From: Podarcis gaigeae
Lineage: Eukaryota
Assembly (NCBI GenBank): GCA_964106915.2
Contig: OZ066916.1
Direction: 5' to 3' (one strand)
DNA length: 64,000 nt
The position numbers and the translations under genes were made by a program. Shown here in pieces: positions 1 through 64,000 of this stretch. The stretch's first letter is position 1; the number at the start of each line of letters is the position of its first letter. The notes beneath the pieces are model-generated. The model made no database searches. It was not told the origin of the DNA and was given only the letters and a program-made list of their open reading frames with translations.

Positions 1-79
1 GTACCTCAAGTTTCAGAACAGTTTCAGGTTAAGAACGGACCTCCGGAACGAATTAAGTTCTTAACCCGAGGTACCACTG
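1..79 (+). mobile_element. Right end of Tc1/mariner (pogo/Tigger-like) MITE, cut by the window edge
   Basis: Ends cgaggtaccactg|TA; near-identical to the right part of 564-805. Confidence 0.8.
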
Positions 80-563
80 TACACTCCAGATTCACATTTG
101 TGCTTGATGAGTGTGACCTTCAACTCTGTGATTATAGCAGTGTTTATATTGCACACCATCACCTCAATATCCCAAAGTAAATAGCTCAACCTTTTTTTGG
201 AAGTGCTTGGGAGCCGAGGTATTCCCAAAGGGTCGCCTTTTACAACAGTAGCACCCCAAAGGAGTAATGAACATTGCTAGCTTCATTGAGCTTCCTGTCA
301 ATGAAATTTGCCATTTTTGGCATCCAATTTAGAGAACACTTTGGGCTCTATCTAGCTGCCCAAGGGTATGCTCCACAAGTGGCATGGGATGCAATTCTCT
401 TTCAACATTTTTATCCAGTTGGTTAATGGAGTTCAGTGATCTCCATTTCAATGTTTTATTCCAGCTTTTTCTTCACTCTGTTGAGGAGTAGAATTAGTAG
501 TCATCTGAGAACACTGATGGAGAAAGTTTTGATCCTGATCATTTCATCTGGAAGGGTGCAATA

Positions 564-805
564 CAGTGGTACCTTGGGTTACATACACTTCAGGTTACAT
601 ATGCTTCAGGTTACAGACTCTGCTAACCCAGAAATAGTGCTTCAGGTTAAGAATTTTGCTTCAGGATGAGAACAGAAATCGTGCTCCAGCGGCGCGGCAG
701 CAGCAGGAGGCCCCATTAGCTAAAGTGGTGCTTCAGGTTAAGAACAGTTTCAGGTTAAGTACGGACCTCCAGAACGAATTAAGTACTTAACCCGAGGCAC
801 CACTG
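564..805 (+). mobile_element. Tc1/mariner (pogo/Tigger-like) MITE, family A
   Basis: TA|cagtggtaccttgggtta ... taacccgaggcaccactg|TA; internal ttcaggtta repeats; copies at 48868 and 60344. Confidence 0.88.
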
Positions 806-817
806 TATTCAAAATGT

Positions 818-1102
818 TCAGCTAGGGAATACAGGGAGGTGTTCAAGCAAATAGTTACACATAAGGATTAATGTTAGTGCCGTGGGATTTCCTCCCTCTA
901 CTCTTCCCCCTTGTGATTCCCATGCCATCCACAAATTTGCTTTGGGGTTTTTTGGGGAAAGCATAGGGCAAGGATATGGGTAAAATGTTCTGTTGCACAA
1001 GGAGAAAATCTTGCACTGATAGAACACTTTGATTAGCGCTAAGCTGAAGACAACCCATAGAGAGATAATAAAATCATCCACAGGTTCATTTTCCAGTTGC
1101 AC
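818..1102 (-). mobile_element. Possible highly decayed Penelope-type reverse transcriptase fragment
   Basis: Minus-strand peptide LALIKVFYQCKIFSLCNRTFY...ANLWMAWE loosely resembles the PLE RT segment (L.LL.F.L..NYF.F...FY / YANLFMG.WE); no intact catalytic DD motif in the expected position. Confidence 0.3.
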
Positions 1103-1157
1103 ATGTGAGCTAAACTTTGCCTGCTAATCACATTTCACATAAAAATGAAGGTTTTTA

Positions 1158-1194
<37 letters not shown>

Positions 1195-1221
1195 GTAGTA
1201 GTAGTAGTAATAATAGTAATA
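1158..1221. repeat. (AAT)n/(AGT)n compound microsatellite
   Basis: Direct reading. Confidence 0.95.
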
Positions 1222-3683
1222 TCCATCACTTTATTGCATTTCCTTAACTCTTCCTTCTCTCATCCTGAATGATAGCAGGTTATCATGTGCCTGATCCTGC
1301 ATTAGATAAGTCACTGTGTTCAGTGTGTTAATCTGCTTCTCTTCAAGTTTGCTGATTAACCCTGAAGCTATCTAGAGCCTCTCAAATCTGTGCCCCTATT
1401 TGAACCACACACTAAGGGCAAATATGCATGGGTTGGAACGGTGGTGGTGGGTAGACACTAAAAGAGACTGCTGCAATCTTCTCCCTGCCCAACATGTAGA
1501 ACTCATTTCAACCTTGCTGTTCTTTGAAGCCCAATGTGTCTCTCTTTTAGTATTTTTCAGCCAGGTTGTGGGTGTCACTGGCACCATGTGCAATTAGTTG
1601 CCCCTGATTAAGAGATTCCATAACTTATCAAGGCAAATTAGCACTTCCTCAGTCTCCTTCCAAACTTCACCCCCACTAGACCAGGGACCACCATGGGGTG
1701 AGTTTGGACTCCACTTTCCCTTTCCTCCTCCTTTGCATGCGAGAGGGGCGGAGTGAAAGCACAAACTTTTCATTAGAAGAAACTTGGGGAAATAGGATTT
1801 GTTCTAACAAAGCTCTGGAGCCATTTTGTTCCTAGTTTGTTTAAACTAAATTTGCTTAGAGCAAACCATGGTTTATTGAGTTTGAATGTAACACAGAATT
1901 GTAGCTTGTTTTAAAATGACAGTGGGGGGTGGGGTGGGAGAGTACATGAGCTCAAGGCTTGCCGCAGCTCATTCCTGATCATGTAAATCAAAGCAAACTT
2001 TTCTGCTGTCCCCCTCAACACCCACCAAATTGGTGGCAGTGGCAAAGAGAACAGGCGAATTCTGGAGTAGGCAGATTGGTTGAAAGCTCTCCACTCAACC
2101 CAGCACCCTGATGAGGATGCAAATTGCCTCCTCCCCTCTGGCCATTGGATCAATCTAGCGGAGACAAAGTGATAGTGATTCCTGTGTGTGCGGAAGAGCA
2201 TGTGGTGATCATACCCACCATTGGCACACAGTACACTAAGGGATGACGAAGGATGAACGTGATTCTTGGGCCATAAAAAGGCTAGCCACTTGTGGCATAT
2301 GGTTTATGTAATCATCTGAACTGGGCCTGTGGCTTGCTTATAATGGAGCTTCACTCGCATTGTAATTTGTTCAGAATCCAAAACATTTTGCCAGTGATGT
2401 TGAAAAGAGCTCTAGCTGCAACAACTGTAACCTTTATTGCATCTTGGCAGCGGCTGCTTTTTACAGCACTTCATTGCCAAAGCAAACTGAGTCAGTGCCA
2501 GAGACAGAAGCTAAATTAACTTGGTAAAGTTTTAGCAAAATGACAAGGCTTGTTGCAATTGAATCCCAATTGCTGATCCCATAGGTTTTTCTATGCACTT
2601 AATAGCTCCGCGGAAGGATGCATTTAGGCAAGTAGAGCTTTTCCTTTCACTAGAACCTCTGCAAAAGTTTCACATCTCTCAAAAGGAAGAGGTACCATGT
2701 GCCGAATAGATTTTGGAAACCCTATCTGCTTATATATAGGAACTGTTATCATGTACTGGCATTGGGCTCGGTCCTTTTCCTTGGACGAAAGAGCACTGGG
2801 TATTTATGGTGTCTTTGCAAAGATGCAAGGTGCTGCGCCCCCAGGCACTTCAGTTTCAGCCAACTTGCAGCTTTCCTATCTTGCGTTCCTAATGGAAACT
2901 GCAAAAGTGCTCATTCTTTCCATCCCCACAGGTAAATTGTCCTTTCAAGGAAACACCTGTAGTTGTTGAAGTAATGTGATGTTCTTTTGTGAAACCTCAG
3001 ATTCCCAGCAAGTGTCACTTTAGGCAAAACTCTGCTGATAGTAATCAAGATGACCAAACTCCACACAGCACGCTTTTTTCAAAATAACAAGTTTTAGTCG
3101 CCATTACAGCTTTCCTTGACTGAAGTGCTAACAGCTACTCTGCAAGGTTGCCCAGAACAATGAAGTGACCACTCTGCATTGCATTTGGACAGCTGGTCTG
3201 CTGGCACTTATGCCAAACCCCTGCCAAGGTTCCTCAAACAAAGGCTTTTCGCTTCTGAAAAGTGAATGGATTTCCACTCTCAGCCAACTTTCTTCCAATG
3301 TTCCTCAGTGAGTTTAGAGGCAATGGATATAGAATCACATAGTTCCAGATGGTGCCTGCTGTGGCTGCCAAACCCTTTTATAGTTTTGTCCTGGTTCCTT
3401 TCCTCCACTTCTACTCTTATAAGTTACAGTTACTTCTGCTAAAATAAGTAGCTATTGCTATTTCTTTAAGAGACATTTCCTGCTTGCTATGCCTGTGACA
3501 CAGTTGCCAGATGTCTGGGAGTTATATGTTCAAAACGCTGTATGGCATACAAGACGTTATCTGAATAGCTCGGTTCAGCATTGATTCCTGTAGTTTACAG
3601 GGATTAGATTCACTGAACCAGACGCAACACATAAGGCTTATCCACAGTTACCTTTCCTCTGCTCTTTTCAGGCATGGTCCATG

Positions 3684-4114
3684 CAGGGCCGGATTTAGGT
3701 TTGATAAGGCCCTAAGCTACTGAAGGTAATGGGGCCCTTTATATGCCCAGCTGTTCTTTGTCAACAACAAATTGTCGCTTTTTGTTGTTGTTGAATGTAT
3801 GTTATATGGTAATTTATGGACCTAATAGGTCTCTAAAGCCATTTGCACATAACAAAATATGTATTTTATCAAAGTAATTGAACTGAAATACAATTAAGTA
3901 TATTAATAGTGAAATACAATTAAGAAGAAGTACCGTTATATTAATACTGAAATAATTATTAAGCTCTAACTGTATGTAGGTTTTTTTATTTGTTTTTTAT
4001 CTTATATTTTGGAAATGTACATCCAGGTTTTTTCCTTAAAATTTTTTTGGGGGGGCCCAAGAGAGTGGGGCCCTAAGCAATAGCTTGTTTATCTTATATG
4101 TAAATCCAGCACTA
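3684..4114. mobile_element. Non-autonomous hAT element
   Basis: Termini cagggccggattta / taaatccagcacta; perfect 8-bp TSD GGTCCATG (3676-3683, 4115-4122). Confidence 0.88.
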
Positions 4115-6068
4115 GGTCCATGATCTAAAGTTCTGTGTCTGAGCACCCTTTTCCCCCCCTTCTCCAGAGCTTTCCTCACAAAAACCCACTCTTTAGTGCA
4201 CAATCGGAGCCAACATCAATCCATAGGCCACCTGTATTGATGTTTGTTCCAAGTGAATGCTAAAAAGTGGTGGGTGACACTTGTTCCGAAAAGCATGGTC
4301 AAAATTAAAGAGTTCAGGAACTCAGACCAGACCAAATTTCATAAAATCATACACAGACAAAACCCTACAAGAGAGGAAAAACTCCAAATAATTACACAGA
4401 TTAAAATAGCTCAGAAGGTAAGAAAACAACAAACACAAGCTTATCCAGCTAATTAACAAAAACACTTACACTTAAATCTCAGTAGGCTGAGCAATGGAAC
4501 AAGATGCTGTCAAAAGCCCAAATAGATGCTGACCTCGACTTGGCAGGCTGGCTACTGAGAGCTCCCACCAATCCAGGGAACTTAGACCAAGGGTGTTCAC
4601 CTCTTCCACCCAATTACCTTGGGACACCAGCCTTGAAACCTTAAGGGAGACAGCTGTGTGTAAGCTCATTATTTCTGAGGTTCTAACCCATTCCCATGAA
4701 CCAGTCTTAAAGGGGTGATATCACCACAGGCTTTCATGGGGAAAACTCTGGGGTGAAAAACCTCACACATACTCAAGACACTGAGCTTTTATGTGCAGAT
4801 CTGTGCCTGGAAAGGACAGGGCAGAAGAATGTGGGCAAGCACTTAGATGCATGCACCCTGGATCAACTGTAAATAGTTCCTGCCTATATGATATGCACTA
4901 TTGAAAGGTGCAACAACAGTTTCATTTTTCAAAGTGTTATCTTTGGTCACAGTTAAAGAGAACAATTCTGTTGCAGTATGCTCCTCTCACAACAATATCC
5001 GAACTGCCGCCAAGTAGGCTGTTCAACCTTATCATTTTGCATCAATACCATGCAAGTCTCGTTTATTTATTACCATCTATACAATATCACTGATGTGCAT
5101 TGCACATTACTCATCAGCACATTACTCATCCTTTATGTCCCTTGTACCAACACAACAATGTTCCTGTGGTCCTAAAGTGACTTTATGAGATCACAGGCAG
5201 CTGCCTACTGAAGCATGAGGTGGGTAACAAGAAGAGGAGTCACTGGACTGTAATACTTATAAAGTGCAAGTCAAATTGTGAAACAAGCGGAGAGAGAACA
5301 ATTTCATGTCTCTGTCTCAAGGAATGATCTTGTTCTGATATTATAATAAGGCTAAGAGGTGACCTTGCTGTTACAGCGATGCTGAATATCTAATTTTAAT
5401 ATACGAGTGAATACTTAATAGCTGGAATTGGTATCCTTCCAAAGCCAAATTAGAAACCAAATAATGGAGGAAGCATGTAAAGGATGATACAGCCACATGT
5501 TTTACAAAGCATGCATCTGGATGTTAGTGATAAAACCCAATGCTAATTTATCACTATATAATTAAATACCATTTAGCCAATCATGTTTTGATACTAAATT
5601 GGCAACGGTCACTGAGCTTTGTGGAAAGGGAGAATCTGTAGGTAGCAAATCTAATTTTTAGCACAAAATTCCATTGCACTTTACTGCCCTTTTTACATCA
5701 TTTCAGCATGGGAAAGTGTTTTCCCTTACACAATAACGAATTAATTCAGTTAATTCAATTCTTGTTTCTATTAAGTGTATTCTTCTAATGACTAACGCTG
5801 CTGCATAAAAAGCTTGTTTCCTAACATTATTGCAAACTGATGGAATAAAAGTCCAATCACATGATCATCAGGCTGGTGGTGGCTGAAAGTCGATATTATG
5901 AGATGGCTGCATGCGGTGGCTTCCTGCCAGCAGTCGTCAGTATGCACAGACATCACTACACTCATATTTTCATCTTTTATATACTATGCCAGGCAGGGTT
6001 AGTAGCAGCCTGCTTAAAAAACAAGCCTTCATGCTCTCGCATTTAATACTACATTTAATACAATAGGT

Positions 6069-6222
6069 GGAGATGGCTCGGTTAGAGCATGGTGCTGATA
6101 ATGCCAAGGTCACAGGTTTGATCCTCGCACAAGACAGCGGCATATTCCTGCATTGCAGGGGGTTGAACTAGATGACTCTCAGGGTCCCTTCCAACTCTGC
6201 AGTTCTATTATTATTCTGTGAT
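6069..6222 (+). mobile_element. tRNA-Ile-derived SINE with CR1-type 3' tail
   Basis: Head ggttagagcatggtgctgataatgccaaggtcacaggtttgatcc resembles tRNA-Ile; tail ttgaactagatgac...gtcccttccaactct..ttctat is the CR1 3' end. Confidence 0.75.
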
Positions 6223-6682
6223 TTACAAGAGTGGTGAACCATGCGCTTCAGCCGACATGCAAAGTGAATTCACAGTGGGTTTCCAGCTGTTGTTGCATTG
6301 TAATTTGCTTGTGTGAAAGCAGTTTTGGTTGCCCCCTCATATTTACTGGGGTGAACCTTGCCTCTGATACCCAAGAATATGGCCTCCTCCAGCCAGAGCT
6401 GTCAGTGGTATTGCTAAGTGATTTTAGAGTCTGGACTTTAAACGACTCTTTCCTTTACCTGGCCATGTGCATTACCTCACCCACTCACAATTTGGCAAAC
6501 CAACACTGCTGCATTTGGGGGAATCTTCTGCTCATTCTGCTTAGTGGAGAACTGGACGTCTGCCCCCAAGTGCTGCCCTGGTGGACACCATTGTCTGTTG
6601 CTTCAATGAGAGGGCCATAATGACACAGTTAGATGCAATCAGATGATGCCTTTCCAGCAGGCTCATTGTAAGGAAATGGTAA

Positions 6683-7042
6683 GGTAAAGGTAAAGGTAAA
6701 GGGACCCCTGACCATTAGGTCCAGTCGTGGCTGACTCTGGGGTTGCGGTGCTCATCTCACTTTATTGGCCGAGGGAGCCGGCGTACAGCTTCCGGGTCAT
6801 GCGGCCAGCATGGCTAAGCTGCTTCTGGCAAACCAGAGCAGCACACGGAAACGCTGTTTACCTTCCCACCGGAGTGGTACCTATTTATCTAATTGCACTT
6901 TGACATGCTTTCAAACTGCTAGGTTGGCAGGAGTAGGGACGAAGCAACAGGAGCTCACCCTATCGCGGGGATTCGAACTGCCAACCTTCTGATCAGCAAG
7001 CCCTAGGCTCTGTGGATTAGACCACAGCACCACCCGCTTCCC
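6683..7042 (-). mobile_element. Sauria SINE, full length
   Basis: (AAAGGT)n tail, body and tRNA-like head; 13-bp TSD AAGGAAATGGTAA (6670-6682, 7043-7055). Confidence 0.93.
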
Positions 7043-7773
7043 AAGGAAATGGTAATTTAGCATAAATTGGCTTAAGACCGCCTTCTGACATTACTCTTCT
7101 TAACACAAGTGGTGATGCTACAATGCAGTTCCTCCCCATGTTGTGTGATAATGTTAGAGATCATACAGGAACAGCTCACACCTTCAGATCCTTCTCAACC
7201 CCACATTGCTCCGGGTTCCTACGGGGAGTGACGCTAGCACAGGAACTTGTTCATCCAATGTTACCCAGTGCTTTAGGTATGAACCATACTGCACCAGATC
7301 TCATGCTACCAAAGGTCATTTCAAAAAGCAGCCAGGGTCAATGGAGTTGAAAATGCAGCTTAGGAGCAAAGGGGCTGGACCACGTACTTCTTCTCTGATG
7401 GCAGACAAAAATATGTTGCCTTATGATTTGGACCTGTATCTGAATGTGCTTTCAAATCTCACCTCATTTACTGGCTCTCTGCCCTCTGAGGCAATTCGCA
7501 CCAATTAATTAATTCGTTTCATCTCACAACTGCACATGCACACCATAGAGTAGTTGTGAGGATGTTGTGAGCATGAGCAAGGTAACAGTGGAAAGCATTC
7601 ATGGCACAACAGGGGAATGGAGCTTGCAGTGGATTAGCGAAGGGGAGCAAGTCACATTCAGGGAAAGGGAGCTGCCTGTGAAGCGTTTCCTATGCCTCAT
7701 AGGTCTGCTACATACGTGACTACATAAGTGACTAAAAGTGGCTAAAATTTAGCTGTGGACTAAATATCTTATT

Positions 7774-8105
7774 GGTGCCAGGGTGGCACTGTGGGTTAAA
7801 CCGCAGAGCCTAGGGCTTGCCGATCAGAAGGTCGGCGGTTCAAATCCCCACGACGGGGTGAGCTCCAGTTGCTCGGTCCCTGCTCCTGCCAACCTAGCAC
7901 TTCGAAAGCACATCAAATGTGCAAGTAGATAAATAGGTACCGCTCCTGCGGGAAGGTAAACGGCGTTTCCATGCGCTGCTCTGGTTCGCCAGAAACGGCT
8001 TAGTCATGCTGGACACATGACCCAGAAGCTGTACGCTGGCTCCCTTGGCCAATAAAGTGAGATGAGCGCCGCAACCCCAGAGTTGGCCACGACTGGACCT
8101 TTACC
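7774..8105 (+). mobile_element. Sauria SINE with a small 3' deletion
   Basis: gggtggcactgtgggttaaacc...ggttcaaatccc...gactggacctttacc; 12-bp TSD AAATATCTTATT (7762-7773, 8106-8117). Confidence 0.93.
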
Positions 8106-8239
8106 AAATATCTTATTAAAGCAATTCAGAGACACAGTGATAAAGGGGGATGGGGTGCTCCAGCAGAAATATCTACTGATCAATCCAGCTTGCCCAGGAC
8201 AAGCTGAAACTCTTTGAAGAAATAGTAGGACAGAAAGGA

Positions 8240-8410
8240 GAACATAAGAAGAGTCTTTCCAGGAAGGACTCATCCTGTTCAGCATCCTGTTCTCACTGTG
8301 GCCAACCAGATGCCTATGGGAAGCCCACAAGCAAGACCCAAGTGCAAAAGCACTCTCCCATTCATGATCTCTAGCACCTGGTATTCAGAGCTGTACCGCT
8401 TCCAACACTG
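8240..8410 (-). mobile_element. Decayed CR1-type LINE 3' fragment
   Basis: aacataagaagag...catcctgttctcactgtggccaaccagatgcc motif typical of CR1 3' ends; a related inverted remnant lies at ~36140-36295. Confidence 0.5.
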
Positions 8411-9941
8411 GAACAATGTTTGTTATTTCTTTATTTAGAATAATTTATATGCCTCTTTTTCGAAACCTGTGTGATCCTTTACAGAGGGAATAAGAGAGGC
8501 TAACACCTGCAACACAGCTCAATACAGAGCAATGCACAAAGTGTGCGGGTTTAACCCACTGTAATTTAAGAAACTGACACTTAAAACAACAACAAAACTC
8601 TTTTGTGCTCCCCCCCCCCCCAGCTTTCTGGTTGATGGAATCAATGAAACTGATAGTCCTGATGATAAGATTGACTTCATGTGACAAATACAATTATTTT
8701 TGTCATTTGGATTTGCAATACTCCTGGCTAAAAAACAAATGCATACCCATTTCCATGGAAACTTTACAAGTATGCAATTATTGTTACAAATAACAAAAAA
8801 AACAACCACCCTTAAAAAGAGCTTTAATCAAAACAGAATGTTTGCGAAAATAAACTCAAAAAGCCCAGTGTGTCTGTCAGTTGTTTCTATAAATCTTCAC
8901 ATACAGATGGGCTGCTTTCTTCTCATTATTCTCACCCATGCAGTGAGGCTGAGAAGTGTCATGAAGACAAGTGCTTCGTGGATATACCACAAACATCATC
9001 TGCAAATGTGCAAAGGGGCAGGTGTTTACTGCCATGAAAGCAGATATATTCATGGTTCAGTAACAACTATATTTGTTCATTGCAGCTGGCATAGGCTGCT
9101 ACTGCACCCATGGTAGCATGGGCAGACAATAATGCATATTATCTTCTGCCATCCTCAGTGTTTTACATGCAGCCAGAGCAGGGGTACCTTCTAGATGGAC
9201 TCCAACTTCCATCATCCCCAACCATTGGCCATGACTGGAGTGGTAGGAGTTGAAACCAATAACATCTTGAGGCCATCCCATTGGCTACTCCATAGTCTAT
9301 TAACCAGGGGTCTAAAAATGGGGTGGTTGTTACCATCTGGCGTAAATATACAAGGTAGCCTTTTCATGCTAGCCAATGACATTAGTCAGATTGGCCATCA
9401 ATAGCAAGTAGCGTTAAATGAAGGAAAAAAGACCCTGAATTACTTTTTTCTAAAATGTAATATCCAGTTTGGGAATATAGATTTCATACCTTTTGCCCAA
9501 TTTGGGTCCAAGAGGGCTCAAATTGACTGGAAAAGATCAATAATGTATTGAAATGATTTTGGGGAGCTTCACTAAAAAAAAGCTTAACAAAAATCTTATT
9601 TTTCAGATTTCACTGATGGATAAAATTCCTGCATGTTATATACTACGATTTACCTTATTTATCTGACACTGAACTGTGATTGATCATATCTGTTGGGTAA
9701 CAGGCTCAATGAGGGAGGGAGGGGAGCCATGAAACCTGTCTTGCCCAAGGGCCTCCTAAAACCCAGAGCTGGGACCAGCTGTTGTTGTTCTGAACTTTCT
9801 GTCTTTGAAGACTGGTGGCTGATCTTTATATTCAGCTAAATCACATGGTACAGCATTTACTGGGACCATGATACTTCAGACTGCAGGCAAGGGAAGTAAA
9901 GAAGTTTAAATGCTATTCCCACCTGTTCACAGGAGCACAGA

Positions 9942-10055
9942 AACCTGCCTTATATGGAGTCAGACCATTGGTCCATTAGTTCAGTATTGTCCATGCTGCC
10001 TGGCAAGATTTCAGAAAGCAGTCTCTCAGCCCCACCTGGAGATGCCAGGGATTGT
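9942..10055 (-). mobile_element. Partial tRNA-derived squamate SINE (Squam3-like)
   Basis: ctgccttatatggagtcagaccattggtcca...acctggagatgccagggattg; homologous to 47035 and 48421. Confidence 0.65.
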
Positions 10056-13000
10056 ATCTGGGGTGTTCTGATGGAGGAAGAGGAGTGCGGGGGGAGCGCA
10101 CTGCTCCCGGCAGCGTGATCCCAGTCGGGTGCCATTGTGGTTGCCATACCCCCAGGACATGCGCCACGCCCCTGCAGGTGGCAGGACTCTCGCCATTCCC
10201 GCCCCCGCCTGCTCTCCGCCCCCCCCCCCCGGTGCCGGAGCATGAAGCTCTGCCACTGCTGTAAACATTCTAGTCAAAAATTTATTAGCAGATCCTGAAG
10301 TCTCATGGGGCTTTTAAAGCAGAGGAAGGTTTGATAACACAATACAAACTGCTAAGTCACTCTGCAATTTAAATTATGTTTTATGCTATTTCTTCTGCAT
10401 ATATTTACGGACCCCAGATCCTCACAGTTTCCTTACTCATATGTACTTGTCCCCGCCTCCCCATTAATGCCTGCTTTCCAACCTGTTGTCTAAAATGGCA
10501 CAGCAGGGGCTATCGATGTTTTTTGGGCCTGGGGGCCCAACTGGAGGAACTTTTGGTTACCACACACCTGGTAACCAAACACAGGCTGCAACCTAGTCCA
10601 TTGGCTACAACGGTATCCTACTTTCAAGCCTAATTTCCATGGAAGGGGAAGGGACCTTAGGGGCACCAAAGGAGGGGTCTGCAGATCCTCATGTGCTCAT
10701 GGGCACCACATCGGTGATCCCTGTATACAGTCCCAATAACTCTATGGCCATGCATTTTATTTGCACGTGTAGATTGGCTCTAAGTTTGGTGACCCTTGGC
10801 CCAAATTTTACTTGGCTTTCTAGTCTTCATATATCCTTTCCTGTTTGAACTGTTCATAATGTATGCACTCAGCTTGTTGCACGTGGTTTGACCATTCTGA
10901 TGCAGCCCTTCCAGTGTGTGATACAGGAATTTTAATGGCTCTTGAAGTCTCCTTTTGGCACAGCTATGGTTCCTTGTTTGTTACCATAGATACTGTACTT
11001 TTTGTTTGCATTACCTTACACCTAAGAGATTCCCACAGGTAGAATTATTCGATATAATTATTCACAAATACAAAAATTTATAAAACGAATCTGACATTTT
11101 ATTTGTTTAAGATAGTTTCTGCCCTTTTTCCTTCCAGAATGGTGAATGCCAACTTCTGTCTTTTCTCCCTTTGTGTAACTGTTATTGATTTACCTCTATA
11201 AATTTAAAATTGCTAAGAATTCTAGTTACATGTTTTGCTCATCGAAAAGGAAGAGCTGGTTTATCTGAATCTCACCAACCATATGAAATAAATGCAACAC
11301 AGTTAACTTCAAAACAAAGCTCTGGAAACACACAAGAATCCACCCTACAAATGGCACAAGAAACACTTTTTAAAAAATTAAAAGGACTCTGTCAGAGGTG
11401 ACCAGTTCTGTTCTGCAATCCATCAGCTATGATATAGTATGGTGACCTACTTGCTTCTCCAGACTTTATCATGTTTGCCCCCAAACCACACATGAGATGT
11501 AGGTCATCATTATATTACTCTAGATGGAGAACTGAAGGTGAGGGAAAGCAACCAGCCCAGGGGCAAATAGTAGGTCTGTGGCAGGGAACCATTAGTTCTA
11601 TGATGGTGCATCACTATAAATTCCCATCTAAAGACAGGGAAATGAGCCTGAGATAATTGCTACGGATAGCAGAGAAGCAGAAGAAAGGATTTAGAGATTG
11701 GGGAAGTAAAGGCAGTGGCGGGGGCGGTGGAATGAGGGTTGCATGAGAGATGATGGATAAGCTAGAGTATATGGATACCTAATGGTTATTTTCAATAGTA
11801 GTAATGAGCAGCAAAGTACACAGTTTAAACTATTTTCCAAGTTGAATAGGCTAATTCCTCAAAAAGTTATAGTTTCAGGCTCTTCATCTGCCAAAAAAGA
11901 GAGAAAGAAAAGCCCTTTTGAATCTCTGAGTGTTTCCCCCTGATTCTCCTACATTAAAGAGTCTATTTCCATGTTACTGCAATTATACCTTCAAAGGAGA
12001 CATACATCACACTTGTGGAAAGTACTCTACTAAGTGGGCCCCCTACTAAGGTGTGCTTTTCACCTGGACCAGAGACATGAAAGTACATCTGTAAAATGTC
12101 TTGAAAAGTTAGGAAGTCCGTAAGGGCTTTGAACCAGTGCAGGTCCGTTACAGTAGCTCGGCTTATGAGTCATCTGTCTTTGAATGGAAGGTTCACAGAA
12201 GGAATCCCAATGCAACAAAGACTCCTGTGTGTTGTGTTGTGTGTCCTGCAGCCTCCTTGTACAACTTCCCATGTTGTTCTCCACAACCCTCTAGATGGGA
12301 TTTTGAGCAAGGGGTGCTGCCAGGGAGACCAAGTAGGCAACTGACTGCAGCAGCAGTGGCAATGACAGGGCTGAAACAGGGCTATCTGGTTGGCTGAATG
12401 ATGCAGCTTAGCAAAGGCTTATGTATAAACGGGCTGGTCTGCAGGCTCCACAGTGAACTGGCCCTAGCCTCACAGTATATATTACTGCAAGAAAATGACA
12501 AAGAGGTCCAATGCTGTCACGTGTGGGTTGAATAAGGACAATGTTTTAATGATGATGATGATGATGACAATAAATCACACAGTATGTATTAATTGGCTTA
12601 CCAATAACAGGATGCCTATGTTGTTGTTGCTGCTGTTTTAAGTAACAAATTTAATTTCAAACACATCATTCACCTCTTCATTCAGCATTCTCTGCATCCT
12701 TTGACCTCCCTCTGCCCTTCCATGGTTACCATCAACCCCCCCCCCACTGCTTATCTTATGTTCTCTAATTTGTTAAAAGAATAGTAATCCGTTTTTCCAT
12801 AGTTTCTCATACATTACAAGCATTACTCTCATCCTGACAAAGTTTTTAGTTGTTTACAGTGTTCTCTTAAGGAATGGGGGGAAATTATAATGTAATCCAG
12901 GATGCCTATGTTAACAACTGTTTTGTGAAGAAACACTTGGCATTATGCAATTGTAACTGTCTGTGTATTTTATACATTTCATTGGCTTCTGGCCTGTTTA

Positions 13001-13092
13001 TGCTCACACACACACAAATACTGCATGCATCTGACAAAGCCCACGAAGGCTTGTGCCATGATAAATTTGTTTAAGGTAACACAAGACTGCTA

Positions 13093-13352
13093 CAGTCATA
13101 CCTTGGGTTGAATGTGCTTCGGGATGAGCGCGTTCTAGTTGCGCTCCGCGGCAACCCAGAAGTAACGGAGCGCGTTACTTCCGGGGTTCTCTGCTTGGGC
13201 ATGCGCAGACACTCAAAAGGACGTCACGCGCATGCGCAGAAGTGCCAAAATGTGACCTGAGCACGCGCAGATGCGTGGACACGGGTTACATTTGCTTCTA
13301 GATGTGAACGGGGCTCCGGAACGGATCCCATTCGCATCTAGAGGTACCACTG
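13093..13352. mobile_element. Tc1/mariner-type MITE, family B (CpG-rich, gcgcatgcgc core)
   Basis: TA|cagtcatacctt ... gaggtaccactg|TA. Confidence 0.85.
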
Positions 13353-14093
13353 TATTTGCTACAGCAGAGAGCTACCCCCTCTGAAAATTGTAAGAAAATG
13401 GGCAATCTTGTTCTGTGTCCCTAGTTTGTTCAACAATATATGGCCATTCCCTTAACACTCAGCAGTGATGCAACAGGCTCATTGACTCTCACTGTGCACT
13501 TCATGTACAAAAGCAATACCCACTGCTTTCTGCCATTACACACTATTGCTTGCATTATTTTACACAATATGTCACTTCAATGTGCATCTCTTGCATTCTT
13601 TGCTGAGCAAATGCTCCCCTGGCTGTGATAGCAACTGTAACTACTACACAGCATCTACTCTTTTAACTATCTGTTACTCTCTGCCACTTATTGGAACATT
13701 TTCCATTCCTTTCTCTGTCTCTCTTTTTTTTCTTAGGTGACCCAGCAAATCACCCATGTCTCCTAAGCCGTATTTTTCTTCTTAATGAGCTCTGACTGAC
13801 AATGCTATACGGACATCTTTCCATATCAGTATTTTTTACCCTGCCTTATTGGCAGATTGTAACGACATTACTAGTTACAAACACACTGCTAATGGGTTCT
13901 TCCCACAGCCAGTGCCTACCAGTTCTGAATAGCCTGGGTTTGTTTTTTTAATTGTGTAGAATCTTTTATCTTTCTTGAACAGCTTAAGGTGCAGGCTGAA
14001 TTCTGTATTTTCAGAGGCCACTCTGGACTCAATTAAAAGTGCTGACTTTTAAGCCCTTAAATCTTAAGCCCTTTGAAGCCCTTAAATCTTTTC

Positions 14094-14236
14094 ACAGAAT
14101 CATAGAATGGTAGAGTTGGAAGGGACTGCAAGGGTCATCTAGTTCAACCTCCTGTAATGCAAGAATCTTTTGCTGAATATGAGGCTCAAGCCCACAACCC
14201 CGAGGTTAAGAGTCTCATGCTCTACTGACTGAGCTA
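14094..14236 (-). mobile_element. tRNA-Lys(CTT)-derived SINE with CR1-type 3' tail
   Basis: Reverse complement reads tagctcagtcagtagagcatgagactcttaacctcggggttgtggg... then gttgaactagatgacc...cccttccaactctaccattctatgattctgtg. Confidence 0.8.
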
Positions 14237-14535
14237 TTCTGAAGATTTAACCCCATTCCCATGCCTCCTACTACCTCTCTTTTCTCAAACCCCTTTGCAC
14301 CCCCATCCCTTCCTTGTTGCACACAGACCACCCCCCCCATTCCCATGCCTCATCTTTATCCTATCCTGCAGCCCCCTTTGAGCACCCACCCCATGCTCAC
14401 ATATGTTAAACATGAATATAATCTTAAGAGCAAGCCTGGCAGTTAACTTGTTCAACTAAATCTTAAGTTCAGATGACAAATGGTGTACATGTGTTACTGT
14501 CTGCTTTGTAATAAAATATATCTTCTAAGCAACTA

Positions 14536-14770
14536 CAGTGGTACCTTGGTTTATGAACTTAATCTATTCTGGAAGTCCGTTCTTAAACCAAAACCGTTCT
14601 TAAACCAAGACGTGCTTTCCCTAATGAGACCTCCTGCCGCCAGTGCCCTTCCACCGTTCTGTTCTCAGACCGAGGTAAAGTTCTCAAACCAAGACACTAT
14701 TTCCAGTTTTGCGGAGTTTGTAAACCAAATTGTTCTTAAACTGGACTGTTCTTAAACCGAGGTACCACTG
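14536..14770. mobile_element. Tc1/mariner-type MITE, family C
   Basis: TA|cagtggtaccttggttta ... taaaccgaggtaccactg|TA; internal gttcttaaac repeats. Confidence 0.87.
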
Positions 14771-17137
14771 TACACTGAATGCTGAAGACAGCACATGGTA
14801 GCAGGAGTGAAACACAATGTGTGAAGGTTCTATGGAACGCTCCTCATCCTTTAGCTCTCTCATCTGAGGTGTTGCAGAAAATAATAATTTCATAAAACTG
14901 TATTTTGATGGTTCCATTTTCTTTTAAGCCTATGGCCTAGCTAAACTGAAAAGGCCTGTCCCTGCCTATCTTTTAGGGTACGGAATAACCCACTTTTAGG
15001 TACTGTACGTAGCGAATGTCCGTTCCAGAACACTGAAAAGATTGAACCATTACTGTAGAATCTATGGTGGTCGTTGTGTGCATAAAAAGAGAATCAGCTA
15101 GGCATGGCAATTGTTATTAATCTTGAAAGCACAACATTATAGTAATTAGCCAGGAGGAACTAAGGGACAGAAAAGACACATTACTGGTGGTACGGGAAGC
15201 CAGTTTTCCTGAACCACACACAGCTGCACTTCAGCTTCACATATCATAAAACCAGCGAACTGTTTCGATATTTGTGAGGGGGAAATCAAGTTCAGAGGTC
15301 AAACTTAGCTCTTATGTAACTCAAGTAACTTATTGAACAGAAGAGCCACTGCAGTGGGGAAGCCACCCAAGGGCCATTTGTTTTTCTGCAGAGCTGGGCT
15401 TTGCCATCTTGCTCCCTGAGACAAAGGACAGGATGATGCTCCCTACTCATTCCAGATGCTACAAGCTGATCCACAGTGGGACCACAAGCTCCTTTGGTTG
15501 GCGGTGGGATCACCTTCGTTACAGGCTTGATGGATCCCTCTTAGTTTTCCTGTATCAGCAGGGGATCAGACTAGATTTCCTTGAGGTCCCAACCCAGCTT
15601 TAGGATTCTAGGAAATGACTGTTCCCCACAACGTAATTTCTGCTGTAGGCTCAGGACTATGTCTTTTGACATGTGAACTTTTCTCTTCTTTTATTCCTTG
15701 CTAGACGATGGAACCAAATTAAGTTACTGCAGCCTTCGCACATTTTTCACCCCTGTTGCATTTGAGAGTTTTATCAAGCATGTATTAGTTCTGCATTCGC
15801 ACATTTTAGTATCTTGTGTGAAGTAATTTACATGATCTTGATTAAATCTCACTCTATAAAGACTCTTCATATATTGAATTTCTTCAATTTGTTCAGAACG
15901 TATCGTATTCTGTCCCTACCCTCAATGAGATCTGTAACCCTTGCCAGCTTTTTATCACTTTAATATTGGATTAGTGTGATTCTCTGCCTCACCTACCAAA
16001 ATTGTTAATGAATCAGTGATCCCTGGTATTCCTTTCAGAAGCCCATTTGACATCTCCTCTCAAATAGTCATTGCACAATGCATAATTACACTGTTTAATT
16101 TTAATCCCATTTTGTATCCATTTGACAGCAGTTCCATCAAATATGCATTTCATTAGCTTTCCCAAGAGAAATGCTACATCCAGTATTAAGTACACTGGAT
16201 GTCCTTTATGCTATATAGACTGAACAAAGAACAAAATATTGAGCCTAGCATAATTAATCATTGGCAAAGCCATTCCACCAATTATCCATATTTGTATAGG
16301 TAATTGTGAAGTGACAGCTCATTAATAGAACTATAAGTAAACCATATACGGTATCTTAAATCAAAACCATTGACTTAGAACAGTTATGATGCAATTCTAA
16401 TAAAACATTAACAATTGTTTTAATATTCTCCAAGTTCCTCAATATTGTCTCTATTCAACTGTGATCATTCTAGGATACCAATAATTTTCACCAAAAAAAT
16501 CAGTTGTTGATTATCATATTACTTCCAATAATTTCTCTCTTTTTCTAATATATATTCTAAGATTTACACTTAAAGGAGAGCTTGGCTAGTTTGAATATTC
16601 TGAAATTTATTCTTAAAAACCATGATGAATGGTCAGCACTGTATTAAAACTACCATTCTGGCAACAAGAGCAGTATTTTCCACTGCACAAAACAGAAGTA
16701 TTTTAAGAACCCTTTTGCTCCCCTCGTGCCCTCAGATATGCAGAATCGCGAAAGTGGCACATACTACGAGTGCTTAATAAACAAGTGAGGTGTAATGAAT
16801 GTAATTAAAGTGAATAAAATGGTGGCATTTCCAAAACTATTTGATGAATAGGCTAACAGTTGTGGCCCGAAACAGCTACATGCCTCCTTAGAGGTTGCAA
16901 AATTATCACGCAAGTGCTTGAAATTTGCAGCTGCCACTTCAGAATCTCAAGCCTTCACACGGCTGTGAGCTGGACTAGTGCCTAATACCTAATGGGAGCT
17001 CCTCCCAAGCCTACAAAATGTTTTCTCCCAGCCCTGTTCCTGTACTATTTTGGATAGTACCGGTAATTTGCAAACCTGCTGTTTACACTACCCTCTCTCC
17101 TCTTTATATTGTTATGAGTTGAGGGTTTTTCCTTGAT

Positions 17138-17585
17138 CATGGGTTGGCAAACTAAGGGCTGTGGGCCAGATCAGGCCAAAATGCCTTCTGGATCCGGCCC
17201 ACGGATGGTCTGGGAATCGCCGCATGGATCACCAGTGCATGCGTTCTTTCCCTCTCCCTTCCTCTGCGGCAGCGCCGCCTCCACCTCCTCCCTCCCTCCT
17301 CCCGGCTTCCCCCTGCCCTGCCTAGAGGAGGAACGGGGCTGGACTTTGTTGGTGCCAACAGCAGCAGTGCTTTAGCGGCTACCATTTTTAGCAGCCCTTT
17401 CACACGCTGCTCATCATCCCTCCACCGCTGCCAGTCCCTGCCACTCGCAAGACACAGGTAAGCAGCCACCGGGGATCATGGTGCTCTTGCATCATCCCCC
17501 CCCCAAAAAAAATTATAGTCCAGCCCCCCACAAGGTCTGAGGGACAGTGGACTGGCCCCCTGCTGGAAATGTTTGCTGCCCCCTG
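17138..17585. mobile_element. Non-autonomous hAT element
   Basis: Termini catgggttggcaaac / gtttgctgcccccctg; degenerate 8-bp TSD tccttgat/gtcttgat; ends shared with the inverted copy at 24026-24318. Confidence 0.8.
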
Positions 17586-18300
17586 GTCTTGATGACGCCC
17601 TGAGTCCCTTCCAGTTCTTGGGATCCTATATCAGTAGGGTAGAATGAGCAAGAGCAAGCTTGCCAAACTAGTTCCTTTGTCTATGTAATGGCCTTGGCTC
17701 TCACACACTATTGTTCTCCTACCTAACAGACTTTTTGGTGAGTGGGTGGAGGATGGCCCACCCTTTAGTTCTACGGCACAGAGCAACTGCTTTGGTTATG
17801 CTTATCATGGCAAAACCATAACAAATTGAGTTAGATGCTGGAGGCACAGATACATGCTTGCTCTGTGCTGGATCCAAAGCTGCAACTAATTAGGAAGCAA
17901 GACTTTTTGGGTGTTACTGCTGCGTGCACCTCCATCCTATGCTGGGATTGTATATATGTGTAAGTAAAACCATATATTCTAAAGGCACTTGTCTTTGCTG
18001 ACACTCATTCCAAGGAAACTGAGTTCTGGGTGGTACATAGAGGATGCTCCCTAGTTCCCGAATTCTCTTTTACCAAAAGGTCACCAAAGTTATACAGAAA
18101 GCAATGCTTTGTTCCTAAGTCTAAATGCTGCCTTTTATATATCAAGCCCTTGTCAGATAAAGTAGCAACCCTAGTTTTCCCAGTGATAAATGCCACATAG
18201 AAGTATGCACATTTCTCCTAGGTATAGAACTTCAGAAACCAGGAAGAAGCTACTGAGAGATGCAAGCCAACTAAAACAACTTCTTTTACTAGTAAGGATA

Positions 18301-18460
18301 ACAGGTAGGTAGTCGTGTTGGTCTGCCATAGTCAAAACAAAATAAAAAATAAAAATTCCTTCCAGTAGTACCTTAGAGACCAACTAAGTTTCTAATTGGT
18401 ATGAGATACCAATAACAAACTTAGTTGGTCTCTAAGGTGCTACTGGAAGGATTTTTTTTT
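18301..18460. mobile_element. Penelope-like element terminal remnant in inverted (hairpin) configuration
   Basis: 18301-18405 is the reverse complement of the sequence at 49110-49210; 18406-18460 is the forward copy (ataccaataacaaacttagttggtctctaaggtgctactggaagga). Confidence 0.75.
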
Positions 18461-18574
18461 TATTTAGTAAGAATAACGTTACACGATAAAGGATAGGTGA
18501 GATTGGCTTGCAGTATGCAAAGCCATAGCAAGCAAACAAAGAAAGAAAGACATTGTATATAGGATTTTATGCAT

Positions 18575-18910
18575 AAAGGTAAAGGTAAAGGTACCCCTGC
18601 CCGTACGGGCCAGTCTTGCCAGACTCTGGGGTTGTGCGCCCAGCTCACTCAAGAGGCCAGGGGCCAGCGCTGTCCGAAGACACTTCCGGGTCACGTGGCC
18701 AGCGTGACATCGCTGCTCTGGCGAGCCAGAGCTGCACACGGAAATGCCATTTACCTTCCCGCTAGAAAGCGGTCCCTATTTATCTACTTGCACCCGAGGG
18801 TGCTTTCGAACTGCTAGGTTGGCAGGCGCTGGGACCGAGCAACGGGAGCGCAGCCCGCTGCGGGGATTCGAACCGCCAACCTTTCGATCGGCAAGCCCTA
18901 GGCGCTGAGG
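18575..18910 (-). mobile_element. Sauria SINE, divergent subfamily, 5'-truncated
   Basis: aaaggtaaaggtaaaggtacccctg tail; body collinear with the other copies but with many differences; first ~25 nt of the head are missing. Confidence 0.88.
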
Positions 18911-20226
18911 CTGGGCAAATCCCCCTGTAAGAATGCACACAAAAAGAGCAGGGAGCATCTCTGTAAATGAGAGTGGCTGGATCGCTCCAAAACTAGGGTT
19001 TTGCATGCTTTGAAGCTTTTACAGGAATATCTAATTTATGAGCTAAATCTAAAAGTGCACATTTTAAAAGCACAATTAAAAGATGGATGGAAGCTTTCTA
19101 AATCAAAGCAAGATTTGATTTAGATACCCATGGGATATCTGAATACATAAAAACAATACAATAAATTACTGCTATGAGATAAGACACATAGTTGTACACC
19201 ATGCATCTCTTTGAACATGCTCCTTCCTAACTAGCTTCATGGTTATATTGCTTTATTGTTTTATGGCCACTTAATTGCAGGAATTTTACCTTCCTGCCTT
19301 TGTATTTTAAGATGGGAAGCCCAAAGGTTGGCATGTAAGTCTCTCATGGCTTATCTCTTTGGCAGAGAGCTCCAGTGTAATATTCACTGCATAAATGGGC
19401 AGAATGAAGCTGATGGAAATTGTTAATAGGAATATTTTTCATGGGGTTCAGTACATCACTAATTTTGATACTTTGGACTAGAACTCCCTACATACTTGAC
19501 CACTGGCCATGCTGGTTGAGGGAGCTGATGGAAGCTGTAATCCAAAGCTTATCTAGAATTTACCCATACAATTGTAAATTCCAAGAAAATACAGGCTTCT
19601 GCGGGAAAGCCAGGGCTGCATTTATTTTACCATTGAGGGTGAGATGGCAAGTGGACATACAAAAATAAAATAAAAAACCTGTAACAATGAATGCAGATTG
19701 TGTTCTCCTTGTTAATGACAGACATTTGGGGTAGACAATGGCCTGCTGATTCAAAGGACTGTCTCAACACGAAATATGAACATGCACCCCCCTAACTTAC
19801 AACCTCCCTTCTCTATTATTTATAATAATGCTTTGACAAAGTATAACATTTTATCCAATTATAGATACAGATGAGTCACTGGCTTCACTGCTTGTCAAGA
19901 CTGGATTATTTTATGGCCTCAGGATTTATTTTTTATTAAAAAAAAAAAAAAACCATTTGCTTCTCATGTAAAAATTAGAAACTGAATTTTTCAATATATC
20001 TAGGAGAGCTTCTCCACGATATTGTTGACTTGAGTTCTGGCTGTTATCCTAAGCGTACAGATACTAGGAAACCATACATGTTTACTCAGAAGTTCAATTC
20101 ACACTTCTACTGATCTTCCAAATAAGAGTGCAAATTGTTTTTAGCCTTGAGTGAAAGTTCTGCAATTAAAAATACATAACTTGGAAGCAAGGCTGTAATG
20201 CAAGTTGCTGAAACTTGTTATCTTAG

Positions 20227-20660
20227 TGTCAGGGAACTGCCATCAGGGCCGGAGGGAGAGAGCGGGCTCCAGAGGGATTCCAGAGAGCGTCCCGGGATGG
20301 GGAGAGGCAGCCCATCTTCTGGGGAAGGGAATCAGCATAGCACCAGTGGAGAAGGGGGGCAGATGGGGGAATCGGCGAGGCGGTCCCATGACTCCTTGCC
20401 GGGGACCAGCAGGGAGAGTAAGGGTCCTCCGCTGCCCACACCCTCCTTGCGCAGAAGGCTTCCGCGCAGGGAGAGTAGACGGAGACTAGGCGTCAAAGAG
20501 CTTCTTTGCTGGAAGAAGTTCAAGAAACGCCCACTGACGGATTCTGCCAGCGATTGAGACAGCCACAGGCGAGTGGCTGCCTGGACAGAAAAGGTTCACT
20601 CAGGCAACCCAGCCAGGTGTGGCATCGGTTTACGCACGAGCAACCCCTAGAACCATTACA
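20227..20660. mobile_element. Solo LTR (434 bp)
   Basis: TGTCA...TTACA termini with perfect 5-bp TSD CTTAG (20222-20226, 20661-20665); GC/CpG-rich block in AT-rich flanks. Confidence 0.8.
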
Positions 20661-22170
20661 CTTAGTTACACCAGTTTGGTTCTAAAGATTTGAATGGTTT
20701 AAGGCTCAAGTACTGTGCAGCTTCATTTTATTAAAAAAATGCACAATCCAATCTTCTTCTTCTTTTTGAAAATCAGATAATTGCAGTGATGCAAGAATTA
20801 TTTGTGTAGGCTATAATTATGCATGCTATTATATTGAATTTGGAGACTCAATGGCGTTTTGGTGATATCACACTTTGAAGGTAACAAGAGTGGGAAATGA
20901 ACCCTGAGGAGCCCAAGGCGTCTTTCTGCCCTAGACTTTGTGAGGGGCAGGTAGTGATGAAGACAGGGGAAGTTGAATTGGGCAGCTTGCCAACAATTCT
21001 GGCCTTCTTGAAACTAAACAGATATGTTTCTTTCTCCTTTAGAAACAAAGGAGATGAGGAGATGAGAAGTTCTGCAGGTGTGGTCTTCCCTTGTATTAAT
21101 AAGGAAAAGGTACGTCTGTCACATCTACTAACTTGTGACTCTTAAACTCACAGAAATGGGATATTATCCAACTATTTAGCTTGCACTGGCTCCTCTATGG
21201 AGTAAACCAACCTTACGGATAGTAATGGGCTATCCTTACCATGAATCCTCAAAAATAAGTTACATTGAATTCAATGTGTCTTACTCCCAGGTAAGTGGGG
21301 TTAGGACTGTGGCCTAAGGTTATCTTCTTTTTTTGCAGAGGGGAGAATTTTTGGTATCCAAGAATGCAAAGAAATAAAGAGTCAAGGGTGATGGGAGTTG
21401 TAGTCCAACAACTTGTGGAGGGACAAAGGTTTTCCACCCCTGGTCTACACAATGAATGATTAATTATTTATATAGCACCATCCCACTGCATGAAAGGATA
21501 GGTCCCTGCCCCACGGAACTCACAACTGAACATTCAACACAAGTGAGATCTCACAGAGGAAGGGGAAGGAATCGAGGCAGAAGTAGATAGTCATTCAGTT
21601 ACACACACTTAGGTGGCATTGTAATAGAGCATGGTGATTATGGAGTTGTGCAAAAAGTGGATTTTTAGGAAGAAAGGAAGGAAGACTGACAGCAATTGCC
21701 TTACTATGCAGGAATATTTATCCATTGTCGCACCAACTGTATGGAATGCTTTTCCCATTGAGATCAACAACTGTGGGTTGTTTTTACCAACTGAAGAAAT
21801 GCCTCTCCCTTTGACCCTTAATAGTATTAATACTATTGATTAGTGGTGATTAGTAATTATTGTTAATGTTATTATTTTTATTGCATTTTTAAATTATGTG
21901 AACTTCTTTGGTATTTCTTTCCATCGATGCAAGGCAGTATAGAAAACTTGTAATAAAATAAATTTTGTTAAGTTTCAGGGCCCATGACTATACGTAATAA
22001 AAAAAATTTAAGTGTTCTTGGCAAGTTTTTTTTTAAGATGCCCCAGCATCAAGGCTGCATTGAGCAACACTTATAGGGAAGCAAAGCTGCATTTCCAGGG
22101 TGATCTAGAATTGCTATTTGTAATTTATCCTTCAGATTTTTAAACAGCACCATACATTTAGCATTCAGAC

Positions 22171-22338
22171 CAGTGGCGTAGCGTGGGTTGTCAGCACCCG
22201 GGGCAAGGCAAGTAATTTGCGCCCCCTAACCCGTGGATTTTAGCAGGGGGCAGAGAGCTGTGAGTGTGAGCACGCGCTCCCCCAGGTGTTGCGCCCGGTG
22301 CGACCGGCCCCCCCTGCACCCCCCACACTACGCCAATG
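22171..22338. mobile_element. hAT MITE (CAGTGGCGTAG TIR family)
   Basis: cagtggcgtagcgtggg / cccacactacgccaatg; TSD attcagac/attaagac; inverted relative to 50533-50680. Confidence 0.87.
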
Positions 22339-22975
22339 ATTAAGACTAATAGTACAGCTCTGCTTCCCATGACAAAATACATTGTGAAAAATGTACATGG
22401 CACTTAAATTTCCGCGATGCACCATTTTTGTCAGTGTTCTGGATAGCATTGCTCTGACTGCTCTTGTTCATGAGATCATCGATAATGACCAGCGAAATTT
22501 TACTAGGAGGGAACTAAAACATCGTCCTTGAGGGGAGATGGTAAGCCTTCGGCAAAACAGATAAATGGAAATATAGCTAGCAATTTTTATGCACTGGCTG
22601 TCAACAACTGTAGTACCAGGCAATGTTTTTGAGTATAACAGACAGCACCAGTTCTGCATGCTGCAGTACATTTTTAGCAAAGTAGCTTTCCCTTCAGCTG
22701 CTGGGGCCCATGAGACTGACTGAGAAAGGATGGTGCCAACAGTTCTACTTTTCAGCTGCCCCTTACACTGCCATATGTAACTCTGAGGGATTTCACCCAT
22801 GAGATTTCCTTATCTTCATTCCCCAATAATACACAGAGGGGACAAGTAACAAATCAGATTGGTTAATTTACAAATTCATTATATTTTTCACAATAGGGCA
22901 TGAAAAAAATGTAGGTTCTGTGTGAAATCATTTTTTTTATTGGCTTTTTGTCAATTGGTTTTACGTACGCTACTA

Positions 22976-22978
<3 letters not shown>

Positions 22979-23006
<28 letters not shown>
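22979..23006. repeat. (AC)n microsatellite
   Basis: Direct reading. Confidence 0.95.
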
Positions 23007-23009
<3 letters not shown>

Positions 23010-23165
23010 GGAAGGCTGTGGTTACAAAAATTCAAAAATGTGCAGGTGCTCAGTTTTGAGATATTTCAGCAAAAATCCTAGAATACCCATTGTGTACATC
23101 CCCCCCCCTCCACATAATGTTTTTCCACATTGAATTTATATATTCTTTCCCCCAGTGCATGCAAG

Positions 23166-23498
23166 CAGGGCCAGCCCACTCATGAGACAAGGTGAGGTGA
23201 CCGCCTTAGGTGGCACGAACCAAGGGGGCAGCTGATCTGGCCTCCATGGAATGAATTGCCCACCACTGCAGCCGCAGTGGCAGCAACAACTGCAGAGCAC
23301 TCCTTAGAGGCTGAATTTGCTGCCATTTCAGCAGGCACCCCCCAATACCATGTCTACAGCCCCCTCTTGGGGAATAGGAGGCACTGCAGGTCTCCTCCCG
23401 CACTTGTTCCCAATGTAGATTTTCACTCAACCTTTCTTCCCTGAGGCGTACTATTTTGTGGTTCGCCCCAGACACCAAAATGTATTGAGCCAGCCTTG
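23166..23498. mobile_element. Non-autonomous hAT element
   Basis: cagggccagccca / tgagccagccttg termini; TSD catgcaag/caagcaag (7/8). Confidence 0.7.
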
Positions 23499-23830
23499 CA
23501 AGCAAGAATGCACCCCCCCCCCATTTGTTAAACAAAACTTCACTGTGAGTGTATTCTTACCATGAGTGCATTGACAATCACATCAATCTTTCCACGTTTT
23601 TTCACTGGTGTGGAATTGTCTTCTTTCTTGATCTCCAAGGGCAAAGTTTTATTCAACTTGAAATGTGGGGCCAGTTCAAAATCCCACAATCCAGGACACA
23701 GGCGACTGCCATGTGCAGAATATTTTGCCTGAAAAAATAAATTCAAGCCTCTGAGTTGTATGGTATGGACTGTATGATATGCTTGCCCCATAAAAGCAAG
23801 CTGAGGTATGTGAAGCACATTTCATTAGGG

Positions 23831-24524
23831 CAGGGTGGTCAAACTTTTCATGCCAACTGGGCCATACTAGTACATTGACATGGAACCCTGCTTTGTTGCA
23901 TGAGGGAGGGGAGAGTGAGGCCAAAAACTGATGCCCCCACCAAGTACTCATGCCACCTTTCCAAAGCCAGATAAGTAAGGTGCTAGATATAGAGGAGGCC
24001 TGAGGGCTCTGACAGGGTCCTAGAGCAGGGGTCGGGTCTACTGTCCCTCAGACTTTGTGGGCGGCCGGACTATATTTTGAAGAAGAAGAAAAAAGAACAA
24101 ATTCCTATGCCCCACAAATAACCCAGAGATGCATTTTAAATAAAAGGACACGTTCTACTCACACCAGGCAGGCCCCGCAAATAACCCAGAGATGCATTTT
24201 AAATAAAAGGACACGTTCTACTCATGTAAAAACATGCTGGTTCCCAGACCATCTGCGGGCCGGATTTAGAAGGCGATTGGCCAGATCTGGCCCCTGAGCC
24301 TTAGTTTGCCTACCCATGTCCGACCTAGAGCCTTACCCTCTCCTTCCCAAAGCCAGGAAAGCACTAAGCTTTGGGAAGGAGACAGGAGGACTCTAGGACC
24401 CTGTCAGAGCCAAAGCTCAGCATACCTGGGTAAGGGCTGGGTGTTTGTTTGTTTGTGTGTGTGTGTGTCAAATGTTGCCAAGGACTGCCAAAAAGGGCCT
24501 GAGGGCCATGTGTTGGACCACCTG
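23831..24524. mobile_element. Older hAT element hosting a nested hAT insertion
   Basis: cagggtggtcaaac / gttggaccacctg termini; TSD cattaggg/cattagaa; internal inverted repeat ggctctgacagggtcctagag (~24005) / ctctaggaccctgtcagagcc (~24391). Confidence 0.7.
24026..24318. mobile_element. Nested hAT element with an internal ~53-bp direct repeat
   Basis: caggggtc ... gtttgcctacccatg; gcccc[a/g]caaataacccagagatgcattttaaataaaaggacacgttctactca occurs twice. Confidence 0.8.
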
Positions 24525-25048
24525 CATTAGAATGTGCACCCAGTGGTTTTTATTTATTTTTTCTTTTCAAAGAAGGAGGAAAGAAAGGGATAGAAATACC
24601 TATTAAAAATTGTCATTATATATGTATGTGTGTATATATATATATTATACAAAATTTATATCAAGTGATATAAGATTTATATCAAAAGGTAAGACCTCTG
24701 ATAAAAGACATGGAGACTTAGGGTGAAAAGGGATCCCCTGTCAACCTGTCGGGTTGATAAATAGTACTCCTCTCCTCCTTCTGTTGCAGGATAAAAGTAG
24801 GATTGCAGGGCCGAGAGAGACCCCTGCCTAAAATTCTGCAGAGCCTGTTCAAAGTCAGTGTTGACAGTACTGAACTAGCCAGTTTAAATATATTCTCAAA
24901 ACAAACCTAAAAAAATAATAGTAGTATTATAAACACTGACATCTGGGAAACACTGGCCTGAGAGCGCTTCATTTGGAGAACAGCCTCTACCAAAGGCGTA
25001 ATGGACTTTGAAGAAGCACAAACTCAGGACGAAAAGGAGAGCTTAGAG

Positions 25049-25375
25049 CAGGGGTCTGCAACCTTTAAGACAAAAAGAGCCACTTGGACCCGTATCCGAA
25101 GAAAAAAAATATATGGGAGCCACAAAACCATTGTGACATTTAAAACAAATATATCTCTGGAGCCGCGATCTGACAGTGGGCGGGAAGGTGACGTCGGGAC
25201 GGTGCGTGACTAACGCACGCACCGCCCCCATGCGACGTCACAGCCAGTATAGTGCCCGCCACAGTGGGGAGTGTCGGGGTGCACAATGCGCCTCCTCCCC
25301 TCGCTAGTATCCGCCCAGGAGCAAAGGTGTAAAAGAGCCACATGCAGCTGCGGAGCCACGGGTTGCTGACCCCTG
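25049..25375. mobile_element. Young non-autonomous hAT element
   Basis: caggggtctgcaacc / ggttgctgacccctg; perfect 8-bp TSD GCTTAGAG; many intact CpGs. Confidence 0.9.
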
Positions 25376-26307
25376 GCTTAGAGGAAGGCACGTTTGGCAA
25401 ACCCTCGCTGTGATCAACTCCCCACTGTCCCCAATGTGGAAGGATGTGCTGATCCAGAATTGGCCTCCACAGTCACAGAGTTAAGGCCATATTCATGGAA
25501 GGCAATCTTACTCAACTACAAGCGATTGCCAAAAAAAAGCTGGACCAGTTGTCAGACTTTGTATAAGGTAGATTCCAATGAAGTGTAGAAAGAAGACCAC
25601 TTTCTTGTGATTTCAAAGCTACACAACCAGCAAACATCCAACAGGCCAATGTTGCATGGATGCACCTGTTCAGTTTCTACTTGCGACGGAAGGTGCAGGA
25701 GTTCTGCTAAGCAGAAATGGGCAAGCATTAGCCCCCTCCCCCCGCTCTATCCCCATGTTCTTGCGCGGCTCTCCGCCAAAGCAGAGCTCCCCACATAGGG
25801 CCGGGTGGAATCCCTTGCATCTCCAGGTGAGGTCCGGGGTCTGGGCCTGGGGAGCTGCTGCCAGCCAGAACTGACACTGGTGAGGTAAATGGACTCGACA
25901 TAAGGAAGCTCTCTGTACTCTTCTCCGTGTGGCAGAGGTAGGTGCCCATTGCTGCCCGCAAGTCACCTCTATCTAGAGCGGAGGTAACAACGCCACCACC
26001 GTCCGCAAGGGGCCTCCGGGGTCCCGGGGCACCGTCTCCCTCGCGCCTTGGAATGCTCCCGGATAAAACTAAGCGCGCCCCCGCCCGCCCGCGCGTCTCT
26101 AGAGAAAGTTCTGGTTGCGTAAGGCGCCCCTTCCCCGCCACGGAGAAGCGCTCCGTCCGCTCCAGGTTCCTCTTTTGCGCGGCAGCTGCGCTCTGCTACT
26201 GCCGCCGCCGTTCAGGGGGCGCTGGGCGGGCTCAACTATTTCCTGTGGAAATCCCAAACGCTCGGCTCCTCCTTCCCACGGCGCGTGTTTGTGGGCTGGG
26301 GGTGGGT

Positions 26308-26311
<4 letters not shown>

Positions 26312-26339
<28 letters not shown>
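26312..26339. repeat. (GA)n microsatellite in the promoter/5' UTR
   Basis: Direct reading. Confidence 0.95.
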
Positions 26340-26342
<3 letters not shown>

Positions 26343-26470
26343 GCTGAGGAGGAGCAGAGCATCGCCTGCTGCCGCTTCAGCCGCTTGCGCCTGCCTCCGT
26401 CTTCCTCCTCGTCGTCGTCTTTTTCGCCAGCCTCCTTCGCGTTGCCTGCGGCCTCCCGGCGCTGCCAACC

Positions 26471-26536
26471 ATGCCCCAGCCGCAGCAGCAGGAGGAGCAG
26501 CAGAGGTGGTGGTGGCGGCGGCAGCGGCATTCCTAG
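26471..26536 (+). other. Upstream ORF (21 aa, MPQPQQQEEQQRWWWRRQRHS*) in the probable OGFRL1 5' UTR
   Basis: gccaaccATGc (A at -3) to TAG at 26534-26536; same frame as the main ATG, 198 nt upstream of it. Confidence 0.6.
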
Positions 26537-26668
26537 CCTGCTCGCGGAACCTACCTACCTACCTACCTACGGACGGACCGAGCGACCTTCCCCTCTTTCC
26601 CCTGGGCGCGCGCTCCCTCCCCCGTCCTCCCCGGGCGGGAGAGAGAGGCTCCTGCGTTGCCTCTCCCA

Positions 26669-26846
26669 ATGGGCAGTTTGCTGAGCGGGGTCAGCTTCAA
26701 GGAGCCCACCACGGTGGAGGACTGCGACTCTACCTGGGAGACGGACTCCGAGCCCGAGCTCCAGGACTCCGGAGGGGAAGAAGGGACGCCGCTCGAGGGG
26801 CTGGGGGGCGGAGAAGAAGGCGGCGGCGGCGACCCAGCTGAGGACG

Positions 26847-26879
<33 letters not shown>

Positions 26880-27067
26880 GGGAACCGCTCCCTGCGGCAA
26901 GCTGCCGGCCGGAAGACGCCGAGCCCAGAGAAGGGGTTGCTGAGGAGCCTGAAGAAGAGGAGCTCGAGGAAGACGAGGACGACGAGGAAGAGGAGGAGGA
27001 GGAAGAGGAAGGCGAGGATCAAGAGGGAGGGAGGCACGACGAAGCGGAGGCCCCCAGCACCGAGCAG
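26669..27067 (+). CDS. OGFRL1: OGFRL1 coding exon 1 (133 codons; acidic low-complexity N-terminus with polyQ/polyE)
   Basis: ATG at 26669 (MGSLLSGVSFKEPTTVEDCDSTW); donor CAG|GTAACT at 27067/27068; phase 0. Confidence 0.93.
26849..26878 (+). repeat. Pure (CAG)10 coding repeat (polyQ) in OGFRL1 exon 1
   Basis: Ten uninterrupted CAG codons in frame. Confidence 0.95.
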
Positions 27068-28531
27068 GTAACTCGGGACGCTGCAAACTTCTCCAGGGGG
27101 CTATTTGGGGGGCGGTGTCTGGAGCCCTCCCCCCTCCGCGCCATTGCCTCTGCCCCCCCCCCCGCCAGTGCTGGTGCCTCTCCAAGATTGTGTGGCTCCC
27201 CTCCCTCTGTTCAGGGGCAGGTGTGCGCCAGAGTCTCGGAATGCAGCAGCAGGGGACTTTTGGACACCATGGTTGCAAACGCTTGGGGTGCGTGTGCGCG
27301 CGCGCGTGTGAGAGAGAGACAGAGATAAATATACATTTCTACTTTCAGCTTTCTCCATTTCCCCTTTTTTCCTCCCCCCCCCCCATGCAGTGTGACTCAG
27401 GAGCCAAGCTGTGGCTGCATCATCCTTGTTGTTGTTGTTGTTATTATCATCATCATAATATTCTTAGTAGGGTTAAAAAAGAAGAAGCTAAATATGGATT
27501 TGAGGTGTGTGGCAATCAAAGGAAAGAAGACCAAGGAAGCGAAGCACTCTGGTCTGGCAGGTTTGCTGTATTTTGTTACCAGCTTGCTGATCCAGCCTGA
27601 TTTTTGTTTTCCTTCCTGTGACATGCGTAGCAAGGAGGAACGGTGGGGTGGGGTGGGGGATTTATTCATTTTCCCTCTGGCAAGCTGTTCAGCAGAGCTT
27701 TATATCTTCTCTTTTAGAAAAAAGATTCTGGTGGCTTTAAAATGTAGAAGGTCAAAGTAGTTCTAATCTCTGTTTCCTTGGTATAATCCTCCCCCCATCA
27801 CATGCCTGCCTGTTCAGGGGATAGAAATTACAGTAGCACATGTGGTGACAAAATGCAGTTTCAGAACAGGGCTTATTTGACATTCTGGCTGAGTGTAACT
27901 ACAGCTATGATTGCACGTATTAGACAACACATCACTGTGCAGGACCAAAAGAACTCATAAACCCAAGAAATAAGGAGATTATTCAAAGAAAAGAGAGTTA
28001 CTTGCCTCCTCCTTATTCAACTCTAGGGTAGATCATATTCTCAGCTTTTTACTTTTTTAAAAAAATACTCTTTACCCTGAATGCAACGTGGACTCTATTT
28101 TCAATCATTACCTCCATGGAATTATTTTCTGTCTCTTAACAAACATTAAACTGAAGACCACTGTCCTTATGTTTCCACCTCATGCTTTCATCTCTGTAGA
28201 GAATTATTATTATTGAAACTGTACCTCCACATATTAGCCTGGCTCATGTGATAAGTGGGGCACTTTTTAGGCAGTTTTGCAATTCAGTATTCCCATATGT
28301 ATATTTGCACAGTACAAAAGGTATGGATCTGTGTTTTCTTTTCTGACTGCATTCCAACAGGGATCTTACATCACAGTCCTATGCACATCTACTCAAAAGT
28401 AAATCCTACTGAAATCAATGGTACAAACAGTGCTTTATTTCCCTAGAAAAATAAGTGCTACACTTTTTAACAGCATAAAAAAGGTGCTGGTACTATGTAC
28501 CCTTGACTGCCCCCTGGAAAAAAAAGGACTG

Positions 28532-28870
28532 GGTAAAGGGACCCCTGACCATTAGGTCCAGTCGTAGCCGACTCTGGGGTTGTAGCGCTCATCTCGCTTT
28601 ATTGGCCGAAGGAGCTGGCCTACAGTTTTCGGGTCATGTGACCAGCATGACTAAGCCACTTCTGGCGAACCAGAGCAGCGCACGGAAACGCCGTTTACCT
28701 TCCTGCCGGAGCGGTACCTATTTATCTACTTGCACTTTGATGTGATTTCAAACTGCTAGGTTGGCAGGAGCAGGGACTGAGCAACAGGAGCTCACCCCCT
28801 TGCAGGGATTCGAACAGCCGACCTTCTGATTGGCAAGCCCAAGAGGCTCAGTGGTTTAACCCACAGCGCC
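28532..28870 (-). mobile_element. Sauria SINE in OGFRL1 intron 1, antisense to the gene
   Basis: ggtaaagggacccctgaccattagg ... tttaacccacagcgcc; collinear with 6683-7042. Confidence 0.92.
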
Positions 28871-31594
28871 AAAGTACAAACCCCCAAGTAAGCATGAGTA
28901 GGTTTCTTTAATAAACGTGGAAATGTTGGAAGCAGTATACAGTCTTCAAAATATAATGTAGAGTCTGCATTTGTTTTTGTGGCTTTTGCCAAGAAAAGAA
29001 GAGTGGTTTATTTTGCAGCTTTGATGTGGGTGAAGTAAAGTCCCCATGCACTACTGTTGCCATTTGCCTCTTTTCAGTTGCACATTTCCCTTTACCAACA
29101 CCAGTCCCATCAGAGGTAATGCACCTCCCCACCCCAGGATTATGATAAAGGCTTTGAGTTTGAATAGTCCATCACTGGATACCTGTAAAATGAAAAGTAA
29201 TGGAAACTATCTAGGATAATTAAGGCTCTGTGGGACTTTGTATTTCACTATTCCTCACAGTAGACCCACTGAAACGAATGGCCCTAAGTTAGTCATAGTA
29301 ATTAATTTCAATAGGTTTACTCTGAGTAAAAGTTAGTTGAATACAATCCATTTGGCTCATTCAGGCAAAAGTTACTTCTGACAAATTTGCCACTCCTTCC
29401 CCCCGCATGCCCTGTTCCAGTAAATGTCCTTTATCCATTCATAAAGTAGTGGAATTATGTTGCTTGGATCCATAAGCAGTTCTTAAACCTGCAGCACATT
29501 GACTAGTTGGGATGGGGTCGGTGACAGTTGTCATTATTCAGAGATATTAACTCATGAAAAGTTATTAACTCCAGAGAGGCTGTCTCTTACACATAAGAAG
29601 AGGGAATAATCCTGTAACTTGAGTTCCAGGTTTTATCCAAATATTAAAAATGAACCATAGAGCAAGTAAATACATTAGCCCATATCAAGTTCTGATTGGT
29701 AACAATGTGAAGATGTATTGTTCCCCTTTTTTAAAAGTGTTTTGAAAGATAGAAAAGAACACTAGTAGAAGGCAAATAATGGGTCATTCTAGTGGCTGTG
29801 CAGATACAACAATGTTTCTGTTTTTCCTTGGTTATAGGTTTGGCTACAAATCCCCTAAATCTATGGAAAATATATTTATTATTTGAGTGGAGTTTGTTAA
29901 ATTGTATCTTATGTTAAGATTTAACATATAACAAAACTGTGACTAATGGAATTATCAATGGTTGACACACTGAGGGTGCCTATTATTCTTTAATGTGCAA
30001 TTTTAAGCCAAACACCAGCTAGAGTGCAAGTCTTATTATTCAGTATAGAAAATAACCATAGATTCTGAAAGTGTTGTACATTTGCATACTCTTTCTTAAC
30101 CTTTCATAAATGGTTATTTTGGCAATTTGAAATCTTAATGCAAGGTTATTTAATATTTTAAAAATACTCACTCAGAATGTTTTATGGTCTGCAGTACTGA
30201 GCTCAGAGCACTTACAAACTAGACAGACTTGTACATATGCAGATCTTGGTTCAGCAGTCCCTTGAAGTTTTCTGAAAGCTTGAATAATTTATACTTGTAG
30301 GCAAAAAATAAAATAAAAATGTCACCATTGCTCCATAGTGTGTATCAAGCCCTCCCTCCAAGATTCTCTGTCTGAAAGGTGGGCAAAATTATGGCCATTG
30401 TCACTGGTACCTTCCTTTATCACATTCTGGAATCAGAAGTTCAGATTTCTGAGGAAAGCCCTAATCTGTTTAAGTCCTAAGGGTACCCTATTTCTTTCGG
30501 GGGGTCACTTCCAGCTGGCTAGCCACATGTGCCAGACAACTTTTAGCAAGAAGAGTCAGTCTCTCAAGGTCGTGAGAAAATAAACCTATTTCTTTCTTCT
30601 TCTTTATTTTAAATAGCAGGAACCATTCAGTAGAATGCATGAAGGACAATATTCAGGAACCAGAAACCCATCATAAAAAAAACACTGAATATAACCCTAA
30701 TAGTACCAATAAATTGCTTTGGAATAGGAAATCACATGCATATGTATGTTTGATGTACATTTGTGTGTGCACACATGTGCATGCGTGCAGATGTTTAAAC
30801 AGTTGAGGTAGTTTGAAATTTCTGTGTTTTGTTTTCCAGTCCTTTGTCATGTTGGCTTCTCCGCATTAATCTTTCAGAGTGAGGTTAAGAAACTGTTGAA
30901 GGTCACCCAGTGAGCTTCATGGTTGAGTGACACGAATTGGAAATAGACTGATCCATCCATAACTACAGCTTAACACATAGCTGTTTCATTTTCTACAGGA
31001 AAAAGTTTTAAGAAGTAACAGCACCAAAATTAAAGACATGGCAGTTACATGAATAGCATAGCTTAAACAAATAATGCTTGAAAATGAGAGCAGCCCAGTT
31101 ACAAGTCAGATACTAACTTTGAATGTCCCCAAAGCAATAGAAATGAGGTCACTATGCTGTGTGAATAGGCCCTTGACTTGCTGCCAGACTTGTGAACAAG
31201 CTCCACAGGAAAACAATGTGCTGCTGGCTGCGATGAGAAAACTTCCATATTGCCTATCTGTACTGCTCAACTTATTCACTTGTGGCAGTCGTGCCTGGAT
31301 ACCGGTCATCAAGCAGTGAGCATGCATGTGTGAACTAACACGCAGTCTCATTCCCCTTCAAGCTGCAGCTCGGGGGGGGACCTCCACCAAACTTCAGGAA
31401 CAGCTTTTTGGGAAGGAATGCAAGGAAATGTGGGAGGGAGGGAATTGAAAAGCATCAGTGTGCACGCAGAACAGCATGTGTGGCCCTTTGGAATGAATGC
31501 AACCCTTTTTTTTTTTTTAATGGAATGCCACACTACCAAATATACAGACAAGTCTAAAAAGATTATGCTCATGGAATATGTCTGCTCTTTGCAG

Positions 31595-31681
31595 GGGGAT
31601 GATGCAATTGAAGTGGCAGCTAAACCAAAGAGAAGCTTTTACGCTGCAAGAGATTTGTACAAATATCGGCACCAATATCCA
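31595..31681 (+). CDS. OGFRL1: OGFRL1 coding exon 2 (GDDAIEVAAKPKRSFYAARDLYKYRHQYP)
   Basis: Acceptor ctctttgcag|GGG, donor CCA|gtaaga; 87 nt, phase 0-0. Confidence 0.95.
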
Positions 31682-31944
31682 GTAAGAGCATTTTGCAGTA
31701 TTCAGATCTTCACCAAGATAGAGGCGTGGCAATTTTTTTAAGTCCCTAAAGTAATTTTACAGTTCCAGTGGAGTGTTTCAAATCTACAGAACTCCATCAC
31801 ATAAGTCTATGAAAATATATGCAGGTGGGTGGGTGACTAATCCTAGAAAACCCCATGGCTGCCACTGTTGGCTGCTTCTACTAGAAGACAAGTATGTTTG
31901 ATTTCATATACTGTACCTACTGGTAACAGAGACTTTTGCTAGAC

Positions 31945-32080
31945 TAGGCATAGGCAGACTCAGCCCTCCAGATGTTTTGGGACTACAACTCTCATCATCC
32001 CTGACGACTGGTCCTGTTAGCTAGGGATGATGGGAGTTGTAGTCCCAAAACATTTGGAGGGCCGAGTTTGCCTATGCCTG
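31945..32080. mobile_element. Palindromic hAT MITE (136 bp) in intron 2
   Basis: Arms of ~55-60 bp are near-perfect inverted repeats; perfect 8-bp TSD TGCTAGAC. Decayed relatives at ~9180, 19475, 21385, 33080, 39300, 51550, 59445, 59735, 61620 and 62345. Confidence 0.9.
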
Positions 32081-32493
32081 TGCTAGACAGTGGACACAAT
32101 GTCCTAGGTTTTGTACCAGGAAAGATGGTCTTGATAGCACATATATCTACATTTGCAAATTATTGCCACAAACACTCTCCTATCAGGGCATTCAAGAGAG
32201 AGCATAACAAGCGCGGTTCTGTACATGTTTGCTCAGAAGTATGTCCCACTGCGTTCAATGTAACCTGCTCCCCAGAAGAAAAGATGGCAGCCAAAGGCCA
32301 TTCTATGGGCAAAAATGTACCAGGAAATGAACAGAAATTCTCATACATTGATAGAATAAACTTTAGCACCAATTACATGAGATGTGAGACCCTGAGAAGC
32401 TGAGCTAGAAAAATGACAGAAAAACAATGGGGAAAATATAAAGTCAGATACATGTTATAGCATGTTTCATGAGTTAACCCCTGTAATGTGACA

Positions 32494-32645
32494 ATCCTAA
32501 ATACACTAACTTGAGAGTGTCCTTTAACTCGCTGGGATGTACCTCTGAGAAAACTAACAGTGTAATCCTGTATATGTCTACTCGGAAGTAGGTCGAACTG
32601 AGTTCAGAGGGGCTTACTCTCAGGTAGGTGGGTATAGAATTGCCA
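32494..32645. repeat. Two adjacent copies of a short (~80-bp) palindromic interspersed repeat (aatcct...tactc.gaagta...ttactc.caggta...atagaattgc)
   Basis: Similar units at ~20045, 21250, 28375, 32215, 33670 and 41445. Confidence 0.55.
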
Positions 32646-33471
32646 CCCAAGTTGCTCACTATATAATTGCCACACTACCCTTCCTTTGAACAGTATTAGA
32701 TATTTTAACTGTGTTATATTATAGTTCAATTTTTCTTGATTAGCAAAGACTTGAAAGCTTATCTTTCTATATGGAATAGTTCTACTGTGTCGTATATGCT
32801 ATTATATAATCAATTCATGAACCTGAATTATTAGTGTCTCTCATCCACCTCCTCTTGACCTGCTCATTTCTCTTGAATAACCTGCCTTGAATAATCTTGA
32901 ATTACCTGCCCTTAGCTTAAGGGAAAGATTATGCATTACATGTAATTCCAGGGCTGGTTTCCTACAAGTTTTTAAGTAAAGCAGCACAAGTGACTTCAAG
33001 TTGCACAATGGATGGGGCAGGGAGAGTTGCTGGGGACAGATGGCTGGCACAGAAGCGATTAAACTAGAGTTAACCAATGTGGTGCCCTATAGATGTTGGA
33101 CTACAGCTCTCATCATTCCTGACAAATACCCATGCTGGCTGCAGCTGATGGGATTTGTAGTCCAAAACATCTGAAGGGCACCATACTGGATACCCCTGAA
33201 CAGCTATCCAATCCTCCCCACCCCCACAGGCCATCCATCCCCTTTGCCCAAGCTGAAACTACTTATGGCTACTCTGCATTTAATAAAAACCTGTTTTCCC
33301 AATCATAGAACTAAGCTGAGACACTTGTCCCACCATCAAGATCTGCCTTGACTTTCATTTGGTCAGATTCTTATCTGTCATACTCATGACGGCTTATCTT
33401 CAGCCTATTTCCTATAGATATATTTGGCTGATCATGCTTTGTGTTTTTCCCCCAATCTCTCTGCTCAGCAG

Positions 33472-33550
33472 AATTTTAAAGATCTGCGGTATCAGAATGA
33501 TTTGTGCAACCTCCGTTTTTACAAGAATAAAATTCCCTTTAAACCTGATG
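33472..33550 (+). CDS. OGFRL1: OGFRL1 coding exon 3 (NFKDLRYQNDLCNLRFYKNKIPFKPD-G); alternative start at 33469
   Basis: Polypyrimidine tract followed by ctcagcag|AAT (NAGNAG); donor GATG|gtaagt; 79 nt (82 nt), phase 0-1. Confidence 0.94.
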
Positions 33551-34963
33551 GTAAGTAATCCATGGGCATTGTCACAGTGTTTGTTTCATTCTTTTATATC
33601 CAAGGCCTTTGTAAACCAAAAGATCAAAACCAATTCAGTGTCAGGTTTGGCTTCAGCAGTTTTGTAGCCCTATCCTATGCATGTTTACTTGGAAATAAGG
33701 CATACTGAGATCAATGAGGCACTCACCCAGGAAAGTGTGCATGTGATAGCAGTTTAAGGCATGGGATTTCATTTTAGTCAACAGAAGCTCATCTTTGTGA
33801 AGTTCAAATATACTACCCCTAACCTGCTTGTGAGCTGCTGCAGCCTGATTTTGGTTTTCTGCTCCAACCTCAAATGGTGCAAAATTTCCACTACTTTTGG
33901 TTTACTCCAAGAAAAGCAGATCTCTTGTGGGTTTCCTATTAATCTGGATCATGATGCCTTGAACTTTCAAATTTATTAAGCATAACTTGAAAAGCTCTAG
34001 AAAAATTATTAGTGGCATCACCATTGTGCTCTTCAAGTGAAACAAACCCCCCAGGTTATGTTATATATGTTGGTGCCAGATTAATAAAACCAGTTTTTCT
34101 TTGGTGCATTTGAACTTTGGTGTTATTGTGTTGCACTATTGTGAACAGACTATGTATTTTTTAGAAATCTTGGCTACTGGGTTAAGTGGATCATGTCCAG
34201 TGGGCATTGGTTTTACTTAAGATTTAGCAATTTAGAGAATATTGCCATTCCCCACCACCAACACATTTGTTTGGGGAAGTAGTTTTAAGTAAAGTCACAA
34301 GGTTGGTGGGGAGTAGGCTGAGCCACACTACTTATAGCATGGTTGGCTGTTGTGATAGGGAGAGCAAATTGCTCTTGGCAGACAGATAATTTATATTAAT
34401 AGCATTGTGGCACTGAGCATAGGTCAAAAAACATAGACTGGCCTCAGCAGCTAGTCCAAACAGTTCCTTGCCATGGCACTTACCAACTTCCTCTGAGGGA
34501 ATGGGCAGGATGTTCTAACATTATGCTGAACTTGAAATAAAGAACTGCAGAGGTGAGCACCTCTCCTTTTCCAGAGTTGAGGAGGTCAGGCATTTATTCC
34601 CATTGTGCTAAACCTCAGCATCAAGGACAGCTCCGACCTTTCTCATTACAGAGCTCTCACACTCCTCCAGCAAAGGAAGGAAGAGCAAAGGGTTGCCTTG
34701 TTGATGTGCTCATGTCAAAGCAAAATATGTACTCCCCAGTAACAAGCTGGCAAGTGCATTTGTAGATCCTTGGCCCTATAGAGTGCCTGGTGTCTTCTCT
34801 GGGGTTAGAAGGACAATGTTAATATTTTCAAATAATTAGAGACAGTATATTTGTCTGCAAAATACATTTTTGTGTTCTATGCCACAGCATTTTTAGATGC
34901 ATGATATTATATACAGATTGTTGTATTTGATGTTTGGATTTGCTCATGCATTTGTATTTATAG

Positions 34964-35042
34964 GTGTTTATATTGAAGAAGTCCTAAATAAGTGGAAAGG
35001 AGATTATGAAAAGTTGGAACACAATCACACTTACATACAGTG
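34964..35042 (+). CDS. OGFRL1: OGFRL1 coding exon 4 (VYIEEVLNKWKGDYEKLEHNHTYIQ-W)
   Basis: Acceptor tttatag|GT; the donor CAGTG|gttggt is required to keep the frame into exon 5; 79 nt, phase 1-2. Confidence 0.93.
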
Positions 35043-35143
35043 GTTGGTAATTGTTTTCTTTTCATTGCTTTTATAATACATTTATATAAATTTGTCTAAA
35101 CTCGCTTAATCCGCAACAAATCTGTGTGTCTTTAATAATATAG

Positions 35144-35210
35144 GCTTTTTCCATTAAGAGAGCAAGGACTGAATTTCTATGCAAAGGAATTAACAACATA
35201 TGAAATTGAG
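35144..35210 (+). CDS. OGFRL1: OGFRL1 coding exon 5 (LFPLREQGLNFYAKELTTYEIE)
   Basis: Acceptor atatag|G, donor GAG|gtaaag; 67 nt; flanked by short introns of 101 and 112 nt. Confidence 0.95.
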
Positions 35211-35322
35211 GTAAAGCTAATAATTCACAATATAACTTTGCTGCTTGATGATTAAGAGTAAAATTATTCTATATCTCTAATTTTGTTGTTGTTTGTACCT
35301 TCTTTTTGAAAACGTGTTGCAG

Positions 35323-35468
35323 GAATTCAAAAAAACAAAAGAAGCAATTAGAAGATTCCTGTTGGCTTACAAAATGATGCTGGAGTTTTTTGGAATAAAA
35401 TTAATTGATAAAACCGGAAATGTTGCACGAGCATCTAATTGGCAAGAACGATTCCAGCACTTAAATGA
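35323..35468 (+). CDS. OGFRL1: OGFRL1 coding exon 6 (EFKKTKEAIRRFLLAYKMMLEFFGIKLIDKTGNVARASNWQERFQHLN-E)
   Basis: Acceptor gttgcag|GAA, donor GA|gtaagt; 146 nt, phase 0-2. Confidence 0.95.
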
Positions 35469-36540
35469 GTAAGTGATGTCTTGTAGTAGAGAAAATCCTC
35501 TATTTGCACTACTCCCCATTTTATTTATTTGCAACATTTTATATCCTGCTCTTTGTTGCCAAGCTGTTCCAGGGTGGGTTGCAGCAATAAAAAATACATC
35601 ATAAATGCACCATAAAATCTTAACATCATTCAGTCTTCTAACAAGAATGACAATATACAATTCCAATCTCTTTGCAAGAGAAACCAGGTGGTTCTGAATT
35701 ACATCCACCTCCACCGCAAAAGGCTGGGAGAAAGAGGAAGGCACATGTGGCAATCAAGATTCTCCAACCCCCAGATGTCAATATAAGGGCATAACATTTG
35801 AACAGTACTTGCATAAAAGTGTGGTTGATTTCCAGGTTGTAAGTGCACATATGTGGTGCATTGAGATTTTATGTGATCAGCTGGTCGGAAGGAGGTATGT
35901 GGTTTTCTCCACTATACATAGGGATGGGATTCGGTTCCATACTGCCTTTGTTCCTGAGGAGCATGAATTCTTTGCCAAGAGTTTTTGCATCTGTGTGTCT
36001 ATCAGCAACTATTTCTGTTTGCGTATGTCTTTAGATGTGTCAGTGAATACTGATTTCATTTATTTACTTATTTCATAAATTTTATACACCACTTAATTGT
36101 AAAAAAACATCAACCCCAACTAATAGCTGTAGTCATCAGGTGGCACCCAAGTAGTATCTCTACTATCATAGGCATCATATCTCTGAATACTAGTTGCTGG
36201 AAATTGCAGATGAGCAGAATGCTGTTGTGCTTGCAGGCTTCCCATGGTCCACTGGCCTGATCTAGCATATTCGTCTTCCTTTTTATGTTCTTATGTAGTA
36301 TGAAAAGGCAATTCTAGTTTAGCTGGCATTGAAAGACCTTTCACTTGGTAGTTGCCATTCCATCTGAATTGTCTCTGAAAGATCCACATTGGTTGGGTAA
36401 TCCTTTTTGTCAAGGTGTCAGGTACTGATTATTTTTCTATCCTCTTCCCCCCTCCCCCCATCCCCCGGCAAAGAAAAATAATCCCCCGCTTTGCTTCCTG
36501 TCAATTTTGAATTCAGATGATTTTTTTCCCCTTTTCACAG

Positions 36541-37297
36541 GTCCCAACATAACTACTTGAGGATCACACGTATTCTGAAGAGTCTTGGCGAACTTGGGTA
36601 CGAGAGTTTCAAACCTCCTCTTGTAAAGTTCATTCTTCACGAAGCTCTTGTGGAAGACACCATCTCCAACATTAAGCAAAGCGCTTTGGAATATTTTGTA
36701 TATACTATTAGAGACCGGAGAGAGAGGAGGAAACTCCTGCGGTTTGCCCAGCAGCACTACACACCCTCTGACCACTTCATATGGGGGCCGCCGAGGAAGC
36801 AGAAGTTGGAAGGAAGCAAGCCGAGTAAGAAGCTGGCATCGCCGGTTTCCCTCCGCAGCGGTTACGTTTCTAAACATAAAAGTGGGAGAGAATGCAAGAA
36901 TGTGCCCGTGGTTTGTAACTCAAGCGGCAAAGCAACCAATGAAAAAAGGGCAGAACATGCTAAAAAGGATGACGATTGTGACCGGAGCAGGAAACACGCC
37001 AGCCCTGAGGTTGTTAAGCAAAGCATTGGTGAAAAGAATAGCAACGCTGATTGTCAGAACTCCATACTGGAAGAAACTGCTAATCCTTCGAACCAGAAGG
37101 AGAACGTTTGCCATCTTAAAAAACATAAAGGCAAAAATGATGAAAACCTTAATCAAGACTGCAGAAATGCAGAACCTGTAGAAAAAGATTGCCATGACTG
37201 TAAAAGCGATTCAACTAATATATCAACAGATCTGCAAGACAGTGTAGTTAAGGATAAAAACCCAGGAGGATCGAACAAAGAGGAGACTCGAGCATAG
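36541..37297 (+). CDS. OGFRL1: OGFRL1 last coding exon (end of OGFr_N domain plus K/D/E/N/S-rich disordered tail)
   Basis: Strong acceptor ttttttccccttttcacag|G; SQHNYLRITRILKSLGELGYESFK...FIWGPP; same frame as track ORF 36557..37297; TAG stop. Confidence 0.96.
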
Positions 37298-37769
37298 ACT
37301 AAAGTGTCTCAGTCAACTTGTATGAAATTGGACAAGGAAAAGAAGATCTTGACGCTGGGCCCAGTGCTTGGCCACCAAGGGGTTATGCTCTCTTTCATTT
37401 GACTCTTGTTAACTGTTTGCACTTTTCAGAACTGTGTATTAAGCTTAAAAACAACAGCAGAATCCTCAAGCCCGAGAACTCCTATGCTAAGCTTTGCTCT
37501 CTTTGTGGAAACTATTGATTTCAGTTATCCTCCCCCCCATCTTATTATAATATACATTTTTTAATCTTAGTTATTTGGCAGCTAGGGTTCCAAGGACGTC
37601 CAAGGAATGTTTTCTTAATGATAATCACTTGGTATGCTAAACTTTTCAATGTTTGCCATTGCTTGAATAACAAAAGCAGGTTCATTTAGGATGTACATTC
37701 AGCATCACCACCATCTGGAGACCCAGGTTCAAGTCCTACCTCTCCCATGTCTCTCACATTGACAGCAAC

Positions 37770-38109
37770 CGTGTAGCGCTGTGAGTTAAACCACAGAGCC
37801 TAGGGCTTGCCGATAAGAAGGTTGGTGGTTCGAATCCCCGCGACGGGGTGAGCTCCCGTTGCTCGGTCCCTGCTCCTGCCAACCTAGTTCGAAAGCACGT
37901 CAAAGTGCAAGTAGATAAATAGGTACCGCTCCGGCGGGAAGGTAAACAGTGTTTCCGTGCGCTGCTCTGGTTCGCCATAAGTGGCTTAGTCATGCTGGCC
38001 ACATGACCCAGAAGCTGTATGCCGGCTCCCTCGGCCAATAAAGCGAGATGAGTGCCGCAACCCCAGAGTCGGTCTTGACTGGACCTAATGGGTCCCTTTA
38101 CCTTTACCT
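37770..38109 (+). mobile_element. Sauria SINE in the OGFRL1 3' UTR, sense
   Basis: gcgctgtgagttaaaccacagagcc...ggttcgaatccc...ggtccctttacctttacc. Confidence 0.92.
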
Positions 38110-41100
38110 ATGTTCTCTCGGCCTCAGTTCCCCCACTGATGGCGTATACTTCTCCAGTGTTGCTGCTGAGAAGAAGAAAAAAAGCTAGCAAATCACCTTT
38201 TACATTAAAAACAACTATTAGTAAGATTTGCACACCAGCACCCCTTGTTCCAAAATACTCATATACAGTTTGTGACGGCATCTTCTCTTGGTGCCTCTTT
38301 TCCCTTCTTCCCTCCCATGCAACTGCACAAGTTTAAAAATCAGGACACAGCATTTTGCCAATGTTTATTTTGCCTGAGAGACCCACTTCTGCTGATAAAG
38401 GAGTATAAGGTCAGAAAAGGCTTAAGCACTGCCGAGACAAAGTTAATGACTGCCCACTCAGCTTCTAAAGCAGAAGCAATATTTTGAGATTGACCTTTTC
38501 TTCCTTGAAATTCTGGTGGGATTTGAAAAGTCCTCTGTGCAAAAGGGGAGATAGCAGCTTTCTTTTCTTTGTTCTTCCCCAAGTTCCCCCCAAAAATCAT
38601 GCCTACATCCTCACTTCTAGCTACTGGGGGTATGCAGGGAAGACCCAGGGAAGAAAAAATTCTTTATCGTGCACCTGATCCAGGTAACTCTTTACCCGCT
38701 TCTATGCACATGGTTGCTTATTCCCCCTCCCCAGAAAACTTAAGATTTCTTCCATCGGACGTGAGGGAGAACTCTGAAGCAGGATGGATTAAGAAGACTC
38801 TGCCAGAACCAAGGAATATGATTCTTCAACACACACAGCCTGTTCTAGTAAGGGTTAGTCCATACAAAAGACCAAACTTCTCTTTCACCCCAGATAGCTT
38901 GGACATCTTTTACTAAATAGTAAAGAGTATTTTATAGAATGATAATTGAAGGTGTCTGCTAAAATTGTTATCTGTGCAGCTTCTCAACCTCCTCAGTGGG
39001 TACCGAAAGACTGTTTTGAAGGAGGGGCTCATAATTGTAAGGGCTTCATTTCCTCTTTTGTTATCTTAAACCAACCAGAGCCTTGATGAATCCAGAGTGA
39101 AAAGTGTGCTCACAAATAGCTTTCCAGTGCATTTAAAGCAAACCTTTCCACATCTCAGTCCAGTTAGAAAGACATTTGAGGACAGAGGGCTTTTGTTTTT
39201 TAGATTTATATACTACCCTTCAAATGCCTTTTCAATAAGAAAAGTAGCTTCTTCAGAGCTTTTATGCCTCTGTGCTGGGAGACACTGGCACAACCTTCCC
39301 CATACTGGTTCCTTCCAGATGTTTGGGACAGCTACTATTAGCATCAGCACAGATATGCTGACTAGGACTGATGTGAGTTGTAGTTCAAAACAGCTGAATG
39401 GCACCAGCTTCGGAAAGGCTGCGCTAGCATATCTTTGCTGGGCTCCCCCCTCCAAATGTGTGTTTATACAGAAACAAAATATGAGCAGTACCTTTTGGTT
39501 TTAGACCTCCCTCTTACCTGGATTAATCTTACAAATGTTTCAGTGATGGCTGATCAGTGGTACTACTGCAGGCTTGGAAGTGGGGATGGGACTTGTACTG
39601 GAATGTTGGTGCCGATGCCAGATTTTCTTTCAAAGCTGGTAGCTTCACATCCACAAAGAGTACAGCTATGAGTTTATTCCGGTTTATCCTGTAAAAAGTA
39701 TGTATAAAATTCCAGTTTTGTCCTTGGATTTACTGTTCAGCAGATGCCTCCTGGCATTTGGAACGAGGGTGAGACTGGCACCAATTCTGTGATGTTGGAG
39801 ACTGTTATTTGAGGAGGCATTCATGAAATGTGTACCACACCAATCACCCTTTCTGCAACCCCCTTTGAAATTAAAAACACCTTCTTACTTAAATGTTCTT
39901 AGTGTTCCTTCATGATGCAGGATTCTCTATGTATAAAATAGCATCCCTCTTATCCATCCTTCAGGTTAATCCTGCGTGAGGTAGTGACTCACAAGAGAAC
40001 AAGTGAGCCCATGATAGAGATACCAGTGCACAGAAGATATTATTTAATAAAGCAGATATATAAGGTTTAGCCAGGAAGTGATGCAATCCTATATTCAACC
40101 TGTGCCAAGACCATTTCATCCGGTTGCTTGTTTGTTTCCAGACTTTGTTTACCTATTTGTTTCCAAGATTTTTTTAAAATCTTTCAAGTTCTATGTGGCC
40201 ATATACTTGTTACCTTCTCCCGTTTTGTACACACAAACCAGGCAAGATTAGATGAGTGCAACTGGCACTGCTCATGGTTCTAGCACTGCGACAGATGGGA
40301 TCGGGCCCTTTTATAATGATAGGTGTAAACTTTCGGACCTCTCTGAGTATGTTAGGAAATTGCCATTTTTCATTGGGTGTCTGTTTTTTTCTTCAAAACG
40401 AAACAGGGTAAAACCATTTTTCACCAGTGAGCGTTTGGATGGTTTTATTTTATTGGCTGGGTCTGGAGGTTGGGGTGGGGGTTGGGAGTGCAAACTGTTT
40501 TCGATTGATATTTAAGTGGCTTTATTATTCTGTTGCTTGTTTGCTGTAAACTGCTTTGATATTATAGAGAAGCAATCTACAAATGTTCTAAATGAAACAT
40601 GCAAGAGAACCGTGTTTTGTTTATATCAAATTTGCATTAATTGGCTTGAGAGCAAAGAATTCTACACACCAAGAGGTGTAGTAGTACAACAGGGGGGCTG
40701 GTTCGCCTGTTGTTGCAGTGCCAACAGCAAGATCCAGCTGTGCTGTATAAAAACAGGAAGTGCTTCTGCGTATCCATTATGTGGGGCAGCCCTTGCACCT
40801 CAGCCCTTGAGGTCCTACTTTGATGGGCCATTGGACCCTTGTGGGAGGAGTCAGAGATCGGGAAACTCAGCAAAGACTAGTACTCTACAAGGTGCAAGGG
40901 CTGCTGCATACCTAGCCACAAAAAATAACTAAAGAGTCTACAAATGAGATTCAAAGAGCCTTGTGGACCCTCCCTGACCCCACCAAATTGCACTGGGGCT
41001 TCTCAGTTTCTCCCTGGTGACTATGTGCACACCCAAGTTTCAGTTTCTTAGTTTTTGTTTTTGTCTGATGCTTCAGTATATAAATCCTCCCCTGGACCCT

Positions 41101-41308
41101 TCAGTATGTAATGAATTACCTTAGGACAAAGTGTGTTTATCTTCACAACTTTTCTTTAAAAAACAAAACCTTATGGTATTTGTAAGCATTATATGCTGCT
41201 GTTTTAGTAGGAAATGTGTTCTGTTCACATGGTAGAAGTAGGTGGAATGTTTTATTTATTTTTAGTCCAAGAAGTGCTTTAATTTGTAATTCTCATTTTG
41301 TGTGTGTA

Positions 41309-41314
41309 AATAAA
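41309..41314 (+). terminator. Candidate polyadenylation signal AATAAA
   Basis: tgtgtaAATAAAactgtttcaca with upstream TGTA/U-rich elements and downstream ttcttcttc...ttttttttt. Confidence 0.55.
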
Positions 41315-42699
41315 ACTGTTTCACAACTTTAGGAATGCTGCTGCTTCTTCTTCTTCTATAGTTTTTTTTTTACTCCTGCATCACAGAGCACACCAAAATC
41401 GTCAAACATACTCAATACATTTGCAACATTTTGGGCAGTGTTCCTAATCACATAAGAGAGAAAGCCCCATTGAATACAGGGGTAGCAGTGTAAATTGGAG
41501 TACAGATACAAAAGAGGCTGCTGTTAATAGTAAGGAATGCAGGCTGCAGGAAGTAACTGCATGTACCATCCTTAGCTAGCTCAAAGACTCTTAATTTTGC
41601 AAACTAGTAAAATCCAATGTTGTTCATGTTGAACATAATTTAAAACGGCTATGTAATTAATATTCTTGCTTGTTTTTCTAATTGAATTTTTACTTTTCTG
41701 TACTTTGATTTGTTGGGCTAGTAGTGTGTTAATAACTTATGCAGTACATTCTTTTCTCTTGAGTTCTTCCTTACGTATTAATGAACCTGACCTTCCCAAT
41801 TTAAAAGTGTAATATAATATTGTGTAATAATACATGGCATGATGTCAATGTGACCAGGCCTTCTTTCTGTTTGTATAAACAAAGTGACACCAGAGTTAAT
41901 TAAGGGGTGTGTTTTTTTTGCACATTGAGGATAGAGAAGTCAATTGCATCTGATATTTTGCATAGCTTCCTTACACTCCAAATCATTATTCCAAATGGAT
42001 TTATAAGGGGTTTTATTACACAGCTTTCCAGACTTTGGTTTGATGTCAGTTCCACAGGAGGGTGGTTGAAACTGCACAAAGCATGAAGATACCTTTCTGT
42101 ACATGCACATTCTAGTTTTGTATTCGACACTGCATCTCTAATTTTCAAAGGATAGAGAAACTGCAGTATAATTTGCAGAGACAGACTTCCTTCCCTGATC
42201 TTGAATTCAACAGTGGGTCAGTATGTGAAGTTCACAACTTTTTAAAACAACAACACATTTTGCATAATTAGATGCACATATACCCAGTACAGCATTTAAC
42301 AAACAAGGCAGCTTGCAATATCTAATTACCCGAGAGAGGAATCTGTATTTGCAGTTTGCAGAAATTTATATACGGACACTTACCGGACTTAGGATTTCAT
42401 TTCCATGACTGCTGTGATGGAAGTGTCTATAACCTTAAGGGTTCCAGCTATCGGGTATTCCAGCCTTCATGCACTGGGCAGGCTTCTCTTCCACAGACAT
42501 GACACATAGCATGGATAGCCTTGTTCTCTCCATGCAGTGCTAATTGAATGGAGTAATGATGACTGACTGCAGTAGGTAACTTCATGTCTGACAACCAACC
42601 TTCATACTACTCATCTTCAGGACATATCTCATATTATCACCTACTTAACAACCCATATATATTCAGGGCAAAATAAACACCAATGCCAGTGTTATCTGT

Positions 42700-43320
42700 C
42701 TTAGGTGGTAGTCCCTAAAGTTGAGGAAGCCAACACCAATCAACCACACCAGACCCAAACCCAGACCCTCTCCACAGATGAATTACTGACACCATCCAGT
42801 AGCCAATCCATGGTGGCACCTCCGGATGCTGCACCCCCCTGCAATCCCTACACAGATCTGGCTGACACAAGCCACAAAACCACAGCTCGCCCCTATACAC
42901 GAAGCCAAGCCAAAGCACAACTAAGTGCAATACAGCCATCTTCTCAGGAAAACTCTTCACAAAGTTCAAGAGGTCAAGACACAAAGACTTTAGCAACTAA
43001 TCCACACCTAATGACCCACCTAAGTGGTACTCAGGATATCACTCAAGAAATCACTCAAGGTATCTCTCAAGTAATTAAGGAACAAAAGAAGAAAAGGCAC
43101 ACTAGCCTGGGAACTTCCTCTCTGCCCAGAACATTGGAGGCTAGACACCACACCCCCTCTACAGTATTTATAGGAACTCAAACATTGAGATCCCGCTCTG
43201 TTCCAGTAACAAGAAGCCGAAAGCACCAGCCTGAAGATGACGAGTGAGACCTCGTCGAAACGTCGCCTAGACACCCCAACTTTTACACGGGAAGACACCC
43301 GAGGACACCAAAACCTGCAT
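42700..43320 (+). mobile_element. Penelope-like element 3' end / pseudo-LTR followed by (AT)n
   Basis: A/C-rich low-complexity open frame (42705-43247), TATA-like tatttatagg, CTGAAGA-stem-GAAACGTC hammerhead motif, short tail, then (AT)n at 43319-43344. The left boundary is approximate. Confidence 0.7.
43226..43270 (+). ncRNA. Minimal type-I hammerhead ribozyme motif (PLE-associated)
   Basis: CTGAAGA (43231-37), extra T, stem II GACGAG/CTCGTC with loop TGAGAC, GAAA (43257-60), CGTC; predicted cleavage after C43264; stem I short and imperfect. Confidence 0.65.
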
Positions 43321-45498
43321 ATATATATATATATATATATATATTGTGCGGTTAGATAAATCTATGTCAAGTATGTATGTGTGTTTCTGTATGTATCTTT
43401 GAAAAAAAATGAAGAAGTTAGCTTAATGCTCTGGGAACTAAATTATTTCTGAACAGTTTTGAATAAGCATAGTAGAAACCATTATTTTGTGTTTCATAAC
43501 TCAGAGCGCATCTAAAGAAAAAGAAATACAAGAAAGCACTAGGAAATTAATTTTAATTACATGGAAGACAGCGGCCCTGCTCTTGCACAGCAGCAAACCG
43601 TGCACGTGCTGATTGTGGATGGGGATCACTCTTCCCCTGCCAAACAAATGATTGGCAGCTATCAGAACTGGTGGCACCAATACACACTTCCATTTGTGCC
43701 ATACCTAGAAAGCATGGGTCCAAGGGGTCTTCTGCTTGAGCCACGATTTGTACGCATGGGTCTGAGCGTTTTTCACCTTGCCCTGCTCCTTTCCAAGGGG
43801 AAATCCGCCCTTTAGAGGCAGATCAGAACAAATGGCAGTTGAGGGGAAAATGAATTTCTATCTTCTCTAATTGAACGCTAAAGAGTGTTTTCCCTGAAAG
43901 CAGCGGAACAAAAGGAAGTGTGGATAAACCCTGAATAGAGAAGCACATGGGTAGGCAGCCTGCATCATGTACAAACCATTAGATAGTCTATTTGGTAGTA
44001 TGTATGTGGTGCAGGTTTGTTGCACATGTTCTATAGTCTATTGGATGAGGAAATACCACCACCACCTGGGAACTTGCAGCAGCCTCCTGCATATGTGTGG
44101 TGGGCAGACGTGGGCAAAGAAATCTGTTCCTGCACACTAATCACTGAGAAACATTTAATCACAAGCCAGTATTTCTATAGTTGCATTTTTAGCATCATGT
44201 ACACTGAGTGTGGTGAAAGGGCAGTGGGACAGTCAAGAGTTTTTACCCCACAAGGCCTCCGTAGGAAAAGCACCCCAACAAACCCTTTCACACAAGGAAT
44301 ACTCAAAGAGGGCAGGTATTCTGAAAATTCAGCAACAGATGGGTAGATAAGCCTTGGAAAGAACTAAAGTGTGTTTTTCTTAATCAAATTTTTCTTTAAA
44401 CATATTTAGTGTGGGGGGACATTATTTGCAATTTGAAAACATCAGTGTCATGTCAGATGGGTGGGCTGTGCTGAACTTGGTGTTCTTTTGCAATATGAAA
44501 TGGAAGGATTCTGGGCACACTTGTTAGAACCATTTACCATATGCACGTGGTGGAAGTCGTAACCAGTTTCTGGATTTGAAAGGTATTGTAAAAGATATGT
44601 TTCTATGATTGCATGGAAGTCTTCTGCCAAATGACATAAATGAATTATTACAAAGCAATGGTTTATGAAGTAAAATATGAAAAACTTTTCAAGTGGCAAC
44701 TCTAGTGTGCACCAAGGTTTCTAATAAAGCTTGTTTTGCATTAACTATGTTTACAGCAATGCAGTAGATGTTCAAGCAATGCAGATGTGTAGTACTGGAC
44801 TTCTGCAGTTCATTTCCAAAGCTGCTTTTGAGGAAATGGGACTAAACTGGCAGAATAAATACAGCTGGGATAAACGATTGAGCTTATTCTTTAATAAGAG
44901 GAGAAGAGTTTGAAGAAATGTAATAAAAAGACATAACTTGGAATCTACAATTGGGATGTTGGCTGTACTTTTTGCAGCTGATCAGAGAAGCAAGTGGGGT
45001 TTTCCTTGTTCCTCTTGGGAGAACATTATAGTAAAACCACTGGAATTTCCTACTCAACGTGCTAAAATTAGCCAGCAGTCCTCTCTTCAGCTCTTATACT
45101 GAATATTCCCTTGACCAGCTGGAATGCCAAAGTGTGAAGAATGGGCGAGGGACGGGACTGCCTGCTACAATAGATATATGCATTTGCTTTTTACTCAGAA
45201 GTGTCAAGTGTTTTTAAACTGCATTCTTTTTGACATGCCACAGCTATTTTCAACTGTATTAGCAAAGTAAGTGAATTCTGGTAAATTCTGGCTGCACAAA
45301 GGTTTGTTTGTTTTTAATCCTTTTCACCTGCAACAATTAACATTCCCCTCACCTTGGCTAGAGTGCAAATCTCAGAAGTCCCCTATTTTGCTGCATGCTA
45401 CTGTTAGGTGAACATTTCATCTCCCCTCTTCTTTTAAAGCAGACCTTTTAAGTGACTGAATGGTCTGAGTTTTTCCCAACTTTTTCCCCTGCACGAGT

Positions 45499-45499
45499 A

Positions 45500-45556
<57 letters not shown>
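45499..45556. repeat. (ATT)n microsatellite
   Basis: Direct reading. Confidence 0.95.
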
Positions 45557-45557
<1 letters not shown>

Positions 45558-46193
45558 CTGTATGACTGACAAAACTTGTGATGTTGAGAAACTCCCAGCA
45601 TGGAGGTACAGAAGTAGAAAGCTCTTTACTTCCTATGTAAATAATAATAGTAGGGACTTTCTGGGTAAGACCAAATATCAGGTGTAGCGCAAGCATGTTT
45701 ATTCCATTGCCTTCAACTGTGTTTACTTCCTAGTAAGTGTGCAGAGGATGTTGCCCTAATCTAGCATTCTGTTGACAACAAGATGCCTCTGGGGAAAATC
45801 ACAGGTGAGACATGAAGGCCATAGCCATCTACTGGTGTTCAGCTGTAGCCTCTGCTTCCAGTTTCTAATGCCTTGCTCTCTGCTGAATGGTGTGAAATTA
45901 AACTCAGTTGAAGAATGTGGATGATCTAAGCTTGAATCAGTGATTTCCTCTTAGTAGGCAATGAAAGACATATATGCCTGGGTGCTTGGTTCAGCACCTA
46001 ACCTATCCGCTCGTGTCAAAGTCCTTCAGCCTGTGACAGTTCTGTAAGTTAAAGAGAGAGCTTGCTCAGTACCAAGATAATAAAGGGTGACAGGTAAAGG
46101 TCTCCTTTTTTCTTTTTCTGCATAACGGAAAAACCTTTATGCCAAAAAATCTTAATATCTGCCGGTTTTAGAAACCGTCAGTAACCCAACATC

Positions 46194-46692
46194 TGTCAGA
46201 GATCAGGCTGGGGAGTACTACTCTGGTGAGGAGTGGTGGGCGTCCCCCTCTCCCCCTGATCCTGGGGCTCCACAGGAGCAAGAGAGTAGTATTGACCTGG
46301 AACAATGGTTTGCTGAGGGACACTGTTCAGAGGACAGGAGTTGGGCAGAATTGGGAGGTGAACAACAAGAAGAGGCAGAACGGGAGGAGAGAGAGTTAAC
46401 CGATTCTCCCTCACTGGAAGGTATACAGCCTCTTAGTCCCAGGGCTAGGAGATTGGATAAGGTAACTTCACAGAAGGCTAATTGGTTGAGAGATGGGGTA
46501 AATAGGAGACGAAGATGGAAGTGACTAGAGGGAAGTGGGAGAAACTTAACTGGGAGCACCTGCACTGCAAGAATGGTCTTTTGTTCTTTTGCTGCGTTCA
46601 TTAAACATTTCTGTTGCTGGTAAGAGACTGCTTTATCTTGCACTGCTTATCTATGGTCAAAGTGAGAAGGAAGCTGGCCCTGAAGCCTGACG
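46194..46692 (+). mobile_element. Probable older solo LTR
   Basis: TGTCAG ... CTGACG termini (CA mutated), purine-rich body like 20227-20660, ATTAAA at ~46600; TSD degenerate (acatc/atacc). Confidence 0.5.
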
Positions 46693-47034
46693 ATACCTCT
46701 TCGAAAAGGCTGTTTATAACATTCTAACTTTGCAGCTGATGCTAACATGAAACATGCAATTTATCCATTGAGTAGATACACTTAGAAGAAATGTTTTCCT
46801 CGTAGCCTCTGCCTCACCTCGTAAATATCTACTATTTTACTGCCATTAATAACATCCTAGAACGCAAGAGGGACCAACCAGATGAAGTACAGAAGCTACA
46901 AAAGACACAGAAAATCTGATATTAAAAATGTTTTCGTAGAAGGAAGTCCCATTTGGACCTAAGGAGCTTGCTTCCATGTTAAGTTTGCTCAGAACTGCAG
47001 CTTTACTTGTTCTTACACCCGATATATAAATCCC

Positions 47035-47206
47035 GTGGCTCAGTGGCAGAGCAGCTGCTTTGCACGCACAAGGTCCTGGGTTCAGTTCCCCAGCATATCC
47101 AGACCAGGGATGGGAATGTACCCTACCTTGGAGAGCCATAGCCAGTCAATATAGGCATGACTGAGCTAGATAGACCAATGTCTGATTTAGTGTAAGGGAG
47201 CTTTCC
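47035..47206 (+). mobile_element. tRNA-derived squamate SINE (Squam3-like)
   Basis: A box gtggctcagtgg, B box gggttcagttcc, tail ctgagctagatagaccaatg.ctgat..agtgtaagg.agct. Confidence 0.75.
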
Positions 47207-47464
47207 ACACAGGATCAGCAGAGCACCTTATCTGCAGTGAGATGTGGGCACCACATTCTTTTTAATGGCTGCAACATCACCATCCTACAAACTACTGGTA
47301 CTCCATGAGGATGCTTAGCCTGAGATCTGCCCCGTTTCTCACAGACAACCTTTTCAAGTAGTTGAGAGAGCTATAAGCAATAGTATAGGTCTCAAACTGC
47401 CCAGCCTTTATATAAGGCTTCTTCTGTGCTTATATATACAGTAGACAGTAGACAGACAGTAGAC

Positions 47465-47467
<3 letters not shown>

Positions 47468-47501
<34 letters not shown>
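47468..47501. repeat. (AC)n microsatellite preceded by (agacagt)n
   Basis: Direct reading. Confidence 0.9.
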
Positions 47502-47503
<2 letters not shown>

Positions 47504-48420
47504 CTCTCAACTGGTTTATAGCTAAAACCACATTACAAATATACAATTAATGCAAGAGTAAAAATGCAATAAAATATTGTTAATAAGATAATATGTCCTA
47601 GAGAGGTTGACTTCGTTCCCTTAGACTGGAAAGCCTCAAAGGCGGGTCTGTCTGTTCCTCCTACACATACAATGGTGTTGCAGGGTGATTGCTAATTTCC
47701 TCATATTACTTTCTTCCCCATCCACCCACAAAGCAAGGCCCATTGAATGTTGTGAGATATATACTCAAACCTAAGAATACTTGCTCAAAATATCATTATT
47801 GCCTCTCCTCTACCCTCAATGTGTGGAAAAATGTCCTTATACTGATGTATACCATCCCACTTAATTCAGGAACTCTTTTTAAGTGTGCTTACTAGGTAGA
47901 ATCACACACACAGCACTTTTGGGTTGTTTCATCCTTTTAAAGCTAAAATGCTCAATCTGTTGTCTTTGATGACTGCCAGGTTTTAGTAAATATTTTCCTC
48001 TACTTAGCATTTGACAAGTATACTTGGGAACATTCTAAATATATTTGAAGTCCGGCACAACTTCTGTTTGTTAAAATGATTAAAAGCTGCAGACAAATGT
48101 AGGAATGGCTCCCATCAGCACTTCCAGAACAATTCTGCCCACTTCAAAACAGACGGTGGAGATGAATGTTTTAATCAGCAGAATTTCACTCAAAACACAA
48201 TATAATTAGGGAAAGCAGGTTTTGGCCGACATATTGCAAGGTGTCCAATCAATGCATCAGTGAGAGAGTGCTCTCTCCCTACTCCAGTTTCCATGTTTCT
48301 CTTTCCCACCTGATCCTAACCCTCACACACTGTTTACCTTTTTCCGCCTGCCTGAGCTCCCACTTCCTTCTACTGGACCTTATCCCAAACATTGTTTCCT
48401 TCTCCTTTATACTGTCCTCC

Positions 48421-48603
48421 ACAGGAAAACAGGACACTGCCTTATCAGTGTGTCAGACCATTGATCCATCTAACTCTTCAGGCTGGCAGTGGATCTTCAG
48501 GGTTTCAGAGAGAAGCCCTTCTCAAAGCCCTACCTGGAGATGCCAGAGATTGAATCTGGAACCTTCTGCATGCAGAGCAGATGGCCTGTCACTGAGCTGC
48601 AGT
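48421..48603 (-). mobile_element. tRNA-derived squamate SINE (Squam3-like)
   Basis: Reverse complement of the 47035 family; ends ...accttctgcatgcagagcagatg...cactgagct. Confidence 0.75.
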
Positions 48604-48694
48604 CCTTTTCCAATGACAGTAGGGGCAAGGTTTCCTGGCCACAAGCATAATACAGCATCAGATGGACTACTTATCTATACATGATAAGCTATTT

Positions 48695-49211
48695 TTAGCC
48701 ATCTCACCCCTTGCTTTTTCCCGTTAAGACCAATTGCAGTCGTTAATAGTTATCAACAGGTTTACCACACCTATCAGCAAATCACCCATTCCCACCACCC
48801 TTCTGAGTAATACCCCTCCCCACCCTCTCACTATATATAAGGGTCTGCTGACTTCTGTTTCAGTGTACAGTGGTACCTCGGGTTACAGACGCTTCAGTTA
48901 CAGACTCCACTAACCCAGAAATAGTACCTTGGGTTAAGAACTTTGCTTCAGTATGAGAACAGAAATTGCATGGCGGCAGTGCGGCGGCAGCGGGAGGCCC
49001 CATTAGCTAAAGTGGTACCTCAGGTTAAGAACAGTTTCAGCTTAAGAACGGACCTCCAGAACGAATTAAGTTCTTAACCAGCAACAGAAATGTTTAATGA
49101 ACGCAAAAGCTCGTACCAATAACAAACTTAGTTGGTCTCTAAGGTGCTACTGGAAGGAATTTTTCTATTGTTTCAACTACGGCAGACCAACACGGCTACC
49201 TACTTGTAACT
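48695..49211 (+). mobile_element. Penelope-like element terminal region interrupted by a MITE
   Basis: ctatatataaggg TATA-like motif, then cagtgTA[MITE]...aaagctcgtaccaataacaaacttagttggtctctaaggtgctactgg...ggcagaccaacacggctacc; flanked by actacttatctata on both sides (~48666-48679 and ~49209-49222). Confidence 0.72.
48868..49079 (+). mobile_element. Family A Tc1/mariner MITE lacking its right TIR
   Basis: TA|cagtggtacctcgggttacagac...; stops at ttcttaacc without gaggtaccactg. Confidence 0.85.
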
Positions 49212-50532
49212 ACTTATCTATAAAAGTATATACCACCCTCTCATAATATGTCAGAGCTGTGGACAACAATTTGAGCTCTGGAGGAGAGATGGGATATAAG
49301 CATAAATACTCACACGTATTGTCTACAACAGCATAGGATATCAATGTATGTGTGTGAAGCAGGCCTGCAAGGTTAACTCAAGGGAATGTAAATTGGCCCT
49401 GAGCTGTGTTCAAAGCAGATGCAAAGTGAACATACAGAACCTCCAGGAAACCAGAAGGAACAGCAGGCATTTCTAACTACTCAACAGCTGGAGGTGCAAG
49501 GAAGCATGGATCGGTCACACAGTGATCCTGCCAATTTCGGAAGCAAATTATCCTAGACTCTTGCACATAATAATTTTTGTGGATGCTATGTCTCCTCTGA
49601 TGTGCAGGTTTGGTTATTAGGGCTTCCCTGCCCCCGCCCATGCTGTCTGATGGCACGTGAACATCAAATGGTTAAGCTTTCTATTTTCCATTGTTGTGCA
49701 CTACACTGTGCCTATTTCCTCTACACTGTCACTCTGTATTTTGGAAAGCCTGTGCGGTTTTATTGGATCACAGGACCATGCCACAGATAGCGACAAGCTG
49801 TTGGGGTGGAACAGACAACAACTTCAGTTCTAAATTGCAAATATAGGCTTGGGATATAAGCCTCCCCTTTCAAACGTTACGCAATATGCTATCTTATGGA
49901 GCAGACGCACTCGGAGGCTACTTGCTCTAGTGCCCAAACATGTCACTTCACAGACAGCTGAGTTGCACAGTCTGTGAAGCTTCCATTAGGAAGACAAAAT
50001 TTGCTCTGCATTTCAGCTCCTCAGTGTTGCCCACCACACAGAGAGGTAGCAAAGCAGACCTACCTTAGGCACGCTATGGAATTGGAATAAAATTGCCACT
50101 TTAAGTATTGTGTATATAATTCAATTAATAATTTGCTGATGGTTTTATTAATACTTTGTCGTAATATAATAATAATTGAATACCATTACTACTACCATTT
50201 ATCCATGAACACACAAAAAAATCACATTCAGTTGGATTTTTATCACATTTACTACTACTACTACCACCCCCCAAAAAAAGCTTGCTTATGCTTATGAAAC
50301 TGTTTAGCAGCCAATGCTAAGCAAGAGGGAGTTGAGTAGTATGCTTTTAAACTGCCTGTATATTTAAATTATATCCTTGATGTGGTTTTCCTGCTAGCAT
50401 TTGATTTTTTAAGCATGCCTTGAGCATTAGTTTATAAAGCATATTTTATATTTCTAAAAATCAAGAAAATATGAAACTTCAGTTAAATGGCATTGTAGTT
50501 CTTTCATGTAATGATGCTTTTTCCCTTTAGAC

Positions 50533-50680
50533 CAGTGGCGTAGCGTGGGGGGTGCAGGGGGGGGTCGGCCGCACCGGGCGCAACATCTGGAGGTTAGGGT
50601 TAGGGGGCGCAAATCCATGGGTTAGGGGGCGCAAATTACTTGCCTTGCCCCGGGTGCTGACAACCCACGCTACGCCACTG
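50533..50680. mobile_element. Young hAT MITE
   Basis: Perfect 17-bp TIR CAGTGGCGTAGCGTGGG; perfect 8-bp TSD CTTTAGAC. Confidence 0.92.
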
Positions 50681-51760
50681 CTTTAGACACCAGTTCCCAA
50701 GTAAGAGCTCCCATCATTTTCTAAATTAAATTGATTTGGAATCGTCGGAATACCATTACTTGCTGTTTTACAAAGAGTTACTTCAGCAAACAATAACATT
50801 TCAACAATTTAGGGAGGAATCCAAACCTAAGATCTGCCAGGATGAGCAGACATTGGAACAGGCAGAGCTCCAGCCTGGGTTCAGGTGGGACTATGTCGAC
50901 TGAAGTCTGTCATCCCAGCTCAGCTAGAGATACCCTGGCATAAATCCTAGCTCAGATGGGTTAAGTTCCTTTTCAAAAGGAGTATTGTGAGGGAGCGGTG
51001 AGGAGGCACAGGGCAGGGGCAAACTTCCCTCTATGTTATGCCAGCATAATGTACCTTGGCGTAAATTATGCTGGCTACACAGTTCTGTTTGCTATGCTTT
51101 AATAAGTTGCATTTTAAGGCTCTACATGAAAGTCAGATGTCTACCTCCATGTACCGTATTTATTAAATCCACTTTTAAAGCCACCTACGTCAGTGGACAA
51201 TGCCACATCTGTAACAACACAAGGGCAAGAATTTATTGTTGCTATGCTATTTATTGGAGTCATTGCAGTTTTATTCATCCTACCTCCAAGGAGCTCTAGA
51301 CACCATATGAGGTTCTTTTCTCTACCCCCGGTTGAGCTCATAATAAACTCTGTGAGGTAGGATTAGGCTGACAGTGGATGGCTCAAGGTGAAATACATTG
51401 AGCTTCATAGCTGAAAAAGCATCTTTCAGTTTTTGTCAAACAACTACTATTTCGTCGCCCAACTACTATTTCACACTAACTAACATGTATTTTTTTGTAG
51501 AACGCACATACACGCTAATTGTGAATTCCACAGCAGAGGGGGGACGTGATGTGTGACCTTCCAGATGTTAATTGGGACAACTGGGACTAATGTGAGCTGT
51601 GCTTCAACAACATCTGGAGAAAACTGGTTTCCCACCCCTGACCTACAAAAGGTTATGTACATTACTGTGAGTTCATGACTAAGGCTGCAGCCATTACTTC
51701 TCACTCAAGTGCTTTCTTCCTGACTGCTATATTTATTTGTGACACAGGCTCTGCATACTA

Positions 51761-51981
51761 CAGTGGAACCTCGGGTAATCCGTGATGGAGGCACGTCCAC
51801 AACCCGCAGCATTCGTAACCTGCAGCACCGTGTCTGCACACGCACGTGACGCAATTTAGCGCTTGTGCACATGTGCAAGCGGCGAAACCCAAAAGTAACC
51901 CTTTCTGGTACTTCTGGGTTTCCCACGATCCGCAACATGAAAACGCGTAACCTGAAGCGTATGTAACCTGAGGTACCACTG
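51761..51981 (-). mobile_element. Tc1/mariner-type MITE related to families A/B
   Basis: TA|cagtggaacctcggg ... ctgaggtaccactg|TA. Confidence 0.85.
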
Positions 51982-54900
51982 TACTTATACAGAGGCACCC
52001 AGTGCAAAACACTTTTGAGAGCGAGTTATTGAAAGAAAGTCAGTCTTCCGCAAATAAAATCTACATTTGATAGCCCAACAACTTTCTAGACGTTTCTTTG
52101 GGGGGGAAAGAGAGAGAGGCCATTTTAAACATCTTGAGCATGGTGGTTGGGGGAGTGTTGTGTAACTCAGAAAACACTATGTGGAAATGCTGAGATAGAT
52201 TTTTCACTATGTGTTCTCAGCTTCCCCTGTACAACAACCTGAATAATTTTTTTCCTCACTGTGCAACAATAGTATGGGATGAGAGAGGGAAAAGAAATAA
52301 GAGCTAGAAAAGAAACATTGGGAAAAGAAAATTGAAATGTGTCCTAGCAAAAATATTAAAGTCTTGAAAATTATTATTTTTTAAAGTTCTTATTCCTCCA
52401 GCTGAGTATGCTTTATTGGATATGCTTTATTATGCTAACTAACAATTCAGTAAGAATCCTAAATGTCTGCATTTCATTTTATATTAGTTCCAATTTATCC
52501 TTCCTATAGTTTGAAATATGTATCTTGCCCCATCCCTAGGACTCAGCATGAGTTAAACTGCCAACACAAATGAAAAATCAAAAGGAATGTATTTTAGAAT
52601 TCTGCTTTTTACTTGGCGGCTTAAATCCAACCTCAGATAAGAGTGCTACTAAAGTGATCATGCAATGCATCTAGTACAACAAACAAACAAACAAAATAAG
52701 CTTGAGTGTGTTTTGAAGGAAAGGATGCTACCTTAGCTGCAGAGGATTCACAAACAATTCCTCTCTGCGTATCCCTGCTCTCTGGGCTTGTCAAAGAGTT
52801 GAGATGTTTTCAGCAAATCTAAGAGAATACGACGGGAGAGAGGCAACAGTCACATACCACATTAAAACCATAGTGAAAATTAAATTATGATTTAAGCTGA
52901 GCACATAGCAAGCTTAGTATATACGCCGCAAGAAGGGAAACCACAGAGCTCTCCACCCCACTCCTCCCTTTGCATTGCAGGAGAAAACAAACAAGGTAGC
53001 CTGCAAACCAGCCTATCGTTTGTTTCCTCCTCTGCAGCATAGGAAGAAGCAGGGAGGGAGTGTGTTGGGGACTTCTGATGAGTTCTGGCTAAGCCATAGT
53101 TTAATTTTAAACAATGGTTTAGCGTTTTGTGCAAATCAGGCCGCTGTGGAGACCGTGCAGATGCTGAAGAACCAATTTAATGTGAGTCACCCCTTTCCAG
53201 GGGATTGTTCCCACAGTGCCAGGTGAGTCTTTAAATGTGTCAAGAGCAGTCAATTCAAGCACATAGCAATCTGCTGCACATTTCAGGATGTGTGATGGCT
53301 TTATTTCTAGGTCTAGAAGAGAAACAAAAGGTGGGTGTTGGGGAAAAGCACTCGGGGCTATCTCCGCAACCTGCTGTTCCAAGCACAACAGGACTGCACA
53401 ATCAGTAAAGGCTTAATTTGGTCAATGTTAGCACAAGGACCTGCCAATCATCCTTACATTGGCCTTGTCTACATCCAGGTCCTAAAGTCACATTGTAACT
53501 GTGACCAGCAAATGACCTTCATCACTTTCTGTGATCTTCCCGCTAGCAATGATGCAAGAGTAATGCTCACTCTTTACATTGGTGAGCAATATAGACTGAA
53601 ATTGATCTAAATAGGCAGGAGGAAGTTTAGCCTCTTATACTCCCGTGCTGTGCTGATGAACTAGAACTGACTACAAGTGATTTCTCTCCACAAAAGCAGT
53701 TGGCAAATTCATCCCAGCAGGCAGACGACAACTTAACCACACAGGGGAGACAATATTCATTTGACAGTTCAGCTTTCCTGAATGTCACTTTACAGATGTA
53801 ATGGAAGCTTAGAAAGACAATTGTTTTCTGTTGAAATAAAGCAGTAGAGAATGATGTTTGGGAGCAACTATGGCAATAGCTGTGGCCAGCTTCCTTAGTG
53901 TTCCTTGATGAATACTGCCTGTTGTGTCATTGACTGGTGATTTGCATATGCATTGTATGGATTTGAGCATTAAAGCTTTTGAAAATCATCAGCATCTGAG
54001 TTTATGTGTCTCATCCCAGGGAGCCAGGACACCACGCTTCTTTCTGGACGGACTTTGGAAAATGCCCAACAGTGCGTTTTTAATGTCTGTAACCCAGTGT
54101 CTGCCTTAACTGTGTAAACTCCAGCCTCTTTCTGTTCATGTGTGTAACTGTTTCTTGTTCTCAAATTATTATTAAGTGTTATGAGGGGTTTTGTGGGTGG
54201 TAGGCTGAATGCCTGGATCTCCCTTCTAATTCCTGGATTCAGCACAGATTCTATTGAATTGCCTGGGAGACGAGCCATTAAGAAAGGGAAGGTAATGACC
54301 CCTTAAGAAGGCAACATCTTTGCCAGACAGCAAGTGGGTGGAACCTCTCCCTCTGCTCAGAATTAATTAGAAGAACAAAAGTCAGTATTCAGAGTTTAGA
54401 GTTGGCTGGAATGTGGCTGGGAGGGAAAAGGTGGCAGTCCATTAAAGGCGGCAAGCTGAGGAGATGGTCAGAGCCATGGCTGATGCAAGTTTGAATCCAG
54501 AGCTGTACCTATGGGAGAAGCAAGACCCTACTGGAGTGTTGTTGCTGTGATGCCCTCCATTGCAGGCCAGGTTATATGCATGTCTGTAAAGAAACCATAT
54601 ATCCTAAAGATACCACAGTCTCTGCTGTGCCTCATTTCCAAAAGGAAACATGGATCCTGGGTAAGCATGTCTGGAACACTTGGAATCTTCCACCGCTTGG
54701 AGATTGGGATGGCACACAACATATGTAAAGTGACCACAGATGCATTTTTATTTTTATTTTTTTAAAAACCTAAGCAAAACTTGCTTTTGGTGTACTTGGG
54801 ATTAGCATCTCCAAGACACTTTGTTTTTCTTCTTCACAGGCCTTCCTTCACTCTCAGCGCAGGTTTCGAAGCACAGCATACCACCCCTCCCAGCTCCCTT

Positions 54901-57900
54901 CACTTCTGCACAGTTTCTACAAAAACAGATACTCTAGCAAGTGGACGTTGAATCTATTTTGCCACAGACATTGGCATTGATTTGAGCCACCAGCAAACTT
55001 TGTCAAGTCTCCGCATGCTTCTATCGCTATTTCTAAAGATGAATGATTAAATCTATCAAAATGTAACAAGTGAGGGACTTGATTTCTCCGCGTACACAAG
55101 GTTGCCTGGAGCTAAGTCTCTTCCCCTACTAAGCAAACATTATTTCATTTGTGTGCAGTTATAGGAGCACATGCATTGAATTGAAACGATTTAGCAGTTT
55201 TGATTCTCTGAAAAGTAGTTATTTTCTGAAGAACAGGACCACCTCCATAAACTTTGTTTTAATTCAACACCCCCTTAACTTTGCTTTATTAGATACATAT
55301 GTACTTAAGATCACACTTGTACCATGTATTTCAGATAAGATTGGCTCCCAGAGTAGCTTACATACAATAAGTAAAATCCTTCACAAAAATGCAAAAAATG
55401 ATAGTGCTGCAGGCGTTCTGGGATGGCACCAGTTACCTGTTTCCACACGCAAGACTCCAAGTCACTTTTGAGATACTATTATTGTTAACCTCTGCTAAAG
55501 AGAAATGCTGAGGAGTGGGCATTTGTAATGCAAATGAGCATTCTGGCCAATGCAGATTTACAGCTACTGGAGAAAGCAACAGAAAATTTATCACTTGTAT
55601 GCGAAGATACCCTTACATCACAATCTTCTCATGCATGCTTCCTCAACAGTGACTCCTCCCCACCCCACATGGTACTCAATCATGAATGAGTGGTCTTACT
55701 GTGCACTAGCCTGGTATTTTAATAGCAGAAACATCAGACTTGAAGACAAGATGCCACCTGAAGAATAAAGGGCCAGAAGAGATGGCTGCAAACATCTATG
55801 CCTTCTTTCTTATGAATAATCCATATGAAAAGGTTCTGTAGAAAGCTCAGCAATCTTGTAATAGTTATACTGGGGTACAGACTCCAGACAAAATCTGGAT
55901 TAAATATCCCACAAACAGTTGTGTGTGTATTTAAAATAATATGCTATATTATTTTTTATTATTATTATTATTTTTTGCCATGTTAAAATATAAAGGTTGT
56001 TGGAAAAGAGGACCAATCTGATGGGTTAGTCCAGAACTCAGCCTAATTTGATAAGAGCCAGCACAAACTTATATCTGCAACACATGCAAACAGAAGCTGA
56101 GTGAACAAAATGGGGGAGGGGGGAATAAGTGCCTCATTCTCAGATTTGCATGGGGAAAGTAAATACATTTTCATTTTAGAGTGCTTCAGAATAGCTTGCC
56201 ATTGAAAGGCTTAAAGGAACATAGCAGGTGGCATTTTGAAAACTTCCCTCATTGAATAAGCAGCGTCACAAATTATTTGGTATTGAAACTTAAGATGGCA
56301 ACTGCACGTGGCCTATTAATCAGAGCTGAAGCTCTTATACTAAGAATACATAAAATGAGTCTGCCGAATCAATTTAACAAATGTCTCCTCTCCACTCTGG
56401 GTAATACATCCCAGCTGTACGTATAAAATAGACAATCCAGTAGTAAAAGTGATCCAATGTCTTCATTAGGATAATTTCATTATGGCAGTAACTGTGTATG
56501 CTTACAGGCCACCTTGAAAGAAACAATAACTCCAATCAGTCACCACATTTACACTGCCCTACTCTAAATCAGTACTAATTCCGTCCTACTTTACCACTGA
56601 AGTCTGCACGAATTATGAGAGCCCTTCTGTAGCTGCCTTCCCAGTTGCTACCGCTACCCATAATTCCTCATGCCTTGCTGCTTCACCTTCCCCTCACAAG
56701 CGTAAGGGTCCATGTTGTGTAAGAGTAGACCTCTGAGTGATTCCAGCCTATCACTGGAAGTCTTTTGCAGCCTTTTATTTCTCAAAACACTTGACCAGTG
56801 ACCAAAAAAAAAAAAACACAACCAGTTGAAAGAGGCTTCCTCCCAATGATGCAGCCCACCAAGGTGGCCTGAGCACACTTGTGGGTGGGTGGCAGCGCAG
56901 ACCAAGGCAGTTTAGGCATGTTTGCAGGCAGGGGGCTGGCAGTGGCGTCAGGCCACAGCACATGCACATTGTTTGGGAGGAAGCTGAGTGCGGGGCCCAG
57001 CACGGTGCTGCTTCAATGGCTAGGCAGCTCCTTCTCTCTCGCACGCAGCCTCCTCTGACCCCTTCAAGATTGGCGCAGGGGCTCGGCCCCCCCGCCAACA
57101 AACATTCGACTCAGAGAAGACCCATTAAAATTAATGGACTCATGTTGGTCAACTTTGAGGAGAACTTAAGATACAACCCATAGCTAGCTCCCTCCCAAAA
57201 CATAAATAGCAAAGATTAAAAATTAATAGACACGGCAGTCAAATACATCTAAGCAGTCAGGTTTTTGCCAAGCTGTGAAAGGTGATTAAGTGGGCGCAGT
57301 GAGCTTCTGTATAGGAAGTGTTTCACAAGGAGGGCTCCCATTGCTGAGGGGGAAATATATCAGGGCCCATGGGTAGAGGAAGCATTAATGTCTGGGAATT
57401 TGTCTGGAACAGGGAACTCTCATTTATTTTTCCTTAAGAATATTGAAATAAATTACAATTTTATTGAATAGTTCACAAGCTGATGTTTGACCTACTGGCC
57501 ATATTTTATATTATTATACATGTTCTTAATATTGGGGAATAGAAACCAAATCCCTGCAGTTACCATTACTTAAAAGTATTGCTCAACGCAAGGTGAGAAG
57601 AATCAATCTCATTCGACTCAAGGGAGCAAACATTGAGGAAAAGGTATGGTACCTTCATGAATGAAATTGAAGGCTGTTTGTGTGTGTGTATTAAAAAAAC
57701 TTCAGCAAGATACAAGTATAGTAACGTTTTAAAGCAGTATTTTACTTTGGGATTAACCCTAACCCAGACCTTTGGGGAAGAAATTATACCCCAGGTGCAT
57801 TTTTCATGGCAAAATTTACAGGGAAGTAGACCTATAATGTAGTCGTTCTAGGACATTGTCCTCTGCAGAATAGTAAGTAGGGTCCTCAAACTTCAGCCAT

Positions 57901-60343
57901 TTACAATTTTCTTTCGGTAAACAAAAAGCACCTGGATAATACATAAGAGAGCACATCCATTTCAGCTCCACTGGGTGGGTCGGTATGGCTACTTGATATG
58001 CATTTGAACACCTATGCCTTTTTTCCTCCCTGCACATGTCCCTAGTGAATGAAGGACATTGCGGTTGTGATCTTGGTATATGCCCATCCATGTCATTGAG
58101 CAGGTGTGAATACATCTGCCTACATCTGTTTTCATTTGCTTTCTAATGTACACTCTGTAGGGTAACGCAGAATCAATTTGCAATGAGTTTTTATTTTTGG
58201 AAAGAAACCAATTTCTCAAGAAGCACTTTTCAGAGGAAAAATAAAAATAAAATAAAATATTAAATGCAATAGAGCTAGACTGAGTGTGGACTACACAGCG
58301 GGGGGGACGGGACGGACCAAAATACTCAATTTCCATTTATTGTATAATATTCCAGCAAATTATAAGTTTGGCCTTAAATTAAGGCAAGGACGGGTTAATA
58401 CTAATCTGTATTCTACCTCTAAACCCATCTAATGAAATCAAGGCTGATTGAAAAGGCCTTCACTTGATCACAGCATGTTTGTTTATTCTCATTTGCTGCA
58501 TATTAGGCAACCAAATTAAGTCCAGAACTGTTGTGCCCCATCCATAAGGTTTCAACATTGGGCCAGTTTTTAAATGGAATTATTCAGTCCAATGAATATA
58601 ACTCATGTGTAAATAGAGTCACAATACAAACCTATATTGTGAGTCAACCACACTAACTGGAAGGATTGTACATGGTAATTCTTCCCCACATCACAGCGAT
58701 GTTGGCATGTTAAGAGCAGGGGAAAGTGCTTAGGAATGCAATTAAGAGATGTAGGGACATTTTGCCTTAAGATTTTCACTACTTCAGGTAATGAATAAAA
58801 TAGGGGTGGTACTTTAAAACCATCCACATAGTCAATGGCTGGGATGTGCTCTGAGGGAAGAGATCAGCAGGCATTGCCAGCTGTTCCCAAGGAGAGTGTT
58901 GGTGTCAGCAGAATGTGTAAGGCCTATGCTCAGAAAGTTTGTGTCAGCAGCTATGAACGCCAGCCTGTCAGCATTTCTATCCAATTTTGTACACACACAC
59001 AAAATGTATATTTCTTAACAATTATGCCGAAAGCAAGGAAGGATCTCATTATACCTCAACCTAAAAATACCACTTTCTTCTAGAAGTGATTCCTGTCAGG
59101 CATGGCAGAAACAAGAGCCTCATGAGCAGAACAAAATCTTCCTTCGAAACGCAATTATGCCTCATGGTTAACTGCACAAGCGTCTTTCTTTCGAAGACGA
59201 GGGGCACACTTGCCTCATACCAGGGATTGTGGCTGAAGGCTCCTCCCGCCACGACATATTGGCCGAACTTGCTTGCCCTACAATCATTTGCCCTATGTTG
59301 GTTGGAAAACTGAAGTTTAGTTCTTTGAACTCAAATGGTGTTCTACAATAGACTTATTAATAGCCCAAAACATACCTCAGCGGTTGCTCAAGGCAAGGGT
59401 CTTTGCTGAGAAGAGGATGTCTGTTGATGAAACCTCTCCTCTTGGGCAGTTGTTTTGGGACTACAACTCCCATCATCCCTCGCTAGCAGGACCAGTAGTC
59501 GGGGTGATGGGAATTGTAGTCAAAGAACAGCTGGAGACCCAAGTTTGGGAAACCCTGATCTAGGACAACAGTGGGCCTTTTTGTTGTTCAGCAGTACATT
59601 TGGCCTTGTTTGGTTGGCTGATTGGATGACTTAGGGTGCATATAATGTGGATGCTGTTGGTACTGGGTATTGTTAATTGACCTACTGCCATGTTTTATAC
59701 TGGAGTACTCAACACAGTGCCCCCCCCCCACACCACAGATATTGTTATACTACAATTCCCATCATTCCTGATTATTGGCCATGCTGGCTGGGGCTGATGG
59801 ATGCTATAGTCTAATTCTGGAGGATACCTACTGTGTTATCTACCCGTTTTATACTCATTTAAACATTTTTTGTACTTTGAAATGAATTGGTGTTGAACTG
59901 TCAAACATTACACTGTAGAGGTAAAATTATGTATTGCGCCTACTGATGTACTTGAATTTTCTAAATTATGTGAAGCACTTCAAGCACAATTTGTGGGAAA
60001 TGTGGCATGTAAATAAACTTACTTATGCCTGTGTGGGAAATGCCAGGCTGCACATTACATGGTATCTTACTACACATGTAAATTAATGAATTATTACTAT
60101 AGGCATTTTACTCAGTTCTTCACCCTCAAAGGCTCCCAGCTTACATTCAGTCAAATAAAATAAGAATGTCCCTGGTCACTTACAATCTAAGTAGTTGTGT
60201 CACAAGGAAGGAAGGAAGGAAGGGAGTAAAAACAAACACAGGCACAAATTATGTTAAATAATTATTCTTATAATTAACAGCTGTTATGGAAACAGTTCGG
60301 AAACGAGAAGAGACTGATTCAGTAGATCTGCCGAATTCAACTA

Positions 60344-60565
60344 CAGTGGGACTTCGAGTTACATACACTTCAGGTTACAGACTCCGCTAACCCAGAAATA
60401 TTACCTCAGGTTAAGAACTTTGCTTCAGGATTAGAACAGAAATTGTGTGGCAGCGGCACAGCAGCAGCGGAAGGCCCCATTAAAGTGGTGCTTCAGGTTA
60501 AGAACAGTTTCAGGTTAAGAACAGACCTCCGGAACGAATTAAGTACGTAACCAGAGGTACCACTG
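60344..60565 (+). mobile_element. Family A Tc1/mariner MITE
   Basis: TA|cagtgggacttcgagtta ... agaggtaccactg|TA; collinear with 564-805. Confidence 0.87.
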
Positions 60566-62436
60566 TAATGTGAAATAACTATTGAAATGACAATAAATAT
60601 TTGCACATCAAGAATATATTCATCTTCATAATTTGCAGAAAAGAACTTAGGACTGTTCCTGTTCCAGCCTTAAAAAGTGTCAGAAAACATAAGAACTAAG
60701 GAAGGGGCGGGGCAAACTGACCTTTTGTGGCCAACCTTTTTCCGACCTGAAACGTTAGTAAATCAGGAACCAAGGATAAAAGCCACAGATGGAATCTACT
60801 TTATAAAGCATGACAGCAGAGGAGGGAGTTCATTTTCAAGCTATTTACAAATACAAAAAAATGCCTTTTTGTTGTCCTCTTAAGAAGGACTAGCATTAGA
60901 GATAACATCCCACCCCACTGCCATTGGATCTTTTTAGTATTATGGGTTCTCCATTATGGTACTTCAAAGAATGGTATCTTAATAGAGTTTTCATTTCTAG
61001 CATTAAAAATAGAGCTGCCAAAGAACTGAAAGTGTTGCTTAGGAGGGGTTTTTTTGGTTTCTTGCCATTGTGTGGAATCTGTTTCTGGGATTGCTTGTTG
61101 GTTGCCGAGGAAACTGCGGATAAGTAAGAACTGAACAGGCTGTGCTGCTGCAATGTTCAGATTGCTTGGAAGAAGTCAATGCAGTTGATGGGCACAGGTG
61201 ACGCAAGTAATATGAAGATTGACAGTGTCTATTCATTATTTTTCCAAATACAACCCCCCCCCAAAGTCTGAGCAGTCAAGTGTTCCACATGCACCATCAC
61301 TTAGAAGAACCAGTTTTACATTTGCTTAATTTATCATACATTTAGCTGCACATGTACCCGATTTGTCAATTTTGGTGTAGGCAAAAAGCGAAGCAGGCTG
61401 CAATAATGTGGAATAAGCATATCTTTTCTCCCGCCAAACAGATCAATGTCTTACCCAGGAGAGATTCCCCACCAGTGTCAGGCAGATCCAAATCAAGAGG
61501 GAAAAAAGTATTAAAATTTAAGATATGGTTGTCACCAAAGCACAGATGAGATGGTAAACTTGTGACCAGGCTGCACTCATTTTTAGAGTGCAAGCAGTTC
61601 ATAAAAGGCAAGGCTGAGGAACCGGCAGCCTCTCAGCTGTTTCTGGACTCCTATCATGAATGATGGAAGGTCAGGGATAATGGGAGGTATAGTCTTAAAC
61701 ATCTGGAAGGCTACAGGCTCCCCACCTTTTGATTACTTAATTTCTATACCGCTTACTATATTCAAAATATCTCTTGAGCAGCGTACAGAAAACTGAAGCA
61801 GAAACAACTTAAGCAAAGCTTTACAAAAATACAGTTACAGAAACACATACATGAGAGAGATGAAATGCTTTTGCATGGAAACAAAAAAAGGGGTGTGTTT
61901 CTGTGTGCAAGGATTATTTAGTAATACTATTCTATACAGAGTATTTAAATCCCTAGCCAAAAAACAAAAACAAAAAAATGCATTGCTTCTCTTTTGGCAG
62001 GTTTTAGTTGCCTAAGCTTGGGAACAAAACATTTACATATTGTTAATGCTCTTCTAGTATGCTGCAATGCTTTGCTGTGTCAAGTACGAGCACAGCCTTC
62101 TCCGGGTCACTGGTTCAAATATGCACGATAAGCCACTCCAGTCCTGTGGGACTAAACACATTACGCAAACGATCAGCCACAAGGGAGAAGCAACAACAGA
62201 GCAACCATGAAAGATATTCCTGGGAAAAGAACTGCCTTCAGCCCATGGCAAGATTATCAACCAGTATTTCTAAAACAAGCCATGATATAATTTAAACGAA
62301 ATATCAACTGGGTTGTTATGTGTTGATAATACACTATAAAGCAGTTTAGCCCTCCAGATGTTTGTGGATTACAACTTCCATCACCCCTAACCATGTGCCA
62401 TGCTGGTTGGGGTTGATGGGAATTGGAGTCTAACAC

Positions 62437-62783
62437 AGGTGGCGTTGTGGGTTAAACCACAGAGCCTAGGACTTGCCGATCAGAAGGTTGGCGGTTTGAA
62501 TCCCCGCGACAGGGTGAGCTCCTGTTGCTCGGTCCCAGCTCCTGCCAACTTAGCAGTTCGAAAGCACGTCAAAGTGCAAGTAGATAAATAGGTACCGCTC
62601 CTGCGGGAAGATAAACAGCGTTTCCATGTGCTGCTCTGGTTCACCAGAAGCGGCTTAGTCATGCTGGCCACATGACCCGGAAGCTGTACATCGGCTCCCT
62701 CGGCCAATAAAGCGAGATGAGCGCCGCAACCCCAGAGTCAGTCACGACTGGATCTAATGGTCAACGGTCCCTTTACCTTTACC
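62437..62783 (+). mobile_element. Sauria SINE nested in a palindromic hAT MITE
   Basis: ggtggcgttgtgggttaaacc ... ggtccctttacctttacc; the host MITE arm resumes ctggaggaccataggttagccacccc. Confidence 0.92.
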
Positions 62784-63215
62784 TGGAGGACCATAGGTTA
62801 GCCACCCCCGTGTGACTTATTTAAAAATAAGAGTGAGTAGCTCTTTAAAATTCTTACATATATTTTCAGCTTGTGGCCAAGATGACAATCTACCCATCCA
62901 GACTTGAGGGCTGAACATAGATCTGAGGCTGTAGGGTTATTGCTGTGTTTACACAATACATTGGCCTTGATGCCGAGTATCCCCCACTGTCTATCAAAGA
63001 AAGTCACATTGCAAATTTTCCTTTCCCAAAGTCACCTATATGAAGCTCTAGGCCTTACATCCATTTTTAATACCTGGCTCCTTACCTACGTCTGCGAAAT
63101 TCCAAGTTCAGCGTATAGTTCAAAACTTCACACTTCCATGGGCAAGTCAGATTTGTGTTATCAACTCACGGAATCTTAAACAAGAGACCTTTTTAAGTTT
63201 GTGAAAGAACTGCAT

Positions 63216-63230
63216 TGCCCTCTGGTGGCA
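63216..63230 (-). promoter_or_regulatory. Candidate CTCF binding site
   Basis: Minus strand reads tGCCACCAGAGGGCA, a close match to the CTCF core CCACCAGRGGGC; lies in apparently unique sequence. Confidence 0.5.
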
Positions 63231-64000
63231 TCCATAAAGCATGCATGAAGCAACCATCTGCAATCATGCAGTTCCAAATGCAGGACCTCATTCCTTAAAT
63301 TTTCCATTGCTTTATAACAGACTGGTCATAGAGCAACCAATGATCCCAAACAGTAAACAAGATTTTCTAAAGAACAAGGTTTCCTAAAGAACGCTGTCAG
63401 GCCTCAAATCTTTTTGGCAATGCAATGAGTTTGAAGGACAAGGTCAAAAGCTCTGAACATTGCTCATGCACATATTGAAAATAAATGGGCTTATGTGCAC
63501 CCAATTCTGCATAGGATTGAGACGAATGCGGCTACAAAGACCCCCCACCCCCCACCACCACATGTTACATGTTTTGGAGAAATATGCACAGCCACAAAGA
63601 TCTGAGGCATTCAGAGGGTAAACTATTCCCTTTGGGATATATTAGATTAGAAGGTAAAAGAGGCTTCTTAGAAGTGACACATTCCATGGCACTTCTTCCC
63701 CACTGGAATTGGCTCTACTTCATCCATGATGGCTTCTTGGCACCAGGCAAAGAGTAGTTTTATTCCAGAAAGTTTCCGGGTGTATTGGAAGTTTACTGCT
63801 GCTTAACTAACTATGGTTGCTGTATTTTTAGTTCCTTAATGTTTCTACAGTTTTACAATAATTGTTTCCCTGTGGTTTTTTTAAAAATTTTATTTTTTCA
63901 GACATACCAAAAGGCATAATAGAAAGATTCTGATGAACAAAATGTATGCAAGCATCGTTTTCATTTAGTAGGAAGCTTTGTAGCCTGCAGAGTTAAATAA

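Follow-up and report, generated by a model that had tools for sequence, protein, structure and literature searches.

A hammerhead ribozyme motif lies in the sense orientation behind the last exons of a protein-coding gene, and the question raised by this locus is whether the motif serves that gene. The window, meaning the whole 64-kb stretch of DNA that was analysed, contains the last exons of an OGFr_N-family gene (OGFRL1-type) at 34960..37297 on the + strand, as seen from PF04664 matches and reading frames; the matching exons span 34960-36802 and the stop is at 37297. The gene is upstream of the element described below, in the same sense and outside it. From its N-terminus the gene is presumably OGFRL1 and not OGFR, and a longer OGFr_N paralog on contig C15 also supports this naming. 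The candidate poly(A) signal, AATAAA at 41309..41314 (+), stands 1.9 kb before the motif and 1.4 kb before the element copy that carries it, and further AATAAA sequences are found at 40046 and 42672. An earlier note on this DNA had placed the motif in sense about 1.9 kb past a candidate poly(A) signal, and this placement was borne out. In our reading, the motif is very probably the pLTR hammerhead of a young, truncated Penelope/Poseidon copy, which probably inserted into (AT)n behind OGFRL1 by chance and is likely inert there.

Several other features were seen around the gene. Its first coding exon (26642-27030) contains (CAG)10 as well as a long segment of acidic residues. A repeat of about 350 bp, which we take to be SINE-like from its resemblance to a squamate SINE, occurs in six copies (37759-38111, 6688-7039, 7783-8100, 18577-18910, 28532-28869, and 62439-62784), and the one at 37759-38111 sits in the 3' UTR region of the gene. 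A tRNA-like head at 47035-47094 (+), scoring 27.9 bits and thus just under the Rfam cut-off, is probably part of a tRNA-derived SINE. A weak match to the UnaL2 LINE 3' element at 44598-44640 (+; 20.2 bits, E 7.5) is possibly an old L2 end.

The hammerhead motif and the element that carries it

The minimal type I hammerhead motif at 43229..43266 (+) was confirmed as real at the sequence level by its letters, its folds, and its exact copies elsewhere. All on the + strand, it consists of the core C3-A9 (CUGAAGA, 43231-43237), one extra U after A9 (43238), a stem II of six perfect pairs (43239-43244 with 43251-43256) around a 6-nt loop II (43245-43250), G12-A14 (GAA, 43257-43259), a loopless stem III made of the palindrome ACGU (43260-43263), and C17 at 43264. 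The complete core, the 6-bp stem II, the loopless palindromic stem III, and the predicted cut at 43264/43265 were thus found as the earlier note had described them. Its weak stem I of GC/GC plus imperfect pairs held only in part, as there are two Watson-Crick GC pairs (43229-30 with 43265-66) and the following five positions are unpaired. The extra nucleotide after A9 is also present, but it had been called a tolerated variant and is really part of the element's start codon, as described below.

Stem II is present in both the MFE and the centroid fold of the motif, and the folding energy is no lower than that of shuffled sequences (z scores of -0.89, 0.16, and -0.14). A search with Rfam hammerhead descriptors had been asked for, and no model matched near the motif; there were zero hammerhead matches in 38000-48000 or in 43150-43320 at E<=10, and no Rfam family reached its gathering threshold across the whole 64-kb window. 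Stable stems I and III and an Rfam score, the marks of a canonical monomeric hammerhead, are missing, with stem I at 2 bp and stem III loopless. The marks of a minimal hammerhead, namely the core CUGANGA...GAA...UH, the G10.1-C11.1 pair, and the extra base after A9, are all present. A loose core pattern gave 2 matches in the window vs 0.73 expected, which taken alone is within chance. The motif is considered non-chance because the 35-mer at 43230-43264 has 6,639 exact occurrences in the genome (3,342 + 3,297), compared to 0 for the reversed control. This amounts to one per 228 kb in the 1.51-Gb genome. A search for stem II covariation with three relaxed patterns found 2, 11, and 2 other matches, mostly mutants of the same family or at control level.

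Lunse et al. are said to have described cleavage of minimal hammerheads as dimers. In nearest-neighbour energies, which ignore the core, a dimer held by the ACGU helix scores -19.2 kcal/mol vs -23.2 kcal/mol for two monomers, and the MFE dimer (-29.4 kcal/mol) pairs elsewhere than at the ACGU palindrome. Metazoan Penelope-like hammerheads, in the cited sections of PMC4209133, are like this one of type I, without loop 3 and palindromic at 15.2-16.2, and they have an extra nucleotide between 9 and 10.1, a G10.1-C11.1 pair, and a long stem II. As here, most are single motifs in truncated copies or opposite-strand pairs. The 2-bp stem I is like that of Drosophila virilis and shorter than the typical 4-5 bp in the same sections. 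One nearly invariant family with thousands of identical copies dominates here, as in the recently invaded D. virilis, whereas elsewhere there are many variable ones (PMC4209133, in part).

The motif belongs to a 5'-truncated retroelement copy at 42729..43320 (+), recognized by identity to other copies, which comprises the last 592 nt of the unit and starts just past the endonuclease domain. These 592 nt show 100% identity to many copies elsewhere, and also to L036, a natural tandem copy. Sequence for reverse transcriptase (RT) or endonuclease is absent from the window copy, as is an inverted partner; no other element piece and no second motif were found in the 64-kb window. What remains of the element ORF is the low-complexity C-terminal tail at 42729..43247 (+), within an ORF at 42705-43247 whose frame also closes the 991-aa ORF of L036. 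The TGA stop (43245-43247, +) forms the first half of loop II. No Pfam match was obtained in three frames over the window copy.

Longer copies carry a single ORF. In copy L031, RVT_1 was matched at aa 335-514 (E 1.8e-15) and GIY-YIG at aa 682-722 (E 9e-4, below the curated cut-off), and Atlas matches at 0.96 were to RT/HTH_animal/GIY-YIG clusters. Cys 711 and 714 lie between GIY and YIG and are followed by a His-x5-His pair, and a CX1-5CxxC linker had no match anywhere in the element ORF. Two Cys between GIY and YIG and the lack of a CX2-5CxxC linker are given as Penelope/Poseidon marks in the cited part of PMC8557442. The element therefore appears to be a Penelope/Poseidon-type retroelement, its clade being assigned by motifs and not by a tree. 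The earlier note's view of the motif as a minimal, dimer-type Penelope-like hammerhead agrees with such an RT plus GIY-YIG family.

Genome copies were found with exact patterns; a DNA search with 43100-43320 skips common words. Comparison of 35 of the copies L001-L050 with the window copy showed no difference in 50 of 66 aligned stretches and a divergence of 0.07% (20 differences in 30,535 bases). Judged from the copies themselves, the family is a very recent burst. Point changes within the motif were seen at C17 (8), C15.2 (5), C11.1 (12), G1.1 (up to 18), and U16.1 (1); these changes sit at CpG sites and fit neutral decay. A test for core conservation among the copies is powerless because the family is too young at 0.07%. 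In six places (L053, L054, L057, L059, and L060), a variant was observed that lacks three core bases, reads CUGAUGA, and has a shorter stem II.

Overlapping start codon, stop codon, and ribozyme core

In the tandem L036, two hammerheads stand 2,965 nt apart. A9, the extra U, and G10.1 together make an ATG (43237..43239, +, in the window copy). In tandems, this ATG is the start codon for the downstream unit, and in L036 it begins a reading frame of 991 aa whose stop is the TGA within loop II of the following hammerhead. Since this frame spans the 2,965-nt unit from ATG to TGA, the extra U is part of the start codon and the unit is wholly coding. The overlap of start codon, stop codon, and ribozyme core was thus shown, along with coding throughout the unit.

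The 3' ends of the copies are of two kinds, a short end at +84 and a tailed end 28-29 nt farther at +112/113. Among 127 simple inverted pairs, 118 combined one short and one tailed end, 7 had two tails, 1 had two short ends, and 1 was of another kind. A direct tandem was seen in L036 and an inverted partner in L031. AT runs adjoin every copy end that was inspected, with ATATATAT or AAATATAT coming next after 239 of the 259 tail ends. In the window copy, the 3' end is the short one (+84), which lacks the 28-29-nt tail, and the copy abuts the (AT)13 microsatellite at 43319..43344, its insertion target.

A TATA-like box (TATTTATA) at 43165..43172 (+) is the likely pLTR promoter, and 23-36 nt behind it, at 43195..43208 (+), the 5' ends of genomic copies cluster. 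In these 14 nt, 34 of 359 distinct pieces begin (2.4 per nt), compared to 10 in the upstream 45 nt (0.22 per nt). Another 20 of the 359 pieces begin in 43209-43228, and ten pieces start at 43232; this profile comes from loci that were not randomly chosen, with selected positions left out. The cluster at 43195-43208 is likely where pLTR transcription begins, 30-40 nt ahead of the ATG. Promoters in pLTRs are known (PMC6765202, a review passage).

The closest comparison is with Poseidon of Anolis carolinensis (PAc), as described in the cited parts of PMC11167929. PAc also has a single ORF with RT plus GIY-YIG at the C-terminal end, its ORF likewise starts at the stem II base, and its cut lies 26 bp after the start codon, compared to the predicted +28 here. 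Both insert at AT-rich targets with two types of 3' ends that differ by a "tail", and the PAc RT starts at 111-118 agree with the tailed end at about +112 here. The RT-start region of PAc (Fig. S1 of that paper) is by eye unlike that of the present family, suggesting a distinct family. The family here also differs from PAc by the short end at +84 and by strict (TA)n targets in the copies seen. The ORF here runs through the whole repeat into the next hammerhead, which is not stated for PAc in the parts of PMC11167929 that are cited.

The insertion site and the neighbouring gene

The locus was then compared to DNA contigs from four runs: X1 and X3, two individuals of the source species (species A); X4, one relative (species B); and X6 (species D). 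The left junction at 42729..42730 consists of 2 nt common to the flank and the element. Left-flank contigs of X1, X3, and X4 match the window as far as the second base of the element (42730), beyond which they continue for 2,754 (X1), 1,941 (X3), and 368 (X4) letters that are absent from 41900-44100. This was the case in all three runs that cover the left side; X6 gives no cover there. Right-flank contigs of X1, X4, and X6 begin within the AT repeat. At 42787 and 43144, other letters stand in place of the window copy's alleles for most of X4's summed depth and for all of X6's.

The left junction looks private to the assembled haplotype. We read the insertion as younger than the species split, and the contigs make a strong though not final case that it is not fixed. 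It was likely joined via the two shared bases with the loss of at least 2.75 kb of target DNA. No contig spans the insertion site, and contigs show presence and not absence. A later deletion into an older and longer copy, a rearrangement, or an assembly fault could possibly have produced the same junction, and with no contig across the site these are indistinguishable from an insertion with deletion. If the insertion reading is right, the locus suggests that such insertions can bring kilobase-scale loss of target DNA.

To the right of the insertion, the assembly differs from both X1 and X3 at 43868, 43960, 44003, and 44052, and at three of the four positions also from both other species; these differences are either private alleles or assembly errors. 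In each of the four runs, a second, lower-copy repeat of inverted structure (43676-43971) showed raised depth together with numerous loose ends and joints.

Host-domesticated amniote hammerheads, found for example in introns or 3' UTRs, are old single-copy motifs that fold as monomers and are conserved between species. The motif is like them in that its core lies near a protein-coding gene on the sense strand. It differs in being young, multi-copy, and apparently unfixed, and in having no stem III of the domesticated kind. A domesticated ribozyme is expected to be fixed, orthologous, and conserved; here the junction is absent from the X1, X3, and X4 contigs and the alleles are those of species A.

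The earlier note had suggested, as a pure inference, that the motif, if active, could cut nascent read-through RNA of OGFRL1 (at 43264/43265) and help RNA polymerase II termination, which would mean that the copy has been put to use by the gene. The sense orientation, the distance of 1.9 kb after the AATAAA, and the intact core fit this proposal. The intact core reflects mere youth of a family with thousands of near-identical copies. With 3,320 sense copies, the chance that one falls within 2 kb downstream of a gene is 0.44%, so that about 87 of an assumed 20,000 genes should have such a copy by chance. The copy is also a lone monomer without a partner motif in the window, and a single minimal hammerhead showed no cleavage (PMC4209133, in part). 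In the cited parts of PMC11167929, the anole hammerhead does not cut without the element protein, and the anole relative depends on ORF nucleotides 1-172, a likely protein-binding region that is mostly lost here as the copy ends at +84. Lastly, the left junction is missing from the contigs of other individuals in three runs. We therefore regard a role in OGFRL1 termination as extremely improbable.

Another explanation is that the copy is inert as a ribozyme and acts as a young regulatory variant, whereby its promoter, or the loss of at least 2.75 kb, alters transcription downstream of OGFRL1 in carriers. The TATA-like box and the 5'-end cluster lie inside the copy, pLTR promoters are known (PMC6765202, in part), and the other alleles have extra DNA at the junction. 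Against this, nothing marks the lost DNA as functional, and the window is without any Rfam family at the gathering threshold. This effect is very unlikely, although somewhat less so than a role in termination. The copy could possibly also be transcribed locally or cut in trans with RNA of other copies, since it retains a likely promoter and an intact core. On balance we favor the chance insertion of a young copy, and for OGFRL1 the motif is most likely without consequence.

Junctions at the predicted cut site

Whether the family's hammerhead cuts RNA in the animal is a separate matter that concerns the family and not the locus. Across the genome, copies with a match beginning exactly at one of several chosen positions were counted, and their loci were then classed. 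All 220 matches at seven positions were inspected; mutants with a point change or indel were removed, as was the second strand of each of five symmetric junctions. Position 43265, the first base after the predicted cut, gave 46 junction loci, and the others gave 31 (43257), 27 (43260), 33 (43262), 7 (43264), 10 (43266), and 16 (43270). When only direct element-element joints were considered, 25 of 31 at 43265 had at most one shared base, compared to 12/22 at 43257, 3/15 at 43260, 3/24 at 43262, 2/5 at 43264, 2/6 at 43266, and 3/14 at 43270. For low microhomology at 43265, the Fisher test gave 1.2e-6 against the pooled controls and 0.024 against the best control.

Two additional controls start with the same three bases as the cut position. 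One, 43229, had 52 matches (at most 42 loci, with ten symmetric pairs by coordinates), of which 30 were inspected and all were junctions, 5 of 20 with low microhomology. The other, 43216, had 23 matches and 17 junctions, 4 of 16 with low microhomology. Among the nine positions, low-microhomology junctions were thus most numerous at the cut (25 vs 2-12 at the eight controls). Their distinct partners numbered 13 at 43265, which is the level of 43257 (12). Pieces with the short end were enriched at the cut, at 22 of 46 vs 24 of 93 at five controls. The total junction count at the cut is not exceptional because it is matched by the same-three-base control 43229.

The 5' ends had at first seemed sharply concentrated at the cut (49 vs 7-29), a candidate signal that was weakened by the counts of 33 at 43262, 31 at 43257, and 52 at 43229.

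Copies with blunt or 1-nt joints that begin exactly at the scissile bond, which are mostly pieces with the short end, could be germ-cell cDNAs that ran off ribozyme-cut RNA, and the second pile would then be the promoter start. We consider this reading possible but doubtful. Stalling of the reverse transcriptase, palindromic fold-back, or a secondary start site are alternative explanations for the cut-site junctions. In the cited parts of the two papers, anole RNA-seq had no RNA ends at the cut site (PMC11167929), and no in vivo evidence of minimal-hammerhead cleavage is given (PMC4209133). Our literature search, which did not extend to most subscription journals or Repbase, turned up nothing published about this family or about copies whose genomic 5' ends fall at the cut of a Penelope hammerhead. 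It could also be argued that the motif merely follows from the overlap of start and stop codons and that no RNA is ever cut by it in this family. The core letters do double as ATG and TGA, the 46 loci at the cut are matched by a control with 52 matches (at most 42 loci), and the majority of copies run across the site uncut. However, the same architecture recurs in animal Penelope-like elements with covarying stems (PMC4209133, in part), core mutants abolished cutting in the anole element (PMC11167929, in part), and low-microhomology junctions peak at the cut site here. A motif that never cuts is therefore unlikely.

By analogy with the anole relative, a sequence of events can be proposed for the family. 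RNA would start about 30 nt behind the TATA-like box in the repeat, and a dimer of the element's RT-endonuclease would nick AT-rich DNA. Reverse transcription would begin at +84 or +112, internal sites downstream of the hammerhead, on a template of mostly uncut RNA; mutants of the anole hammerhead did not impair insertion in vitro (PMC11167929, in part). Cutting by the hammerhead would require both a dimer held by the ACGU palindrome and the element protein, and the cut would strip the start codon from the downstream unit while the upstream ORF stays whole. For the window copy, reverse transcription would have set out from +84 and halted 592 nt later, and the product would have been joined to the upstream DNA through the 2 shared bases, likely with a loss of at least 2.75 kb of the target. 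The window copy would be a dead-end product with no effect on OGFRL1 termination.

If the cut-site junctions do record cleavage in germ cells, the cut would turn the RNA from a message into a template, at a place where start codon, stop codon, and ribozyme overlap. A very young family of more than 6,600 copies makes cleavage in vivo testable. As an active and almost undiverged Penelope/Poseidon burst with thousands of junctions, it also makes it feasible to locate, in DNA alone, the start at the promoter, both starts of reverse transcription, and possibly cutting by the ribozyme.

Non-LTR retrozymes, as described in the cited part of a preprint (bioRxiv 10.64898/2026.07.22.740005), resemble the present family in being hammerhead-bearing, derived from a Penelope-like pLTR, and mostly intergenic. 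They are tandem non-coding units, whereas the window copy is a truncated end piece from a coding, autonomous element whose 5' ends vary. At L243:4520-5048 (G000:C1, about 52.614 Mb), a short tandem was observed with units of 141-177 nt, each holding a hammerhead and the ORF start. From its arrangement, it appears to be a natural cis-dimer resembling a nascent retrozyme. Its first unit starts exactly at the predicted cut, and a mirror set lies 2 kb away.
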